64,000 nucleotides of DNA from a bacterium (GCA_030603495.1 JAUVXR010000002.1:75836-139835); one strand, 5' to 3'; positions 1 to 64,000 are shown, counted from the first letter of the stretch. The notes: generated by a model not told the origin, from the letters alone. Made by a program: numbers and translations.

Positions 1-553
1 TAACCGCTGCCTCTGCCACCTGCCGGAGTGCCTCGTTGACCACGGTAGCGTCGTCCCCCCGCCAGCCCGGAATTGGCGCGGTCTCGACAGAAACCATCGC
101 GCCATCCAGAACCCACCCCAGGAAAACGTCCATCGCCTTGAGCTCCAGGCGCACCCGGCACTGACCGGTCCCGCGGTCCACCGCCACTTCGTGCACGGTG
201 CCAGTAATTACCTTATCAACCTGGAGATACTCACCGAGACGAACCTGTTGGGTCTCCATCAGCGGCGGTACCAGCCCCAGGTCCGCCAGGGCTGCGTGCA
301 GTGAGCGCTTGGCAATAGTCCGGAACTCCCCAGAATCTTCCAAGGCCATAGCCACCGCATCGGTGGCCTTCTCCGAGGCCTTGAACGAATCGTGGCCGGT
401 GATATCCTGAATCGGCAGCACTACTGCGGAGGTCATCTCGGTAAAGGCTTGCCCATAGGCAGCAGTCGGAGCAAGACCGTAGGGGACTGCGATCAAGACT
501 GCTACAATGAGTGCTACGTGCTTGGCTAGGGGTTCGTGGCTTATCCGGTACAT
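1..553 (-). CDS. Exported protein, CsgG/TolB-N-like domain (5' part; runs off window edge)
   Basis: Manual translation from ATG at 553: MYRISHEPLAKHVALIVAVLIAVPYG...VVLPIQD...ATDAVAMALEDSGEF...VRLGEYLQVDKVITGTV; frame is open to position 1; GGGAG upstream. Confidence 0.6.
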   Translation of the reverse strand, partial: MYRISHEPLAKHVALIVAVLIAVPYGLAPTAAYGQAFTEMTSAVVLPIQDITGHDSFKASEKATDAVAMALEDSGEFRTIAKRSLHAALADLGLVPPLMETQQVRLGEYLQVDKVITGTVHEVAVDRGTGQCRVRLELKAMDVFLGWVLDGAMVSVETAPIPGWRGDDATVVNEALRQVAEAAV

Positions 554-610
554 TGGCTACACTCTCCCTATGAGGATGTCGCTGGTTCTGTCTATGTGTT
601 AATGTAGCTT

Positions 611-640
611 AGTATACCACAGCGCCGTCAAACGTGTAAA
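611..640 (-). promoter_or_regulatory. Putative sigma70 promoter
   Basis: TTTACA-N18-TATACT with TG extension on minus strand, upstream of the CDS at 553. Confidence 0.4.
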
Positions 641-1006
641 CTCTCCCGACACCTCTCCCACCTGAGTCTCCACTGACCTTGTCCATCTTCTACTACGACA
701 ATATCATCCTCGTTTCTTCACCAGCGCCCAGCCCAACACCATTCCGCCACCCGTCTCAGTTACAAGCGGCCTGGCCTTCAACCACCGCGATGTCCGTGTT
801 TGCCCTTGTCTCTGGCTCCGTATTATAGCACAGGCCCTCTCTCGGTGCAAGCCTAACTTGGCTGCTAGCAGCAGCCCTCCCCAGATCCCAACGCCTCTGC
901 TGCATCCCAAACTGGTAAGGCCGGGCAACCACGGCGCCTACTTATGACTCTGGGACCTTGCCCAATTCACCGAGATTCTCGGCCAGCACGGACTGCCCGC
1001 CTGCCG

Positions 1007-1873
1007 CTACCCGGCACACACAACGCGCGTGCCCGAAACCTGTGGATCAAAGCCGCTGCGAACCCAAATGTCGACTTTCTGCTGTAGAGCATACTCGACC
1101 GCCTCCCGCTGAATGACCTGCGGGAACTTCGGCCACTCCAGCAGCTCCCGGCCATCCACCTCACCCAACTTCCGCGCCTCCTCATGGACGGACGGGTCGC
1201 GGTCATAGATGCCGTCCACGTCGCTGCACATTGTCGCTTCGCTCTGGCCCAGCGCAGCAGCCAGTGCCACGGCCGTCAAGTTGGACCCACCTCGCCCCAG
1301 AACGGACACCTGGTCCCGGCCCGTCTTCACTTCCCGGCAGTAGCCCTGGAACCCGGCTACCACCGGCACAATGCCCCAGTCAATTAGCTCCAGAATATAC
1401 TCGCTGTCTACCGACTCAATCAACGCGCCGACTACTCCACCCGTGGTGCGTATCCCCGCCTCCCGGCCGGTCATTGAATAGGCGGGACAGCCCATCGCCT
1501 CCAGCGCCATAGCCAGCGACGAGTTGGCGCGCAACTCCCCGCTCATAAGCAGCCGGGCGTATTCGCGATCCGACGGGTTAGGAGAGATGTAGGCACTGAG
1601 CTGGTCCAGCTTGTCAGTGGCCCAGTCAAATGCGGAGACAACGATTACGGGAGTTACCCCTTCTTCACACAGCGGTATAACATACCCCTCGGCGATCTCG
1701 CGTAGCCGTTTGGCCCGGGCCCGATTGCGCCACTGCTCCAGCAGGCGGTATATCTGGTTAGCATCCCCCAGCCCACAGCATTCTTCGACTAGCCGATCTT
1801 CGCCCGGGCCGAACCGCTCATAGCCCTGCAGCGTTCTTCCTCCGAATTTCAGCACCGGTATCGTTGCCGACAC
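1007..1873 (-). CDS. Aspartate kinase-like amino-acid kinase (no ACT domains)
   Basis: KFGG, VVSA, GE, VVAGFQG, LGRGGS, SDVDGIYDRDP motifs of the AA_kinase family. Confidence 0.85.
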   Translation of the reverse strand: MSATIPVLKFGGRTLQGYERFGPGEDRLVEECCGLGDANQIYRLLEQWRNRARAKRLREIAEGYVIPLCEEGVTPVIVVSAFDWATDKLDQLSAYISPNPSDREYARLLMSGELRANSSLAMALEAMGCPAYSMTGREAGIRTTGGVVGALIESVDSEYILELIDWGIVPVVAGFQGYCREVKTGRDQVSVLGRGGSNLTAVALAAALGQSEATMCSDVDGIYDRDPSVHEEARKLGEVDGRELLEWPKFPQVIQREAVEYALQQKVDIWVRSGFDPQVSGTRVVCAG

Positions 1874-2004
1874 TGTCTTTCCATACGCTCCAATAATGGC
1901 AGGTTACACTTAGATAGCGCTGCTGAGATTATAACCATAATCAATCTGCTGTCAACCGTGCCGCCCCATATTCCTCGGGCAAGGGGAATCAACCTCCGAC
2001 CGGG

Positions 2005-2442
2005 TCAGAGCAGCAACCGCGCAAGGTTGACGGCCCAGCCGACCAGCAGTATGACGAGCATTACTCGCCCCCCCTGCTCCGAGAACAGCCAGCGGGGCAG
2101 CAGCATCCCGTCCCGTACCAGCCCTATAATTGTTGCCAGCAATACTGCCCACGTCGCCAGATAGGCCGCCGGGCCTAAAATATGGATGTTGAAAGCAGCA
2201 ACTACTCGCCCGTCAGCCATCAGGGCGAAGGCCGTAGTCATCCCGCAAAAGGGGCACGGCAAGCCCGTCAGCCAACGGAAGAGGCACGGCAGCGGCAATA
2301 GGTGCTCGTGGGTGCCATAGCCGCCGGCTTCAGGAGTCAGCAGCCGCGCAACTATCAGCACAGCCAAAGCCCCCAGGGCCCACAAGAGCGATTGCTTCCG
2401 CCCTTCCGACCACCACCCAACTGCCCGCCCAGACGATACCAT
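2005..2442 (-). CDS. DUF2752-type membrane protein
   Basis: PCLFRWLTGLPCPFCGMTTAF motif plus TM helices; start moved to ATG 2442 because the longer ORF overlaps a tRNA. Confidence 0.8.
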   Translation of the reverse strand: MVSSGRAVGWWSEGRKQSLLWALGALAVLIVARLLTPEAGGYGTHEHLLPLPCLFRWLTGLPCPFCGMTTAFALMADGRVVAAFNIHILGPAAYLATWAVLLATIIGLVRDGMLLPRWLFSEQGGRVMLVILLVGWAVNLARLLL

Positions 2443-2572
2443 CAGCCTGTCGCTGTCGGCCGGAGCAGCCCTCTGGATTCTCGCACAAGACTCAGACACC
2501 ACTGTGCTCTTGATGGATGGTTGGAGCGATCGCCGCCATGCGTATTGAGATTGGCAAGTCAGGATAAGATGG

Positions 2573-2661
2573 TGGTGCCGGGGATGGGATTTGAACCCAT
2601 ACGCTCCTTGCGGAGCCCAGGATTTTAAGTCCCGTGCGTCTGCCGATTCCGCCACCCCGGC
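2573..2661 (-). tRNA. tRNA-Leu(TAA)
   Basis: GCCGGGGTGGCGGAATCGGCAGACGCACGGGAC-TTAAAA-TCC...GGTTCAAATCC...CACCA; long variable arm. Confidence 0.95.
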
Positions 2662-2785
2662 CCTAGCCTTGATATTAACATACCCCGCTCAGGCTGTCCA
2701 CCAATCCCCAATTTCCCCCTACTCCGCTGGCACCGGGTGTTTCCGCTTGGTTGACGGTTGGCTCAAGGCCTACCGTGATGGCCTG

Positions 2786-3064
2786 TTATTCGTCCCTAGT
2801 TCGCAAATGGGCGTGAGGATCAACCCCAATTGACGTAAGGTACTCATCAATAGCCCGGTGCTTGGCCAGGGCGCAGCCCAAGGTGATAAGCTCCGCGGGA
2901 TCTACTTCTTCCAGGTCCACGGCACCGAGTTCGCCCAGCTCGCGCAGGCACTTGTGGAAGTCAATGGTGCGGACCACTTTAGCGCCGGCAACAGTGTCTT
3001 CGATTTCGACCTCTACGTTCTCGGGCACTTCTATGGATGTCAATATGCGCGCCTTTATAGCCAT
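2786..3064 (-). CDS. Hypothetical protein (92 aa)
   Basis: ORF with AAGGAG SD and protein-like composition. Confidence 0.65.
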   Translation of the reverse strand: MAIKARILTSIEVPENVEVEIEDTVAGAKVVRTIDFHKCLRELGELGAVDLEEVDPAELITLGCALAKHRAIDEYLTSIGVDPHAHLRTRDE

Positions 3065-3087
3065 GCAACTGCTCTCCTTGCTTTCAG

Positions 3088-3241
3088 ATTACCCGCCTTG
3101 CTTGACGGTCAGCTCAAGGTCTGGCATAACCGTAGAACTAGAAAGCGAGCTGTGGACACCGACTATATTTCGCTCCCCCAGGCCTAGCCTCCGCAACCCC
3201 TGCTTCATATCTTCTTTGGTGAGGACGGTTTGTCCGATCAT
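3088..3241 (-). pseudogene. Truncated AAC(3)-family N-acetyltransferase N-terminus fused to the junction repeat
   Basis: MIGQTVLTKEDMKQGLRRLGLGERNIVGVHSSLSS (AAC(3)/YokD N-terminal VHSSLS motif) runs directly into MPDLELTVKQGG*. Confidence 0.65.
3093..3127 (-). repeat. Junction repeat copy R1 (MPDLELTVKQ)
   Basis: ATGCCAGACCTTGAGCTGACCGTCAAGCAAGGCGG. Confidence 0.9.
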
Positions 3242-3276
3242 TTTGAACTAACCTCTTAAGGCTGGTAGCAAACTGA

Positions 3277-4398
3277 CTACCATCTATCGCTCGCGGGGTG
3301 ATGATACGGTACCTCCGGCAGCAAGGCCTGCAGAGCTTGCGCCACCTCGGGGCCGAGCTTGGGTCTCAGCGTCAGACCGCCGCGCAGGTAACCCTCCCAG
3401 GCGGAGATCATGCCGCAAACGATCTGCGTCAGCAGCTCGCGGGATCCGACCAGGTCCAGAGCCGCTCCCGACCCACCCAGTCCGAGAGTACCGGATTGCT
3501 CACCCCAGGTTAGCGTGATTGCTTCCGCCAAGACTGATTTATCCAAAGCAGTGGCTCTCTCCTCAAACATAGGGCGCAGCAAGTTAAGCAGCCCCGGCAG
3601 GTCGAGGATTTTGAACTGGAAAACACAAGCCGGTGCCGGCCGGTAGCCGCGAGCCCACAAGAGATGCACCAGTGGTTGGTCGCCCTCCGATATGGAGAAG
3701 GTGAGTTCGGTCTCTCCCAACTCTCTTACTGCGGCGCTGAGAGCATACAGAAGTGCGTCAGCGACTACTAGTCGATCCTCGATGTCCGGGGGAACAAAGA
3801 GCCCCGCCACCAAGCCGGGCCAGTATAGGAAGCGCTCGCAGAATCCGATTATCTCTCCGTGTTTCTCGGCGATAACCCCGACTGGCTCTTGACCGCCTTT
3901 TCGACACCCCTCTTCGCTTGTATACCAAGAATGGCTTTTCCTCCACCAAACCAGGTTCTTCTCACACACACCAAAGTACGGCCGTTGGACCTGTTTGACG
4001 AAGCTTAGCACGGCGGCTTCATCATCGTCGCAATATGGCCGCACTGCGACCTGCCCAGCTTGCTCCGTTGCAAGCGGGCCGCTATAATTACGTTGGTTAA
4101 AGAGGTATACATGGCCAGCACGGGCGTAAAGCCGGCGGGGGTGATTACCAGCACTCACGGCTGAGCAGGTATAACCATGGTCTAGCGCAAACTGATGCGC
4201 TCGCTGCATCATGCCAGCGGCGATGCCTCGACGCCGCACGCTCTCGTCGACGCTTACACCGCCAATCCCAGCTAGCGGAACACAGACCCCAGTGGGAAAC
4301 TGAAAGGAAATATGGGGAACTGTGATGCGACCGACATCGTTGCTCTCTAGGGCGGCTATAACAGTATTCGCTTCCCATCGGAACCGAGGTTCAGTCAT
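3277..4398 (-). CDS. Eis-like tandem GNAT acetyltransferase with C-terminal SCP2-like domain
   Basis: AGIGGVSVDESVRRRGIA acetyl-CoA motif, LYARAG, second GNAT lobe, C-terminal sterol-carrier-like segment. Confidence 0.8.
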   Translation of the reverse strand: MTEPRFRWEANTVIAALESNDVGRITVPHISFQFPTGVCVPLAGIGGVSVDESVRRRGIAAGMMQRAHQFALDHGYTCSAVSAGNHPRRLYARAGHVYLFNQRNYSGPLATEQAGQVAVRPYCDDDEAAVLSFVKQVQRPYFGVCEKNLVWWRKSHSWYTSEEGCRKGGQEPVGVIAEKHGEIIGFCERFLYWPGLVAGLFVPPDIEDRLVVADALLYALSAAVRELGETELTFSISEGDQPLVHLLWARGYRPAPACVFQFKILDLPGLLNLLRPMFEERATALDKSVLAEAITLTWGEQSGTLGLGGSGAALDLVGSRELLTQIVCGMISAWEGYLRGGLTLRPKLGPEVAQALQALLPEVPYHHPASDRW

Positions 4399-4500
4399 CG
4401 GGAATGTCCTCCTGTGATACTTTCGGCTTGTTCGGAGCGGTCAAGTCGGCGAAGAATATCCCAATCTCCGCGGCGTCCGCTGGCTACCCTTCTGCCGACT

Positions 4501-4602
4501 AGCTTCGGCGTTGCACCAGTCACGGACGGTCCTTACCGCGATATCTAGCTGTTTAGCCGGCTACCTGACGGTCAGCTCAGGGTCTAGTACTCACTGCTGC
4601 CC
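4501..4602 (-). pseudogene. Junction repeat copy R2 continuing into an excisionase-like HTH remnant
   Basis: Reads VLDPELTVR*PAKQLDIAVRTVRDWCNA directly after the GT2 stop codon; matches the LTVxQAAxxLxIxxRTVRxW pattern of HTH_17/Xis. Confidence 0.7.
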
Positions 4603-5661
4603 TTCGTCGCACCTTGCTATCCCGCTCGTGAGTACGTTCAACCAGCTTGCCAAACGCTGCTTGACTAACAACACTGTCGCATAAAGCCACCTCGCCCGGG
4701 CCTTCCCTGACCAGGGAAGCTGGCGCAGGATATACGCGAACTGCCACCGCGCCTTTTCGAGCTTGCCGCCGGCCAGGCACATCTTGCCCGCCTCGTAGTG
4801 CTCCCGCAGCGGACCATATTCCAACGGGCCCAGGTCTTGCTTGGCCTGGGCAAGCTGCCTCTCAAGCTCTGCGTCCCGGTCGAACTCAATGCCTCTCTGC
4901 TTAGCCCGGAACTGCGCTTGGGCTGTGCGGGCTAGGGCCATTTGCTCGTGCGTGTGACGAGTCGAGACCTGCCCGGCGCGGTGGCGGATCATCACCAGGG
5001 GCTCGGGCACGAATCCGATGCGCGAGCAGGCGCTAACTCTGAGGATCAGATCAAAGTCGCTGGCATACCGGAAGAACTCGTCATAGCTATTGAGCTGTCT
5101 TAGCACAGACATACGTATCATACTAGACGAGTGAACGAAGGGCATGCGGCATTGCTCGAAAACACGGCGGTGGGCGCCAGCATCGTCCCGAGGCTTTTTC
5201 GGGTGGGGGTGACCGGCGATCGTGCCCTCCTCGTCTATCGCCCACGATGTGCCCCCCACCAGCCCTAGCTCAGGCCTCTCCCGGATCGCGGCAACGCTCA
5301 GCGCGAATCGCTCGGGCCGGGCAACATCATCGTTATCGAGGATAGCGGCGAATTCGCCCCTAGCGGCAGCAACAGCCCGGTTGCGCGACGCGGTCCCACC
5401 GACGTTGCGTTCATTTCGCAAGAGCCGAACGCGTGCGTCCCTATTGGCGAATTCCTGGACGATTTCGGCGGTCCGATCGGTGGAGGCGTCATCTACCACA
5501 ATCAACTCCCAATCCTGATAGGTCTGCGCCAGTACCGAGGCCACCGCCTCCCCGACATGGGCCTCACAATTGTAGGCGGGCATGATGACGCTGACCAACC
5601 CGGGGATGCAGTTGGCGCACTTACCAGCCATCTGCTTGCCGGTCAGCTCAAGGTCCGGCAC
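4591..5661 (-). CDS. Glycosyltransferase family 2
   Basis: VSVIMPAYN, VVDDASTD, SRN, LDNDD (DxD), SDFDL motifs; the N-terminus is supplied by repeat R3. Confidence 0.9.
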   Translation of the reverse strand: MPDLELTGKQMAGKCANCIPGLVSVIMPAYNCEAHVGEAVASVLAQTYQDWELIVVDDASTDRTAEIVQEFANRDARVRLLRNERNVGGTASRNRAVAAARGEFAAILDNDDVARPERFALSVAAIRERPELGLVGGTSWAIDEEGTIAGHPHPKKPRDDAGAHRRVFEQCRMPFVHSSSMIRMSVLRQLNSYDEFFRYASDFDLILRVSACSRIGFVPEPLVMIRHRAGQVSTRHTHEQMALARTAQAQFRAKQRGIEFDRDAELERQLAQAKQDLGPLEYGPLREHYEAGKMCLAGGKLEKARWQFAYILRQLPWSGKARARWLYATVLLVKQRLASWLNVLTSGIARCDEGQQ

Positions 5662-5675
5662 GGGTTACTCCTCAC
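5612..5675 (-). repeat. Junction repeat copy R3
   Basis: GAGGAGTAACCCGTGCCGGACCTTGAGCTGACCGGCAAGCAGATGGCTGGTAAGTGCGCCAA. Confidence 0.9.
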
Positions 5676-6381
5676 TCTCCGGCGTTATAATGCCGAGAGC
5701 AAAAGCGTCCGGCGGAGGCCTATACTCATCATAAACAAAGAGAAGGCTCTTGAAATGATCGTTGAACCTGGCGAATAATTCAACCCCTTCCTGCTGCAAC
5801 CCCAAAGCCTCCAACCGAGTTGATGTAGATGCCTGGCAAAGCTCGGGAAAGTCTCCTACCGCATTGTCTACCAGGCGCGCCGCAGTATAAGCCCAGAAGG
5901 AATAGTAGATGGAGTAAGGATCATCCCGGAGATTCCTGACAGCCCATTTGAGTCTCTCACAACTTCTCTTATTAAGCTCGCGAGACTTTTGTATTGCCTG
6001 CAGTTCTTCCGTCGTGCCTCTAGGGGAGGCAATGCTTATCACCCGCATGTCTCGTTCGATCCGGTCGAGTACTGCGGACGGACCGTTCGTGACCGGGGCT
6101 TTACCCTCCTCCGTGCCTCTAGGGGCGGCAATGTCTATGTTCTCCAGAAGTTCCCACACTTCCGAATTCCAGTTGTCAACGTCACTTGCCCATTGCCCAA
6201 CCTCCGCAGGACTCTCAAGCTCAAGGTCCAGAACAGGCTCCCCCTCGGCTGGGGTGGGAGGCTCCCCGGCTTCCTGGGCAAAAGCCGCCTGCCCCAAGAA
6301 GAGCCAATTCCCCAGCATACCTCCACCCAGCCCGGCTACTGCCAATACTGCCAGTGCCACATAATACTGCTTACGGTTCAT
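5665..6381 (-). CDS. Hypothetical exported protein
   Basis: Signal peptide ending AFA-Q; GGAGG SD. Confidence 0.7.
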   Translation of the reverse strand: MNRKQYYVALAVLAVAGLGGGMLGNWLFLGQAAFAQEAGEPPTPAEGEPVLDLELESPAEVGQWASDVDNWNSEVWELLENIDIAAPRGTEEGKAPVTNGPSAVLDRIERDMRVISIASPRGTTEELQAIQKSRELNKRSCERLKWAVRNLRDDPYSIYYSFWAYTAARLVDNAVGDFPELCQASTSTRLEALGLQQEGVELFARFNDHFKSLLFVYDEYRPPPDAFALGIITPESEE

Positions 6382-6424
6382 CTCTCTGCCCTCCGTGTTT
6401 GCTTGGTGTGACTGCGGACTCTGC

Positions 6425-6478
6425 CCGCCTGCTTGCCGGTCAGCTCAAGGTCTGGGATAGGCGACTCCTCGCCCGCCC
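6425..6478 (-). repeat. Junction repeat copy R4
   Basis: GGGCGGGCGAGGAGTCGCCTATCCCAGACCTTGAGCTGACCGGCAAGCAGGCGG. Confidence 0.9.
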
Positions 6479-6551
6479 GTGGCAGCTTTCCATCCTATCA
6501 GGCGCCACTGGTGCGATACCTTTACGTTTCACTATACGCGCTTCCCGTGCG

Positions 6552-7058
6552 TCACCAGAGCTCCAACATCTCGTCGCCCACAAGCGTCTCTCCCTGTTCC
6601 CACTCGGCGACTGGCACGTCTTCCATGAAGAACTCTATGCCCAGGTCCCCGTCGGCGATCTCCGGGAAGTAGTCGCGCACAATGCCGGCAAGCTTCTCGG
6701 CTGCCTCAGCGTAGGTAGTCTTTACCTCCTCGTCAGAGCACGCGAAGTCTCCGTCACCCAGATACATATCCCAGTCGGGTTTGGTGCTCGTGTTTACTTC
6801 CAGGTTTATACCCCAGTACTCAACGTAAAGTACAGAACTTGTCTGCACGAGCCGGTCGGTGAGATACCGCTCGTAGCCCTCAAGGGCGTTGAATTGAACC
6901 TCCCGCCACTCCACCAGCGTCGGGGTGTGAGACTCCGAATAATACTCCGGCAGAAAATCAAGAACCAATACCTCTTCTTCCTGCGCCACTACCATTCCGG
7001 CGACAAACGCCACAACCACGGCTGCTCCAATTGTCAGCCACAACCACTTCTTGCTCAT
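6552..7058 (-). CDS. Hypothetical exported acidic protein
   Basis: MSKKWLWLTIGAAVVVAFVAGMVVA-Q signal peptide; also in frame with the upstream repeat ATG at 7133. Confidence 0.7.
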   Translation of the reverse strand: MSKKWLWLTIGAAVVVAFVAGMVVAQEEEVLVLDFLPEYYSESHTPTLVEWREVQFNALEGYERYLTDRLVQTSSVLYVEYWGINLEVNTSTKPDWDMYLGDGDFACSDEEVKTTYAEAAEKLAGIVRDYFPEIADGDLGIEFFMEDVPVAEWEQGETLVGDEMLELW

Positions 7059-7080
7059 TCTCAGTCCCTCCCTCGTAGAG

Positions 7081-7150
7081 TTGTTGGCGTACTTACCAGC
7101 CGCCTGCTTGCCGGTCAACTCAAGGTCTGGCATTGGCTATTCCTCGCCCT
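7081..7150 (-). repeat. Junction repeat copy R5
   Basis: GGGCGAGGAATAGCCAATGCCAGACCTTGAGTTGACCGGCAAGCAGGCGGCTGGTAAGTACGCCAAC. Confidence 0.9.
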
Positions 7151-7565
7151 CTTGCTTCGGCGGGAAGAACAACCGGCGGCGGGTCGCCAATACCCACACG
7201 AACAGAGCTATCGTGATGAGTCCCGGCAGCCCGACAAAGAAGACGAAGAAGCCCAGAAACAGCTCCCCTCCAATATCCCGCCGTGTTGCTAAGAACGCCA
7301 AGCCTAAGCCTACGAGCCCTACTATAGCGAGGCTCGTCCAAACTGCCCCGCACCACCATCCCCACCGACGCAGCCGCACTAGGCCCCAGATTGTCACAAA
7401 GCCGAACAGGACTACAGGAAGGACTACAGGACTATAAGAATATAGACCGCTAAACAGCCCTGCCACGACCTGCAGGCTTACAGACCCGACTATTGCCGCC
7501 ACGACATACACCGGCCAGACGGACGGCCTGGCTCTGTGCTTGTCAGTATCTCTAAGCGTGTTCAT
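7137..7565 (-). CDS. Small 4-TM membrane protein (paralog A)
   Basis: Hydrophobic; GLVRLRRWGWW motif; termini shared with the next gene. Confidence 0.75.
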   Translation of the reverse strand: MNTLRDTDKHRARPSVWPVYVVAAIVGSVSLQVVAGLFSGLYSYSPVVLPVVLFGFVTIWGLVRLRRWGWWCGAVWTSLAIVGLVGLGLAFLATRRDIGGELFLGFFVFFVGLPGLITIALFVWVLATRRRLFFPPKQEGEE

Positions 7566-7656
7566 CTGTCTCACCCTCTTGCCTATTTACCCCGCAACAA
7601 AATAGGTCGGCTAGTGCGCCAGCTTTCGCTCTACGGGCTTCCTGTGCGCCTGTGGG

Positions 7657-8106
7657 CTATTCCTCGCCCTCTTGCTTCGGCGGGAAGAACAACCGGCGGC
7701 GCGCTACCAAGAGTCCTAAAACGGCAACTCCAAGGCACACTGCGGGGAGCATGACCGACCCCGCCCACTCCACCAGCCCCAGCCCCAGTATGGGCAACGC
7801 GCCCCCGACTATCCATATTCCAGCGAATACACTTCCACACCACCAGCCCCATCCCCGCAATTGGAGCAGGCCACTGGCTGTGACGAGTCCGAAGAGCCCG
7901 AATACGGCACTAGCTAACGGTAGGACCAGGAAAGCCGCGTCAGACACCGAAACAACAGGCCCCCGGATGACGGACAACAGGCCACCCCATAGCAAGACCA
8001 TAGCCAGGTGCGCCAGGGCGATAATCAGCACCGCCACCACCGCCACATACACCGGCCAGACGGACGGCGTGGCTTTGCCCTCGTCAGTGTCTCTGGGCGT
8101 GTTCAT
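7657..8106 (-). CDS. Small 4-TM membrane protein (paralog B)
   Basis: GLLQLRGWGWW motif; ends RRRLFFPPKQEGEE like paralog A; GGAGG SD. Confidence 0.75.
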   Translation of the reverse strand: MNTPRDTDEGKATPSVWPVYVAVVAVLIIALAHLAMVLLWGGLLSVIRGPVVSVSDAAFLVLPLASAVFGLFGLVTASGLLQLRGWGWWCGSVFAGIWIVGGALPILGLGLVEWAGSVMLPAVCLGVAVLGLLVARRRLFFPPKQEGEE

Positions 8107-8178
8107 CTGTCTGCCTCCTGTCGCCGACTTACCCCTGTCTGATGGTCGGATAGTGCCTTGGCAACCTATGAGTAGTGA

Positions 8179-9438
8179 CTATGGTAACACAGGCGCGGAA
8201 CCGGGTGTCAGGGTTATCAAGGCCCCGTAGCTGAGGAGGTTGTCCGGAAAGGCCCCCATCCCGGCCCGCAGTGCCGCCTCGTCACCCGCAAGTTTCTCGG
8301 CCGTCCGTTGGAACTCATCTGCGGCCGACTTGCCTCCGGCCGCCCCTGTCTCGCGGCAGATCTGGGCCATCAAGAACCACGGGCCCGGCGCCTGGGGGAT
8401 CTGTTCCGTCGCCTGACGGAGAAGCGACAGGGCCTTCTGGACCCGCTTCTGGCGGTAGGCCAGGTACCCTCGCTCCTGAAGGAATATGAACCGGTAGCCC
8501 GGGGACAGGTCCCTAACGTTCAGGCCGGCGCGATACCGCTCTTCCGCCTCGGCGGGCTTCCCCGTGGCCGCCAGCGAGTAGCCGTAGAGGTAGTACTCCG
8601 CCGCTTGCTGATTCGGGGTCCGCGGCGGGTATGCCGACGTCGTCGCTAGAGATGGCCGGGCGCCGTCCTTTGGTGTGAGGACGCAGCACATACGGTCGGC
8701 GGCAGACCACATCGCCTCGAAGTCGTCGTAAGGCACCTCCCAGGCGGGGCCGAACACTGGATCGTGGACGATGACCACGCGGCGAGCCGGGTCAAGACCG
8801 ACCACCACGCGCACACAGCGCGTCGCGATCTCGTGGAGAGGGTTCATCGGGAAGGACTCGCCGATCTTGCGGTGCACATCCAGGCCCACCATGCGGCCCA
8901 CAATCCGCGACGAGTAGTCCTGGGAGTCAAGGTCCTGCAGGGTCACGCCGAATTGGGCTCCTGCGCCGATTAGCATCTCGAAGATGCCGTAGAGTTCATG
9001 TGCGTAGGGCGTGTTTGCAGTGACGACAAGCACGGGATTGCCAGCGGACAGGAGAGCACGAAGCTCGTCGAGAGTCTTGCCGTCTCCCCATTCCTCTCGC
9101 AGCGGTCCATTCTGCTCGTCGGTAGCCTTGAGGTAGTCTTCCCACGTCTTGGCATCCGGCCGGTGGTAGCGAAGCACCATCATGTGTGCTGCGCGGGAGG
9201 AGGGGTGGTACAAGATCAGCGCGGGATGCTCGATTGCGCAGCCTTCTTTGATGGAAATGAAAGGTACGCCTCCGACGAGCACCGGTGCGGGGGCTTCGGC
9301 GGGCGGTGGGTCGGCAAAGACCACCATTGAAGTGCCCAAAGGTCCCAGCGCCAGCACGGTCAGAGCGAGGAGGCACGGCAGGCCCCACCGGTGCGAAGCC
9401 GAGCCGAAGCCCTGATTCAATGTTGTTGTCGACTGCAT
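8179..9438 (-). CDS. Exported peptidase C39-like domain plus TPR protein
   Basis: GVPFIS, MVLRY, GNPVLV, RVVVGLD, VHDP, F...W pattern of the C39-like fold; C-terminal TPR helices. Confidence 0.7.
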   Translation of the reverse strand: MQSTTTLNQGFGSASHRWGLPCLLALTVLALGPLGTSMVVFADPPPAEAPAPVLVGGVPFISIKEGCAIEHPALILYHPSSRAAHMMVLRYHRPDAKTWEDYLKATDEQNGPLREEWGDGKTLDELRALLSAGNPVLVVTANTPYAHELYGIFEMLIGAGAQFGVTLQDLDSQDYSSRIVGRMVGLDVHRKIGESFPMNPLHEIATRCVRVVVGLDPARRVVIVHDPVFGPAWEVPYDDFEAMWSAADRMCCVLTPKDGARPSLATTSAYPPRTPNQQAAEYYLYGYSLAATGKPAEAEERYRAGLNVRDLSPGYRFIFLQERGYLAYRQKRVQKALSLLRQATEQIPQAPGPWFLMAQICRETGAAGGKSAADEFQRTAEKLAGDEAALRAGMGAFPDNLLSYGALITLTPGSAPVLP

Positions 9439-9558
9439 ATGTACCCCTCCTTGGAGTGCGAGCGGAGAGAGCACCGCCCGTCCTCAGCGGGAATTAGCCA
9501 TATGGTTCATTGTCAGTGATAGCGTTCTCCGAGTGACCCGGGAATTCTTGGGGCACGC

Positions 9559-9581
9559 CTCAGCAGCTCCTCACCCAGCCC
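9559..9581 (-). repeat. Short remnant copy of DUF2254 gene 3' segment
   Basis: ctcagcagctcctcacccagccc matches 10841-10863 at 22/23 nt. Confidence 0.75.
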
Positions 9582-9645
9582 CGCCGGCAGCCCCATTCAG
9601 TTTACTCGCTGGGTGGCTCCAGCAGTCCCCGGCCCGACCAACAAC

Positions 9646-10185
9646 TCAACTTCCCCCGGTTCGGACAAACCTCTTATAGCCCAGGGCAATCGTCACGATC
9701 AGGCCAACCCCCACGGGGATGACGGCGGTTTTCGGGCTATGAGCGAAACCCAAGCCTATACTGAAGATAAGCGTAAACAACCCGCCCAACAACAGGCCTT
9801 CGGCGATCACCGGCAGGCTGCTGGCGAACCCGACGCCAACCGCCATCACCAGCACAGAGATGAGCAGCGACAGCAGGGAGACATTCCGGGCACGTCTCTC
9901 GGTCTTGTCCGAGAGAGCCTCGTGGAGCTCCTCCCGTTTCTCTTGCTCGGCCTCATACCTTTTCAGCGAGGTCTCATAGTCCTGAAGCTTGGCTCGTTTC
10001 TGGGCAGCACTCAACCCCTCAAGGTCTAATGCTGTGGGTTTGTCTGGCGGCGACTCATACCGGGGCACACCTGCATACTCCGATTCCCAGTCCGGGGCCG
10101 GGTATAAGGCCGCCATGGCCCACGCCACAAACAGCACTAGCAGCACGCCGAGGAAAATGCAGTACAATACTTTGATTACCATCAC
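9646..10185 (-). CDS. Hypothetical membrane protein
   Basis: N-terminal TM, coiled linker, three C-terminal TMs. Confidence 0.75.
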   Translation of the reverse strand: MMVIKVLYCIFLGVLLVLFVAWAMAALYPAPDWESEYAGVPRYESPPDKPTALDLEGLSAAQKRAKLQDYETSLKRYEAEQEKREELHEALSDKTERRARNVSLLSLLISVLVMAVGVGFASSLPVIAEGLLLGGLFTLIFSIGLGFAHSPKTAVIPVGVGLIVTIALGYKRFVRTGGS

Positions 10186-10260
10186 TTCGCCCCCCTTGAA
10201 TCTGAGAGATTGTCGCCAGCACCCACTACTTTCGCCGCGCTGGACGCAAGGTCCTGCTGC

Positions 10261-10401
10261 TCAGCCGGGGGCCGGCAACTGCTTGAAAAATTCGCGGAGG
10301 GGGGGACGCAGGTCGGGGTCAAGGTAATCGAAGTTCACGCCCCGGTCGGTAATCTCCCCGAACTCCGGCTCGGTCACGCTCAGCAGCTCCTCGCCCAGCC
10401 C
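10261..10401 (-). repeat. 141-bp direct repeat of the DUF2254 gene 3' end (10723-10863)
   Basis: Ungapped alignment with about 10 mismatches by eye, including the stop codon. Confidence 0.95.
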
Positions 10402-10490
10402 CCGATTGTCCTGTCGCTGCCGCCTAGTTGTCAAGGTTCACGGATTGGTCTCATTGTTTCACCTCCTTCCTGTCTTTGTGAACCGTTACC

Positions 10491-10580
10491 TCAGTGTTTA
10501 CGCTTGCGCTCCCGCTCCTGCTTCTGTTCTTCACGTCGTTTCTTTGCCCTTTTCACTCTCTTCGCGCCCTTGCCTGCCAC
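10491..10580 (-). CDS. Putative 29-aa highly basic peptide
   Basis: GAGGTG SD then GTG: MAGKGAKRVKRAKKRREEQKQERERKRKH*. Confidence 0.4.
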   Translation of the reverse strand: MAGKGAKRVKRAKKRREEQKQERERKRKH

Positions 10581-10722
10581 TGCTCTCACCTCAATTCGTC
10601 GGCCACAGTTAAGTACAACATCAGACCTACCCAAACGACACCTCAGAAGTAATAGCTGCGTATAATCGCTTTCATAACCGGCAACCCCCTTCCGCTTCTT
10701 TCCGCCCGAAAGCCCCTGCTCA

Positions 10723-12258
10723 TCAGCCGGACGGCGGCAACTGCTTGAGCAATTCGCGGAGGGGAGGGCGTAGGTCGGGGTCAAGGTAATCGAAGTTCAC
10801 GCCCCGGTCGGTAATCTCCCAGAACTCCGGCTCGGTCACACTCAGCAGCTCCTCGCCCAGCCCAACAAGGACATCAGGCTCAACCTGGCGCAGAGCCGCC
10901 TGTACCTGCTCCTGCAACGACTCGGCCCCTGCGGACAGATAGAAAGCGCCCAGCGCCAGCCACATCTTGTATACACCCGCCAGCGCCTGGCTGAAACCTC
11001 GCCTCTGCAGCGCCCCGCCCAACGATAGGAAAGCCGCGAGCAGATCAGCAGTCAGCGGGCAGTCCTGTTGATAGGCCACGCGATTGAGGACTTGCAAGTC
11101 ATAGGCTACCGTCTCGGCGACGAACTGCACCCCCTGGCCCTCCGCGACGGGGGCATAGTAGCACAGATGCTGGCTGATGCGGACGGCCAGTTCCGGCCGG
11201 GAGTCTACCAGGTATTCAGCGAGGCTGCGATACTCGGCCAGCAGATTATAGATGATACCCTTTTGCCGGCTATTTATCGCCTCGCGCAGGAAGGTGTTGA
11301 AGTGCTTCACCACCAGCTCTACCACGGTATCATCGCCGGCGGACAGAGCGCTTTCCCCCAGACGCCGGGCGCTTACTGCTACCGCCGTCGCCACCTCCCG
11401 AGAGCCTCCCAGAGACGAGCTGAAGATGCCCTGCAGCTCGCGGAGCACCTTGACCTCCACCCAACTGCGTTCCTGCTCAATGCGGCTGACATACTCCTCG
11501 GAGGGGCCCAGGAAAATGCCCGGCTCAACGATGAACCACTGCTGGGGCTGCTGCGGCTTGCGCTCAAGGCAGTTCGCCGAAATATCCATCAGCGCCCAGA
11601 CGCTGCTGAGCGCGACGCTGGTGTCGTTAATGCGCAGAGAGCCTTTGGCAATATCGCTGATCTGCTCCAGGCTCTGGCTGAACCGCAGCTTGGGACTGCC
11701 CTCGGGAGTCGCCCTGCGGGGGGCCTGCTTCAGACAGCCCAGGGCACGCGATTTTATCTTGCTAATGATGCTGGTGGGCGCCAGGAAACTAAACACGAAG
11801 AAGATGTACGGGATCAGAGAGGCCAGACAGACCGTCATCAATATCAAGCACGTCAGGATCCCGAAGCGCGGGCCAAAATCTGGGGTTATCGTGTTGGCGA
11901 CATAGAAACAGTAGATGATGGTGGATATGAAGACCGCCAGGAGTAGCAGGTTGGCCTTCGCCTCGATAAACAGGTCAATCAGCTTGGGGGTGTAACGGCT
12001 GGCGGTAAGCTCGACGACGATCAGGGCCAGAGTTATGGTGATAGCCAGCACGGTGCTAAGTGCACAGGCGATAGAGGTGAGGGTGTAGCGAGCGGTAGAT
12101 GGGTCGGCCGCCAGCGACGATTCCGCAAAGTTGCCCGGGAGTTGCTGGCGGGCCAGGTCAACGGTCTGAATCACCGAGAACAATGCGACAACTACCACCA
12201 CAATGACAATTGGCACAACTTTGGCCAGCCAGCGGATGCGATGTGATAGGCCTCTCAT
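10723..12258 (-). CDS. DUF2254-family membrane protein
   Basis: Four N-terminal TMs with 'VELTASRYTPKL' motif, then a helical cytoplasmic domain. Confidence 0.8.
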   Translation of the reverse strand: MRGLSHRIRWLAKVVPIVIVVVVVALFSVIQTVDLARQQLPGNFAESSLAADPSTARYTLTSIACALSTVLAITITLALIVVELTASRYTPKLIDLFIEAKANLLLLAVFISTIIYCFYVANTITPDFGPRFGILTCLILMTVCLASLIPYIFFVFSFLAPTSIISKIKSRALGCLKQAPRRATPEGSPKLRFSQSLEQISDIAKGSLRINDTSVALSSVWALMDISANCLERKPQQPQQWFIVEPGIFLGPSEEYVSRIEQERSWVEVKVLRELQGIFSSSLGGSREVATAVAVSARRLGESALSAGDDTVVELVVKHFNTFLREAINSRQKGIIYNLLAEYRSLAEYLVDSRPELAVRISQHLCYYAPVAEGQGVQFVAETVAYDLQVLNRVAYQQDCPLTADLLAAFLSLGGALQRRGFSQALAGVYKMWLALGAFYLSAGAESLQEQVQAALRQVEPDVLVGLGEELLSVTEPEFWEITDRGVNFDYLDPDLRPPLRELLKQLPPSG

Positions 12259-12374
12259 TGCTTCACCCTTATAAGCAAAAATGCGGCGTTCCTATCACGG
12301 TTCGCCGCAGAGCGGAGCATTACCTACCTTAATCAGAGCGAAGAACCGACTGGCTGGGTCGGTTCACCAAAGAT

Positions 12375-12450
12375 TGGAGGCGGCGGCCGGAATCGAACCG
12401 GCGAATAGCGGTTTTGCAGACCGCTGCCTTAACCACTTGGCTACGCCGCC
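12375..12450 (-). tRNA. tRNA-Cys(GCA)
   Basis: GGCGGCGTAGCCAAGTGG...CTGCAAA...GGTTCGATTCC...CCA. Confidence 0.95.
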
Positions 12451-12460
12451 CCCGAAATAT

Positions 12461-12536
12461 TGGAGCGGAAGAGGAGATTCGAACTCCCGACCTTCTGCTT
12501 GGCAAGCAGATGCTCTACCAACTGAGCTACTTCCGC
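12461..12536 (-). tRNA. tRNA-Gly(GCC)
   Basis: GCGGAAGTAGCTCAGTTGG...TTGCCAA...GTTCGAATC...CCA. Confidence 0.95.
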
Positions 12537-12554
12537 ACTTGGTTTTCAACGAAT

Positions 12555-12630
12555 TGGAGCGGGAAAGGGGATTCGAACCCCCGACCCTCAGCTTGGGAAG
12601 CTGATGCTCTACCAACTGAGCTATTCCCGC
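12555..12630 (-). tRNA. tRNA-Gly(CCC)
   Basis: GCGGGAATAGCTCAGTTGG...TTCCCAA...GTTCGAATC...CCA. Confidence 0.95.
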
Positions 12631-12664
12631 CCATCGCCACCCGCCGTTACGCCCTTGCCCTTGT

Positions 12665-12712
12665 CCTGTCGTTGAGCCTGTTGTTGAACCTGTCGTTGCA
12701 CCTGCCGTCAAA
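12665..12712. repeat. 4 x 12-bp imperfect tandem repeat in tRNA spacer
   Basis: cctgtcgttgag cctgttgttgaa cctgtcgttgca cctgccgtcaaa. Confidence 0.7.
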
Positions 12713-12788
12713 TGGTGGGCGGTGCAGGGCTTGAACCTGCGACCTCTTCCGTGTGAGGAAAGCGCTCTCCCGGCTGAGCTAACCGCCC
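12713..12788 (-). tRNA. tRNA-Val(CAC)
   Basis: GGGCGGTTAGCTCAGCCGG...CTCACAC...GGTTCAAGCC...CCA. Confidence 0.95.
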
Positions 12789-12810
12789 ACTTTGCCGGTC
12801 ATACTCTAGC

Positions 12811-12898
12811 TGGTGCCGAGGGCGGGATTCGAACCCGCACGAACCTTGCGGTCACTAGCCCCTCAAGCTAGCGTGTCTGCCAATTCCACCACCTCGGC
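12811..12898 (-). tRNA. tRNA-Leu(GAG)
   Basis: GCCGAGGTGGTGGAATTGGCAGACAC...TTGAGGG...GGTTCGAATCC...CCA; long variable arm. Confidence 0.95.
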
Positions 12899-12907
12899 GC
12901 ACCCCAA

Positions 12908-12936
12908 AGTATACCTCTCACGACCGGATTAGTCAA
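12908..12936 (-). promoter_or_regulatory. sigma70 promoter of the tRNA operon
   Basis: TTGACT-N17-TATACT about 10 nt upstream of tRNA-Leu. Confidence 0.8.
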
Positions 12937-13334
12937 GCTACGAGATGCGAATCTAGGCCCGGTCGGCAGACTCCGATAACGCGGAAATATACTTGTCATC
13001 ATGACGTCCAGGAAGAAGCTTTGCTCGGCACGCGCAGGCCCAGTGGCAGGTAGGTAAAGACACCGGAGGTCAGCGGGCGGACGAACCCGCCGCGCACCAG
13101 CAGCTTATGACTGGGGATTTCCGCTTCCGCCGGCGTCGGATGGTGCGAGCTGCGGATCGGGGAGCAGTAGACCTGTCCGGGGCGCTTCCCGCCGCCACGT
13201 CGCCACGTTGACCAGGCAGAATGTGGGTCGGCCTGGCGACTCCTTGTGAGGAAAGTAAGTCATCACAGCTCCCTCGCCATCTTCCGCCAACTTAGAGCAA
13301 GAGATTCGGCGGCTCGTTCAAAGCATTCGCTGCG

Positions 13335-14540
13335 CTAGCTGCTTCCTTGCCAAACGCGCTCGAGGACGAACCCCCTCGCAGCGTGAAGCGCAGACAAAGC
13401 AGAGCGATTGACATCGATGAAGTTGCCAAAATCGCGATCTTGTTCACGCACGCCGAGACGGTGAAGCTGGTCTATCTCTGCCTGAGCGTCGTCAAGCAAA
13501 GCAAGGTGGGCCTCGAACGTCTCTCTGTACGAGCCCCTTGAAGCTAGGGAGCATTGCCTGTGCAGGCACTGCAAGTAGTGTCGATACGATTGCTGCTCAG
13601 AATAGTCTGTAGACGTTGGCTGAGCACCAGAGAAAAGCACGTCAGCATAGTCTGAGCCGAGGTCCACGTCGGGCCGAAGCGAATCGAGCGCGCCATCCCT
13701 GTAGGCTATGTCCAGGAAAGGCACTTTGAATTCGGACAACGCTTGCGGACAGTAGTACCACTTTGCCTTGCGCTTTATGTCGCCAGGTTGACGCTCGTGA
13801 AACTTCTCAGGCGCGAACGAACGCACATTAAGCCAAGTGCCGGATGCGATAGCGTCCACGCGTGCTGTAGCGAGGCAGAGCATCTGATGGCTGCCATAAC
13901 CGAGGAGCACGTCCTTGTCTTGCAGCTTCAACCCAGCGCACAGAATCAGGAGATTGCCGAGCCACATTGAGTCGTCAACTAGGTATTGGGTCGCTGGATG
14001 CTCTGGGACGATGTAAACTCCGCCTACATCCCAGGCTTCGGCGGCATTTAGTGCCATCTCAATCTGATCCTCGAATCGGAGTGCTTCAGCGGAAAGGCAC
14101 AACGTTGCAATGCGAGGCCTATCGGTTACCAGATTTGCGGCCTCGTCGATGACCGTGCTCTGCACCGCCAACCAGTCATCATCGACACGTTCACCATAGA
14201 GTCCCGGGACCACGAATCTGTCCGCACACGCTGAGTCGTTCAAAGCCAGAAGACGCTGCAACAAGTCAACGAGGGCCGAACCTCCATCCAACATGCTTGT
14301 GGCGAAGTCGTCAGGCCAATAGTCGTGATTGACAAGTCGATGATGCGTCGCTCGTGGCTCGAAGAACTGCGGATCCAGAAGGTTGCGGCCTCCGCATTTC
14401 ACAATTTCTGAACCGAAGTGTTGGATCTGCTTGCGGGTCAGATCGCGAGGGCTTAGGATTACCGTAGCCTCTTCCCAACGCTCCAGCAGATGGCGGCAGT
14501 GTGCCATCATCCCATAGCCGAGCTGAAGGTAGAGTTCCAC
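13335..14540 (-). CDS. Hypothetical 401-aa protein, possible TIM-barrel (T4 beta-protein/sce7725-like)
   Basis: GGAGG SD; alternating beta/alpha pattern, ILSPRD, LLDPQFF, KWYY motifs; family assignment is inference. Confidence 0.75.
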   Translation of the reverse strand: MELYLQLGYGMMAHCRHLLERWEEATVILSPRDLTRKQIQHFGSEIVKCGGRNLLDPQFFEPRATHHRLVNHDYWPDDFATSMLDGGSALVDLLQRLLALNDSACADRFVVPGLYGERVDDDWLAVQSTVIDEAANLVTDRPRIATLCLSAEALRFEDQIEMALNAAEAWDVGGVYIVPEHPATQYLVDDSMWLGNLLILCAGLKLQDKDVLLGYGSHQMLCLATARVDAIASGTWLNVRSFAPEKFHERQPGDIKRKAKWYYCPQALSEFKVPFLDIAYRDGALDSLRPDVDLGSDYADVLFSGAQPTSTDYSEQQSYRHYLQCLHRQCSLASRGSYRETFEAHLALLDDAQAEIDQLHRLGVREQDRDFGNFIDVNRSALSALHAARGFVLERVWQGSS

Positions 14541-14552
14541 GAGCTTGCCTCC

Positions 14553-15422
14553 TTAACTCTCGTCCAGGTTCATTACCGCGCATATCGCGTCAAACCACTG
14601 CTTGGCCTGAGCGGCCGACGGCGGGCGCCGAGAGGGGTACTCATCCATCAGCACGGCAAAGAAGCCGCCCAATTGATTCTCTGGATCTTCGGGAATCTCA
14701 AGCGCCGGAGTGGTCATCTTTTCGGTTCTGCGCAGTATGTCCAATTGATCTCTAGCCCCGTCTGCGAAAGGATGCACGCCCAAAAGACATTCGTACGCCA
14801 CCACGCCAATCGCGAACAGGTCCGCACGGATGTCGATCTTCTTCTTCAGATTGCGGAATTGCTCAGGAGCAGCGTATCCTGGTGTGTGAGGGCCGAACTG
14901 CGCTTCTGTCGGCGTTATGGACGTCTTGGCAAGATGCCGGGCGATCCCGAAGTCCAGAAGCCTAAAAGACGCATCTGGGCAAACCATGATGTTTTCCGGC
15001 TTAATGTCTCGATGGACTATTTTCTGTTCCTCCATCGCCACAGCCGCCTCAAGCAATACCCTGACCAGTTTCAGAACGGTCGGCGTGCAGAGCCTCTGCT
15101 TTGCCTTTAGCTCGTTCCGAAGCGTCACGCCTTCGATGAACTCCTCAACGATGTAGACAGCGCAACCGTCGACACGCTCAAATGCTCCCGAACCATATAA
15201 CCGTGCTGTATTGGGGATTTCACACACTGTTGCCACTTCGACCTCACGTTCCAGTCTCAGTCGTTCGTCGGAATCCGACTCCGGCAGGACCTTTATCACA
15301 ACCTTGCCATGGTCCTCGTGCACGCCATAGAAAACTGTCCTCTGTCCGCCGCGATCCAGTAGAGTAACCGCGCTAGTCTTGGGAATATTGGCCTCAACCT
15401 CCTGGGCGTTCATCTCTTGCAT
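14553..15422 (-). CDS. Soluble Hanks-type Ser/Thr protein kinase
   Basis: GGQxTV, VIK, HRDIKPEN, DFG, TPGYAAPEQ, DLFAIG motifs; no TM or sensor domain. Confidence 0.92.
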   Translation of the reverse strand: MQEMNAQEVEANIPKTSAVTLLDRGGQRTVFYGVHEDHGKVVIKVLPESDSDERLRLEREVEVATVCEIPNTARLYGSGAFERVDGCAVYIVEEFIEGVTLRNELKAKQRLCTPTVLKLVRVLLEAAVAMEEQKIVHRDIKPENIMVCPDASFRLLDFGIARHLAKTSITPTEAQFGPHTPGYAAPEQFRNLKKKIDIRADLFAIGVVAYECLLGVHPFADGARDQLDILRRTEKMTTPALEIPEDPENQLGGFFAVLMDEYPSRRPPSAAQAKQWFDAICAVMNLDES

Positions 15423-15434
15423 GGATTTCCCCCG

Positions 15435-16172
15435 TTAACTGCTCTGAAGACGCCGGCCTATCCATTCGTTGAACAGCCATGAGCCATAGGAAGCGGGAAT
15501 GTGGCCCTTTCGAGCGCTCTCCAGGCGACGCACTCGACCGCCGTTGAGCAGTAGTATCCCCACGCCGGTTCGACGTGAACGGTCCAAAGCCGTACCGCTG
15601 GGGCTCTCGATGGGCGACAGGACATAGGATTGTGACGCGAACCACTGGTCAAGCTGGGCTTGCCGAAAAGCATTGCGCCAGTTCTTCATTTTCGCTTCCA
15701 CAGCCACAATTGAACGGAGACCGAACACCCATTTGAGGGGCTTGGGCATCCATTTGCCTCCCGATCGCGTGATCATATTGGCATCAAGGAGCCTCTCCAG
15801 CGTGCCCAGAAGTGTTCTTGGGTCGACACCAAGCGCGCCAATCAACATGCGCACATCGGCACCCTTCACACCCACAAGATGATGCATCACCTTGAGATCC
15901 ACTGGCTTGAGTTCTAGTCGTGTCGCTGGCCAGCGAAAGGCCCTTGGCATATATTGGACAGCAACAAGATCAGGGAATCCACTGTCCATCTGAGGCTCAT
16001 GGAAAAGCGCTACATCGCCCTTCTGCCACCGGAAGCAAGCAGGGACAAACTCCTTGAAGTCCTCAACTAGCTCAGCTTCGGGTCCCGCTGCCCCGTTGCG
16101 GGCCGCGAGGCCAATGCCGGGATTGCTTCCCCGGAATTCGATGATGTTCATCATCAGCTCCTTCTTTACCAT
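15435..16172 (-). CDS. PD-(D/E)xK nuclease-fold protein with inserted winged HTH (MmcB/sce7726-like)
   Basis: E...FPDLV...[wHTH: LGVDPRTLLGTLERLLDANMI]...VEAKMKNW..AFRQA....FASQSYV...GVGIL. Confidence 0.7.
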   Translation of the reverse strand: MVKKELMMNIIEFRGSNPGIGLAARNGAAGPEAELVEDFKEFVPACFRWQKGDVALFHEPQMDSGFPDLVAVQYMPRAFRWPATRLELKPVDLKVMHHLVGVKGADVRMLIGALGVDPRTLLGTLERLLDANMITRSGGKWMPKPLKWVFGLRSIVAVEAKMKNWRNAFRQAQLDQWFASQSYVLSPIESPSGTALDRSRRTGVGILLLNGGRVRRLESARKGHIPASYGSWLFNEWIGRRLQSS

Positions 16173-16320
16173 AGCACTCCTATTTATGGCTTGTCAACAC
16201 GCAGGTAACGTACACCCAGACGCCTGACATATACGGAAATCTGGTCAGTCAGCGACGCAGCACCACTACGGCGACTATAGCGACCGTCGGGCAACTACTC
16301 AAGGCCAATCACTTCCCGCC

Positions 16321-16815
16321 AGGAACCGCGCCAGTCTGGCGGTCGTCTGCACCAATAGGGCGGTTGCGTACGCTCTGCCAAATGGCGCACCGACTCTGGC
16401 AGCCGAGCCCTATTATCCGTTTGATCAAGCTGCAATGTGGTTCCCCCAGCATGGCGTCTCGCAGGCTGTCATAGGGCTTTCCTCCTTTTGGCAAACGCCC
16501 CTTGAATCGTATCTTCTCATGTTCGAGTTGCCCAAGCAACTGAAGGTATACACTCCCCAGTCAAGCAGCAGGTACCACCCTCGCGCAGCCTGGGGACTCG
16601 AAGAGCTCAGGGACAGGTGTAACCAAGGTGCAGTTGACTATTTGATAGCACCCGACCTATCGGGTTTGAGCTTTCCCTGGACGGACCCTAGATTCCGGAT
16701 CATCAACCCGAGAGAAATCGCTCTTCTTGCGTCCGACCAAGCCAAGGGCTTCACCTATGTCACTACGTTCTCTGCCCACGGCAGGAGCCTGATCTTGTGC
16801 CGCGTTGACAAATAG
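16321..16815 (+). pseudogene. Probable 3' remnant of a gene truncated at the island border
   Basis: Frame stays open well upstream of ATG 16435 (..AVAYALPNGAPTLAAEPYYPFDQAAMW..) with no start or SD. Confidence 0.35.
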
Positions 16816-16868
16816 CCACGGACGCAAGCTGAGTCACTGGGCAATGCCCTTTGGCCGGCGAGACGCAG

Positions 16869-17186
16869 TCAGCCAGAGCGGGAGCGGAGGCCAAGCAGCA
16901 AGCCGAGCAGAAAACCGACGGCCATGGGAAGATTGTAGGCGAGCGCGCTGACCCCGGCTTGCAGCGCATCCCCAGCCAGACCCGGGACGGGCTTCAAATG
17001 CTCAAAAAAGGCCGCCCAGTCCCACTCGACCAGACCGTAGTAGCCGAGGATCTGGACCGCGATGAACAGGACAACAACCAGACAGCCCAGCGCCCGTGCT
17101 GCCGACTTCAATGCCAGCACGGCCAGCCAGCCCAGCAGTATGCCGAGCGCTGCGCTTACTATGATTGAGACTACGTAACTGGGCAT
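16869..17186 (-). CDS. FUN14-like small membrane protein
   Basis: GILLGW...LK.....QILGYYGLVEWDW...GFLLGLLLG pattern. Confidence 0.7.
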   Translation of the reverse strand: MPSYVVSIIVSAALGILLGWLAVLALKSAARALGCLVVVLFIAVQILGYYGLVEWDWAAFFEHLKPVPGLAGDALQAGVSALAYNLPMAVGFLLGLLLGLRSRSG

Positions 17187-17244
17187 CTGTGATCACAGAG
17201 AAGTGGGTTCGCGCCACGCTAGGAGGCGGCCTGGGGACCCCAGA

Positions 17245-19665
17245 TCATCTAGTCGCGTACACATGCACATCGTGCGGAGCAAAACTGTCTTGGAAGGTGC
17301 CGATGGGTGCAGTGAAGTCAGCCCTAGGCGAACCCAATCCCGACGTTCGGACCTCGACGTGTTCATCTGGGCTTGGTTCGCCGCGGGTGCCCTGATCGTT
17401 GCACGTGATCGCGCGGTGCTCAAACATAACACTTAGCTGGCGCGCTGCAATGTCGGGCAGAGCAAAGTCCGCTATGACACCCCGGTCTGACGTATTGACC
17501 ACGACAATGTAGTCGCCGCCGTCGTAGTGCCAGGCGGCCAGATGCAGATCACCGTCGCTGGCCGTCGGCAGCAGGCGGTGTTTCCCCTGCAAGAACACCG
17601 GCGAGAGCCACTGCAGCTCGCGGTTGATCTGGGGCAGCGTTGCCCACAGGTCGGGGGCATCCTGACGCAGCCGGAACCGCCTCGTGCCCGGATAGCTGGG
17701 AATATCATACCCGTAATAGATCAACCCGGTAGCGCCGTGGACAAGCGCCAGATATGTCATCGCCCGCACCTCGGCCGAAGTCGGCTGCCGGCCGGAGTCG
17801 CTGGGGTCCAGGGCCGCGTCCTCGTACCAGGCCCGCCCGGCCGCCTGGATGACCGCCCACACTGGGCGCTCGCCATCGGTTGCCTCCACCGCCGCAGCGA
17901 CGATACGTGCTAGAGAAGTTATCGGCGCCCTGGGCACGGGCAGTGACCAAGCAACCACAATGTCGGCGAAGTCGCTATAGTAGGGCAGCAGTGAGGGCGA
18001 ACTAAGGGCCATCAGCGTGGGGTGCGCTGGACTCATTATTTCTAGCTCCTGACACACGGCCGCAGCCACTTCCGGCGGGGCGGTCTGCTGATCTGGCCGC
18101 GGCAGCACGTACCAGCCCAGGAGGGCCGAATTGCCCCCGAACTTGCGCACCAGGTTTTCCCACAAGTCGCGGCTCGGAGCGGGAATGCCGAGGCCTGTCC
18201 GGGGTCCAAGTATGCGTGGCGAAGAGACAATTAGGGATATGCCTTGGTTGTGCGCTTCATCGGCGAAGGCATAGCTGGCCCGGGACGAGGGAACAACCGC
18301 GAAGTTGAAACCGGCACCGGCGATAGGTGCCAGGTCAGTCGACTCGCAAACGTAATAGATGCCGCGTGGCAATATGGGCATGCCGTTCAGCCACAGCCGA
18401 CGGTGACGATCGTAGCCTACTTCCGCGGCGGAGGGCGGTAGCCGTTTCAGCACAAGCTGCAAGCTCTGGCTAAGCTCACCACTGGGTGTGGCCGCCGTGA
18501 TCAACGTCGTGTAGTTGCCACTGAGCAAGTTATCGGCAGACATGGTGATGACAAAGCGGGTCGGCCCAATCCGAGTAATGCCGCCGTTGTGCTCCGTCAC
18601 CTTTGTTCCGGTTTCCGAGATCTCCGCAGTCAGTTCGAGTCGGCGGGCGATATTCTCAACGGCGTTTATCTGGCCGACAATCTCCAGTGTGTCGATCGGT
18701 ATGCTGGATAGGAGCGTGCTGCGGAAGGCCGGTTGGGTGAATTGAGCTTCGATCAGTCCAGGGGCAAGCGTCTGCTGGTGGTCATATATCTCGCCGCTGT
18801 CGTCGTCCCTGACTACGAGCTGGAGGGTATGGGGCAAATCGAGCGGCAAGGCGTAGTCAAGATCCAGCACACCGGTGCCGTTAGCCTTAATGCGCGCCTC
18901 TTGCTCCACCCGTTTTCCGTTGCCCCGCTGGTCTACCGCGACAAGCACTACCTGCAGCTCGCGACTACGGGAGCTATGGTTGTCTAGACGGACGGTAGTC
19001 CGTCGCTTATTGGGCAGCTCATACACCGTTCCCTTACGCACAATCGTCGCCGCCACCTCGTCGGGGTAGGGGCGCAAGGCCACCTGGTCAACGTAGAATT
19101 TCCCCGGACCGGTAAAGCGGAGGATTGGCACCACCTGGCGCGCACCGGGGAGAGCTTCAAACTGCCACGAGAGCAGACTCCAGTCTTTGGATTCTGGGAT
19201 ATTTTTGGCCTCGGCCTGCAGCGCACGGGTCTGCCACTCCTGTTCGCGGAAATCCTCGGCGAAGGTCACCAACGACATCTGCACGTCGGGCTCCTGCTCG
19301 GTGCGATAATAGCAGGTCAACAACATCTTGTTGCTGCCCAGCTCGCTCATCTCGATCGGCGGTGCATACACATCGAACAGAATGAGCTGCTCGGCACTTT
19401 CCATCAGCAAGCAGTTGCGGCTCTTGTAGCCCTGCTGGACTACCCTAAGATTCGCCTGAGACCCAGGCTCGGGCGGAAAGGTACGCCAGCCGACCGGCAT
19501 TCCCGCCACATCCAGCTCTTCAAATCCCCCATTTGAGAGCAGATTCCCAGCATAAGCGCCGCCAGGCAGACTGAGCAAAGATGTGATCGCCGCCAGCACC
19601 AGCACCATGCGCGTGGTTTGTCCGGCTAAGATCAGCGTTGAATAGGGACACTTGCTACGAGTCAT
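17245..19665 (-). CDS. Exported protein with carbohydrate-binding domain and glycoside-hydrolase-like barrel
   Basis: Signal peptide, NLLSNGGFE CBM-like start, LLGWY, PVWAVIQA, EVRAMTYLALVHGATG, C-terminal FQDSFAPHDVHVY. Confidence 0.75.
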   Translation of the reverse strand: MTRSKCPYSTLILAGQTTRMVLVLAAITSLLSLPGGAYAGNLLSNGGFEELDVAGMPVGWRTFPPEPGSQANLRVVQQGYKSRNCLLMESAEQLILFDVYAPPIEMSELGSNKMLLTCYYRTEQEPDVQMSLVTFAEDFREQEWQTRALQAEAKNIPESKDWSLLSWQFEALPGARQVVPILRFTGPGKFYVDQVALRPYPDEVAATIVRKGTVYELPNKRRTTVRLDNHSSRSRELQVVLVAVDQRGNGKRVEQEARIKANGTGVLDLDYALPLDLPHTLQLVVRDDDSGEIYDHQQTLAPGLIEAQFTQPAFRSTLLSSIPIDTLEIVGQINAVENIARRLELTAEISETGTKVTEHNGGITRIGPTRFVITMSADNLLSGNYTTLITAATPSGELSQSLQLVLKRLPPSAAEVGYDRHRRLWLNGMPILPRGIYYVCESTDLAPIAGAGFNFAVVPSSRASYAFADEAHNQGISLIVSSPRILGPRTGLGIPAPSRDLWENLVRKFGGNSALLGWYVLPRPDQQTAPPEVAAAVCQELEIMSPAHPTLMALSSPSLLPYYSDFADIVVAWSLPVPRAPITSLARIVAAAVEATDGERPVWAVIQAAGRAWYEDAALDPSDSGRQPTSAEVRAMTYLALVHGATGLIYYGYDIPSYPGTRRFRLRQDAPDLWATLPQINRELQWLSPVFLQGKHRLLPTASDGDLHLAAWHYDGGDYIVVVNTSDRGVIADFALPDIAARQLSVMFEHRAITCNDQGTRGEPSPDEHVEVRTSGLGSPRADFTAPIGTFQDSFAPHDVHVYATR
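17296..17391. repeat. In-frame 90-bp palindromic insertion flanked by GGTGCC direct repeats
   Basis: GGTGCC at 17296 and 17386; internal arms GGCGAACCCAATCCC / GGGCTTGGTTCGCC. Confidence 0.65.
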
Positions 19666-19738
19666 TATCCGCCTCCGTTCTCGGCCCAGGGATTCGCGTG
19701 GCAGTTGAATCTCCTGCTACCTTGATTCACCGCAGCGG

Positions 19739-20665
19739 CTATTCTCCCTGCCCATCGGTTACCACATAGATGTGCCGGGTCAGCCTCCCCTTGACCACCT
19801 GTACCTCTTGGTGGATGCAAAACCCCAGTTGTCGGAGCAGGCGCCGTTCGTCAGCGCCAACCACCACGGCCATCCGCCTGACTTGGCTGCGCAGATTGAG
19901 CAGAATATCAGTGTGCAGGCCGGGAGCAACCGGGGCAGAATGGCCGTAGGGAAGATCAACCACCGCCGCATCAAAGCTTCCGGCGATAGTGCAAGCGTCA
20001 CCGACGAAAATGTTGGGAGACAACCGTAGCGCCCGCAGGTTGGCAGCGGCCTGGTGAGCCAGCGCTGGGCTTATCTCCATGCCCCAGGCGTGAATACCGT
20101 CAGCGAGGGCCTCAGCCACCACTGTTCCACTGCCACAGCACGGATCTAGCAGAAGATCGCCAGGAGCCGCCACTAGGTTCACCAGCGCCCGGGCCATCCG
20201 GGGCGCCAGCGCATGAGAGTAATGGTAAGGACGCCGAACCCCAGCCCGCCAGCGCTGTGCGCTGCGCGAGATGATAGGCCCGAAATGCCAGCCATCATGG
20301 GTGACCACCACCGCAAGCTCCGTTCGCGGATAGTCAAGGTTAGGACGGCCCGATATCAAGTCAGCGATAGCTTTCTTCAACTCAGTCGCGCTAACTGCCG
20401 CCTTAGGCCCAGGCCGGAAGACCTCGATACGGTAGCCCTCAAGCTGAAGCTCAAGCTGGCCTACGGCCTCTTGCAATTCGGGCCAGTCGCTACCGGTGGC
20501 GACTTGCTCGCCGCACAAGCGGATGTAGGCAGCGCGAGTAACGTCTGCACCCATCGCCCCCACAGCAACTCGGCCTTGGGGTGTGCAACCAGCCACCGCC
20601 CACAACTCGGCGCGAGCCAGATCGAGTTCCTCGTCCGGCCCCATCAGCAGATAGAAATGGGCCAA
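19739..20665 (-). CDS. SAM-dependent RNA methyltransferase (Trm11/THUMP-like)
   Basis: LAPRMARALVNL, LDPCCGSGT, DLPYG motifs. Confidence 0.85.
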   Translation of the reverse strand: MAHFYLLMGPDEELDLARAELWAVAGCTPQGRVAVGAMGADVTRAAYIRLCGEQVATGSDWPELQEAVGQLELQLEGYRIEVFRPGPKAAVSATELKKAIADLISGRPNLDYPRTELAVVVTHDGWHFGPIISRSAQRWRAGVRRPYHYSHALAPRMARALVNLVAAPGDLLLDPCCGSGTVVAEALADGIHAWGMEISPALAHQAAANLRALRLSPNIFVGDACTIAGSFDAAVVDLPYGHSAPVAPGLHTDILLNLRSQVRRMAVVVGADERRLLRQLGFCIHQEVQVVKGRLTRHIYVVTDGQGE

Positions 20666-20783
20666 TCACCCCCACCCCCTGGGGGACTGCCAACGCAGGT
20701 GCAACTGCAGCAATAGTGAGGCTCGCCGCCGAGTCTGGGGCACGGCCCAACCAGTGCGCTATGCGGGCCCCCGCCGGCAGACG

Positions 20784-22265
20784 TCAGCAATCTTCCTCGG
20801 CCTCAGAGACTGGTGTCTCCTGCTGGAGAGAGTCCGTCCGGTGTAAGCCTTGCATCACGATTCGGCGAAAGGCCATCACCAACTCAGGGTCGAATCCGCT
20901 GCCGGCTCGGGCTAGGATATCATGCAGAGCCTCCTGCGGCGACAGACTCGCCTGACGAGCCGGGTTGTGCGGATTGATGAGCCGATCATAGGCATCGGCG
21001 ATGGCGATTATGCGTGCGTCGTAGGGAATGGCGTCGCCCTTGAGGCTCTCGGGGAAGCCCGTGCCGTCCCAGCGCTCGTGGTGGTGGGTAACCACCGAGA
21101 GCACAGGTTGCAGGAAGGTCACGGGCGCCAGAATGCTCTGGCCGATGAGGGGGTGCATCCGATAGAAGGCCTGCTCAGGTTCGCCAGGTTCGCCGTTGGC
21201 AGGGAGGTCGTCCCGGTCGAGCCCGATCTTGCCGACGTCATGGAGGATCGAGCCGAAGCGCAGCAGTTCGCGTTGCTCCTCGGGTATCCCCACTTCTGCG
21301 GCAATCTGGTCAACGATGTCAGTGACCCGTTCAGAGTGACTGTAAGTATCGCTATCTTTGGCCTCAATCGCCCGGGTCAAGGTGCGGACGGTCTCGTAGT
21401 AGCTGCGGCGGATATCCTCGTACAGTTCGGCGTTCTCGATGGCCACGGAGGCCTGGTGGGCGAAAGCAGTAAGCAGATCCACTTCCCGCTGGACAAATCT
21501 GCGCGGGGACTTGGCGTAGACCCGCACCACCCCCAACACCTTGTCTTTGGTCTCCAAAGGCACAATGAGCACGGAGGTCAGGCCAGCTTGCCTGGCGGCT
21601 TCAGGGTACTGAAAATGAGGGTCAGTGCGCACGTCGTAGATCTGCTCAGCGTGGCCGCTGAGCACCCGTTGATCCACCACACTGCCTGGCACCAGCACTG
21701 GGCCTTTTTGCCAGTAGTCCTCGCCCAGCCCAGCGCTAGCCGTGAGCTTTAGCTCGCCGGTCTCCTCGTCGAGCAACCGGATGTTGCATGCCTTAGCATC
21801 CATAACGCGCATAGCGTGGGAAGTGATAAGCTCAAGCACCTGCTTGATGCGCAAGGTCGAGGTTATACTGCGGGCTACTTCATAGAGCGTCCGGGCCTCC
21901 ACCACCCGCCGTTTGAGTTCGGACGATAGTCGCGAGGCAACGATGCCTACCACATAGAAGATGAGCATGCGCAGGATCATATTGAACAGATTCTGCAAGC
22001 TCGAATCGGCTGAGGAGAGCCCCTGTCCAGATTCGGTAGGCATCCACCAACCGCAGCCAAGCCCAGCTATCAGGGAGACGATTATCGCCCCGGGGTCACC
22101 AAACATGAAAGCGGCCCACAGTATGGGCAGATAGTAGAAGTGCACAGCATAGCTGTCGGTCCCGGCCAAGTACACCAGCCATGTGACAAACGCCATGGCC
22201 AGGGCCAGCACCATCAGGGATACTATGGTTCCTGTTCGGCTACGCTTCATCGCTGCCAAGACCAT
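20784..22265 (-). CDS. Membrane GAF + HD-GYP domain protein (c-di-GMP phosphodiesterase family)
   Basis: TMs, GAF, AKDSDTYSHSERV, LHDVGKIG, HHERWDGTGFP, IADAYD. Confidence 0.9.
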   Translation of the reverse strand: MVLAAMKRSRTGTIVSLMVLALAMAFVTWLVYLAGTDSYAVHFYYLPILWAAFMFGDPGAIIVSLIAGLGCGWWMPTESGQGLSSADSSLQNLFNMILRMLIFYVVGIVASRLSSELKRRVVEARTLYEVARSITSTLRIKQVLELITSHAMRVMDAKACNIRLLDEETGELKLTASAGLGEDYWQKGPVLVPGSVVDQRVLSGHAEQIYDVRTDPHFQYPEAARQAGLTSVLIVPLETKDKVLGVVRVYAKSPRRFVQREVDLLTAFAHQASVAIENAELYEDIRRSYYETVRTLTRAIEAKDSDTYSHSERVTDIVDQIAAEVGIPEEQRELLRFGSILHDVGKIGLDRDDLPANGEPGEPEQAFYRMHPLIGQSILAPVTFLQPVLSVVTHHHERWDGTGFPESLKGDAIPYDARIIAIADAYDRLINPHNPARQASLSPQEALHDILARAGSGFDPELVMAFRRIVMQGLHRTDSLQQETPVSEAEEDC

Positions 22266-22393
22266 TCCTCCTGGTTACCCGTTGTCCTCCCACTCTAAGC
22301 TGGACACATTCGCGGTAGCACTGACCGTTGGCGACAAAGTAACACCGATTGACAGCCGGCTTCCCCGCTCACAGCTCAGTCATACTGTCCCGC

Positions 22394-24370
22394 CTATCGG
22401 ACTACAGTGCCTGGCGGGCAAAGGCGATCGGCCACCACCAATGCCTCGGGCTCCTCCGCACCGACGGCAAGAATCATACCCTGCGACTCTACCCCATGGA
22501 TGGTCGCCGGTTCCAGATTCGCTACTACGACCACGTTGATGTTCAACATCTCCCGGGGATTGAACTGCTTGGCAATCCCTGCTACGATCTGGCGGGACTC
22601 GGACTCGCCCACGTCAACTATCAGCCGCAGGAGCTTATCGGCCCCGGGGATGCGATGAGCCTCCAGTATTGTACCCACGCGCAGATCTAGCTGCGCAAAC
22701 TGCTCAATAGTGACAGTATCGGCACGGGCCACGGCCTGCTGTTCTGCTGCGGATTGCTCGGCCCGCTCACTGCGCGCCTGGAGACGGTCCATGGCTCGCC
22801 TTATGTCCACACGCGGGAAGATGGGGCGTCCGGGCTCGATAGCGATACCACTGGGTAGCTGCAGTGCCCGGCAGTCGTCCCAGGATTTTTCGGCCCCCGC
22901 AGATTCTAGCCCCAGTTGCCGCCAGATCTCATCACAGATAGCGGGCATGAACGGCGAGACCATTATGGCCAGTACCCGCACGCAGTCCAGGACATCGTAC
23001 AGGACCGCCTCGAGCTCGACCTGCTTGGCCTCTTTATGGAGTGTCCAGGGCGCGCGCGTGTCCAGGAACTTGTTAGCGCTCGCCACCAGCTCCCAGATGG
23101 CTACCAGAGCAGCACTGAAGCTATATTCCGCCATCTCCTGCTCCACAAGCGCGCGGACCCGGTCAATCTCGGCGGCCAGTTCGCCCGCACCCGGCCCGGG
23201 CTCGGGAATCTTCTTCTCCAGGTAGCGCTCGACCAACGGTAAAGTGCGGTTGAGCAGGTTGCCCAGATCGTTGGCCAGGTCGGCATTAAATCGACTTAGC
23301 AGTCCCCGCCAGGAGAATGAAGCGTCCAGACCGAAGGTTACCTCGCGCAGCAGGAAGTAGCGCAGACTGTCCACGGCCACAGCGGTCGTCGCCCCGGAAA
23401 TATCGGCCAGCTCGCGCGCCACTTCGTACGGGTGCAGCACGTTCCCCTTCGACTTCCTCATCCTGTCACCTTGGGCAGTGATCCACCAGCCATGTGCAAA
23501 GAGCGTCTCGGGCAGCGGCAAGTCCAGCGCCATGAGTATAGCCGGCCACAGGGTGGCGTGAAAGCGGGTTAGGATGTCTTTGCCCATCAGTTCCAGACGC
23601 GGCGGCCACCACTGCCCGAACTCGTCGAGGTCATCGGGATACCCGACCTGGGAGAGGTAGTTTATCAGGGCATCGAACCAGACATAGATGGATTGCGTGT
23701 CGTCGTCGGGCACCGGTATGTCCCATTCGGTATGGCCGCGGCTGATGCAGGCATCGCGCAAGCCCTCCCCCATAAACGAGAGCACCTCGTTGCGCCGCGA
23801 CTCGGGCAAGATGAATTCGGGATGGCGCTCGATGTGTTCCCGAAGTCGGTCGGAATAAGCAGACGTGCGGAAGAAATAAGCCGGTTCGGTGACCTGCTCG
23901 ACCTCCCGCTTGCATTCGGGGCAGTCGCCCCCCACCAGTTCACTCTCTAACAGGTGCGTCTCGCACGGAATGCAATACCAGCCTTGGTACTCGCCCAGGT
24001 AGATGTCACCGGATTCCCGCAGCCGCCGGAAGACGTACTGGACAGTCGCCACATGATGGGAGTCGGTGGTGCGGATGAAGCGGTCATAATCAATGTGCAG
24101 TCGCTTCCACATCCGCTGCCAGGCCTCGACTACCTCGTCAACTAACTCCTGAGGCTTCAGGCCGCGGGCCTCGGCAGAGCGGGCTATTTTCTGCCCGTGC
24201 TCGTCGGTTCCGGTCGAAAAGAGGACCGGTTCGCCGAGCAGCCGGTGGTACCGCGCCTGGGCGTCCGCCCCTATCGTGGTGTACGAGTGCCCAATGTGGG
24301 GCAAGTCGTTAACGTAGTAGATAGGCGTGGTAATGTAGAAGCTTCTGCCCGAATCGTCTGCTGATCTCAT
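22394..24370 (-). CDS. metG: Methionine--tRNA ligase with C-terminal tRNA-binding domain
   Basis: YITTPIYYVN, HIGH, GTDEHG, YVWFDAL, RMRKS (KMSKS equivalent), OB-fold C-terminus. Confidence 0.97.
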   Translation of the reverse strand: MRSADDSGRSFYITTPIYYVNDLPHIGHSYTTIGADAQARYHRLLGEPVLFSTGTDEHGQKIARSAEARGLKPQELVDEVVEAWQRMWKRLHIDYDRFIRTTDSHHVATVQYVFRRLRESGDIYLGEYQGWYCIPCETHLLESELVGGDCPECKREVEQVTEPAYFFRTSAYSDRLREHIERHPEFILPESRRNEVLSFMGEGLRDACISRGHTEWDIPVPDDDTQSIYVWFDALINYLSQVGYPDDLDEFGQWWPPRLELMGKDILTRFHATLWPAILMALDLPLPETLFAHGWWITAQGDRMRKSKGNVLHPYEVARELADISGATTAVAVDSLRYFLLREVTFGLDASFSWRGLLSRFNADLANDLGNLLNRTLPLVERYLEKKIPEPGPGAGELAAEIDRVRALVEQEMAEYSFSAALVAIWELVASANKFLDTRAPWTLHKEAKQVELEAVLYDVLDCVRVLAIMVSPFMPAICDEIWRQLGLESAGAEKSWDDCRALQLPSGIAIEPGRPIFPRVDIRRAMDRLQARSERAEQSAAEQQAVARADTVTIEQFAQLDLRVGTILEAHRIPGADKLLRLIVDVGESESRQIVAGIAKQFNPREMLNINVVVVANLEPATIHGVESQGMILAVGAEEPEALVVADRLCPPGTVVR

Positions 24371-24443
24371 CAACTGAGACGTCCTTCGTGCAATTGTTGC
24401 TCTCCGCCCCGCATATTGCGCTGCTCTATGGCTCGGCATCAGC

Positions 24444-24680
24444 TTACCTACAGCATGAGGCGCAACTGCTAGCGCTGCAACTGGTGCAGCTTCCCGAACC
24501 ACTTATACTCCGGCTGGTCGAAGAGCCCGAGCCGACCCGTCCGTAGAACGACGACATTATACGCTGGATATCGCTCCCACCACAAGACGGGCAGGCGGCC
24601 GGCTCATCTCGAGCAGTGCGCGAACGCAGCAGTTCAAAGCTGTTCGCACACTCTCGGCACCTATACTCAAACAATGGCAT
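24444..24680 (-). CDS. FmdB-family zinc-ribbon protein
   Basis: MPLFEYRCRECANSFE...CPSCG. Confidence 0.9.
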   Translation of the reverse strand: MPLFEYRCRECANSFELLRSRTARDEPAACPSCGGSDIQRIMSSFYGRVGSGSSTSRSISGSGSCTSCSASSCASCCR

Positions 24681-24730
24681 AGCTCCACTCCGACTGCCTT
24701 TTTCTCAATATCCTCTGGGTGCTGGCTAGG

Positions 24731-25666
24731 TCAACTGTCTTGGTCTATCCTGCGCTCTTGCCTTGCCACCGTGTGCGCATCGGCGGCAGACACAACGACG
24801 ATACGCTGGTCGGCCAGCTTCACCGTTAACTCCTGCTTGAGTACGCGCTGCTCAACGACTTGGCCCTCGCCGTGGGGCGTCTGGACTTGCTCTCCCACGT
24901 CTGCCAACCGGGCGCGGGCGGTGGCATATACGCCGTGTTCATAGCGCAAGCAACACATCAATCGGTTGCACACCCCGCTGATCTTCTCTGGATTCAGGGG
25001 CAGGTCCTGGTCCTTGGCCAAGCGAATGCTGACCGGTTTGAACTCGCGCAGGAATCGCGCGCAGCACAGCGGCTGGCCACAGGGGCCCAGGCCGCCGTGC
25101 ATCTTCGCCTCGTCACGCACCCCAATCTGGCGCAGCTCGATATGGCAGTGAAAGGTCTGGGCCAAGTCCCGGACCAACTCGCGGAAGTCCACCCGGCCCT
25201 CAGCAGTGAAGAAGAAAATAAGCTGGCGCTGGTCCAGGGTATAGTCGGCCCTGACCAGCTTCATCACCAACCCGTGCTCGGCGATCTTCTGCCTGCAGAC
25301 CGCGATGGCCTCCCGGGCCTGCTCCTGGAGCCAACGCTTCCTCCGGAAGTCGCTCGATTCGGCTTTGCGCAATAGCGACTTGGTGGGGGCAGGATGACCT
25401 GGTTCGGCTTTGTCCTTCACGTAGACCACTTGGCCAACATCCGGTCCCCTCTCAGTTTGGGCCACGACAAACTGCCCCGGCCTGATCTTCACTCCGCCGG
25501 ACTTGAACCAGTAGATCGGCCCGGTACGCCAAAAGCACAGCGCGACAACCTCGTCGCGGCGCTGCTCCGCCCGACTCCGCGTGGGCATGTCCGCCCCCCG
25601 CGCAGTCTGGCCAGCCTCGGTCTGACCATCTTGATCCCGATTGTCCTGCAGGTCCCTGTCAGCCAT
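24731..25666 (-). CDS. ricT: PSP1/RicT (YaaT) family protein
   Basis: RVDFRELVRDLA, IELRQIGVRDEAK, GPCGQPLCC, ISGVCNRLMCCL. Confidence 0.92.
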   Translation of the reverse strand: MADRDLQDNRDQDGQTEAGQTARGADMPTRSRAEQRRDEVVALCFWRTGPIYWFKSGGVKIRPGQFVVAQTERGPDVGQVVYVKDKAEPGHPAPTKSLLRKAESSDFRRKRWLQEQAREAIAVCRQKIAEHGLVMKLVRADYTLDQRQLIFFFTAEGRVDFRELVRDLAQTFHCHIELRQIGVRDEAKMHGGLGPCGQPLCCARFLREFKPVSIRLAKDQDLPLNPEKISGVCNRLMCCLRYEHGVYATARARLADVGEQVQTPHGEGQVVEQRVLKQELTVKLADQRIVVVSAADAHTVARQERRIDQDS

Positions 25667-25708
25667 AGTCTTGATCACCGATCGTGCAGAGCCGCGCCAC
25701 CACACAGC

Positions 25709-28700
25709 TTACGAGGCGGTCGCTACAGTATCCTGCTCTGCTAGGTCGTAGTTGGCCCTGTCCAACAGCCGCCCAACCAACTCCTGGACAGCAGCCATTG
25801 CAAACTGGCCACCCTTTTGTCTGTATCCGAAGCAGATCTGCTGTGAGTCGAAACTGGCGCGGGGCAGCTTGGAGCGCGCCCCCCGCCGGGCCTGAAGCTT
25901 GGTCGGCTTGTACAGACCCTGTAGCAGACGCAACTCCCCAGGCTTTAGACGTGCCTCGGCCCGCAATCGGATAACAATCCGACTATTCTCTGTGGTGATG
26001 TCAGCGATACCGACGGCGATACAGCGCAGCTTGAGTTCAGCTATCTGCACCAGGTTCTCAACCGCAGGCGGCAGCCTGCCGTAGCGGTCGGTCATCTCCG
26101 CGGCCAGGTCAGCTATCTGCTCAGGAGTGGTCGTCGCAGCAAGCTGCCGGTACAACGCTATGCGCTGGTTCTCTGCCGGCACGTACTCGGCGGGAATCAG
26201 CGCCTCGATGGGCAAGTCAAGCGCCGGCGCGCCCTCGTAGTCAGACGTCGGTTCGCCTTTGAGCGTCTTAACGGAGTCGGCTAGCATCTGGCAGTACAGG
26301 TCCAGGCCCACCGCCGACAGGTGCCCGCTCTGCTCGGCCCCCAAGATATCGCCGGCACCCCGTATCTCCAGGTCGCGCAACGCCAGCTTGAAGCCGCTGC
26401 CCAGTTCGCTGAATTCCTCCAACGCCTTGAGGCGCTGCTCGGCCTCGGCAGTCATTCGTTCCGGGTAGCGGTACAGTAGATATGCGTAGGCCTGGCGGTC
26501 GGATCTGCCCACACGCCCCCGAAGCTGGTAAAGCTGGGCCAGCCCCAGTCTGTCCGCATCATCAATTATTATAGTGTTAGCGTTAGGTACGTCCAGGCCG
26601 CTCTCGATGATGGTCGTGCAAACCAGTACATCAAACTCCTCGGCATAGAAGGCCAGCATGACCTGCTCGAGATCAGCTTCGGGGAGTTGGCCGTGCCCAA
26701 CTGCTACCGTAGCCTCGGGCACCAGACGCTGAACGGCGGCGGCAATATGATTAATAGATTTTACCCGATTATGGACGAAATACACTTGGCCGCTGCGGCG
26801 CAACTCGCGGAGAATCGCCTCGCGGATTAGCTGATCGTCTCGCTCTCGGACGAAGGTGCGGATGGGCATACGGCCCCGGGGCGGGTCGTTGATCAGCGAA
26901 ATGGCCCGCACCCCCGACAGGGCCATATTCAGCGTCCGCGGAATCGGCGTAGCGGTCAGCGTTACCACATCCACGCTCTGGCGCAGTTTCTTGAGCTGCT
27001 CTTTCTGCTTTACTCCGAACCGCTGCTCCTCGTCAATAACCACCAAACCCAGGTCATTCAAGCCAACATCAGTGGCCAGCAGACGGTGGGTACCTATGAC
27101 GATATCCACGGTGCCTTCTTTGAGCCCGCGGATTATCTTCTGCTGCTGCTCGCGCGTGCGGAAGCGGCTGAGCATAGCTATTTCAACCGGGTACCCCGAC
27201 AGACGCTGGCCGAAGGTATTATAGTGCTGTTGGGCCAGTACGGTTGTCGGCACCAGCACGGCGACCTGCTTGCCGGCCAGCACCGCTTTGAACGCCGCCC
27301 GCACCGCCACCTCGGTCTTACCGAAGCCGACATCACCACAGATGAGCCGGTCCATCGGCTTGCCTGCTTCCATATCCGTTTTGACATCGGCAATGGCCCC
27401 CAGTTGGTCGCCAGTCTCCTCGTAGCGGAAGGAGTTCTCCAGTTGGGCCAGCCAAGGGTTGTCGGGGGCGAAGCAGTAGCCCTCGACCTGCTCCCGCGCG
27501 GCATACAGCTTCATCAACTCACGGGCTAGCAGCCTGGTGGAGGCTTGGGCCTTCTTCTTGGCACGATTCCAGCGCCCACTGTTGAGCTTGGTAATCGGCG
27601 GTGAGCCATGCGAACCGATGTACTTCTGAACGCGGTCGAGTTGAGTGGCCGGCACGTAGAGCTTGTCGCCGTCGGCATACTCGAGGACGAGGTATTCCCG
27701 CTCCACTCCGTTGAGGGCCTGCTTAGTCAGACCGCGATAGACGCCAATGCCGTGGTTGATGTGCACCACGTAGTCGCCTTCGTGCAACTCGCGTAACGAG
27801 GTGAGCGAGAAGCCCGGGTGGTAGCTGCGCTCTGGGGGCCGCCGCAGCTTGCGCCAACCGTAGATCTCATTTCCGGTCAGGACTATGAGATCCACTTCGG
27901 GGACGGTGAAGCCGCCAGAGAGGTCAACGTCCACCACGTTGATACTGCCAGGTAGCAGCTCGTGAAGCTCGGTTTCCTGGTAGACTCTATCAAGCTCTCG
28001 CGAGCGTAGGACCTCGCTGATGCGGGACGGATCGCTGGTGCAGATGACCAGGTACTTGCCTGCGCGTTGCCACTCGGCCAGGCCTTCAACCAGCAGTTCG
28101 AATCTGCCGCCGAAGCTGTCCACGGGCGGAGTATCGAAGCGCACCACCGGAGCATCTTGCTGCCACGGCACTTCCCGGCGGAGCATACTCAGGTAGATTA
28201 TCGGTCGGGCCCAGCGGTTGTGCTCAAAATACATAGCCAGGAGCTTAGCAAAGGGCATACAAGCAGTCTCGGGCAGCCGCAGGTGGCTACCTAGCTTAAC
28301 GCCGGCCCGGTAGGCCTCGTGGACCTCGTCCTCAAACTGCTCGGCATGCGACTTGAGGTGGATTGGCTCGTCCACGACCAAGTAAGCGTCCTCAGGCAGG
28401 TAGTCACAGAGCGCCTGGGGGCGGGAGTATACATAGGGCAGGTAATGCGCCAGCCCGGGCGCGGGCCGAAGCTGTCTGAGCAGGCGCAGGTCCTCGTCCA
28501 TTCGCTCGCGGAGCCGCTCGGCCTCGCGCAGCTTGTTCTGGGAGCGGAGCTGGTCCAACTCGCGCTCAAAGGCGCTGCGAATGGCCGGAAGCGCCGCCTG
28601 TAGCGACTTGTGGGTGAGCAGTATTTCCCCGGCTGGACCTATCCCGATACGCTCCAGGGGCTGGGTGGCCCTCTGCGTGACCGGGTCAAAGAGCCGCAAC

Positions 28701-29332
28701 CGCTCCACTTCATTGCCCAGTAGTTCCAGGCGCACCGGCCACTGGCTAGTCGGCGGCGAGATATCTACAATGCCCCCCCGTACCGAGAACTGCCCGACCT
28801 CATCTACCAGGTCCACCCGCTCATAGCCCAGATCCAACAGCGCCCCGCCCAGCTCGTCGCGGTCAATCTCCTGCCCTGCTACCACCTCCCGGCGGGCTTT
28901 ACGTAGCTCTGTCTGAGGCATCGTGAGATGCAGGACCGCCTTGATGCATGCTACGACTACCGTTGGCCGGCCGGCGCACAGCCGTTCGAGAACTGTCAAG
29001 CGCTGGGCGACCTGAGCAGGGCCAGGCTCTACCCCATCGTAGAGAGCCGAGGCTGTCGAGGGATACAGCATCACCTCGAGGTCAGCGATATTGCTAAGCA
29101 ATTGGCCTAGGTCGGTAGCCAGCTGCTGGGCGCGGTCGTCGGTGTAGGTGATTAGCAGAGCAGTGGACCGCTCACGGCTGAACAGCGCGGCCAGCAGCAC
29201 CGCCTTGCCCACAGCACTGACCCCTTCAACCGAGAGGGCCCTCGCGCCACTGGCGAGTTGCTGCTGCAGTTCAGCGAAGCTGTCCGCTTCGGCAATCTTG
29301 TCACGAAGTTGCGAAAGAATTGTCGTCGCCAT
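25709..29332 (-). CDS. mfd: Transcription-repair coupling factor
   Basis: RGGIVD, VVHINHGIG, GDVGFGKTEV, DEEQRFG, TATPIPRTL, QLRGRVGR, TRCF domain. Confidence 0.98.
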   Translation of the reverse strand: MATTILSQLRDKIAEADSFAELQQQLASGARALSVEGVSAVGKAVLLAALFSRERSTALLITYTDDRAQQLATDLGQLLSNIADLEVMLYPSTASALYDGVEPGPAQVAQRLTVLERLCAGRPTVVVACIKAVLHLTMPQTELRKARREVVAGQEIDRDELGGALLDLGYERVDLVDEVGQFSVRGGIVDISPPTSQWPVRLELLGNEVERLRLFDPVTQRATQPLERIGIGPAGEILLTHKSLQAALPAIRSAFERELDQLRSQNKLREAERLRERMDEDLRLLRQLRPAPGLAHYLPYVYSRPQALCDYLPEDAYLVVDEPIHLKSHAEQFEDEVHEAYRAGVKLGSHLRLPETACMPFAKLLAMYFEHNRWARPIIYLSMLRREVPWQQDAPVVRFDTPPVDSFGGRFELLVEGLAEWQRAGKYLVICTSDPSRISEVLRSRELDRVYQETELHELLPGSINVVDVDLSGGFTVPEVDLIVLTGNEIYGWRKLRRPPERSYHPGFSLTSLRELHEGDYVVHINHGIGVYRGLTKQALNGVEREYLVLEYADGDKLYVPATQLDRVQKYIGSHGSPPITKLNSGRWNRAKKKAQASTRLLARELMKLYAAREQVEGYCFAPDNPWLAQLENSFRYEETGDQLGAIADVKTDMEAGKPMDRLICGDVGFGKTEVAVRAAFKAVLAGKQVAVLVPTTVLAQQHYNTFGQRLSGYPVEIAMLSRFRTREQQQKIIRGLKEGTVDIVIGTHRLLATDVGLNDLGLVVIDEEQRFGVKQKEQLKKLRQSVDVVTLTATPIPRTLNMALSGVRAISLINDPPRGRMPIRTFVRERDDQLIREAILRELRRSGQVYFVHNRVKSINHIAAAVQRLVPEATVAVGHGQLPEADLEQVMLAFYAEEFDVLVCTTIIESGLDVPNANTIIIDDADRLGLAQLYQLRGRVGRSDRQAYAYLLYRYPERMTAEAEQRLKALEEFSELGSGFKLALRDLEIRGAGDILGAEQSGHLSAVGLDLYCQMLADSVKTLKGEPTSDYEGAPALDLPIEALIPAEYVPAENQRIALYRQLAATTTPEQIADLAAEMTDRYGRLPPAVENLVQIAELKLRCIAVGIADITTENSRIVIRLRAEARLKPGELRLLQGLYKPTKLQARRGARSKLPRASFDSQQICFGYRQKGGQFAMAAVQELVGRLLDRANYDLAEQDTVATAS

Positions 29333-29505
29333 AACCGAGTGCCAAAACACACCTAGCCCGAGATACCAACTCGGGCGGGGTGAAAGTTGAATGATTCTAA
29401 GTTGTTAGACATAATCCGGCGCGCTACGGTTCGGTCTTCTACTAGTACAGACCGGGCAAATCAGCAGCCGCAGAGTGCTATCAAGGGCTGAACATGCTCC
29501 GGGTG

Positions 29506-29985
29506 TTACTGGTCCCCGAAGATGTCCTCACCCTCGGGAATCGAGCTGAACTCGTCGTCAGTGTCGGAGGCTGCCCCGGCTTCGCCGCCCGTACTAGGTG
29601 CAGCAGGGGCACCAGCCCCGGCGCGCTGCTGTTGGCCAGCCCGGCGGCGTTCGGCTTCCTGGCGGCTTTCCAGGAACTGAACGCGTTGCGCATTAATCTC
29701 CACCGCATAGCGGTTCTGGCCGTCCTGGGTCTGCCAGGTCCGCGACTGGACCCGGCCCTCGACGGCTACCAACGAGCCCTTGTCCAGGTACTGGGCGCAG
29801 TTCTCGGCCTGCGCTGCCCAGGTTACGATGTTGAGCCAGTCAGTTTGCTGCTCCCCCTCGGGAGCATCACGTCGAGGCGGGCGACCTACCGCCAGGCGAA
29901 ACTTGGTGACGGCCGTCCCGCTGGGCGTATACCGCATCTCCGGGTCGTTTGCCAGCCGTCCTACGAGCACCACGTTGTTGACCAT
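29506..29985 (-). CDS. ssb: Single-stranded DNA-binding protein
   Basis: NNVVLVGRLANDPEMRYT, KGSLVAVEGR, acidic tail. Confidence 0.97.
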   Translation of the reverse strand: MVNNVVLVGRLANDPEMRYTPSGTAVTKFRLAVGRPPRRDAPEGEQQTDWLNIVTWAAQAENCAQYLDKGSLVAVEGRVQSRTWQTQDGQNRYAVEINAQRVQFLESRQEAERRRAGQQQRAGAGAPAAPSTGGEAGAASDTDDEFSSIPEGEDIFGDQ

Positions 29986-29998
29986 AGCACATCCCCCG

Positions 29999-30694
29999 TT
30001 ATTCGTCGCTTGCGGCCACTGGGCGGGCAGCTTCCGCTTCGGACTCCTCGGCGGGTGGTCCGGGCTCTTCTGCGGCTTCAGGCGCCTCCGGGGATGATTC
30101 GGCCGCTTCCTCGCCTATCTCGTCCTCTACGGCGAGTGCTTCTTCCTCTTCCCCCACAGCTTCCGGCAGCTGCTCAGCCGACTCCGAGGATGATTCGGCC
30201 GCTTCCTCGCCTATCTCGTCCTCTACGACGAGTGCTTCTTCCTCTTCCCCCGCAGCTTCTAGCGGCCGCTCAGCCGACTCGGAGGCGGCCAGCGCATCGG
30301 CCACAGCTAACTCGTCTTCCCGTCCTGCCGCCTCACCCCGCTCTTCCAGCTCTTCGGCGCGCTTTTCCTCTTCTTTGCCAGAGCGGAAAATGGCCGCCGG
30401 ATTGGCCACCAATACCCTCCCACGTATTATCCGTTCGTTCAGTCCAAACTCATTCTTGAGAGCCAGCACAGCCGCGCCGGTGCCCTTGAAGTACAGAATC
30501 CGGTAGATGCCGTCGCGGCTGTCGTTGATCTCGTACGCCAGGCGGCGCCGGCCGAACAACTCGTCTGCCATTACTTCGCCGTCAGCAGCTTCCACGGTGC
30601 TTCTGAGTACCCCAACTATCTCCGTCATCTCCTCGTCTTCAACGTCCGGGAGCAAGATATACATCGCCTCGTAAAGAGTCAGATCGTTTTCCAC
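29999..30694 (-). CDS. rpsF: 30S ribosomal protein S6 with long acidic tail
   Basis: YEAMYIL.PD, GRRRLAYEI, GIY motifs; upstream of ssb. Confidence 0.93.
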   Translation of the reverse strand: MENDLTLYEAMYILLPDVEDEEMTEIVGVLRSTVEAADGEVMADELFGRRRLAYEINDSRDGIYRILYFKGTGAAVLALKNEFGLNERIIRGRVLVANPAAIFRSGKEEEKRAEELEERGEAAGREDELAVADALAASESAERPLEAAGEEEEALVVEDEIGEEAAESSSESAEQLPEAVGEEEEALAVEDEIGEEAAESSPEAPEAAEEPGPPAEESEAEAARPVAASDE

Positions 30695-30877
30695 TTAGTC
30701 GGTTTCCTCCTATGGCCTGGCGGCTTTGCCCAGATGGACAAAACAGGATAGGGTCGCGAACGCACGGTCGGCGACCCCGAAAATCATCAGGTATTATACC
30801 ACAACCCGGCTCCGCGCGCAACCTAGTGACAGCACCCCCGTGTTCTGCTATACTCTTGCCGCTGGGAGGTAACAGCC

Positions 30878-31531
30878 TTGCTTGAGAAGCTGGAAGCCGC
30901 TCTACGGTCGGCGTTAGAGGGAGCGGCCAGGCTGCTGCCGGGCAAACTGCACCCCCTGGAGCTAGCGGGACAGCTGCGCGTGGCAATGGACAGCAGCCGG
31001 GTAGTCTCCACCGAAACCGGGTATGTGGCCAACAGATACCGCGTTCTGCTCCATCAAGAGGACTTCGAGCCGTTGGCGGAGCTTGCGGCCGACATCGAAG
31101 CCCAGTTGGCTCACCACCTACAGGAATACGCAGCGCAACAGGGCTACGGTGGTAGTCCGCGGATCACGGTGAAGATCGCCAGTGACGGCGAAGTAGCCCG
31201 CGGCTCGGCCAAGGTGACCTCGACGTTCGACCGTTCGCTACTGCCTGCTGAATTGGCAGTAGTAGGCGGCTTGCCGGCGCAGGTGTTCGAGGTGACCAAG
31301 GCAGCAGAAATGGGCCGGTCCGCACAGTGCCCGATTCACCTCCCCGAGCCGAGCGTCTCGCGGCACCACTCCCGACTGGAGTGGACCTATCAGGGCTGGC
31401 TGCTGCGCGACCTGGGCAGCAGCAATGGCACCTACGTGAACGGCGAGCTGCGGTCTGAACAACTACTCAGTGATAACGACCTCATCCAGCTCGGAGACGT
31501 TCAATTGCGTTTCAACTGCCGCGTTGAGTGA
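30878..31531 (+). CDS. fhaA: FhaA-like protein (DUF3662 + FHA)
   Basis: LHPLELA N-domain; GR...SRHH...DLGSSNGT FHA motifs. Confidence 0.9.
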   Translation: MLEKLEAALRSALEGAARLLPGKLHPLELAGQLRVAMDSSRVVSTETGYVANRYRVLLHQEDFEPLAELAADIEAQLAHHLQEYAAQQGYGGSPRITVKIASDGEVARGSAKVTSTFDRSLLPAELAVVGGLPAQVFEVTKAAEMGRSAQCPIHLPEPSVSRHHSRLEWTYQGWLLRDLGSSNGTYVNGELRSEQLLSDNDLIQLGDVQLRFNCRVE

Positions 31532-31537
31532 TTACTT

Positions 31538-32095
31538 GTGGGACTTGGCCTGCTAGTGACAATCGGCAAGTACCTATTTGTTGGGCTGATATACCTGTTC
31601 GTCATTGCCATCTTCCGCACACTCATCGTGCAGATCACGGCTGTGACACAGACAATAGCTTCACGGCGAGCAGCGACTGCGCCGCCTATGCCCCGCCGGC
31701 CGCTTCCTCGCCAGCCTGCGCCAGATCCCGCTACTACCGGTGAGCCAGTTGCAGCAGCCCCGCCCGAAGTGCCGCCGACAGCAGCACCACGGCCGCATAT
31801 CGCGCGTCTGGTAGTGGTGAAGACCTCGGCAGCCAATCTGGCCAGCGGCTTGAGCTTCCCGCTGAGCAAGTCAATCAGCATCGGGCGCAAGTCTCACAAC
31901 GACATAGCCCTGCAGGACCGGTATGTGTCGGCTACGCACGCACTAATCATGGGCGACGAGAGCAACCACATTCTGCGCGATTACCATTCCACCAACGGAA
32001 CGCTGCACAACGGCGCCAGAATCAAGGAGGACGTGGTCCTGCGCGACGGCGACGAGGTCACAGTGGGCACTACCGTCCTCCGCTACCAGGGCTAA
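31538..32095 (+). CDS. FhaB-like membrane-anchored FHA protein
   Basis: N-terminal TM, Pro-rich linker, GR...SATH...STNGT. Confidence 0.9.
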   Translation: MGLGLLVTIGKYLFVGLIYLFVIAIFRTLIVQITAVTQTIASRRAATAPPMPRRPLPRQPAPDPATTGEPVAAAPPEVPPTAAPRPHIARLVVVKTSAANLASGLSFPLSKSISIGRKSHNDIALQDRYVSATHALIMGDESNHILRDYHSTNGTLHNGARIKEDVVLRDGDEVTVGTTVLRYQG

Positions 32096-32212
32096 CCTGA
32101 TTCGCGCGGCAGTGCGGCCCGGTCGAACCCTGGGGGAAACCCTCTTCCTCACGAAGCGTCTTGCTCAAGGAGAGAATTCCTTATAACCGCAGCACGACGA
32201 ACAGAACTCAGC

Positions 32213-33472
32213 TTGTTGGTGGTCTGTGGCGCGATAGGTGGCCTGGGGCTGGCGCTGGTGGCGGAAGCTACGGCTCAGCCGCTCTCCTGGGCCCTGCGCG
32301 GTCTGACCCCGGCTGGGGTACTGCTCCTGGCGGCCCTGCTGATGGATCTGGTAAACGGCCACCGTGACCGTCTGCTGCTGCCGCTGTGCGGGCTGCTGGC
32401 CACCCTCAGCGTGGTCTTCCTGACGCGGACCGATGTCTTCCTGGCGATGCGCCAGCTCATCGCAATCGTCATCGGCGTCTTCCTAATGGTTGCCATCTAT
32501 TTCCTGATTGAGGACGTCCGGTCGCTGGGGCGGCTGAAGTACACTGCGGGAGTGTGCGGGGTCGGGCTATTGGTGGTTACTATGCTGTGGGGCGAAGTCC
32601 ATCACGGCGCCCGCCTGTGGCTGGCGATACCTCATCTGGTCACTTTCCAGTCCGGCGAGGTTGCCAAGATCCTGATGGCCATATTCCTGGCTGGATATGT
32701 GGCCGAGCGGGGCGAGTTGCTGCGACGCACCGGTATCCGCCGCATGGGAATGCGCCTGCCCCCACTGCAGGTCGCCGCCCCGCTGCTGGTGGTGGTGATC
32801 TTCTGCCTGGCCATATTCGTGGCCCAGCGGGATCTGGGAGCAGCGATGCTGTTCTTCGGCCTGTTCGTAGCAATGTTCTACCTGGCTACCGGCCAGGCCA
32901 GCTACGGACTATTAGCCACGGTGGTCTTCGGGCTCGGCCTGGTCATCGCCCACCACTACTTCCCCCACGTCGGCGTGCGGATGAGCAGTTGGCTCAATCC
33001 CTGGGCAGACCCACAGGGAGCGGGCTACCAGCCGCTTCAGGCACTGTTCTGCCTTGGCGAAGGCGGCATCTTCGGGGCGGGACTAGCACACCTGCCGGTC
33101 ACCAAGCTGCCCGCCGCCGCCACCGACCTGATCCTAGTGGTGATCGGGGCGGACCTGGGGCTGATCGGCTCGCTCAGCATCGTGCTGATTTATGCACTGA
33201 TAGCGCTGCGCAGTTACGGCCTCGCCTGGCAGGCCACCGACCGCTTCGCCAGCCTGTTGGCCGCTGCGCTGGCGACGGTCTTCTCCCTGCAAGCCCTGGT
33301 CATCATGGGGGGAGTACTGCGGGTCATTCCCCTCACCGGCATTACGACCCCTTTTCTCAGCTACGGGGGCACATCGGTCGTAGTCAACTTCGTCGCCCTC
33401 GGCCTGCTGCTGGCGGTATCGCGCGACTGTGTGCCGCAACCGGAACCGACGGAACCAGATGCAAGAGCTTAG
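32213..33472 (+). CDS. rodA: FtsW/RodA/SpoVE family protein
   Basis: GARLW, FQSGEVAK, QRDLG, GYQ, TD, PLTGITTPFLSYGGTS; frame is open upstream, so the true start may be ATA 32183 after AAGGAG. Confidence 0.93.
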   Translation: MLVVCGAIGGLGLALVAEATAQPLSWALRGLTPAGVLLLAALLMDLVNGHRDRLLLPLCGLLATLSVVFLTRTDVFLAMRQLIAIVIGVFLMVAIYFLIEDVRSLGRLKYTAGVCGVGLLVVTMLWGEVHHGARLWLAIPHLVTFQSGEVAKILMAIFLAGYVAERGELLRRTGIRRMGMRLPPLQVAAPLLVVVIFCLAIFVAQRDLGAAMLFFGLFVAMFYLATGQASYGLLATVVFGLGLVIAHHYFPHVGVRMSSWLNPWADPQGAGYQPLQALFCLGEGGIFGAGLAHLPVTKLPAAATDLILVVIGADLGLIGSLSIVLIYALIALRSYGLAWQATDRFASLLAAALATVFSLQALVIMGGVLRVIPLTGITTPFLSYGGTSVVVNFVALGLLLAVSRDCVPQPEPTEPDARA

Positions 33473-34850
33473 CGCCAACATAAGACGACTCGCCGTCCTG
33501 ATGTTGTGGGGATTTCTGCTGGTATGCCTACTCTTCGGCTACTGGCAGGCCGTCCGCGCTCCGGGGCTGCGCGCCAACCCCCATAACGAGCAAGCCCGAC
33601 AACGCGAAAATGCCATCAAACCCGGATGCGTCTACACCGCTGATGGCGAGGTCGTCCTGAGAGCCGAGAGGATCGCCGACGAGTGGCGGCCTGCCTATCC
33701 GCAGGGGGCAGTCTACTGCCATCTGACCGGTTACAACCGCGACACCGGCCTGCAGAAGGCCATGCGGGAGGTGCTACTGGGCATTGGCGCTTATGAAGAC
33801 TGGTGGCGCACAGTCCGCTATGGCCCAGGTGGCTTGGACATAGCACTAACGGTCAACAGTAAGGCGCAGAAGTTAGCCACCATGCTAATGCGCGGCAAGC
33901 GAGGCAGCGTGGTGGCACTAGACCCCAGGACCGGGGCAGTGCTAGCGATGGTCAGTGCGCCCGCCTACGATCCGGCCGTCGTCCTTGAGAATAAGCTGAG
34001 CTACGAGATGTTCCGCAACGATCCCAACTCGCCCGAGTTGAACCGGGCACTGCAAGGTCTCTACCCGCCGGGATCAATCTTCAAGGTATTCACGGCTGCG
34101 GTTGGGCTGGACATTGGTCTGGTCGAACCCGAAACAATCTTCGAGTGCAGCGGCGCTACGCGAGTCTCTGGAGTTCTGGTAAAGTGCCGCAAGCCCAGCG
34201 GGCACGGACGGCTGACGCTTTCGTGGGCTCTGGCCGATTCGTGTAATGTGGCTTTTGCCAAGCTGGCTGAGCAGATTGGGCCGGCGCAGTTCCGCAGCTA
34301 TCTCAAGAAGTTCCACCTGCTGGACCAATCGGATGTCTCCCTACCCGCTTCTCAGGGGAAGATGGCGGACTTTGACGCATATAAGGGCGAGAGGGAACTG
34401 GCCCAGGCGGCTTTCGGCCAGGGGGCAACGATGGTGACGCCCCTGGCAATGGCCCGTATGACGGCGACCGTCGCCAACGGTGGCGAGCTTATCCAGCCCT
34501 ATCTGGTCGCCCAGGTCAAGCGACGCGACGGCCAGATCCTCAGAGAGTACAGCGGGCGCTCGCTGGGGCAGGCGATAAGTCAGGAAACTGCGGGGCAGGT
34601 GGCAGGTATGATGGCCCAAGCTGTCGAAAAGGGCACAGCAAGCAGGATGGCACTGCCCGGCTACAGTGTCGCAGCCAAGACGGGATCTGCCCAGGTCATG
34701 CACGGAGAGCCCCACGCCTGGATGGTAGCCTTCGCGCCAAGGCAAGCGCCACGGGTGGTCGTAGCGGTAGTTGTGGAGAACGGCGGCGCCGGTGGCACAG
34801 TGGCAGGTCCCATTGCCCGTGAGCTGCTCAATACTTTGCTCGCCGAGTAG
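33459..34850 (+). CDS. pbpA: Class B penicillin-binding protein (PbpA-like)
   Basis: SxxK (GSIFK), SxN (SCN), KTG motifs. Confidence 0.92.
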   Translation: MQELSANIRRLAVLMLWGFLLVCLLFGYWQAVRAPGLRANPHNEQARQRENAIKPGCVYTADGEVVLRAERIADEWRPAYPQGAVYCHLTGYNRDTGLQKAMREVLLGIGAYEDWWRTVRYGPGGLDIALTVNSKAQKLATMLMRGKRGSVVALDPRTGAVLAMVSAPAYDPAVVLENKLSYEMFRNDPNSPELNRALQGLYPPGSIFKVFTAAVGLDIGLVEPETIFECSGATRVSGVLVKCRKPSGHGRLTLSWALADSCNVAFAKLAEQIGPAQFRSYLKKFHLLDQSDVSLPASQGKMADFDAYKGERELAQAAFGQGATMVTPLAMARMTATVANGGELIQPYLVAQVKRRDGQILREYSGRSLGQAISQETAGQVAGMMAQAVEKGTASRMALPGYSVAAKTGSAQVMHGEPHAWMVAFAPRQAPRVVVAVVVENGGAGGTVAGPIARELLNTLLAE

Positions 34851-34911
34851 AGATTCACCCGCGAGTCAGCGGCGGGTACGGCCGGAAGTCACAGACCGTG
34901 GAGGTGAGAGA

Positions 34912-36771
34912 ATGGAAGGCAGGATAATCGCTGATCGGTACCGGATCGAGAGTCGCATCGGTGAGGGCGGTCTGGCTGTGGTCTACCGCTGCACGGACGC
35001 GACCTTGGACCGCATAGTAGCCATCAAGGTCCTCAAACCTGAGTGGGCCTTGGATGCTGAGGCACTGGCGCGCTTTCGTCGAGAAGCCCGGTCTGCTGCC
35101 CGACTAAATCATCCCCATATCGTCCAGGTATTTGATACCGGCGTGGATGGTGATGTCCACTATCTGGTAATGGAGTATCTGCCCGAGCCAAACCTGAAGC
35201 AGATTATCACCGAGTACGCGCCGCTGCCATCGCGGAAAGTGCTGGAGGTAGCCGTGCAGGTCTGCCGCGCCCTGGCCTACATCCATCAACAGGGCCTAGT
35301 CCATGGTGATATCAAGCCACAAAACATTCTGTTTACGGACCAGGGCCTAGCCAAACTGTCTGACTTCGGCATTGCCGCGGCCGCGGGCAGCGAGAGCGAC
35401 TCGACCTCGGGGATGGTGCTGGGTACCGCCCACTATATCGCCCCGGAGCAGGCGCAGGGCAAGTCAACAGGGCCGCAGTCGGACCTCTACTCACTGGGCT
35501 GCATAATTTACGAGGCTTTCACCGGCCAGACGCCCTTTTCCGGTGAGACTGCAGCCCAAGTAGCCGCCAAGCACGTTCGCCAGCAGCCACCCTCGCCGCG
35601 CATCCTCAACCCGAGCATATCGACCTCCGAAGAGTATCTGATAACCAAGGCGATGACCAAGGACTTGAGCCGCCGCTACCGCTCCGCCGACGAGATGGGC
35701 GCCGACCTGGTCAAACTCGCGTCCGGCCAGGAGTTGGACCGCACCGGCGTGCTGTCCCTGGAGGACCAAGCCACAATGCCGATGCGCCCGACGCCAGCAC
35801 CACCGGAGCCGGCGGCGGCAGGAAGCCAAGCACCCGCACCAGCGCCGCTGCGCCGCGAACCGCAGACCGATGCCACTGTAATCTGGAGCACCGTCACCGT
35901 AATTGTCCTGGCGCTGGCCGCGCTCGTGCTATTCGGCTGGTTGATGAAGAGAGCCTTCTACCCGGGAGCCCCGCCCGCGGAGGTGCAAGTGCCCTCGGTC
36001 CGCGGGCTGACCGAGGCCGAAGCCCGCCAGCGATTGGTGGACGCCAAGCTCGAGGTTGTCGTCAGCCGACCCGAGCAAGATCCAACGAAGCCGGTGGGGC
36101 AGATCATTGACCAGTATCCGATGGAGGGCCAATCAGTCCCAGTGGGCACAAAGGTGCGGCTCACCGTCAATCTAGGCGTGGAAGAGGTCACTGTGCCCGA
36201 CGTGGTGGGGCTGTTGTATCGTCAGGCCGTAGTCAGGCTCGAACAGGCGGGACTGAGTGTGGGAGAATTGGATGAAAGGCATAGCGACGAGGTTCCCGAA
36301 GACAGAATCATTCGGCATTCGTCACACGCCCCGGGCACGCGCGTTGACAAGGGCACGCCAATTGACCTGGTCGTCAGTAAGGGGTCCGAGCCAGACGAGC
36401 CCGCTGAACCAGCGGAGACGGCCGAGCTCGTCGAGGAACCTATTGAGGACGATGAAGAGTTCGTGCCCAACGACCCCCATGTCAGCATCAGCGTGGACGA
36501 AACCAGCATCTCGGCGGACGGCATGGAGCGCGATTACATTGTCAGTATCACCGTACTGGGCCAGAAGGAACAGCAGGAGATCAAGGTAATCAAACGCGAT
36601 GCGACCGGCAGCCCAATAATTGAGCTCAACGAGACGATGAAGCCGGGTCAGGCGAAGGGGCTACGGATTACCGGCCGCGGCAATACGACCATACAGGTCT
36701 ACCACGATGGTGAGCTTATCAAGCAAGAGCACTTCACCGTCGAAGCGCCAGTGAGCAACAACAACGAGTAA
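34912..36771 (+). CDS. pknB: PASTA-domain Ser/Thr kinase (PknB/Stk1-like)
   Basis: Kinase domain, TM, two PASTA repeats (VPSVRG, VPDVVG); GGAGGTG SD before ATG 34912. Confidence 0.92.
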   Translation: MEGRIIADRYRIESRIGEGGLAVVYRCTDATLDRIVAIKVLKPEWALDAEALARFRREARSAARLNHPHIVQVFDTGVDGDVHYLVMEYLPEPNLKQIITEYAPLPSRKVLEVAVQVCRALAYIHQQGLVHGDIKPQNILFTDQGLAKLSDFGIAAAAGSESDSTSGMVLGTAHYIAPEQAQGKSTGPQSDLYSLGCIIYEAFTGQTPFSGETAAQVAAKHVRQQPPSPRILNPSISTSEEYLITKAMTKDLSRRYRSADEMGADLVKLASGQELDRTGVLSLEDQATMPMRPTPAPPEPAAAGSQAPAPAPLRREPQTDATVIWSTVTVIVLALAALVLFGWLMKRAFYPGAPPAEVQVPSVRGLTEAEARQRLVDAKLEVVVSRPEQDPTKPVGQIIDQYPMEGQSVPVGTKVRLTVNLGVEEVTVPDVVGLLYRQAVVRLEQAGLSVGELDERHSDEVPEDRIIRHSSHAPGTRVDKGTPIDLVVSKGSEPDEPAEPAETAELVEEPIEDDEEFVPNDPHVSISVDETSISADGMERDYIVSITVLGQKEQQEIKVIKRDATGSPIIELNETMKPGQAKGLRITGRGNTTIQVYHDGELIKQEHFTVEAPVSNNNE

Positions 36772-36820
36772 TGGATGTCTACAAGTGTAGGCACAGCATT
36801 CCCCAAGGAGTGATGAATCA

Positions 36821-37588
36821 ATGACCAGACCATCGGTGCCAGGATCCGCGGTCATAAGCCTTATAACGATTGTGGCCATAGTCTTGCCAATCTACGCGGC
36901 CGAGCCGATTGCTGCGGGCGCCACCAACATCGCTGCCGCAGAAAACGGTGGGCATATCGTGGCCTTCTCCAGCCAAGCTCTGGACGAAAACGGCAGAGTA
37001 ATGCCGGAGTGGCAGGTAACAAACCTGATTGACGGCAAGCACGTAGTGGGCAACTACACTCCCGCCGAGTCCTACGGCTGGTCCTCGCAAAGCGCTCCCT
37101 CCGAGGAGAATCCCGAGTGGATAATCATTGGCTTTGCGGAGGAGCGAACCCGGCTGCTGCGCCGGATCGTGATCGACCCGCAAACTGACGACCCGTCGTT
37201 CATCGGCCGGTGGGTGCGGTGGTTCCAACTCCAGGTCTCCACCACTACCCGCGACGGTCCCTACAAAACTGTGGGCAGCTTCCTGGTGGACAACCGGTCG
37301 GTGCAGCAGGCCTTTGACTTCATGCCAGTTGAGGCCCGTTACGTTCGTATCCTTGTCACCACCAACCACGGTTCGGACAAATGCGTGGAGATGGGCGAGG
37401 TTGCGATATACGAGGCCATCGTGGCCGACAGCGTCATTGACGACTTGATCATCCGCCTGGAAAACTTGCTTGGCGAACTCAAGCGCTACCGCGATTTCCA
37501 GCTCTACCAGCAGGAGCAACAGAGCCTGGAGGCTGCGACGACGAAGCCTGAGCCGCCTGCGGGCACAACCGGCGCCGGCGGCGACTAA
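36821..37588 (+). CDS. Exported discoidin/F5-8-like domain protein
   Basis: Signal peptide, NIAAAENGG, NLIDG, W, ARYVRI, EVAIY. Confidence 0.8.
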   Translation: MTRPSVPGSAVISLITIVAIVLPIYAAEPIAAGATNIAAAENGGHIVAFSSQALDENGRVMPEWQVTNLIDGKHVVGNYTPAESYGWSSQSAPSEENPEWIIIGFAEERTRLLRRIVIDPQTDDPSFIGRWVRWFQLQVSTTTRDGPYKTVGSFLVDNRSVQQAFDFMPVEARYVRILVTTNHGSDKCVEMGEVAIYEAIVADSVIDDLIIRLENLLGELKRYRDFQLYQQEQQSLEAATTKPEPPAGTTGAGGD

Positions 37589-37631
37589 CCATCCATACAG
37601 GTCCTGACTACGCAGCACAGCGCTAAATGAT

Positions 37632-37671
37632 AGCCAGGGTTAGCCGGTGACTATACGGTCTAACCCTGGCT
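37632..37671. terminator. Hairpin between convergent genes
   Basis: AGCCAGGGTTAG-N16-CTAACCCTGGCT, perfect 12-bp arms. Confidence 0.55.
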
Positions 37672-37714
37672 GCGTGGTGGACGTCGGCGCAAGCGGCCCG
37701 TGGGGTAGCTGGTT

Positions 37715-38664
37715 CTACCAAGCCTGGCGGTAGATCTCCTCGACCAACTCCATCGTCTTGATCGCGTCCTCGAACGAGGCAATCGGCTGGGTGCCGGACT
37801 TCACGCAGTCAATGAAGTAGCGGTTCTCATCGAAGAAACCGTAGTAGCGGTAGTGCTCATCACTGTCGGCGAACTGCTGGGCATCGAGCCTCTCAACGAA
37901 CTCCTCGCCATTGATGTGGATCACAGATTCATAGTCACCATTGATGAAGGCTGAGGCACCGTCGGTGTGCAGCTCGAACTGGTGGACGCGGGCACCAGCG
38001 CGCCAATTGGCCAGCAGTACCCCCACGCAACCGTTATCGAACTGAACCAGCGCCGTGAAGCTGTCGTCGAAGTCGCAGTGCACTTTCCGCACTGAGCTGG
38101 CCACCCGGGTCACCTCGCCGCCGGCCAGCCAGCGCAGCGTATCAACGGCGTGCACGGCATCACACGATAGTATGGGCCCTGAGCGTCAGGGTGACACTTG
38201 TAGAAGGTAGACACCACCTGCTGGACCCGGTCGCTGTGTGCCAGGACCTTCTCCCGGCAGTGGGTGAGCACGGGAATGAAGCGACGGTTCCAGCCGACCA
38301 TGCCGATTACGTCGTTTTTCTCAGCATACCTTGCCATCCACGTAACCTGATGGGCAGTTATGCCCGGAGGCTTCTCGACAAAGATGTTAAGGCCCATCTC
38401 CAGGCAGTCAATGGTCAGGTCGTAGAGGTGGTGCGGCGGCATTATAATGTAGATTGCATCCGGCTGGGTCTCTTCCACCATTGCTCGATAATCCGTGAAG
38501 CGGCCCTCGACACCGTAGCGGTCAGCGGTTGCCTCCAAGCGCTCCGTATTAAGATCGCATATCCCCACCAGATCAACATCATCCATGTCGGCTAAAGATG
38601 GATAATGTACAGCAGTGGCCATACCACCGGCACCAATGAAACAGACTCGTACTTGGTCGCTCAT
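37715..38664 (-). pseudogene. Gfo/Idh/MocA oxidoreductase, frameshifted
   Basis: IGAGGMA, EKPP, GWNRRF in one frame; CDAVHAVDTLRW in another; junction near 38165. Confidence 0.85.
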
Positions 38665-39002
38665 GTTGGCCCTCTTTCGAGATTGTTGCACAAGCTACCT
38701 CTCACAATTGAGACAGCACGATATTCAGTTTTTTTGAAGCCATAGTTCTGGCATTACTTATCCAGTTTCTTGGTCTAGTTGTGGTTCAGGCGCTTTCTAA
38801 GCGATATGTCACGGGCACCATTTCAGCCGTCGTAGCCGTAGGCTACTATGGCGAAGTCGGCCTGGTTGTTTGTCGTCGTCCCGCGATGTGTCTCGCTGCC
38901 TATCACCTCCTCAGCCTACCGCCGGACATAGCTTGCCGCTGGTTCGGCACAGTCCGGCGCTCAATAGTCTGACTATCTTCTGGCAATTGACCACGATACA
39001 CG

Positions 39003-39260
39003 TCAGCACCACTTGCCCTCTAACTTTAGCCAGGCCCCAGTAGCGCACCTTCCCCAGTGCTTACTTTCAAAACTCATGCTGTTATGAGCGTGCTTGGCAC
39101 GGGCGTTGCGTTGAGCGAAGTGGGTGTCTAAAGTGCGGCGTCGCTCAACTGGGTCTTCGAAGTTCCTACCGAAAAGCACGCGGCGTTTGGTCTGGTTGAA
39201 GATCGCTTCCACCGGGTTCAGCCATGGACTGTAAGTGCATAAGGGGAACAGGAATATCAC
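39003..39260 (-). mobile_element. IS630-family transposase C-terminal remnant
   Basis: LCTYSPWLNPVE (LPxYSPxLNPIE motif). Confidence 0.75.
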
Positions 39261-39553
39261 CGGGCGGCGCGCAAGCGCTGCGCCGCAGAAGTCCCGGAGG
39301 GCCGCGGCCGAAGCTGTCGCCGCAACTCGTGCTGATTGGGTTCGCCCAGAAACTTGAAGTACAGTTGGGGCACTTCCGCCACTTCGTACACCGCGTCCAT
39401 ACCTTTCTCAGGATCAAGAAAGCCACCGTACTGTAAATCGACGTGATACCTATCGGTCGGCGTCTCCGCGCACGCCGCAAGGATCAGCCCCCGTGCGCCC
39501 GAGAATCCAGCGTTGTCGAGTATTTCGTCCAGCTCAAGCTCAGATGTACGCAT
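39257..39553 (-). pseudogene. Truncated N-terminus, possibly of an N-6 DNA methylase/RM protein
   Basis: GAAGGGGA SD; DAVY....PQLYFK pattern; ends at the IS630 remnant. Confidence 0.35.
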
Positions 39554-40092
39554 CAGGTGTCCCCTTCCGGCGCATTGCTACGTGTTGCCGTCCGGATTCT
39601 CGTCCATCGCTTGATACACATTATAGCATATATGTTCTAATACGACAACCACTTCGCTTCGCGTTTCGCCAGGAGCCCGAAGTATAGTACGCTGGTCTTA
39701 CGCATGCCCCGCTCTGGTATTCCCTGCAATCTGCGGCATTCCCTCCTGCACTCCAGCGGGGGCGACGCCCGGCCCGGGGTGACCATGACCTAAAGCGGCG
39801 AAGGATCGGTAGTCTTGCCTATACCCAGGCGAGACTGTCTCTGCTATCGCCTAAGAGCTGTCATATTTGTTCAATTCGGGGCAGAAGCTTCTTCATAACT
39901 GTTCCAATCTCGGGTTGTGTTAGCCAAATGATCCGCAGCAGGAGAAATCGGTGCAGGAAACAAAGAATGTTAAACGCAGCAACAGAGGATATGGGAAATG
40001 CCAGGTATAGTAAAGTGCAATGTCTGCCTAACGCAAACGAGCCGGATGAAGTTCCTTCTGTCGTAGATCTTCAGCGAGAATGATAGCAGCAC

Positions 40093-42539
40093 ATGCCAAT
40101 TTGCCACGAGAGGAGTGCCGGCGTCTTGATCACCATAAATAGACAATTCTTCCGTTGCCCCACGTGTATCGTTGTATATTGTGTGATCCTTGTGGGTGGT
40201 GCCACCAGCATAGCTTCAGCGTATGAGGTCGCGCCCGGGCTTGACATGCAGCGGTTGACCGAGGACGGGAAGTCGTATACCGAGCGGGGCATGGGATTTG
40301 CCCCCCAAGGCGACAGCATCGTATTATACAAAGAGGTCACGAAGTCGCAACGCGAGCTATGGTTGATCAAGGCTGACGGCACCGAGACGCAAGCTATCAG
40401 TCCTGTGGGGTGGCCCACGATTGCCGGATGGTCACCTGATGGGAGCAAAGTAGGTTACGTCTTTGCCAACAATAACGATCCCGAGAGCGAAGCTTCCATT
40501 TGCGTGTACGATACGGCTACCAGTGAGACTACGAGGATTGCGGGAGGCTACTAGCTACGTGATTTTGGTGCGGGGTGCAACGCGCCTCCCATCTGGGCGC
40601 CCGACGGCAGCCACCTGGCCTATCAGATTCATGACCGCCAGCGCGAAGCGTGGTTCTTGTGGGTCTTTCCCGCCGATGGTGGCACACCCGCGCGCCTTGG
40701 GGGCAACCTGGCAGGGACGAAAGCTTTCGATACGAACGGATCTTGGTCTCCCGATGGTCACGAGATCGCCTTCGTTGCGTACCCGTCGGAAGGATCAGAA
40801 ACAGAGATCTACCGGTGCAAAATAGACGGCACTGGCCTGTTCAAGATCACCGACGACCGACGAGATTGTGGCGAACCCAAGTGGTCACCAGATGGAGAGT
40901 GGATCGTCTTCTTCTCTGCCAAAGACCGACTGCCTGAGGAAGTGCGTATGGGCTGGAAGTGGAATCTGCTCCTCGTGCGCCCGGATGGCACCGAAGAGCA
41001 CACTATTCTCAGCGGGAACAGCCAGACCACCGAAGGTCGAGCAACGTACGTACACCCAGAATGGTCTCCTGACCAGAGCTTCGTTGTTTGCCATGGTAGC
41101 GTTCGAGATAGGGATGATCACTCTTACAACGGTACGTATCTGGTTGACTGGCAGCAATACACGTCTGAGCCCAAGCTCATACTGGGGCACCACTTGGAGA
41201 TAGGAATCAGAACTGGGGCCATGATTGGGCGATATCACCTGATTCGAAGAAGGTCTTCCGCCACGGCTCGACAAGCGTTCTTCGGGGAACAGGACGCGAA
41301 GCGCAAGACACCGATTACGGCGGCCGCCTCGAAGTGTACGACGTCGCCACCGGCGAGGTTGCCAAGTTGATCTCCTACCGTGAGGAAAAGGACCCTTACT
41401 ACCTGTACGGGGCAGAAATAACTAATGACGCCGAATCATGGGCACCGGACAGTAGGTGGATACTAATATGCCAAGCGAAAGTCATTAGCTGGGAGCAAGA
41501 GCAATTCGAGCCCGACTTGTACGTACTGACTATTCCAGGGGCAGCGGAAGCCGAAGAGGCCACCCCCGGCGCTGAGACGCCTCCTGCCGAAGCGAGCCTT
41601 CCCGCGCCGCTGAGTGCCCATCTGATCCGCCCCAAGTACCTGACCGTGGAGCAAGTACTCGCAGTCATTCCTCAAGAATACCAGTCACATATTCAGGCAG
41701 AGCCGGAGCGGAACATATTGATGGTCACGGGGGGTGCTGAATTCACCGAACAGATTCGAGAGTATCTGGCAGCAATCGACGTCCCGGCACCACAAGTGAC
41801 ACTTGATGTGTTAGCCACAGAGATGTCGAAGCAAGCCAGCCGTGACCTGGGGCTGGATTGGAGCTACGCCAAAGGGCGTTTCGGAGCGTACCTTCCGATT
41901 GGGGACCTCGGGTTGGGACAGGCTGTCTATCAAGGGGTGGGCAAGCTTGACGAGGAGTTCTTCGTGGCCCTGAACGCACTCGAGGAGAAGGGTGCTGCGA
42001 CCGTCTACGCCAATCCGCGTCTTGCTGCAATCAGCGGGAAGTCCGCCGAGTTAAGAATCCGCCGGGTCAAGTACTACTTCTACACCCAAGGATACGATGC
42101 ACAGGGCAACCCAATCATTCGGCAGAGTGACATTTCCGCGGACATCACTGGCAAGATTACTCCTCGGGTTGTGGGGGATGGACACATACTGATCGATATT
42201 GAGGTGGGTGTTGGCAACTTCATCTTTACCTCAGCTAGCACCTTGCCTGACGTCACCACTCGGGATGTTAAGGCTAACGTCGCTGTGAACGAAGGGGAGA
42301 CCATCATGATCGGCGGTCTTGTGCTTCGGCAGCAAACACGTGCCGTCAGCAAGACCCCCATATTGGGTGACATCCCGCTGATTGGCAACTTGTTCCGCAA
42401 GAGCCATTGGGATACCGAGGAAACGGTCCTGACGATCTTTATCACACCCTACATCGGCTTGCGACCTGAGCAGACTGCCGAGTCTGAGGGCCACGAGAAC
42501 TTGCGCCCTCCAAGACTGGGCAAGACTAGTGGTGGTTAG
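40093..42539 (+). pseudogene. TolB-like (PD40) beta-propeller fused to a secretin domain; one in-frame TAG and one frameshift
   Basis: Repeated WSPDG; TAG 40552 in frame with the downstream ORF; frameshift at GGGG 41184-41187; secretin motifs PQVTLD, NPRL, GETIMIGGL, PILGDIPLIGNLF, IFITP. Confidence 0.85.
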
Positions 42540-42541
42540 CA

Positions 42542-42694
42542 TTGCCTGCAAGCGTACGCCCTTGGTCTCTGCGCAGCATCCAGGTCAAGCTGATCAAGAT
42601 CGGGGCCAAGGTAGTTCGCCACGCCCGACAGGTAATTTTCCAGATGGCGGAGGTGGCGGTATCCAAGGAGCTCTTTGAGCAAGCACTGGCGTGA
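42542..42694 (+). mobile_element. IS1380-family transposase C-terminal remnant
   Basis: WSLRSIQVKLIKIGAKVVRHARQVIFQMAEVAV. Confidence 0.8.
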
Positions 42695-42773
42695 ATCTGG
42701 GCCTTAGCGCCTGGCACCGGTGACGGTGCGGCCGACGCCCGCGTTACTGATAGCCACTGTCTCACCCACCCAG

Positions 42774-43150
42774 CTACAAACTCAGCCCCAGTTGGTGCTT
42801 AGCAACAAGCAAAGCCTCCCGGGCCCCCTCGGTCTCCTCACAAAGCTCATCGAACATACCCGGTCTTAACTCAGCATTGCGGGAGAGGGGGAGAGAAGAG
42901 TAGCGCTGCTCTTGAAGGACCTGAGCGGCCAGTACCCTCGCGCGGATCACGGCGGAAGGCTCACCGGAAGGGGGGGAGAAGACCTCCTCATCGGAAAGCG
43001 GGGGAACCCACACTCTCAGGTCAATGCGATCCCAGATAGGCCCGGACATCTTAGCGACATACTTTTGGCGCTGAGACCTGGTGCAGCGGCACTCGATACA
43101 AGGATGACCCCAGTACTCCAATGGGGGCCTACAGCCACAAGGATGCCCAC
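42774..43150 (-). pseudogene. comM: YifB/ComM Mg-chelatase-like ATPase internal fragment
   Basis: CRC...Y..KMSGPIWDRIDL...SAVIRARV..A...Q..RY...NAEL...LGLS. Confidence 0.8.
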
Positions 43151-43435
43151 GACAGAAATCGTCAAAAACCGGCCAGAATGCCCCTTACGCACGTCAGGCG
43201 GCGATTTGGTAAATTGGCATCCGCTACCACCAGATAGCCCCCCCGCCAGGTCGCCCGCTGGGGTGGGGGGAAGATGGTGCACAGAGGGGGGTGAGTGGGG
43301 TGAGGGGGCAAGGGTGAAGAGTAGGTGGGGAGGGTAAGCAACGGGTGATTTGGTTGTGATATTGGAACAAGAATGGGATAAATAGGGGCAGCATCAGAAT
43401 CAGAAGTAAACAACGGTGTAGAACCAGGAGCAGAC

Positions 43436-43549
43436 TTGAAACCGGAGCAGCGTCAGGAGCTGGTGATCAAGCGCAGACAGCGAGGCTGAAGCCTGAGGAG
43501 GATCGGTGAGGAGGTAGGTGTTAGCTACGAGACGGTTCGCGGGGACTTA
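43436..43549 (+). pseudogene. Helix-turn-helix remnant
   Basis: LKPEQRQELVIKRRQRG*SLRRIGEEVGVSYETVRGDL. Confidence 0.55.
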
Positions 43550-44550
43550 TCAACTGTCAGGAGATTGGCAGTTGACTTCCTCGAGCGCACCGTAGGCAAG
43601 GATGGCAGGTCCCGCCCAGGCATGAGTATATACTTGCGTGTACGTTTCCAGGCATGTTTTCTTGTCACAGGGAGGAAAGAATCGGGGGACCTGCTTCGAT
43701 CCTGTGAGTATCCACACCGGACGTCAATACGCGGTGGGCGATATCTATACATATTGGGCACGGTCAGTTGCCGTCAGAACCTGTTGTGAGCAAACGCAAT
43801 ACGTGACAGCACAGGGCGGACAACTGGCTCGTTGTTGCCCCTTGCGCACGGCTGAAAGTCGGCCGCTTTACCACCACGAGCAATGGCCGCGTCGGTTCTT
43901 GCCTTATGACTGCGTCATAAGGCAATCCCCAGCAACATCCCTAGCCCAGACGGGCACATGACCAGGATTATCACCCTTCGGCTTGGCATGACAAAGCCGA
44001 CTATGCTGCTGAGGAAGAAGAAGCGAACAGGAACGTTGGGGGAAGAGCAGGGGAATCCATGTAGCACTTCAATACGTGGCAACAAGTAAGCCGAGTTCTG
44101 GGCTCAAAATCCCTAGTTATCCGCCCATTTTCGGGCTCATAGTGGGTGCATAATTGGTGATATTATCCCACTTTCCCGGAATCCTGCAACCTCGCTTACG
44201 CCATCTACTGTATTCCCCGCCACCTATTGAGAAACCTTCTTTTTCACCGAAATCCAGCACTAACATCTCTCATCCAAATCCGCCTCGGATGAAGCGGCGA
44301 CCATCTGAAGTCGGTTGAAGCTGCTGGCTGCTAAACCGCGTTCATCTATTGACGTGAGATAAGCACAGCAACAAGAGCCGGGCAATAGGCAAGAAGTTGG
44401 CCGACTATTTGAAGGAAGGATTGAAATTCCGCTGGCTCCCCGGGACCCCCCAAAATCCGAACTTTCCCCCCTTTAGTTAACATAATACTGTACCTAAAGC
44501 CGGAATTTGTCCGAAATGGGCGCCCTGAACGTCTGGGCTACTGCTATGCC

Positions 44551-44760
44551 CTGACCGTCGCAACATTCTCAGCACCGCCCGAAACACGCAGAGTTAGGAG
44601 AGAGACGCCTCTGGAAAGGGCTCAGCGATTCCAGCGGATGCTCGACTCTGGCCAGGTCAGGAATAGAGCAGATCTCGCCAGGACGCTCGGTTGCTCAAGG
44701 GCGTGGGTGACCAAGGTCCTGCGCACCCTTGCCTACAGCGATGCGGGCTCCTCTCCGTGA
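44551..44760 (+). pseudogene. Small HTH protein fragment of the type found in integrated elements (start unclear)
   Basis: PLERAQRFQRMLDSGQVRNRADLARTLGCSRAWVTKVLR. Confidence 0.6.
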
Positions 44761-45260
44761 ACGGGACTCGGTGGCTGCTGTGGAACTTGCCCACTTCGGG
44801 GAGACGGCCGCTCACCAGGCTGGGGCCGTGGCTTGTCCACTGACCGCTATGGCTTTCGCCGGGCTCGCCGCCGTGGTCTGCAGCACGTATCCCGAGGTCC
44901 GAAAGCCATCTTGTCAGAGCGAATAGAATTCCGAAGAAGAAGTCAAGACTGTCACTGACAGCCTATACACCGTGCCATCCCGTCCTCCCCAACTGCGCAG
45001 ATCAGTCCTGGGACCTTACGGGGCACAGCGCCGTCCTATATCGGATAAAGCTGCTATTTGGTCATTCCGCGGCGGTCAGTTCCCTCCATGATCTTCCATC
45101 CACACTAGAGACTAATACTCTTGGTCCATTACGGCAGAAACCGCTGATGCTGTCGCCGCGGGCAAAGCGACAAACGGTCAATGTCGAGTATCTCATCCGG
45201 GCCCGCTGCTTCCGGCACGCAACGAGGACACACTTTAGATCGGCTCCCGCAGGGGGATGC

Positions 45261-46298
45261 TCAGAAGCAATGTACGGCGGAGCTCTTGAAGGTGCAATAC
45301 AGTTCAGTGCCCACGTCTATACCCAGAACATTGAATGACTCGTACGTGACGAGGGCCGTTAGGCTCAATGCACCGCTGGATATGCGCACCGCCAGCAGAG
45401 GGCCGGAATTCTCCCATTCTTCCACTGTACAGCGGAACTGATTCCGCGCGCTGGAATCAAAGGGCTGGCGGGACAGCAAAATCTCCTCAGGCTTGATCCA
45501 CATGTGAGATATGGACTCGTCAGCCAAAGCCGCGTGAATCTCCACTCCGCCGGCGCGACATATGCCTTGGCTAGCAGAATCCACTGTCATGATGTTCCGC
45601 ATACCGAGGAATTCGGCGACCTCCGGGTGGGAGGGCGAGCGGAACAACTCCTCGGGGGTGGCGACCTGGCGAATGCAGCCCCCCAGCATCACCCCGATGC
45701 GGTCAGCCAGATACAGGGCGTCATCAGGGTCGTGGGTCACGTGCAGGAAGGTGGTGCCGGTGTGTTGGTGAATGCGCCGCAGCTCATGGCGCAGTCGCGC
45801 GCGCAGGCCGACATCCACAGCCGCGAGGGGCTCGTCCAGCAACAGCATGCGCGGACGCGGGGCCAACGCCCGGGCCAGCGCTACGCGCTGCTGCTCACCG
45901 CCGGACAGAGCACCAGTATGGCGATTCAGTAGGGCAGCGATGCCCAGCGTCTCAGCCAGAGCGCGGATCCGCCCCGCAGCTTCCCGCGACTTGACACCCC
46001 GCGCCCGCAGACCGTAGGCAATATTCCCGGCGACGGTGAGGTGGGGAAAGAGAGCATAATCCTGATAGACGACGGCGAAGTCACGGGCTTCCGGGGGGCT
46101 GGTTGTGATGTCCTGGCCTTCGCAGAGGATCCGGCCGGCATCCGGAGCCATAAACCCGGCGACCATTTCAATGAGAACCGTCTTCCCCTCCCCGGAAGGC
46201 CCCAACAGGACGAAGTACTCCCCCGGATTCAAACGCAGATTAAGCTCAGCGATGGTGAATAAGCCCAAACGCTTGCAGAGGGATTCAAGTTCAAGCAT
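45261..46298 (-). CDS. wtpC: Tungstate/molybdate ABC transporter ATPase (WtpC-like)
   Basis: GPSGEGKT, LSGGEQQR, LLLDEP, C-terminal TOBE (SARN...FKSSAV). Confidence 0.88.
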   Translation of the reverse strand: MLELESLCKRLGLFTIAELNLRLNPGEYFVLLGPSGEGKTVLIEMVAGFMAPDAGRILCEGQDITTSPPEARDFAVVYQDYALFPHLTVAGNIAYGLRARGVKSREAAGRIRALAETLGIAALLNRHTGALSGGEQQRVALARALAPRPRMLLLDEPLAAVDVGLRARLRHELRRIHQHTGTTFLHVTHDPDDALYLADRIGVMLGGCIRQVATPEELFRSPSHPEVAEFLGMRNIMTVDSASQGICRAGGVEIHAALADESISHMWIKPEEILLSRQPFDSSARNQFRCTVEEWENSGPLLAVRISSGALSLTALVTYESFNVLGIDVGTELYCTFKSSAVHCF

Positions 46299-47100
46299 TC
46301 TGAGCCTCCTGAGTTGGGCGACGGGCGAGGAAGCGCACGACCACAAAGATCGCCACGCAGATGATAATCAGCAAAACCGCCACTGACCGGGCATAGGCCA
46401 GGCCATAGTCGTTGAAACGCTGAAACACCATTACCGGCGTAGTCATGGGATGATAGGCGATGATGATCACTGCACCGAATTCGCTGATGCCCCGGGCCCA
46501 CATCAGCACCATTCCCGAAAGGATGTCCCGCCAAGCCATAGGCAGGGATATAGTGAAGAACACCCGCCACGGGGAGGCGCCCAAGCTGCGGGCCGCCTTT
46601 TCCAGCCTTTCGGGCACGGCCAGAAAGCCCGCGCGGGCGGCGTTGATCAAGAAAGGCACTGATACAAACGCCATTGCCACCGCAATCCCCGTGGCACTGC
46701 CCATTAACCCGCCCGTCATCGACCCCAGCAACGAGCGCCGGCCAATAACGGTCAGCAAGGCGATGCCGGCGGCAGAGTGCGGGATGATTATTGGCAAGTC
46801 TATAATCGCCAGTAGTGCAGTCTTACCGCAAAACTTCTTTCTCGCGAGCACGTACGACAGAGGAACGCCCGCGAGGGTACAAATGAGCGTTGCGGCCAGG
46901 GCGGCGGCCAGCGTCAGGCGGATGGATTGGGTTACCTCTGCGTCGGCCGCGGCCTGAGAAAGCTCGCCGAACGACGATGACAATACCAATGCCAGCAACG
47001 GCGCGACGATCAAGAGCAGCACAACAGACCCCAAAGCCGCGAAAATCAGGGCGAACCAGGAGATCCGATAACTACGCGCCTCGCCCAGCACGGTGCTCAT
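46291..47100 (-). CDS. wtpB: Tungstate/molybdate ABC transporter permease (WtpB-like)
   Basis: DLPIIIPH, EKAARSLGAS, WARGISEFGA. Confidence 0.88.
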   Translation of the reverse strand: MSTVLGEARSYRISWFALIFAALGSVVLLLIVAPLLALVLSSSFGELSQAAADAEVTQSIRLTLAAALAATLICTLAGVPLSYVLARKKFCGKTALLAIIDLPIIIPHSAAGIALLTVIGRRSLLGSMTGGLMGSATGIAVAMAFVSVPFLINAARAGFLAVPERLEKAARSLGASPWRVFFTISLPMAWRDILSGMVLMWARGISEFGAVIIIAYHPMTTPVMVFQRFNDYGLAYARSVAVLLIIICVAIFVVVRFLARRPTQEAQNA

Positions 47101-48113
47101 AGTGCACCTGCCTGCTTGCACAACGGTTGCAGTCTGGCCGGCACTCGGTCGTATTGTAGAGCCTGCGCCGGCACGATAGGCTCCTGGCCGCATTTGCTCA
47201 TAATGGCCTGTCCCTCCGGCGACAACAGTAGGGCGACGTAAGCCTCGGCCAGATCCCGGTTTGGGGCAGTCCTGGGAATCGTTACCGAATAGACAATGGG
47301 GCCGCCGGATCGGGTAATCAACTCGCCCGGCTGCTTGCCGGTCACCGCGACCGTGGCGCTGCCGTACAGATCAGCCAGCTCCGGAGAGCGCAGACTTATT
47401 TCATCGGGTAGCCGCAGAATCTTCAATCTGTGCTGCTGGCCGACTGAACGATAGATGAACAGATAATCAATCTCACCGGCTTCCAGCAGGGCCAGCAGAT
47501 CAGTCTCTTTGGGACGGATGTATTTGTGGCCATGCTTCTGCGCCAGGCCTGTGGCCAGACCAGGTACGTCGTAGTGCTTCTCCGCAAGCTGGAAGACCAT
47601 TACCGTACGGTACCCGCAGGGGTCACTGTTGGGATCGGAGCGACCGAACGCCACATCATCCTGCAGTAGAATCTCAGGCCAGTTGCTGGGACTAATCTCG
47701 TCGGCTCTATTGCTCTTCCCGGTGTAGACTATGGCCATCTCGTTGGTGGCGAAACGGATGTTGAAATCAGCGTGTTCCGGCATAAGTAGATTCTCAACAA
47801 CCTTGTAATCTGCGGAACCAAATACGTCGCAGCTTCGACCAAGGTCACTTATCTTGCGGGCACACTCGCGGCTGCCGCCAGCCTCGGCTTTGACAGCAAT
47901 CCCCGGATGGCGCTGCTCAAACAGAACGGACACCTCACGAAAAGGTACGGATAGGCTGCCGGCGTGGAAGATCGTCAGCTCTGTTGACACTGCCGCCTGC
48001 TTGCCAACCGGGCCTTTCGGACAGCCAGTCGTCAGGAGCAGCCCAACTGTCGCCAACGCCAATACACCATGTACAACCAACGAAGTTCTCGTTATTTGGT
48101 TGACTCCTTGCAT
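47097..48113 (-). CDS. wtpA: Tungstate ABC transporter substrate-binding lipoprotein
   Basis: Lipobox TTGC, FHAGSL, SAD, SDPNSDPCGYR, RPKE, YLFIYRS. Confidence 0.9.
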   Translation of the reverse strand: MQGVNQITRTSLVVHGVLALATVGLLLTTGCPKGPVGKQAAVSTELTIFHAGSLSVPFREVSVLFEQRHPGIAVKAEAGGSRECARKISDLGRSCDVFGSADYKVVENLLMPEHADFNIRFATNEMAIVYTGKSNRADEISPSNWPEILLQDDVAFGRSDPNSDPCGYRTVMVFQLAEKHYDVPGLATGLAQKHGHKYIRPKETDLLALLEAGEIDYLFIYRSVGQQHRLKILRLPDEISLRSPELADLYGSATVAVTGKQPGELITRSGGPIVYSVTIPRTAPNRDLAEAYVALLLSPEGQAIMSKCGQEPIVPAQALQYDRVPARLQPLCKQAGAL

Positions 48114-48175
48114 ATTCCGGCACGAGTGCTTCCGAGTTCACAGAATTATTGTCAGATCCAGCTTCTCTCCTGCAA

Positions 48176-49111
48176 TCAATGTATGTCCAATTCGTGCAAC
48201 ATTAGGATAAGGTGTTCCATAGTACGCAAGATTTCCCCCATATACTCCTCGACCGCCCTGACGCTGCCCGGAAGCGCATATATCAAAGTCTGGCCGCGAA
48301 CTCCGGCGACCCCCCGGGTCAGCAGGGCGTTGGGATTCTGGGCCCCGAACTTGACGCGTATCGCCTCCATTATTCCCGGAATGAGCTTGTCGCAGATGCC
48401 GGCTACCGTCTCCGGGGTGATGTCCCTGGGGCCCACGCCTGTCCCCCCGGTGGTGAAGATGACGTCGACACCCGTCTCCTGCGCTTCAATCAGCACCGTG
48501 CGGAGCTCATCGGCGTCATCGGGGAGGATGGTCTGCTCTATCTGCGGGTGCCAACGCTTGTCCTCCAGAAAGGCCTCCAGTAATTCCCTAACTCGGGGCC
48601 CGCTACGGTCAACGTACTCGCCCGCAAAGGCCCGGTCACTCAGGGTGATGACCCGGAAGCGTAACGGCCGGGGCAGGTATTCGACAGAATCGCCCGGGCG
48701 GATCGTCCCGCCCTGCACAACCCGGCAAAACAGGCCCTCAGTAGGCATAATGCAGGTTCCCACCTGCTGGTATATCGCACAGGCATCCCCATGACACTCT
48801 TTGCCTATTTGGCTGACTTCCAGTTCTATCTCGCCAATCCGAAAACGGTCCAGAACGGCGACTGTAGTTAGGTCAACCCCACGCAGGTCAATGTTCTCAC
48901 CAAAGTCGCCGGGAGACAACTCGATCGCCATCTCGGCGGCAAAGCGGTCAATGCTATCCTGGCTGAGGATGCTCACCTGCCGGTGCCAGACGCCGGCGTG
49001 AGCATCATCAATAATGCCCCGCTCATCCAGACGAATCTCTGGCACCGGGCGCTTCACGGTGCCTTTTTCGTCGGAGATGTTTACCGAGACGACCTCAGCA
49101 TTCTTCGACAT
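48176..49111 (-). CDS. MOSC + MogA/MoaB molybdopterin-binding fusion
   Basis: DAHAG..HRQVS, FGEN, QIGKECH; TLSDR, DRSG, TTGGTG..PRDITPE, LPGS. Confidence 0.9.
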   Translation of the reverse strand: MSKNAEVVSVNISDEKGTVKRPVPEIRLDERGIIDDAHAGVWHRQVSILSQDSIDRFAAEMAIELSPGDFGENIDLRGVDLTTVAVLDRFRIGEIELEVSQIGKECHGDACAIYQQVGTCIMPTEGLFCRVVQGGTIRPGDSVEYLPRPLRFRVITLSDRAFAGEYVDRSGPRVRELLEAFLEDKRWHPQIEQTILPDDADELRTVLIEAQETGVDVIFTTGGTGVGPRDITPETVAGICDKLIPGIMEAIRVKFGAQNPNALLTRGVAGVRGQTLIYALPGSVRAVEEYMGEILRTMEHLILMLHELDIH

Positions 49112-49556
49112 CGCGCTTTACCTTCTCCACGAGAAAAATGTCGCCAATACGCATCTCTTTGTCCACGGCTTTGCACATGTCGTAGACCGTTAGCAGGGCG
49201 ACGCTGACCGCGGTAAGTGCCTCCATCTCCGCACCGGTGCGGCCGACGCAGGCCACTTCACTGCTGGCGACGACTTGCTTCTCCGCCAGCCGCAGTTCCA
49301 CGTCAACCTTGTCCAATACCAGAGGATGACATAACGGAATAAGCTGTGCAGTCCGCTTGGCCGCCTGAATGCCCGCGATCTGGGCCACCGTCAGTACATC
49401 ACCCTTCTTGATATGGTTCTCAGCGATCAAATCCGCAGTGGTCGCGGATATGCTAATGGCACCCGTGGCGCGGGCCAGGCGTCTCTGCGGAACTTTAGCT
49501 CCGACATCAACCATCCTGGCTCGCCCCTGGTCGTCTACGTGAGATAGATTGCCCAT
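49095..49556 (-). CDS. moaC: Cyclic pyranopterin monophosphate synthase
   Basis: MVDV, KGDVL, LIPLCHP, TGAEMEAL, YDMCKAVD. Confidence 0.96.
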   Translation of the reverse strand: MGNLSHVDDQGRARMVDVGAKVPQRRLARATGAISISATTADLIAENHIKKGDVLTVAQIAGIQAAKRTAQLIPLCHPLVLDKVDVELRLAEKQVVASSEVACVGRTGAEMEALTAVSVALLTVYDMCKAVDKEMRIGDIFLVEKVKRDVEEC

Positions 49557-49557
49557 C

Positions 49558-50367
49558 CTACCCTCCGATGCCGTGCATCCAGTTATGTGCGCAGGCCCCG
49601 CCGGCAGCAGGCTTCTCCCGGATGGCCTGCTCCACAGCCCCGGCCGCTCCCAACTCTCGCACGCTGAAGGCGAGGTCGGAAAACAGGCACGGCCTAATCA
49701 GGCCGTCGCTGGAGATGCGCACCCGATTGCAGTGGGAACAGTCGCCGCCCGCGCCGCCCTCCACCACAGAGAATCGGCCCGTGGCCAAGTCCATCACATG
49801 AATAAACCGTGCTTCCAAGCCATTCTTACAGGCGAATTGAGCTACACTGACGGCGTCCGGCTCCGCCGATGACTCTGTGACTACACAGTTGAGTTTTATG
49901 GGGACCAGCCCGGCCTCGCGGGCAGCCTTGATCCCCGCCAGCACTCGTTGGAGGTCGCCACCGCCGGTAATCTGTGCGTAGTGCTCTGGCTCCATACTGT
50001 CCAGGCTAATGTTGACCCGATGCAATCCGGCGGCGGCCAGAGCGTCGGCATGGTCGCTGAGCAATATACCATTGGTGCTCATAGCCAGATCCTCAATGCC
50101 CTCGATCCTCGCCAGCATTGCCACCAACTGCTCAATATCGCGACGCACCAGCGGCTCGCCACCGGTCAACCGGACCTTAGTGAAGCCCATGCCAACCGCC
50201 ATCTGCGCCACTTCCACGATCTCCTCGAACGACAGAATCTCTTCGTGTCGAAGCAATCTAGCAAGCCCATCGGGCATACAGTACTGGCAGCGCAGATTGC
50301 ACCGGTCCGTAACCGATATGCGCAGATAGTTGATCAAGCGCCCGAAGCAGTCAATCATTGATGGCAC
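49558..50367 (-). CDS. moaA: GTP 3',8-cyclase (compact form)
   Basis: LRISVTDRCNLRCQYCMP, TGGEP, CxxCNRVR...PCL, C-terminal GG. Confidence 0.93.
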   Translation of the reverse strand: MPSMIDCFGRLINYLRISVTDRCNLRCQYCMPDGLARLLRHEEILSFEEIVEVAQMAVGMGFTKVRLTGGEPLVRRDIEQLVAMLARIEGIEDLAMSTNGILLSDHADALAAAGLHRVNISLDSMEPEHYAQITGGGDLQRVLAGIKAAREAGLVPIKLNCVVTESSAEPDAVSVAQFACKNGLEARFIHVMDLATGRFSVVEGGAGGDCSHCNRVRISSDGLIRPCLFSDLAFSVRELGAAGAVEQAIREKPAAGGACAHNWMHGIGG

Positions 50368-51566
50368 CTGGTTAACGGTGTGAACGTGACCCCATTACCC
50401 CCGTGAAGCTCAGTAACGCCCACAGGCACGACGAAGAAACCATCAGCGCGCGTCAGAGCGTACAGATGCGCGGAGCCGTGATATTCTACCTGTTTAACGG
50501 CTCCGTCGCGGGTCAGCTTACAAGGTACATATTCCACTCGCTCCGCCTTGCGGCGCTGGAAATCGCTGGCCAACGGCAGCGTAAACTCGCGCATCTGGGA
50601 TTCAGCGCCGGTCATTAGTGCAACCGCGCGCAGCACGAACACGTGAAACGTCAAGTAAACCGCGACCGGGTTGCCGGGCAAACCGAAGACGACCTTGCCC
50701 GGCGCTGAGGCATAGGTCATCGGTTTACCAGGCTTGACAGCGACCCGAGAAAAGTGGAGTTTAAGCCCCACATCGGCGAGCGCCTCAATAACGAAGTCAA
50801 AATCGCCAGCCGAAACTCCGCCCGAGAGCACCACCACGTCCGCTTGGTCCAAGGCGGCGTGCAGAGCCTGGGCAATCGCCTCCCTGTCGTCAGGCACGCA
50901 CTCTTCACTATCCACCACAAGCTGGTGCTCGGCGGCCAGTTCGGCGAGGAGGGGCCCGTTGACATTCATAATCTTCCCTGGCTCCAGAAGCGCAGCAGAA
51001 TCCACAATTTCATTACCTGTTGAGATAATGGCCATTGGCGGCTGCCTGGCAACTTTCACCTCGGCGAGACCACAGCCAATCAGGTTAGCGATGTCCACAG
51101 TGCTGAGGATAGTACCGGCGGACAAAACCATATCAGCACGGCGTACGTCCTCGCCCTGCCAACAGATGTTGGTGCCGCCACCGTGCTTTAGCACTCTGAC
51201 TGTGTCTCCATGCTGTTCAGTGTGTTCAATGATGATGACACGTCCGGTGCCCGGCGGTACAGCGACGCCGGTCATAACTTTTACCGTGGTGCCCGGCTCC
51301 AGGCGCTTAGTCCCCACCTCGCCCGCGGCAACTGTTTCCAACAGGCGGTATTCGTCGCGCTCGTCATCCGCCAGGACCGCATAGCCATCCATGGCGGACT
51401 TGTCAAACGGTGGCAGATCCACCGGGGACGTCTGATCGGAAAGCAATACGCGGCCGACAGCATCACGAACCGGAATCGTCTCGCCGTGCACTTTGACGTC
51501 CGCCAGCGTGTTATCCACTATGCGCAAAGCCGCCTCAAGGGGAATTATCTTCGCAGCGTCATTCAT
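50355..51566 (-). CDS. moeA: Molybdopterin molybdotransferase
   Basis: PPFDKSAMDGYA, MTG, STGNE, SGGVSAGDFD, KPGKP, LPGNP. Confidence 0.95.
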   Translation of the reverse strand: MNDAAKIIPLEAALRIVDNTLADVKVHGETIPVRDAVGRVLLSDQTSPVDLPPFDKSAMDGYAVLADDERDEYRLLETVAAGEVGTKRLEPGTTVKVMTGVAVPPGTGRVIIIEHTEQHGDTVRVLKHGGGTNICWQGEDVRRADMVLSAGTILSTVDIANLIGCGLAEVKVARQPPMAIISTGNEIVDSAALLEPGKIMNVNGPLLAELAAEHQLVVDSEECVPDDREAIAQALHAALDQADVVVLSGGVSAGDFDFVIEALADVGLKLHFSRVAVKPGKPMTYASAPGKVVFGLPGNPVAVYLTFHVFVLRAVALMTGAESQMREFTLPLASDFQRRKAERVEYVPCKLTRDGAVKQVEYHGSAHLYALTRADGFFVVPVGVTELHGGNGVTFTPLTRCHQ

Positions 51567-52359
51567 CAGGTGACTCCTCGTGGTTGCAGGCCACAAACCG
51601 GGCGTCAGCAAAGGCAGCTACTTCTCGGTTGATGCGCCTGAATACTTCGAGCAGGCGCCGCCCCTCAGCGGAAAGCGCCGATTGGCCCCCGCCAGTGCCG
51701 CCAGAATGCGGCAGGATTAGCTGCTTGCCCAGATGCTTTTCGGCAGTCTTAATCATGTCCCAGGCATGGCGGTAACTGATGTGGGCGGCCCGCGTAGCCT
51801 CCTGCAGTGTCCCACAGCGTTCCACTCCCGTCAGCAGCCGCGCCAGTCCCGTCCCAAAGATGTGCATGCCCTCCGCTTCGAACCACACCTTACTGCGCAC
51901 CGCCAGGCCGGAGTTACTCAGATAACGCTTCTGCTCGGCCAGTACCTCGCAGACGGCCCTACATAAGCCGCTGTCCGCCAGTTTGCGGCGTAAAACCCTC
52001 TTCCAGTCGCGGACCGAAGCGCCGGCGTAGACCCATAGATGTGCGTGGGAACGCAGTTCGTCCACATCAGTGCGTACATCGGTCTGATCATGAATAGCGT
52101 CTACAAAGATGACGATATCACCTCTGCCGTGCCGGGCCCATGCGTTGGATTCGATCACGATGTGGTCATAGGAGGCGCAGGATTGTTGAACGAACACAGC
52201 GAGCTGCTCCTCGGTGTTGAAGAAGTTAGCAGGCTTATTGGCCTGGCGCTGACCGTGCCCGCATTTGGCATAAGCCGAGTTGGGCAGCACCTCGCACAGC
52301 CGCTGGGCCAGATGAGTCTTGCCTACGCCGCGTCCTGCGCCACAAATCACCCACAGCAT
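51559..52359 (-). CDS. P-loop domain fused to a C-terminal ModE-type winged HTH
   Basis: GAGRGVGKT...AKCGH...IESN; RSKVW....IFG.G...LL......GTL..A......SYRHAW........LG..L.....GG.GGG. Confidence 0.8.
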   Translation of the reverse strand: MLWVICGAGRGVGKTHLAQRLCEVLPNSAYAKCGHGQRQANKPANFFNTEEQLAVFVQQSCASYDHIVIESNAWARHGRGDIVIFVDAIHDQTDVRTDVDELRSHAHLWVYAGASVRDWKRVLRRKLADSGLCRAVCEVLAEQKRYLSNSGLAVRSKVWFEAEGMHIFGTGLARLLTGVERCGTLQEATRAAHISYRHAWDMIKTAEKHLGKQLILPHSGGTGGGQSALSAEGRRLLEVFRRINREVAAFADARFVACNHEESPDE

Positions 52360-52655
52360 CACTTGAAGCACCCCAGGCCGCAATTGCGCACTTTAATGTT
52401 TAGAAAGTCTAACAGCTTCCCCATTTGCCTCGTCCGTATGCCTAGCTTCGCCGCCACGCTCCGGGCAGTCTCGCAAGCGATGAAACCACCCATATATAGC
52501 CTGCGCAAGCCGCAGAGGCGCCGCTCATTAGCCGCCACAACCTGCACGGTGCACTCGTCATCCATCGAGACTACATGGACTAGAATGCCGTGGGCCCCGA
52601 CGAACTCGCCAAGTGCCGTCAGCATATTCTCGGGAACGCCCAATGTGGCTGTCAC
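52359..52655 (-). CDS. Small Cys-containing protein (C...CGLGCF C-terminus)
   Basis: IACETARSVAAKLGI....GKLLD..NIKVRNCGLGCF; overlaps the start of the next gene. Confidence 0.65.
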   Translation of the reverse strand: MTATLGVPENMLTALGEFVGAHGILVHVVSMDDECTVQVVAANERRLCGLRRLYMGGFIACETARSVAAKLGIRTRQMGKLLDFLNIKVRNCGLGCFK

Positions 52656-52684
52656 TGGAGTGCCTCCGTTGCCATCAGGTCGGC

Positions 52685-52712
52685 ACCGTTATGCAGTGCT
52701 GTGCATAACGGT
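52685..52712. promoter_or_regulatory. ModE-box-like operator
   Basis: Perfect palindrome ACCGTTATGCA-N6-TGCATAACGGT upstream of the Mo/W operon; resembles the ModE consensus CGTTATATA-N6-TATATAACG. Confidence 0.75.
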
Positions 52713-53046
52713 TGGCTTGTAACTTGTTCATTGGTCATTGCGATGGCCATTGCACGGTCGGCAACGTGCCCAGCTTGAGCACGTCATCCTGCTCGCCTGG
52801 CAGATCTAATCTTATTTCGGGATGAATCTGTGTAATCCGTCAGAAGTCAAAGACCGTGTCAAGCTCGTCATGCGGGACGTCGAAGACGGTTTCGTGCGGC
52901 GACAGCGGCTCGTTCTCGAAGGAATCCGGGAGACGATCATGAGGCTGGCCAGCAGCGACTCAGCCCCAAGGCCGGCCACAACACCACAGCCACCCAAATG
53001 AGTGTAAACTTGCTGAGCCTGCTCATCGCTTGGCTGCGCTCCCCAT

Positions 53047-53256
53047 CTATCCGACAGGTGTGTCGCTGCTGTCGGATTTGTCGGGAGATTCTTCGCCCAG
53101 GCTCTGGACCTCGTTTACTACCTCGCTCGAGGCCTGCTTGAATTCCTGAATACCTCTGCCCAGCCCGCGCATCATCTCAGGTATCTTCTTGGCGCCGAAC
53201 AGGACTAGGATGATTAGCAGAATGACCAGAAGCTCCTGAGTTCCTATTCCGAACAT
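53047..53256 (-). CDS. tatA: Twin-arginine translocase TatA/E
   Basis: MFGIGTQELLVILLIILVLFGAKKIPEMMRGLGRGIQEFK. Confidence 0.95.
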   Translation of the reverse strand: MFGIGTQELLVILLIILVLFGAKKIPEMMRGLGRGIQEFKQASSEVVNEVQSLGEESPDKSDSSDTPVG

Positions 53257-53506
53257 AGTCCCTTCCTCCTGTGCCGTCCCGAAGCTGTATTTGACTAGAT
53301 TATAACATAAACTACTGACAGCGAACAGCAAGCAGATTGAGCCCTACTTGCCAGGGGTCTGACCTTAACCATAACGAGAGAGGGATACGAGCCAGACAAC
53401 AATCACCCGCTGGCTACCTTGTTTGTCAGACGCATCGACGCGCACAAAGGCCGACGCTCGGAGCAAGCTCCCCGGGGACTGACCACGGGGCCAGTCTCGT
53501 CTACAC

Positions 53507-54541
53507 TCAGTGATGGCGCTCCACGACGTAGTCGGCCAATCGCGACAAGGCGTCACGGGCTGGGCTCTCGCGTAGTTCAGTCAACGCTGCCTGTGCCTGG
53601 TCAACGTGGTGTCTCGCACGGTGCTCAGCATACTCCCGTCCGCCCAGGCGCTCTATGAGCTCAGTGGCCTGGGCTGCCTGCTCAGATTCTGGCCGCTGCA
53701 CGATGATGAACTGCTCAATGAGCTCCTGCAGCGGGTCGGCACCTGGCTGTTGCAGGGCATAGATGACCGGCAAGGTAAACTGGCCAGCCTGTAGGTCTTG
53801 GCCTATGGGTTTACCCAAGGCCACGGTATCGCCGTAAAGGTCCAAAAGGTCGTCTCGAATCTGGAAAGCGATTCCGAGGTCATAACCGTACTGCCCCAGG
53901 ACTTGCTCCATGCGTGGGTCAGCCCCGGCACATATAGCTCCCAACCGAGCTGATGCTTGCATCAGCACCGCCGTCTTGGCCGAGATTGCACGCAAGTAGT
54001 CTGGTTCGGTCGCTGCTTGGTAGCGCCACTGCATCTCCTGTAACGCGCCCAGGCACATCTGTACAATCGTCTCCGTTAGCACTGACACAACACGGGAGTC
54101 GTCCTGCGCGGCAAGCTGACGGCAGATGTGTGCGACTAAGTAGTCACCAACCAGTACCGCCTGGCGGTCGCCCAGCAGCATCCTCACTGAGTCCCGACCT
54201 CGGCGACTGCGAGTATTGTCGACCACGTCGTCATGGATCACGGAGGCCAGATGTACCTGCTCCACCGCTACTGCTGCTTGCAGCACGCGTCCGTTGTACT
54301 CTCCTGTAGTCTCGGCTCCCAACAGCACAATTAGCGGCCGCAGACGCTTGCCGCCACTGCGGAGCATGTGCTGGTAGGCCCGGACTGCTGCTGGGGGCGC
54401 GCCTTCTTGGGCCCGCTCCAGACGCAGTTCGACCTCCGCCAGCTGACCAGCAACTGGGAGGCTAATCTCCTGGAGAATTGTGCGGTCTAGTTGGTCGTCT
54501 ATGCCGACAGGCCCTCCGAGCAACGGCAGTATGCCGGCCAT
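53507..54541 (-). CDS. Polyprenyl diphosphate synthase
   Basis: GGKRLRP, HDDVVD..RRG, GD, KTA, FQIRDDLLD. Confidence 0.93.
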   Translation of the reverse strand: MAGILPLLGGPVGIDDQLDRTILQEISLPVAGQLAEVELRLERAQEGAPPAAVRAYQHMLRSGGKRLRPLIVLLGAETTGEYNGRVLQAAVAVEQVHLASVIHDDVVDNTRSRRGRDSVRMLLGDRQAVLVGDYLVAHICRQLAAQDDSRVVSVLTETIVQMCLGALQEMQWRYQAATEPDYLRAISAKTAVLMQASARLGAICAGADPRMEQVLGQYGYDLGIAFQIRDDLLDLYGDTVALGKPIGQDLQAGQFTLPVIYALQQPGADPLQELIEQFIIVQRPESEQAAQATELIERLGGREYAEHRARHHVDQAQAALTELRESPARDALSRLADYVVERHH

Positions 54542-54775
54542 TTACGTACAATAAGCCAGTTCGAAGCCATCTTGGCGGTCATGCTACCCCGAATCACGTA
54601 ACATGCGCGACTTGCAGGCAGATAGCAGACACAGTGCCCCTCAATCCCCCACGGTTACGCTTCATCGTTACTCCTAAACCCACTGTCACCCTGGGCCTGG
54701 TGCCAGAGCTCGGATTCGGCCCCGCTCCCGTTGGTCGCTTCGGGGCCGCCGGTAGATCCGGCACGGCCTTAGCGT

Positions 54776-55807
54776 CTATCGGAAGCCTAGCTGCCACTGG
54801 AAGGCGAGCTCGTCCCGGCTCGGATCCGACATGGCTCTGTTCTTGCCGTTCATGTACTGCAGGGTGAGTTCGTTGTTATTATCGAGCCACTGGGTGTACC
54901 CGATATGCCAGGCATCCCAGTAGGAATTGGGCGTGCCCTTCATGGGATCATACCTGTCGTACTTGACAAATGCGGTGCCCCCTGGCATCGCCCGGTACTC
55001 CGCTTGGGCATACCACCCGTCAATATCGTTGCCCAGCAGTTCGCCATCGACATACTCGCCCTGGGCAGCCCACTGACAATCCCGCGGTGCCCACCGCACA
55101 TAGCCGATAATCGCGCTGCGGTCCGTGATGTCAGGAATGCTGGGGATGTTCAGGTTGTTGATCCACTTGCCGTCCAGCCACGTGGCCCCGAACTGGCCCC
55201 AGTCGCGATCCCAATGCAGCTTGACCACCACGTTCTTGTTGCTATTCAAGTCACTTCCCCGGAACTGCCCGTTCATTACGCCCAGCGTGACCTTCGGGTC
55301 CCACTTGCTGGTTGCCGGCGTGTACGTCAGCCAGACGCCCCGGTCCCACAGGCCGCCGAAGTACAAGCCCCGAGGCCTCACCCCGCCGCCTTGTAGGACA
55401 GCGGCACGCTCAAGCGCCATACGCTTGGATGAGCTCTGTGGCATCTCGAGGCCGAAGTGGTTATTAGACTGACCGATTCGAGTCGTCAACGTATCGGTCA
55501 CCTTGTACTCCACCCAGACATCGCCCCAGTCGGTGGGCGACGTTGCGTTCGGGTCCGCACCGAAGCGAACCCACTGGACTAGTGTCTTCGTGCGACCATT
55601 GGGGGCCGCGAACAGGTTGACGTACATCTGGCGGAAGGTGAACTGATCTACATCCCACTCCGGGTGCACGTACCGCATCTGGAAGTAGCCGTTGATATTC
55701 ATACTGTCCACCCAACTGGGTTTTTCGGTCGCTGGCTTGTCCTCTGCTACAACGGAAGAGGCAACAGATAGTACGACGATTACGCCCACCAACAGTGCAT
55801 GCTTCAT
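54776..55807 (-). CDS. Outer-membrane porin (OprO/P-like)
   Basis: Signal peptide, GYFQMRY, RIGQ..FGLE...SS....ERA, amphipathic beta strands, terminal aromatic residue. Confidence 0.75.
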   Translation of the reverse strand: MKHALLVGVIVVLSVASSVVAEDKPATEKPSWVDSMNINGYFQMRYVHPEWDVDQFTFRQMYVNLFAAPNGRTKTLVQWVRFGADPNATSPTDWGDVWVEYKVTDTLTTRIGQSNNHFGLEMPQSSSKRMALERAAVLQGGGVRPRGLYFGGLWDRGVWLTYTPATSKWDPKVTLGVMNGQFRGSDLNSNKNVVVKLHWDRDWGQFGATWLDGKWINNLNIPSIPDITDRSAIIGYVRWAPRDCQWAAQGEYVDGELLGNDIDGWYAQAEYRAMPGGTAFVKYDRYDPMKGTPNSYWDAWHIGYTQWLDNNNELTLQYMNGKNRAMSDPSRDELAFQWQLGFR

Positions 55808-55990
55808 TACGATCTCTCCTTAAGATAACTGACCGATCTGTGACCATTCTGAGATACGAAAGCGAGGTGTCGGAACGGATCACCTCCAGCCTCACTGCCT
55901 CCCGTCCGTACGTACTGGGGGGCTAAGAGTTGCCCCCCACAGACGCGTATGACAGCCGGCAAAAGGTGCGTGTCATATTGGCACGAGACA

Positions 55991-56899
55991 TCAACTGCCC
56001 TCGCAGATTACGTCGAGAACATCCCGTGCATAGCCCTCCCTCTGCGCGATGAGGTCTAGGTAGAGCGTTGCAGTGTCCTCCACAAGGGGTAGTACGTCCT
56101 CGATCTCCGAGAGCTTGCCCTCGTCCACGGTCTTGATGTACCGTTTGCACTTGTCACAGACCTCAATCCACCACGCCTCCACTCCCGTGACGGTGACCAA
56201 TCCCATGGTGCTCTGGTCATCGTTAGCGCAGAAGGGACATTGTACCCTGGCAAATGCCCACTTCTCCTCGCACAGCAAGCAGCACAGAATGCGCTTTCGG
56301 TCGTCCTGACGCAGCCTCGCCAAGGCCGGTGGCGACCCGCAAACGGGACAGTGGCCTGACGACTCCCGGGAGGCAGCTACGGGGGCCACGACCTCCCTGC
56401 GCCGGTGTGCAGCATCGGCAACGAAGGGCGCCGCAAGTACGCGACCAACGAACAGGAGTACATCGGCGGCAGTCCCGACCCGGTTGGAAAGCTCCTGCAA
56501 GGACTGCTCATCGCCGAACGCGGACACCTCGGCGAGCTCCTCAAAGAGCCCGGCGTCCTCTTCCGCGGCTTCCTGCAAACCGGCGAGGCCAGCGGTCTGA
56601 TTGCCAGAGCGCACGACCAGCGCACAGACGTCCTCGAAGAGCGATGCCAACAGTGCGCGGTTCCACTGGATCGCTCCTCGTGTGAGCGCCGGGCTCGTCC
56701 GAGTTGGCCCGGCGTCCGCGGCGACAGTCGATGACTCGCGCTGGGCAAGGGCCTCGCGCACAGACGTCTGCGCCTTCGCCAGCCCAATGCGGAACCGGAC
56801 GTAGTCCTCGGAGACTGCTTCCTGGCCAATCAGCGCATCTAGGCGCTCGACCGTATCGGCGAGCCGCGATGACAGCGTATTGTCGTCAGTTGCAGACAT
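55991..56899 (-). CDS. fdhE: Formate dehydrogenase accessory protein
   Basis: CPVCG, C..C...W...R..CPFC, CDKCKRYIK, LDLIAQREGY. Confidence 0.92.
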   Translation of the reverse strand: MSATDDNTLSSRLADTVERLDALIGQEAVSEDYVRFRIGLAKAQTSVREALAQRESSTVAADAGPTRTSPALTRGAIQWNRALLASLFEDVCALVVRSGNQTAGLAGLQEAAEEDAGLFEELAEVSAFGDEQSLQELSNRVGTAADVLLFVGRVLAAPFVADAAHRRREVVAPVAASRESSGHCPVCGSPPALARLRQDDRKRILCCLLCEEKWAFARVQCPFCANDDQSTMGLVTVTGVEAWWIEVCDKCKRYIKTVDEGKLSEIEDVLPLVEDTATLYLDLIAQREGYARDVLDVICEGS

Positions 56900-56951
56900 T
56901 TGCAGATTGGCCCTCCAGCCGATCAGCCGGCGCGACGGGGTCGCCGGATCG

Positions 56952-58265
56952 TCAGCGATTACCTGCCGCCCGCGGCGCGGCCGCAGGCAGCCCGAAGCCA
57001 TCCTGCTCCTCGCGGGTGAAGACCGGGAAGATCTTAGCCGCTAGCGTGAACAGCAATACGACGGCCGAAACCATGGCTATCGTGATGATGAACTCGCCGA
57101 TGCTCGGGAAGTACCCGACCTTGCCAGGGATGGTCATGCCGAGTAGAGCCACGCTCAAGCGGTTAAAGACAACACCCACAATGGCAAGCGTAGCCGCAGT
57201 GAACAGGGACGTCATGCTTTCGCGGGCTCTCGCACTCGAGAGGATCAGGGCTGGTAGCCCGAGGCCCACCAGCACATCGACGAGGAAGACGAAGCCCTTG
57301 CCGCTGACGAAGGCCCCGCCCAGTTCCCCGCGCAGAAGCACATCGATGATGCGCACAGCCAGGCAAATCCACAGGGCTCCGCACAGCAACCGGCCCAGGC
57401 CAGCGAGTGGCCCCTGCTCCAGCGATCGCCCAAAGAACCTCGCGCTGAGCATCGCCTCGAAGATCACCATCGCAAAGCCCACCGCGACGGCACTGAGGAA
57501 GAAGTTAATGGGCAGCATGGGGGTCCACCACAGCGCGTGGAGCTTGCCCGGCATCAACAGGAAGAGCGACCCCAGGGATGACTGATGCATCGTTGACAAC
57601 ACGATTCCGACCATGACCAGGATGATGGGCACGCCTGGCCGCGAGGCGAACAGGCTGGGAACCACTGCAGCCACAACGGCGAAGACCACCAACACCACCA
57701 CTGCCCAGGCGACCGAGTGTGACATGATGTAGGTGAAGAAAGCTACCACAATAACCGAAAAGGCCGGCACCAGCCTCCGCCACAGTCCATGGATCCGATC
57801 CCAGCCGAAGCGCTCAAAGACTGCCGGCGCGAACTCCAAAGCCAGCACGCTCATGTACAGCATCACGCACCAGGCGACCTCAAACATGACGGAGTGCTCA
57901 GGCCACATGATGATGGGGTGCCAGATGCGCCAGGGCAGGCCGAGGTCCACCAACAGTGCCACGCCCACGAAAACATAGCCGAGAAGCCCGGTGAGGACCG
58001 CGGGCCGCACGAACATGTGGTACTTCTCGCCGCCAAAGATATAGACCGCCGCGGCGACGGTAAATGCTCCGGCCGCGAGAGCCACGCCACACATGATGTC
58101 AACGGAGATCCAAAGGCCCCACGGATAGCTATCGCTGAGGTTCGTGACCGCGCCCAGCCCCTGCCAGTAGCGGATGACAGCTACGATACCGCCTAAGATC
58201 ATCAGCAAGGCAAGGGTGATGCTGGCTGGAGTTACGAATTTGGCCTTGACGGGTTCATGGTTCAT
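56952..58265 (-). CDS. NrfD/HybB-family membrane subunit
   Basis: GLGAVTNLSD.YPWGLW, DLGLPWR, SVMFEVAWC, HQSSLG. Confidence 0.92.
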   Translation of the reverse strand: MNHEPVKAKFVTPASITLALLMILGGIVAVIRYWQGLGAVTNLSDSYPWGLWISVDIMCGVALAAGAFTVAAAVYIFGGEKYHMFVRPAVLTGLLGYVFVGVALLVDLGLPWRIWHPIIMWPEHSVMFEVAWCVMLYMSVLALEFAPAVFERFGWDRIHGLWRRLVPAFSVIVVAFFTYIMSHSVAWAVVVLVVFAVVAAVVPSLFASRPGVPIILVMVGIVLSTMHQSSLGSLFLLMPGKLHALWWTPMLPINFFLSAVAVGFAMVIFEAMLSARFFGRSLEQGPLAGLGRLLCGALWICLAVRIIDVLLRGELGGAFVSGKGFVFLVDVLVGLGLPALILSSARARESMTSLFTAATLAIVGVVFNRLSVALLGMTIPGKVGYFPSIGEFIITIAMVSAVVLLFTLAAKIFPVFTREEQDGFGLPAAAPRAAGNR

Positions 58266-59137
58266 GCCTGGTTATTGTCCTCCTGTGCCGACGTCCCGGC
58301 TTTGGCTTTGCGGTTGGCAACCCAGTAGACGCCGCTGAGAAGTAGCCCCAGACCCGTAACGACTGCGGGTATGGCTTTCATCACGGGGCTCGTGTAGGAC
58401 GGATAACTGCGCTTGCCTAGGTCGGTGGGGAAGCCCAGTTGGTCGAACGGGACGTCCGAGATGTACATCCAGCTTGTTCCGCCCACCTCTTGCTCACCGT
58501 ATATGTGGTCAATGTACTTGCCTGGCTCGGCGGTCATTCGTTCCCTAGCCTCGGCAAGCAACTGGCCGCGCTCTCCGAACTTAAGCGTTCCTGTAGGGCA
58601 GGCCTTGACGCATGCGGGCGTCCGGTTGCTGTCTCGATGGCGGGCGAGCGACTCCTCGGAAAGCGGTTGGTCGTTAACCGAGGTGGTGCCGGCGTCGTCA
58701 CCTTGCCTGTCCGCGCAGAACGTGCACTTCCTGATGAGCGGGATGGGCGACTCCCATTGGAACGTGGGGACGTCAAACGGACACGCCATCATGCAGTATC
58801 GACACCCGAAGCACTTGGTGTCGTCATAGACGACGGCCCCCTCGGCCGTCTTGCTGAGTGCGCCGACCGGACAGGCTGACGCGCACGCCGGGTCTTGGCA
58901 ATGCATGCAGCCCACCCGGGCAAACGCCCACTTGAGCTTCCCGTCGCTGTCGGTCATTTCGACGAAGCGGATCAGAGTGAATGTCTTCGATGACAACGCT
59001 GGGGGATTCTGATACCCTCCGGGTGCCCCGAAAAACTCCGTGTGCTCGGCCTCGAGCCCATTCCACTCCTTGCAGGCCACCTGGCACGCCCGGCAGGCAA
59101 TGCACTTCGTCAAGTCAACCAGGCAGGCTTTGCTCAT
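58262..59137 (-). CDS. 4Fe-4S electron-transfer subunit (FdnH/HybA-like) with C-terminal anchor
   Basis: CIACRAC..AC, CMHC..PAC...CP, CFGCRYC...CP, KCTFC...PAC...CP. Confidence 0.93.
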   Translation of the reverse strand: MSKACLVDLTKCIACRACQVACKEWNGLEAEHTEFFGAPGGYQNPPALSSKTFTLIRFVEMTDSDGKLKWAFARVGCMHCQDPACASACPVGALSKTAEGAVVYDDTKCFGCRYCMMACPFDVPTFQWESPIPLIRKCTFCADRQGDDAGTTSVNDQPLSEESLARHRDSNRTPACVKACPTGTLKFGERGQLLAEARERMTAEPGKYIDHIYGEQEVGGTSWMYISDVPFDQLGFPTDLGKRSYPSYTSPVMKAIPAVVTGLGLLLSGVYWVANRKAKAGTSAQEDNNQA

Positions 59138-62100
59138 ATTGTGCCTCCCTTCCTGATATCGCAAAGGAACGCTTTGTATTCGGGGATGGTGGTGTTGGCG
59201 TCACCGACATGGGGCGTGAGCAGGTTGGCGCTGTCTCCTGTCGCGAGCCCTTGGTAACCGAAATGCCAAACCAGCCCCACGACGTCGACCGTCTTGTCGC
59301 CAAGTTGCAGTGAGCCGATGCGGGCCGTAACGACCGCGTGCATGGTCACCTCGCCGCGCGCAGAACTCATCGTTACCAGGTCGCCGTTCTCGATACCTTT
59401 GCGCGCAGCCAGCTCCACACCTATCTCAATGAATGGCCCCGGCATGAGCTCGATGAGCCACGGTTGGTTCCGGGTGAGTGAGCCGGTCTGGTAGTGCTCG
59501 GTCAGCCGGAACGAGGTGGCCACTATCGGAAACTTCTCGGCAGTGCCCGTCTCCTCGGGCCGCCACACCCTTATCATCGGGTTGTTCTGCTGATCACACA
59601 TCCGGTTGAGCACGGGGCTCTCCAGGGGCTCATAATGCTCCGGGAACGGTCCATCCTTTGGGTCCGGGCTGAAAAGGCACCCGTGCCCCTCCTTGCGCAT
59701 GATGAACGAGTACTTCCCCGCGGGGTTCCGCGTACCATCGAGGTTGCGCAACGGAGGCCAGCCGCCGTCGGGCACATCGCCCAGCCACTTTCCTGCCTGC
59801 CAGTCGTAAGCGATGACCGGCTTGTCGGGCGCCCACGGCCGCCCCTTAGCATCGCACGAGGCCCGGTTGTAGAGAATGCGACGGTTGACCGGCCAGCACC
59901 ACGACCAGTTCGGGTTGAGGTCTATCGGATCGTCCTCGGGCGTCGAGCGCTCCCGACGGGCCATCATATTGCCCTTGTCGGTGTAACTGCCGCAGTACAG
60001 CCAGTTCCCGCTGTTGGTGGACCCATCAGCCTGAAGTGCTGCGAACGAGGGAACGAGATCGCCCGCCTTGTACAGCGTACCCTTGAATTCCACATCGCGC
60101 AGGAAGTAGCCGTTGATCTCCTTGGCCACCAGATGCACGTCGGGCTCTTCGTCGCCGTAGCTCCAGTCCAGATGCTCGATGGGGCCCGGGAAGGTGCCGC
60201 CGTCAGCATAGACCTTCTTGAGCGCCTCCACGAGCCGTGTGAGTATCCACAGGTCGGACTTCGCGTCGCCCGGCGGCGGCACCGCCTGGTAACGCCACTG
60301 GCCCCAGCGCCCGGAGTTGGTGATGCTTCCCTCTTTCTCAAACGAAACGGCGGCAGGAAGCAGGAACACCTCGGTTTGGATCTCGCTTGGATTCGCACCG
60401 GGACGCTTCCAGAACGCGGCCGTCTCGGTCTCGAACAGATCGAACACAACCAGCCAGTCCAGTTTGCCCAGCGCCCGGCGGACGACGTTGAGGTTTGCTC
60501 CACTGACTGCTGGGTTGTGGCCGATGTTTATCAGGGCCTTTATGTTCCCCTCGTCCATCTCGTGGAACAAGGCCAAGTGTGAGCAGTCGCCGGTGCGCTT
60601 GGGCAGGTAGTCGTAGGCGAAATCGTTCTCCTCTGTGGCATGGTCGCCCCAGAAGGCCTTGAGCAGGCTGACGGTGTACTTCGGGTAGTTCTGCCACCAG
60701 TTGCCGCTCTTGGAGTCCTGGCTCACCGGGGTCCACTTGTCCAAGTAGGCCTGGAGGGAATCGTTCTCGGTGGTCGGGGACTTGAGATAGCCGGGAAGAA
60801 TGTGGTAGAGGACACAGTGGTCGGTCGAGCCCTGCACGTTCGATTCGCCGCGTAGTGCGTTGATCCCGCCGCCAGCGACGCCGATGTTGCCCAGCAGCAT
60901 CTGCAGAATCGCGTAGGTCCGGATGTTCTGCGTCCCGGTCGTGTGCTGCGTGGTGCCCATGGAGTACATAATCGTGCCCGACTTGTCGGGCTCGTGGGTT
61001 GCGCAGAAGGCCTTCGCGGCCTGCAGGAAGACGTCCTGCGGTGTGCCAGTGATCGCGGACATAGCTTCGGGCGTGTAGCGCGAGAAGTGCTTCTTCAGCC
61101 GCTGGTAAACACAGTGGGGATTCTTCAGGGCGGGGTCCTTCTTGATGTTGCCCCCGGCGTCGGTCTGGTAGCGCCAGTGCTCCTTGGTGTACTTAGCGTC
61201 GTGTAGGAGCGTGCCGCTGTACTCCCCAAACAGCCCTGCGTCGAACTCGAACTCCGGGGCCAGCAGGAAGCTCGCGTTGGTGTGGGCGACGACGTACTCC
61301 CTCTGGATAAGGTCGTTCTGCAGCGCGTAGTTGACCATCCCGCCGATCAGGGCCACGTCGGTGCCGGGCCGAAAGGGCGCATAAATGTCTGCACGCGAGG
61401 ATGTCCGCGTGAAACGGGGATCTGCCGAGATCAGCGTCGCGCCCTTCTCCATCGCCTTGGTGACCCACTTGAAGGAGATCGGGTGCATCTCGGCGGCATT
61501 CGACCCGATGATGAATACGCAGTCAGAGTTGGCGATGTCATTGAAATGGTTGGTCATCGCGCCCCGGCCGAAGCTGGCGGCTAGCGCAGCGACCGTGGAC
61601 GAGTGGCACAGGCGTGCGCAGTGATCCAGGTAGACTATCCCCAGAGCCCTGGCGAACTTGGAGACGAGATAGCACTCCTCGTTGTCCAGGGCCGCACTCC
61701 CCAGGCACCCGATCGCGGAGGTGCGGTTCACAACTTGGTCTTGCTGGTCGGTGAGTTCGAAGGTCGCGTCCCTGGTCTCCTTGATCTTCTCGGCGATCCG
61801 ATCGATGGCCCAGTCCCAGTCCTTCTCCTCCCAGTCGCTGGCACCCGCAGCCCGATACAACACCTTGCTCAGCCGTCGGTCGCTGACCACCTGGGAGAGC
61901 GCCGCGCCCTTGCTGCACAACGAGCCCTGGTTGATGGGATGATCAGGGTCGCCGGTGACGTCAACGATCTTGCCCTCGGCAGCGCTTATCAGTATGCCAC
62001 ACCCCACACCACAGTACGGGCAAATCGTCGTGCTCAAGCGCCCGCGTTTGATGCTCACGCGTTCGGCGTAGGCACGAGTAGCGCTCAGGTCTAGCCCGAA

Positions 62101-62166
62101 AGGGTCCAACAGCGTCCCGGCCATCACACCAGCCGTAGTGAGAAAAGCCCGTCGACTTATCTCCAT
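59134..62166 (-). CDS. fdnG: Formate dehydrogenase-N type alpha subunit, Cys form, Tat-exported
   Basis: SRRAFL Tat motif, CPYCGVGC...LCSKG, ARLCHSST, GRGAMTN, RGESNVQG, PEYKAF. Confidence 0.95.
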   Translation of the reverse strand: MEISRRAFLTTAGVMAGTLLDPFGLDLSATRAYAERVSIKRGRLSTTICPYCGVGCGILISAAEGKIVDVTGDPDHPINQGSLCSKGAALSQVVSDRRLSKVLYRAAGASDWEEKDWDWAIDRIAEKIKETRDATFELTDQQDQVVNRTSAIGCLGSAALDNEECYLVSKFARALGIVYLDHCARLCHSSTVAALAASFGRGAMTNHFNDIANSDCVFIIGSNAAEMHPISFKWVTKAMEKGATLISADPRFTRTSSRADIYAPFRPGTDVALIGGMVNYALQNDLIQREYVVAHTNASFLLAPEFEFDAGLFGEYSGTLLHDAKYTKEHWRYQTDAGGNIKKDPALKNPHCVYQRLKKHFSRYTPEAMSAITGTPQDVFLQAAKAFCATHEPDKSGTIMYSMGTTQHTTGTQNIRTYAILQMLLGNIGVAGGGINALRGESNVQGSTDHCVLYHILPGYLKSPTTENDSLQAYLDKWTPVSQDSKSGNWWQNYPKYTVSLLKAFWGDHATEENDFAYDYLPKRTGDCSHLALFHEMDEGNIKALINIGHNPAVSGANLNVVRRALGKLDWLVVFDLFETETAAFWKRPGANPSEIQTEVFLLPAAVSFEKEGSITNSGRWGQWRYQAVPPPGDAKSDLWILTRLVEALKKVYADGGTFPGPIEHLDWSYGDEEPDVHLVAKEINGYFLRDVEFKGTLYKAGDLVPSFAALQADGSTNSGNWLYCGSYTDKGNMMARRERSTPEDDPIDLNPNWSWCWPVNRRILYNRASCDAKGRPWAPDKPVIAYDWQAGKWLGDVPDGGWPPLRNLDGTRNPAGKYSFIMRKEGHGCLFSPDPKDGPFPEHYEPLESPVLNRMCDQQNNPMIRVWRPEETGTAEKFPIVATSFRLTEHYQTGSLTRNQPWLIELMPGPFIEIGVELAARKGIENGDLVTMSSARGEVTMHAVVTARIGSLQLGDKTVDVVGLVWHFGYQGLATGDSANLLTPHVGDANTTIPEYKAFLCDIRKGGTI

Positions 62167-62407
62167 GCTTTAGAGTCTCCTTACTAGACTGTCTTCGATA
62201 TTGGATGGAAAGCTATGCCTGATACGCTGATTAGACGTCGGCCGATCCCGCAAGTCGGGCCCCGTCAACTCCCACAGCAGCGACGCCACCCTGTGCAGAC
62301 CAGCCTCTCCCTCAGCGCTTCTCGGTGGGCACCAGGCTCCCAAATGGCCAAAGGGCTTCACGTCGAAAGGGCTTCACGGCCTCGAGCTGTGGGTCAAACC
62401 GGCGCAC

Positions 62408-62436
62408 ATAATACATCCTTGCTGTGGAATTGTCAA
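62408..62436 (-). promoter_or_regulatory. sigma70 promoter of the fdh operon
   Basis: TTGACA-N17-TATTAT. Confidence 0.75.
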
Positions 62437-62900
62437 GCGCCACTGAGTAATACGGGGCAGCTCGTGGCTCTTTGCGTTTCTGAGTAGTTTCCTGAATTGA
62501 CTGAAAACAGAAGATCGTGCAGAGAAGCGGGGTGCTATCGGTGAGAATCCGGCGAACGACTATGATCTGGCGTTGCTGCGGGGTGGTCAACAAGTGGTGT
62601 TAACGCAAGACGGCCAGTTCAGCGCGTTTCTGATCACTGACTGCAACAACCTGAAGACAATAACAGCCTCCGACCTTTACCTCCCCGAAGGTGTGCCAGC
62701 GGAACCAGAACCGGCTTTACCGTGCCGATTCGTGATGTCCGTCAGTGAGTGCTGGCTTCCCGTGTCCATTGTGCGGGGAGATGCGCACCATGCCTGGCCT
62801 ACCTACCCTCCCGGCCGCAGTAGACTGGGTGGGTGAAGAGACGGAAGTCGCGGGCAGCATTACGGCTCGGCTGGGCTACGTGCGAGGGTATGAGCCTCGA

Positions 62901-63725
62901 TCATACTCCTCCATACGCGTCAAAGCCACCATCAACTATTATTACCGTCCCGTGGATAAACGAGCAAACATCAGACAATAACATCAGAGCTGCGCCAACC
63001 AGATCTTCAGGCCGGCCAAAACGCCCCATCGGCGTGTGAGCGATAATTCTCTTGCCTCGTTCGTTCAGCTCACCAGTCTGTTCGTCAGTTAGTAGGAATC
63101 TATTCTGCTCGGTCAGGAAGAACCCCGGTGCAATGGCATTCACCCTGATGTGAGACGAATATTCTTGCGATATGTGCACCGCCAGCCATTGAGTAAAGTT
63201 GACGATGGCAGCCTTGGCAGCGGAGTAGGCCACGCTCTTAGTTAGCGGGCGGTAGGCTCCCATTGAAGCTATGTTCAGAATGGATCCGCTTTGCTGCTGG
63301 ACCATTAATTGGCTGAAAACTTGACACGGTAGGAACGTGCCCATGAAATTCAAATCGAAAACCCAGCGCACTGCATCTTCAGGGAGATCAAAGAACGATA
63401 GGCTTTCACTTGTGGTTGCTTCCTTCTTAGCACCGCCTGCTCCATTAATGAGAATGTCAACCTGCCCGAATTCTTCCATAACGCGCTCGGCGAGCGATTC
63501 CAGGGACTGCTTATCCAGCACATCAGCCGATATTCCTATGGCATGTCCCCCTTTGCCGCGGATATCCGCAGCAACCTTATCCAAAGACTCTTGAGTCCGG
63601 GCTACCAGGATTACACTAGCCCCACACTGCCCAAGAGCGTGAGCAATGGCGCTGCAAAGTACTCCTGACCCACCAGTAATAACCGCCACTTTATCGGTAG
63701 AATCGAGAGTCTGGTCAATCGTCAT
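62901..63725 (-). CDS. SDR oxidoreductase (UxuB/D-mannonate oxidoreductase-like)
   Basis: ITGGSGVL, INGAGG, YSAAK, NAIAPGFF..QN, HTPMGRFG. Confidence 0.9.
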   Translation of the reverse strand: MTIDQTLDSTDKVAVITGGSGVLCSAIAHALGQCGASVILVARTQESLDKVAADIRGKGGHAIGISADVLDKQSLESLAERVMEEFGQVDILINGAGGAKKEATTSESLSFFDLPEDAVRWVFDLNFMGTFLPCQVFSQLMVQQQSGSILNIASMGAYRPLTKSVAYSAAKAAIVNFTQWLAVHISQEYSSHIRVNAIAPGFFLTEQNRFLLTDEQTGELNERGKRIIAHTPMGRFGRPEDLVGAALMLLSDVCSFIHGTVIIVDGGFDAYGGV

Positions 63726-64000
63726 AGCCTGATCCTCTTCTGTGCTCAATTACTGCTCTCGCCTACAGCTCTGATAGGATAGACTTGATGGTGCAAATTC
63801 CGTCTTCCATTGCTTGTCTAGGGTTAGGCAAGGGCAACACTTCAAATGACAGATAACCCGTGTATTCCATCCGCCACAATTCCCGGAGTACACCTCGTAG
63901 GTCCATATGACCGTGTTCCGGCGCCTGCCGATTAGTGCCAACAAGGTGAATATGCCCTATCCGCGGACCCGCCCGGCGCAGACTGGCCGCAATGTTTACT

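Follow-up and report, generated by a model that had tools for sequence, protein, structure and literature searches.

A short direct repeat marks the seams between single-gene units in a chromosomal array of a Ca. Zipacnadia bacterium. The content of the array varies among relatives, its units are reassorted, the corresponding site is empty in a sister genus and cassettes are similar across species. We tentatively regard the repeat as the seam of a lineage-specific gene-cassette system whose units are joined by site-specific recombination, and favour this over homologous recombination at short linkers, a serious competitor to which we give somewhat less credence.

The repeat and its position

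The window (the whole stretch of 64 000 nt that was analysed) comes from a 2.67-Mb genome (G000). The repeat core reads CCAGACCTTGAGCTGACCG(G/T)CAAGCAGGCGG, commonly with the lead-in GAGGAGTAGCC in front, and is 31 nt long, or 34 nt when the frequent ATG is counted. A repeat search of the window returned a 30-nt family of six members, all on the minus strand (at 2748, 3099, 4562, 5633, 6430 and 7105; 73–100% identity). Five junction copies had been noted beforehand; the six found include a degenerate one (R2) and a weak one (R0). The 30-nt consensus with up to 3 mismatches matched 4 of the 6, and gave 0 matches in 100 shuffles. Genome-wide, 8 strong copies were detected with nhmmer (E ≤ 2e-10) and 11 by a sequence-model search at E ≤ 0.01, namely the 6 of the window and others on C9, C51 (n = 2) and C21 (n = 2, degenerate). 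These 11 copies occupy four or five loci, unlike a REP dispersed over the whole genome.

Typically, a copy lies a few nucleotides past a stop codon and 10–50 nt ahead of a Shine–Dalgarno sequence and ATG. This constant position and orientation, the strict nucleotide conservation and the lack of intrinsic terminators between cassette units (none were found) would suit a repeat that is primarily a cis-acting expression element (operator, RNA-binding-protein site or processing site) of an accessory-gene regulon, the variability of the loci having other causes and merely using the element as homology. We consider this explanation unlikely. For 6 copies folded as DNA, z-scores ranged from −2.1 to +0.9, with a covariation term of +1.25 and no stable or shared hairpin. 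An Rfam search of window positions 1–14 000 yielded tRNAs and sub-threshold noise only, with no RNA-family match for the repeat, within which no sigma-70-like promoter was found either. The flanking genes have no function in common (glycosyltransferase, acetyltransferase, NYN, recombinase, lipoprotein-like, receiver domains), all repeat-carrying loci are variable between species (see below) and partial copies are located exactly at cassette ends.

Organization of the window array

The array fills the 8-kb interval between tRNA-Leu(TAA) (2573..2661; ARAGORN and Rfam), its conserved distal anchor, and a DUF2254 membrane-protein gene (10723..12258; Pfam PF10011, 2.7e-23; orthologues found), its conserved proximal anchor; all features given here are on the minus strand. 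Nine or more unrelated genes had been predicted in this orientation, including a C39-TPR protein. The interval holds 12 ORFs. Pfam confirms GNAT, GT2, TPR and DUF2254, but no match to a C39 peptidase domain was obtained at E ≤ 0.01. Two of the membrane proteins, of 145 and 149 aa, are paralogues of each other; the remaining ORFs are mutually unrelated.

At the tRNA end, R0 (2743..2777; repeat family D2; model hit C7:78578-78610, E 8e-4) is a weak, degenerate copy just past a 92-aa ORF without family match (2786..3064) and sits 87 nt upstream of tRNA-Leu(TAA). R1 (3097..3129), which lacks the GAGGAGTAGCC lead-in, is fused to a truncated gene, an N-terminal fragment of ~38 codons of a PF02522-family acetyltransferase gene (3089..3241); the fragment ends at the 5' edge of R1, and its match P0001 (276 aa), which carries PF02522, shows 88% identity over 64% of the query. 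A 373-aa GNAT acetyltransferase ORF (3277..4398; PF00583, 2.9e-10) follows, and then R2 (4557..4591; model hit, E 1.1e-5), a degenerate copy that carries the TGA stop of the GT2 glycosyltransferase gene (4591..5661; PF00535, 9.5e-37). Directly after R2 lies a relic of the antisense 3' end of xerC (4518..4556), assigned to downstream flank family D02, which includes copies adjoining xerC in G001, G005 and G007. The 5' end of the GT2 gene is fused to R3 (5627..5673), and alignment with the G005 and G006 orthologues attributes this fusion to a deletion of ~120 nt between 8-nt direct repeats, seen in G000 only.

Next come a 238-aa ORF with a hydrophobic N-terminus and no family match (5665..6381) and a 168-aa ORF (MSKKWLWLTIG...; 6552..7058), whose orthologues in G005 and G012 share 80–91% nucleotide identity. 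The latter is followed by a composite junction (6423..6551; alignment A1 with G012, G005 and G007; model hit) made up of a REP2-like element, ~60 nt, GGGCGAGGAGTCGCC and then R4. R5 (7098..7145), found like R1 and R3 by repeat family, consensus and model, carries the TAG stop of the 145-aa gene. This gene and the 149-aa gene form a tandem pair (7137..8106), both ending PPKQEGEE*, with REP2, a second junction element, between them (7623–7648; repeat families D6 and D10). Beyond lie a 431-aa TPR ORF (8179..9474; TPR_14, 6.1e-7; 93.3% nucleotide identity to G007:C12), a partial, third copy of the beginning of the DUF2254 3' repeat (GGGGCTGGGTGAGGAGCTGCTGAG; 9559..9582; family D11), a 179-aa membrane-protein ORF (9646..10185) and a duplicate of the last ~45 codons of DUF2254 (10245..10434; family D1; 90% identical to 10707–10863), which is a second type of junction repeat. 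Between both DUF2254 3' copies, a small and highly basic 29-aa ORF was read from the sequence (10494..10583; no Pfam match).

Three of the copies, R2, R3 and R5, do contain the stop codon of the upstream gene, as had been proposed (DEGQQ*, PESEE* and QEGEE*). R3 and R5 had further been thought to provide an in-frame start for the downstream gene. ORFs can be read from there (the 168-aa ORF becomes 193 aa if begun within R5), but these starts are secondary, given the deletion behind the R3–GT2 fusion and the in-frame TAG that separates the repeat from the ATG in the G005 orthologue of the 193-aa ORF. Given the same two observations, and the presence of a start codon (ATG, GTG or TTG) inside the repeat in only 20 of 47 copies, the idea that each unit arrives translationally coupled finds no support.

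Variation among relatives

The repeat is confined to two genera (g1 and g3) of Ca. Zipacnadia (Armatimonadota), which are marine-sediment bacteria. Among 17 genomes of the family, 8 of g1 and g3 carry 3–22 copies each, 4 give marginal hits only and 5 none; a 3-mismatch repeat pattern was matched in none of 44 genomes from six other families. A scan of a public collection (185 579 species) with the exact pattern returned 9 stretches: 6 in Ca. Zipacnadia MAGs, 3 in MAGs titled 'bacterium', which coincide with G005 and G007 contigs, and 1 in a Planomicrobium contig where the rest of the core differs (4 mismatches over 27 nt). Viral contigs gave 0 matches to the pattern.

Gene order between tRNA-Leu(TAA) and DUF2254 is not fixed: the content differs in every relative examined, three close relatives (G005, G007 and G001) having other gene sets there. 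Gene sets differ likewise at the xerC and tRNA-Leu(CAA) loci, the xerC-adjoining array being present in four species, and every repeat-bearing locus varies between species in such a way that the genes between repeats change and the repeats persist. In the sister genus the site is empty. DUF2254 and tRNA-Leu(TAA) are separated by 96 nt in G009:C158, where G000 has 8 kb, and synteny is intact (tRNA cluster, DUF2254, tRNA-Leu(TAA), DUF2752-like, kinase-like), genes and repeats both being absent.

These comparisons bear on the possibility that the repeat is a miniature non-autonomous transposable element (MITE- or REP-like) inserted between pre-existing genes, as the partial copies and the recurrence of a ~125-nt composite (REP2, spacer, repeat) after one gene family might suggest. 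Such an origin is highly improbable, since the empty site is devoid of genes as well as of repeats and, among relatives, it is the inter-repeat genes that differ. Moreover, copy number is low, copies have a single orientation within an array, inverted terminal copies are absent, a search found no IS110 gene, and the two weak Y1 transposase (Y1_Tnp) matches are both distant from any repeat copy. REP/BIME elements with RAYT, palindromic units that occur in tens to hundreds of copies and flank a Y1 transposase, were rejected as a class on the basis of the 11 copies only, the lack of a hairpin and the remoteness of the Y1_Tnp matches.

Reassortment of units and the nature of the junctions

The 47 distinct repeat copies fall into 41 upstream and 30 downstream flank families, and within multi-member downstream families the upstream flanks differ almost always. 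One discrete unit, a cassette of ~330 nt (63-aa peptide), recurs in 7 contexts, in which its upstream flanks belong to 6 families; it invariably begins directly 3' of ...GGCGG and, in 4 of 4 readable cases, its end is formed by an identical 20-nt right portion of the repeat. Behind the repeat, many units begin with a leader and signal-peptide start that are conserved among them (MSKKWLWLTIG...), continued in several by a lipobox-like LAGC. Cassette identity is 91.9–93.3% between G000 and G005 or G007 (hslU, 82%) and 90.8–94.7% between G005 and G012 (hslU, 74%), with the reservation that cross-genus similarity may be inflated by misbinning because all genomes are MAGs and several informative contigs measure 3–4 kb. 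The original prediction of one gene per unit holds, with two genes in some units. Its proposal that units are added or swapped at the repeat agrees with the variable content, the empty site and the recurrence of units behind different neighbours, and may be the work either of a dedicated system or of ordinary short-linker recombination.

Ordinary recombination would be of the RecA type, following DNA uptake or particle-mediated transfer, with crossovers at short linkers of conserved sequence: the repeat itself, REP2, GGGCGAGGAG, the 5' leader and signal-peptide start that units have in common, and the copy of the DUF2254 3' end. New genes would enter through one-sided homology combined with an illegitimate joint and, as Campbell-type insertion of a circle duplicates the linker, the linker could spread without a dedicated enzyme. 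Several kinds of junction sequence are indeed used within the same arrays, including REP2, GGGCGAGGAG and the 157-nt copy of the DUF2254 3' end; the two-gene F32/F31 unit has REP2 at both ends in G007:C2 but REP2 and the repeat in G005:C81. The ~120-nt deletion, the gene truncated at the repeat edge, the xerC relic carried into the array and the failure to find a dedicated recombinase point the same way. The other junction sequences, the microhomology deletion and the gene cut at codon 38 show that non-site-specific recombination is active here as well. As the main process, homologous recombination is nonetheless only our second choice. Flank-specific sequence mostly begins directly 3' of ...GGCGG (information content drops from >1.1 bits at +30 to 0.35 at +31, where family-specific sequence starts), so that ~30 unrelated right flanks begin at one nucleotide, whereas illegitimate joints should scatter. 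In addition, a stretch of 20–31 nt just reaches, or falls short of, the length that efficient RecA recombination usually requires, and the repeat, conserved at the nucleotide level in all codon positions, is far commoner than any other linker.

Search for a recombinase

None of the window units carries an integrase, and no reverse transcriptase was found. Over the whole genome, the IntI model TIGR02249 gave 0 matches above its 265-bit cut-off (best, 80 bits), and the XerC, XerD and other tyrosine recombinases tested scored 68–154 bits. This search, the folding and the absent box consensus bear out the original prediction of an array with neither integrase nor attC ends. Outside the window array, the genome carries xerC and a large serine recombinase gene next to repeat copies. 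This xerC is the housekeeping orthologue. Canonical dif-like sites lie on C46 (...CGTATAATGTATATTATGTTAAC...) and C60, and the repeat is unlike either. In G000, G005 and G007 a repeat variant lies ~60 bp upstream of the start of the serine recombinase gene; its own upstream flank differs in each of the three, and repeat conservation stops there at +22, not +31. Against the CcrB model this recombinase scores 107 bits (cut-off 900) and is not a Ccr equivalog. Of the 8 genomes with the repeat, 3 yielded full-length orthologues of this recombinase, as did 2 genomes that lack the repeat; the recombinases of G005 comprise XerC, XerD and two partial tyrosine recombinases only. No orthologue group spanning the repeat-bearing genomes was found, and no recombinase gene tracks the repeat. 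These results weigh against the site-specific reading, as does the lack of clear dyad symmetry in the repeat (by eye, just 5-bp inverted arms).

Proposed mechanism

Each unit comprises its own 5' leader with a Shine–Dalgarno sequence, one ORF (sometimes two) and a 3'-terminal repeat copy. Units follow one another head to tail, all pointing the same way, at a few sites of the chromosome: (i) the DUF2254–tRNA-Leu(TAA) interval of the window, (ii) the xerC–hslVU interval, (iii) the region 3' of tRNA-Leu(CAA) and (iv) the region upstream of the large serine recombinase gene. In the site-specific model, recombination at the repeat would account for the gain, loss and passage of units between species: a circular cassette that bears a single repeat would recombine with a resident one. 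The joining would probably be conservative and site-specific, catalysed by a recombinase encoded elsewhere; the prime suspect is the large serine recombinase family, judging from the adjoining repeat variant in three species. Other, sloppier recombination reshapes the locus as well.

Among platforms that stack single genes as cassettes, integrons are, to our knowledge, the only one that is well understood. Here the sequences reveal the seams, the empty site, the reassorted units and the spread across species, in a phylum about which little is known and around a short, well-defined site. A dedicated enzyme, if one exists, would offer a new recombination tool and reveal a new path by which genes move among sediment bacteria; otherwise, the arrays would be a clear-cut example, in nature, of chromosomal modules shuffled through linkers.

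Comparison with known systems

In staphylococcal SCC composite islands, short direct repeats that lie at the end of rlmH are the substrate of Ccr large serine recombinases, and units lacking a recombinase are likewise stacked one after another between such repeats, next to a conserved gene. Only some SCC units bear a large serine recombinase, and here a repeat variant adjoins such a gene. However, the present units are single genes of 0.3–1.5 kb rather than islands of 3–60 kb, the target is not rlmH, and the recombinase, far below the CcrB cut-off, has a link to the repeat that is positional only. Integrative elements and integrase-less CIMEs accrete in tandem at tRNA or gene 3' ends, the junction repeat being a copy of the target's 3' end; there, as in the arrays described here, successive inserts at a hot spot next to tRNA genes are flanked by direct repeats. 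The 157-nt DUF2254 3' copies of the window fit the tandem-accretion type exactly, whereas the main repeat does not derive from tRNA-Leu(TAA), tRNA-Leu(CAA), DUF2254 or any flanking gene.

Xer-dependent elements (IMEX at dif and the pdif modules of Acinetobacter plasmids) share cassette-like modules without a recombinase of their own, and one array here abuts xerC. A dif site consists of XerC and XerD arms around a 6-bp spacer; IMEX/pdif was rejected, as the repeat differs from the dif-like sites of C46 and C60. The repeat copies are also direct repeats, not inverted pairs. The variable lipoprotein loci of Mycoplasma (vsp, vpma, vsa), which have an adjacent Xer-type recombinase, also contain many units with a conserved leader and signal-peptide start. 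In contrast to these loci, many of the present units do not encode surface proteins, the neighbouring xerC is the housekeeping one and, since all sites are in direct orientation, switching by inversion is impossible.

A further parallel is with integron cassette arrays, among which are sedentary chromosomal integrons and the integrase-less attC clusters called CALIN. In both, promoterless units of a single ORF each share one orientation, terminators do not intervene and a recombination-type site lies at the 3' end of each unit; content differs among relatives, and the same cassette is met in different arrays and species. IntI is a tyrosine recombinase with an IntI-specific insertion, and attC sites are imperfect palindromes that fold into hairpins and carry inverse core and core boxes. 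The Zipacnadia genome is without IntI, and its site is a conserved 31-nt sequence with no hairpin, whereas attC is conserved in structure and variable in sequence. There is also no attI–intI–promoter platform, the arrays being at several unrelated chromosomal spots. attC sites were rejected (6 copies without shared hairpin, box consensus absent), as was a CALIN (≥2 attC within 4 kb, no integrase), the repeats not being attC-like. It is conceivable, though we think it rather doubtful, that the system is a hairpin-free analogue of the integron, in which a non-IntI recombinase acting on an asymmetric site of 31–34 bp captures, stacks and exchanges single-gene cassettes at several Zipacnadia docks. 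This would then be a second, independently evolved gene-capture platform. Its enzyme might belong to the repeat-associated large serine recombinase family, for example, or to a class of enzymes so far not linked with recombination.

Distribution and sequence of the junction repeat

A repeat search of the window found six minus-strand copies of a 30-nt family, all in the same orientation (R0–R5; positions 2748, 3099, 4562, 5633, 6430 and 7105). Four match the 30-nt consensus with at most three mismatches; 100 shuffles gave no match. The window spans C7:75836–139835 of the genome G000, a MAG of 2.67 Mb in 62 contigs (G+C ∼60%), which contains eight strong copies by nhmmer and 11 at E ≤ 0.01 by a sequence-only model, namely the six of the window, one on contig C9 (310 nt 3' of tRNA-Leu(CAA)), two on C51 and two degenerate ones on C21. 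Among 61 related genomes a 3-mismatch pattern was matched in eight; by group, it was found in five of the seven other genomes of genus g1, two of the three of genus g3 and none of the 44 in six other families. The sequence-only model gives 3–22 copies in each of the eight repeat-bearing genomes, and only marginal matches (four genomes) or none (five) in the remaining family members. When 185,579 species (one genome each) were searched, the exact pattern returned nine stretches: six in MAGs titled Candidatus Zipacnadia, a class within Armatimonadota, and three in MAGs titled 'bacterium', which coincide with contigs of the related genomes G005 and G007. An exact-pattern stretch in a Planomicrobium contig departs from the core elsewhere (4 mismatches in 27 nt). 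Viral contigs gave no match to the repeat pattern and metagenome contigs gave eight. With so restricted a distribution, the repeat is not a dispersed element of the REP type. Text searches found no description of the repeat in print, and the main text of the paper that names the class (PMC10290634) does not mention integrons, cassettes, repeats or recombinases, nor does 'mobile' or 'horizontal' occur in it.

The 47 distinct copies share the conserved core CCAGACCTTGAGCTGACCG(G/T)CAAGCAGGCGG. Conservation drops sharply past +30 on the 3' side and fades gradually on the 5' side, through a frequent ATG and then a GAGGAGTAGCC lead-in. Unrelated ORFs end in ...EE followed by a stop because TAG occupies −9 to −7 in 17 of the 47 copies, and the repeat does contain the stop codons of three upstream genes, as originally reported. 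The accompanying claim, that units arrive translationally coupled, is not supported, since a start codon lies at −3 to −1 in only 20 of the 47 copies. When the repeat is read as a peptide (MPDLELTGKQ), conservation is as strong at third codon positions as at the other two, so the constraint acts on nucleotides; on these two grounds a leader peptide was ruled out. The 193-aa ORF, assigned a start in R5, begins at ATG 7058 with its own Shine-Dalgarno site, and in its G005 orthologue an in-frame TAG separates the repeat from that ATG. The GT2 start attributed to R3 reflects a fusion in G000, through a ∼120-nt deletion between 8-nt direct repeats; in G005 and G006 the gene is preceded by half of the repeat, by the shared leader and by a signal-peptide relic with a frameshift. 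That expression is the primary role of the repeat seems improbable to us.

The repeat has no Rfam match, folding gives no DNA hairpin common to the copies, and a consensus fold is unsupported, with covariation absent; a structured RNA was ruled out accordingly. Promoters and terminators were also looked for inside the repeat and none was found. We give very little credence to the repeat being a MITE-like element.

Reassortment of units at the repeat

It is well supported that the repeat is a seam where single-gene units stack and exchange. The flanks of the 47 copies group into 41 families upstream and 30 downstream, and where a downstream family has several members their upstream flanks are nearly always different. 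Such downstream families comprise a 63-aa peptide unit (six copies), a shared leader with a signal-peptide start (five, or six counting R3), the end of xerC (four), a further leader (three to five) and a serine recombinase (three). In multi-member families the family-specific sequence begins directly past ...GGCGG, with the exception of the recombinase, where it begins at +22. The peptide unit (∼330 nt) was found in seven contexts; its 3' end carries an identical 20-nt right part of the repeat in all four readable cases, and on its 5' side stands a full repeat that varies by context. Each unit thus consists of a leader, an ORF and then its own repeat, and sits immediately behind a repeat already in place. 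Many cassettes (G005:C81 and other loci) open with a near-identical leader and signal-peptide start, MSKKWLWLTIG...; as several of these starts run on into a lipobox-like LAGC, part of the cassette pool is a variable lipoprotein family.

Cassettes are far closer between species than hslU, which points to horizontal spread. For hslU, identity is 81–82% between G000 and G005, G006 or G007, and 74% between genus g1 and the related genome G012. The TPR gene and the membrane gene of G000 are 93.3% and 92.4% identical to those of G007, DUF2254 and the recombinase 92.9% and 91.9% identical to those of G005, and cassettes of G005 and G012 share 90.8–94.7%, where misbinning of G012 is possible because its contig is only 3.4 kb long.

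Public runs contain no more than 0.13 of the sampled words; four of them were assembled, and among the joints listed (15 of 63) none was repeat-to-repeat; the contigs are short, of low depth and from relatives, and the result bears neither for nor against excision. The listed joints relate to tRNAs and to how many copies of two membrane-protein paralogues are present.

The DUF2254/tRNA-Leu(TAA) locus and further arrays

In the window, 12 minus-strand ORFs occupy the 8 kb from tRNA-Leu(TAA) (2573–2661) to DUF2254 (10723–12258). The sister genus (G009) has the synteny intact (five tRNAs, DUF2254, tRNA-Leu(TAA), a DUF2752-like gene and a kinase-like gene), with only 96 nt between DUF2254 and tRNA-Leu(TAA). 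Other gene sets, which include toxin-antitoxin pairs, a receiver-domain gene, lipoprotein-like genes and the 63-aa peptide gene, were found at this locus in G005 (C81, C61), G007 (C12) and G001; G007 is without DUF2254 entirely. Only part of the units of G000 recur in these relatives: G007 has the TPR gene and one of the membrane genes, G005 the 168-aa gene and GT2. The locus is thus a variable hot spot, with the differing gene content that had been anticipated.

xerC and hslVU are separated by a second array, which runs antisense to the operon and has two degenerate repeats in G000:C21, three in G005:C43 and two in G007:C50, with different genes in each. In G000 (C21:6015–10608) antisense cassettes directly behind the xerC stop split the widely conserved xerC-hslV-hslU order. 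Behind R2 in the window stands a relic of the antisense xerC 3' end, which shows transfer of material between arrays. A third array is located 3' of tRNA-Leu(CAA). On C51, two inverted repeat copies (6557, plus strand; 27256, minus strand) lie 20.7 kb apart and enclose type I restriction-modification-like genes, secreted-protein genes and a large serine recombinase gene; this segment may be invertible or composite.

Pfam assigns GNAT, GT2, TPR and DUF2254 in the window array and leaves its remaining ORFs without a family match; the C39 domain originally reported was not among its assignments. None of 10 array proteins matched a defence family in PADLOC. ORF 3089–3241 is a gene start, the first ∼38 codons of a PF02522-family member that breaks off at the 5' edge of R1. 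At 0.57–0.65, the array is not distinctive in G+C content.

Mode of joining

We lean, tentatively and at slightly less than even chances, towards site-specific joining, because a sharp common edge meets ∼30 unrelated right flanks, a discrete unit recurs in seven contexts and the repeat is strictly conserved at the nucleotide level. A possible though more doubtful explanation is general recombination at short linkers, aided by illegitimate joints; it is favoured by the repeat having no dyad symmetry, by the presence of several other junction sequences and by the fact that no recombinase tracks the repeat.

Among these other junctions, a second element, REP2 (CGCACAGGAGGCCCGTAGAGCGAAAG...), lies behind the 149-aa gene (7623–7648) and, degenerate, behind the 168-aa gene (6526–6551), with more sites at G000:C24:52909 and G000:C32:18165; it is found on both sides of a two-gene unit in G007:C2 and is often preceded by GAGGAATAGCC. 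After the 168-aa gene family there is a ∼125-nt composite of REP2, ∼60 nt, GGGCGAGGAGTAGCC and the repeat. The sequence GGGCGAGGA, with five minus-strand occurrences in the array versus 86 genome-wide on both strands, leads into the repeat, REP2 or the last 45 codons of DUF2254. This DUF2254 tail (last ∼45 codons, 157 nt) is duplicated (10245–10401 and 10707–10863, 90% identity) and partly repeated a third time at 9559–9582; its copies flank a 29-aa basic ORF in the window and toxin-antitoxin genes in G005. It is a classic gene-3'-end junction repeat beside the main one, and likeness to tandem accretion is limited to it.

As for an enzyme serving site-specific joining, no orthologue group covers all repeat-bearing genomes. 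The arrays work like those of integrons but fail both defining tests, IntI and attC: no integron integrase was found, and the best match in G000 scored 80 bits, where the cut-off is 265. The recombinase adjoining the second array is the housekeeping XerC (327.6 bits, orthologues across the order), and XerD is encoded on C48. A large serine recombinase (638 aa, C51:25278–27194) has a repeat variant ∼60 bp upstream of its start; the gene is arranged likewise in G005 and G007, and the upstream flank is different in each of the three genomes. Full-length orthologues were found in only three of the eight repeat-bearing genomes and in two genomes without the repeat. Should it take part, the system would resemble SCC composite islands. 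In G005 and G007 the recombinase gene extends into an antisense tRNA. The recombinases of G005 are otherwise only XerC, XerD and two partial tyrosine recombinases. Neither IS110 nor RVT_1 was found, and Y1 gave two weak matches, away from the repeat. A half-site genome scan at two mismatches was too noisy in this GC-rich genome.

A short tyrosine recombinase near a C51 copy was discarded, as none of 16 relatives has an orthologue. Two readings of the repeat itself were also rejected. It is not the start of an excisionase-type HTH gene (...LTVKQAAKDLGIV...), a continuation that proved to be the 3' end of xerC in antisense, and it does not resemble the two canonical dif-like sites of the genome (C46 near 22065, C60 near 92869). 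The second of these two sites may mark an Xer-dependent insert.

At its C-terminus the serine recombinase has an additional ParB-like domain (residues ∼505–638), which also occurs alone (C20:54263–54646, C51:14215–14604 and C59:1026–1469), once beside a tyrosine recombinase gene. Upstream of DUF2254, a cluster of five tRNA genes (12375–12898; Cys, Gly, Gly, Val, Leu) is kept in relatives, and its heavy coverage in public runs comes from unrelated organisms. The paralogous membrane-protein genes form a tandem pair (7137–8106), and in the contigs assembled from four public sediment runs the joints fit a copy number of one, two or more in related populations.
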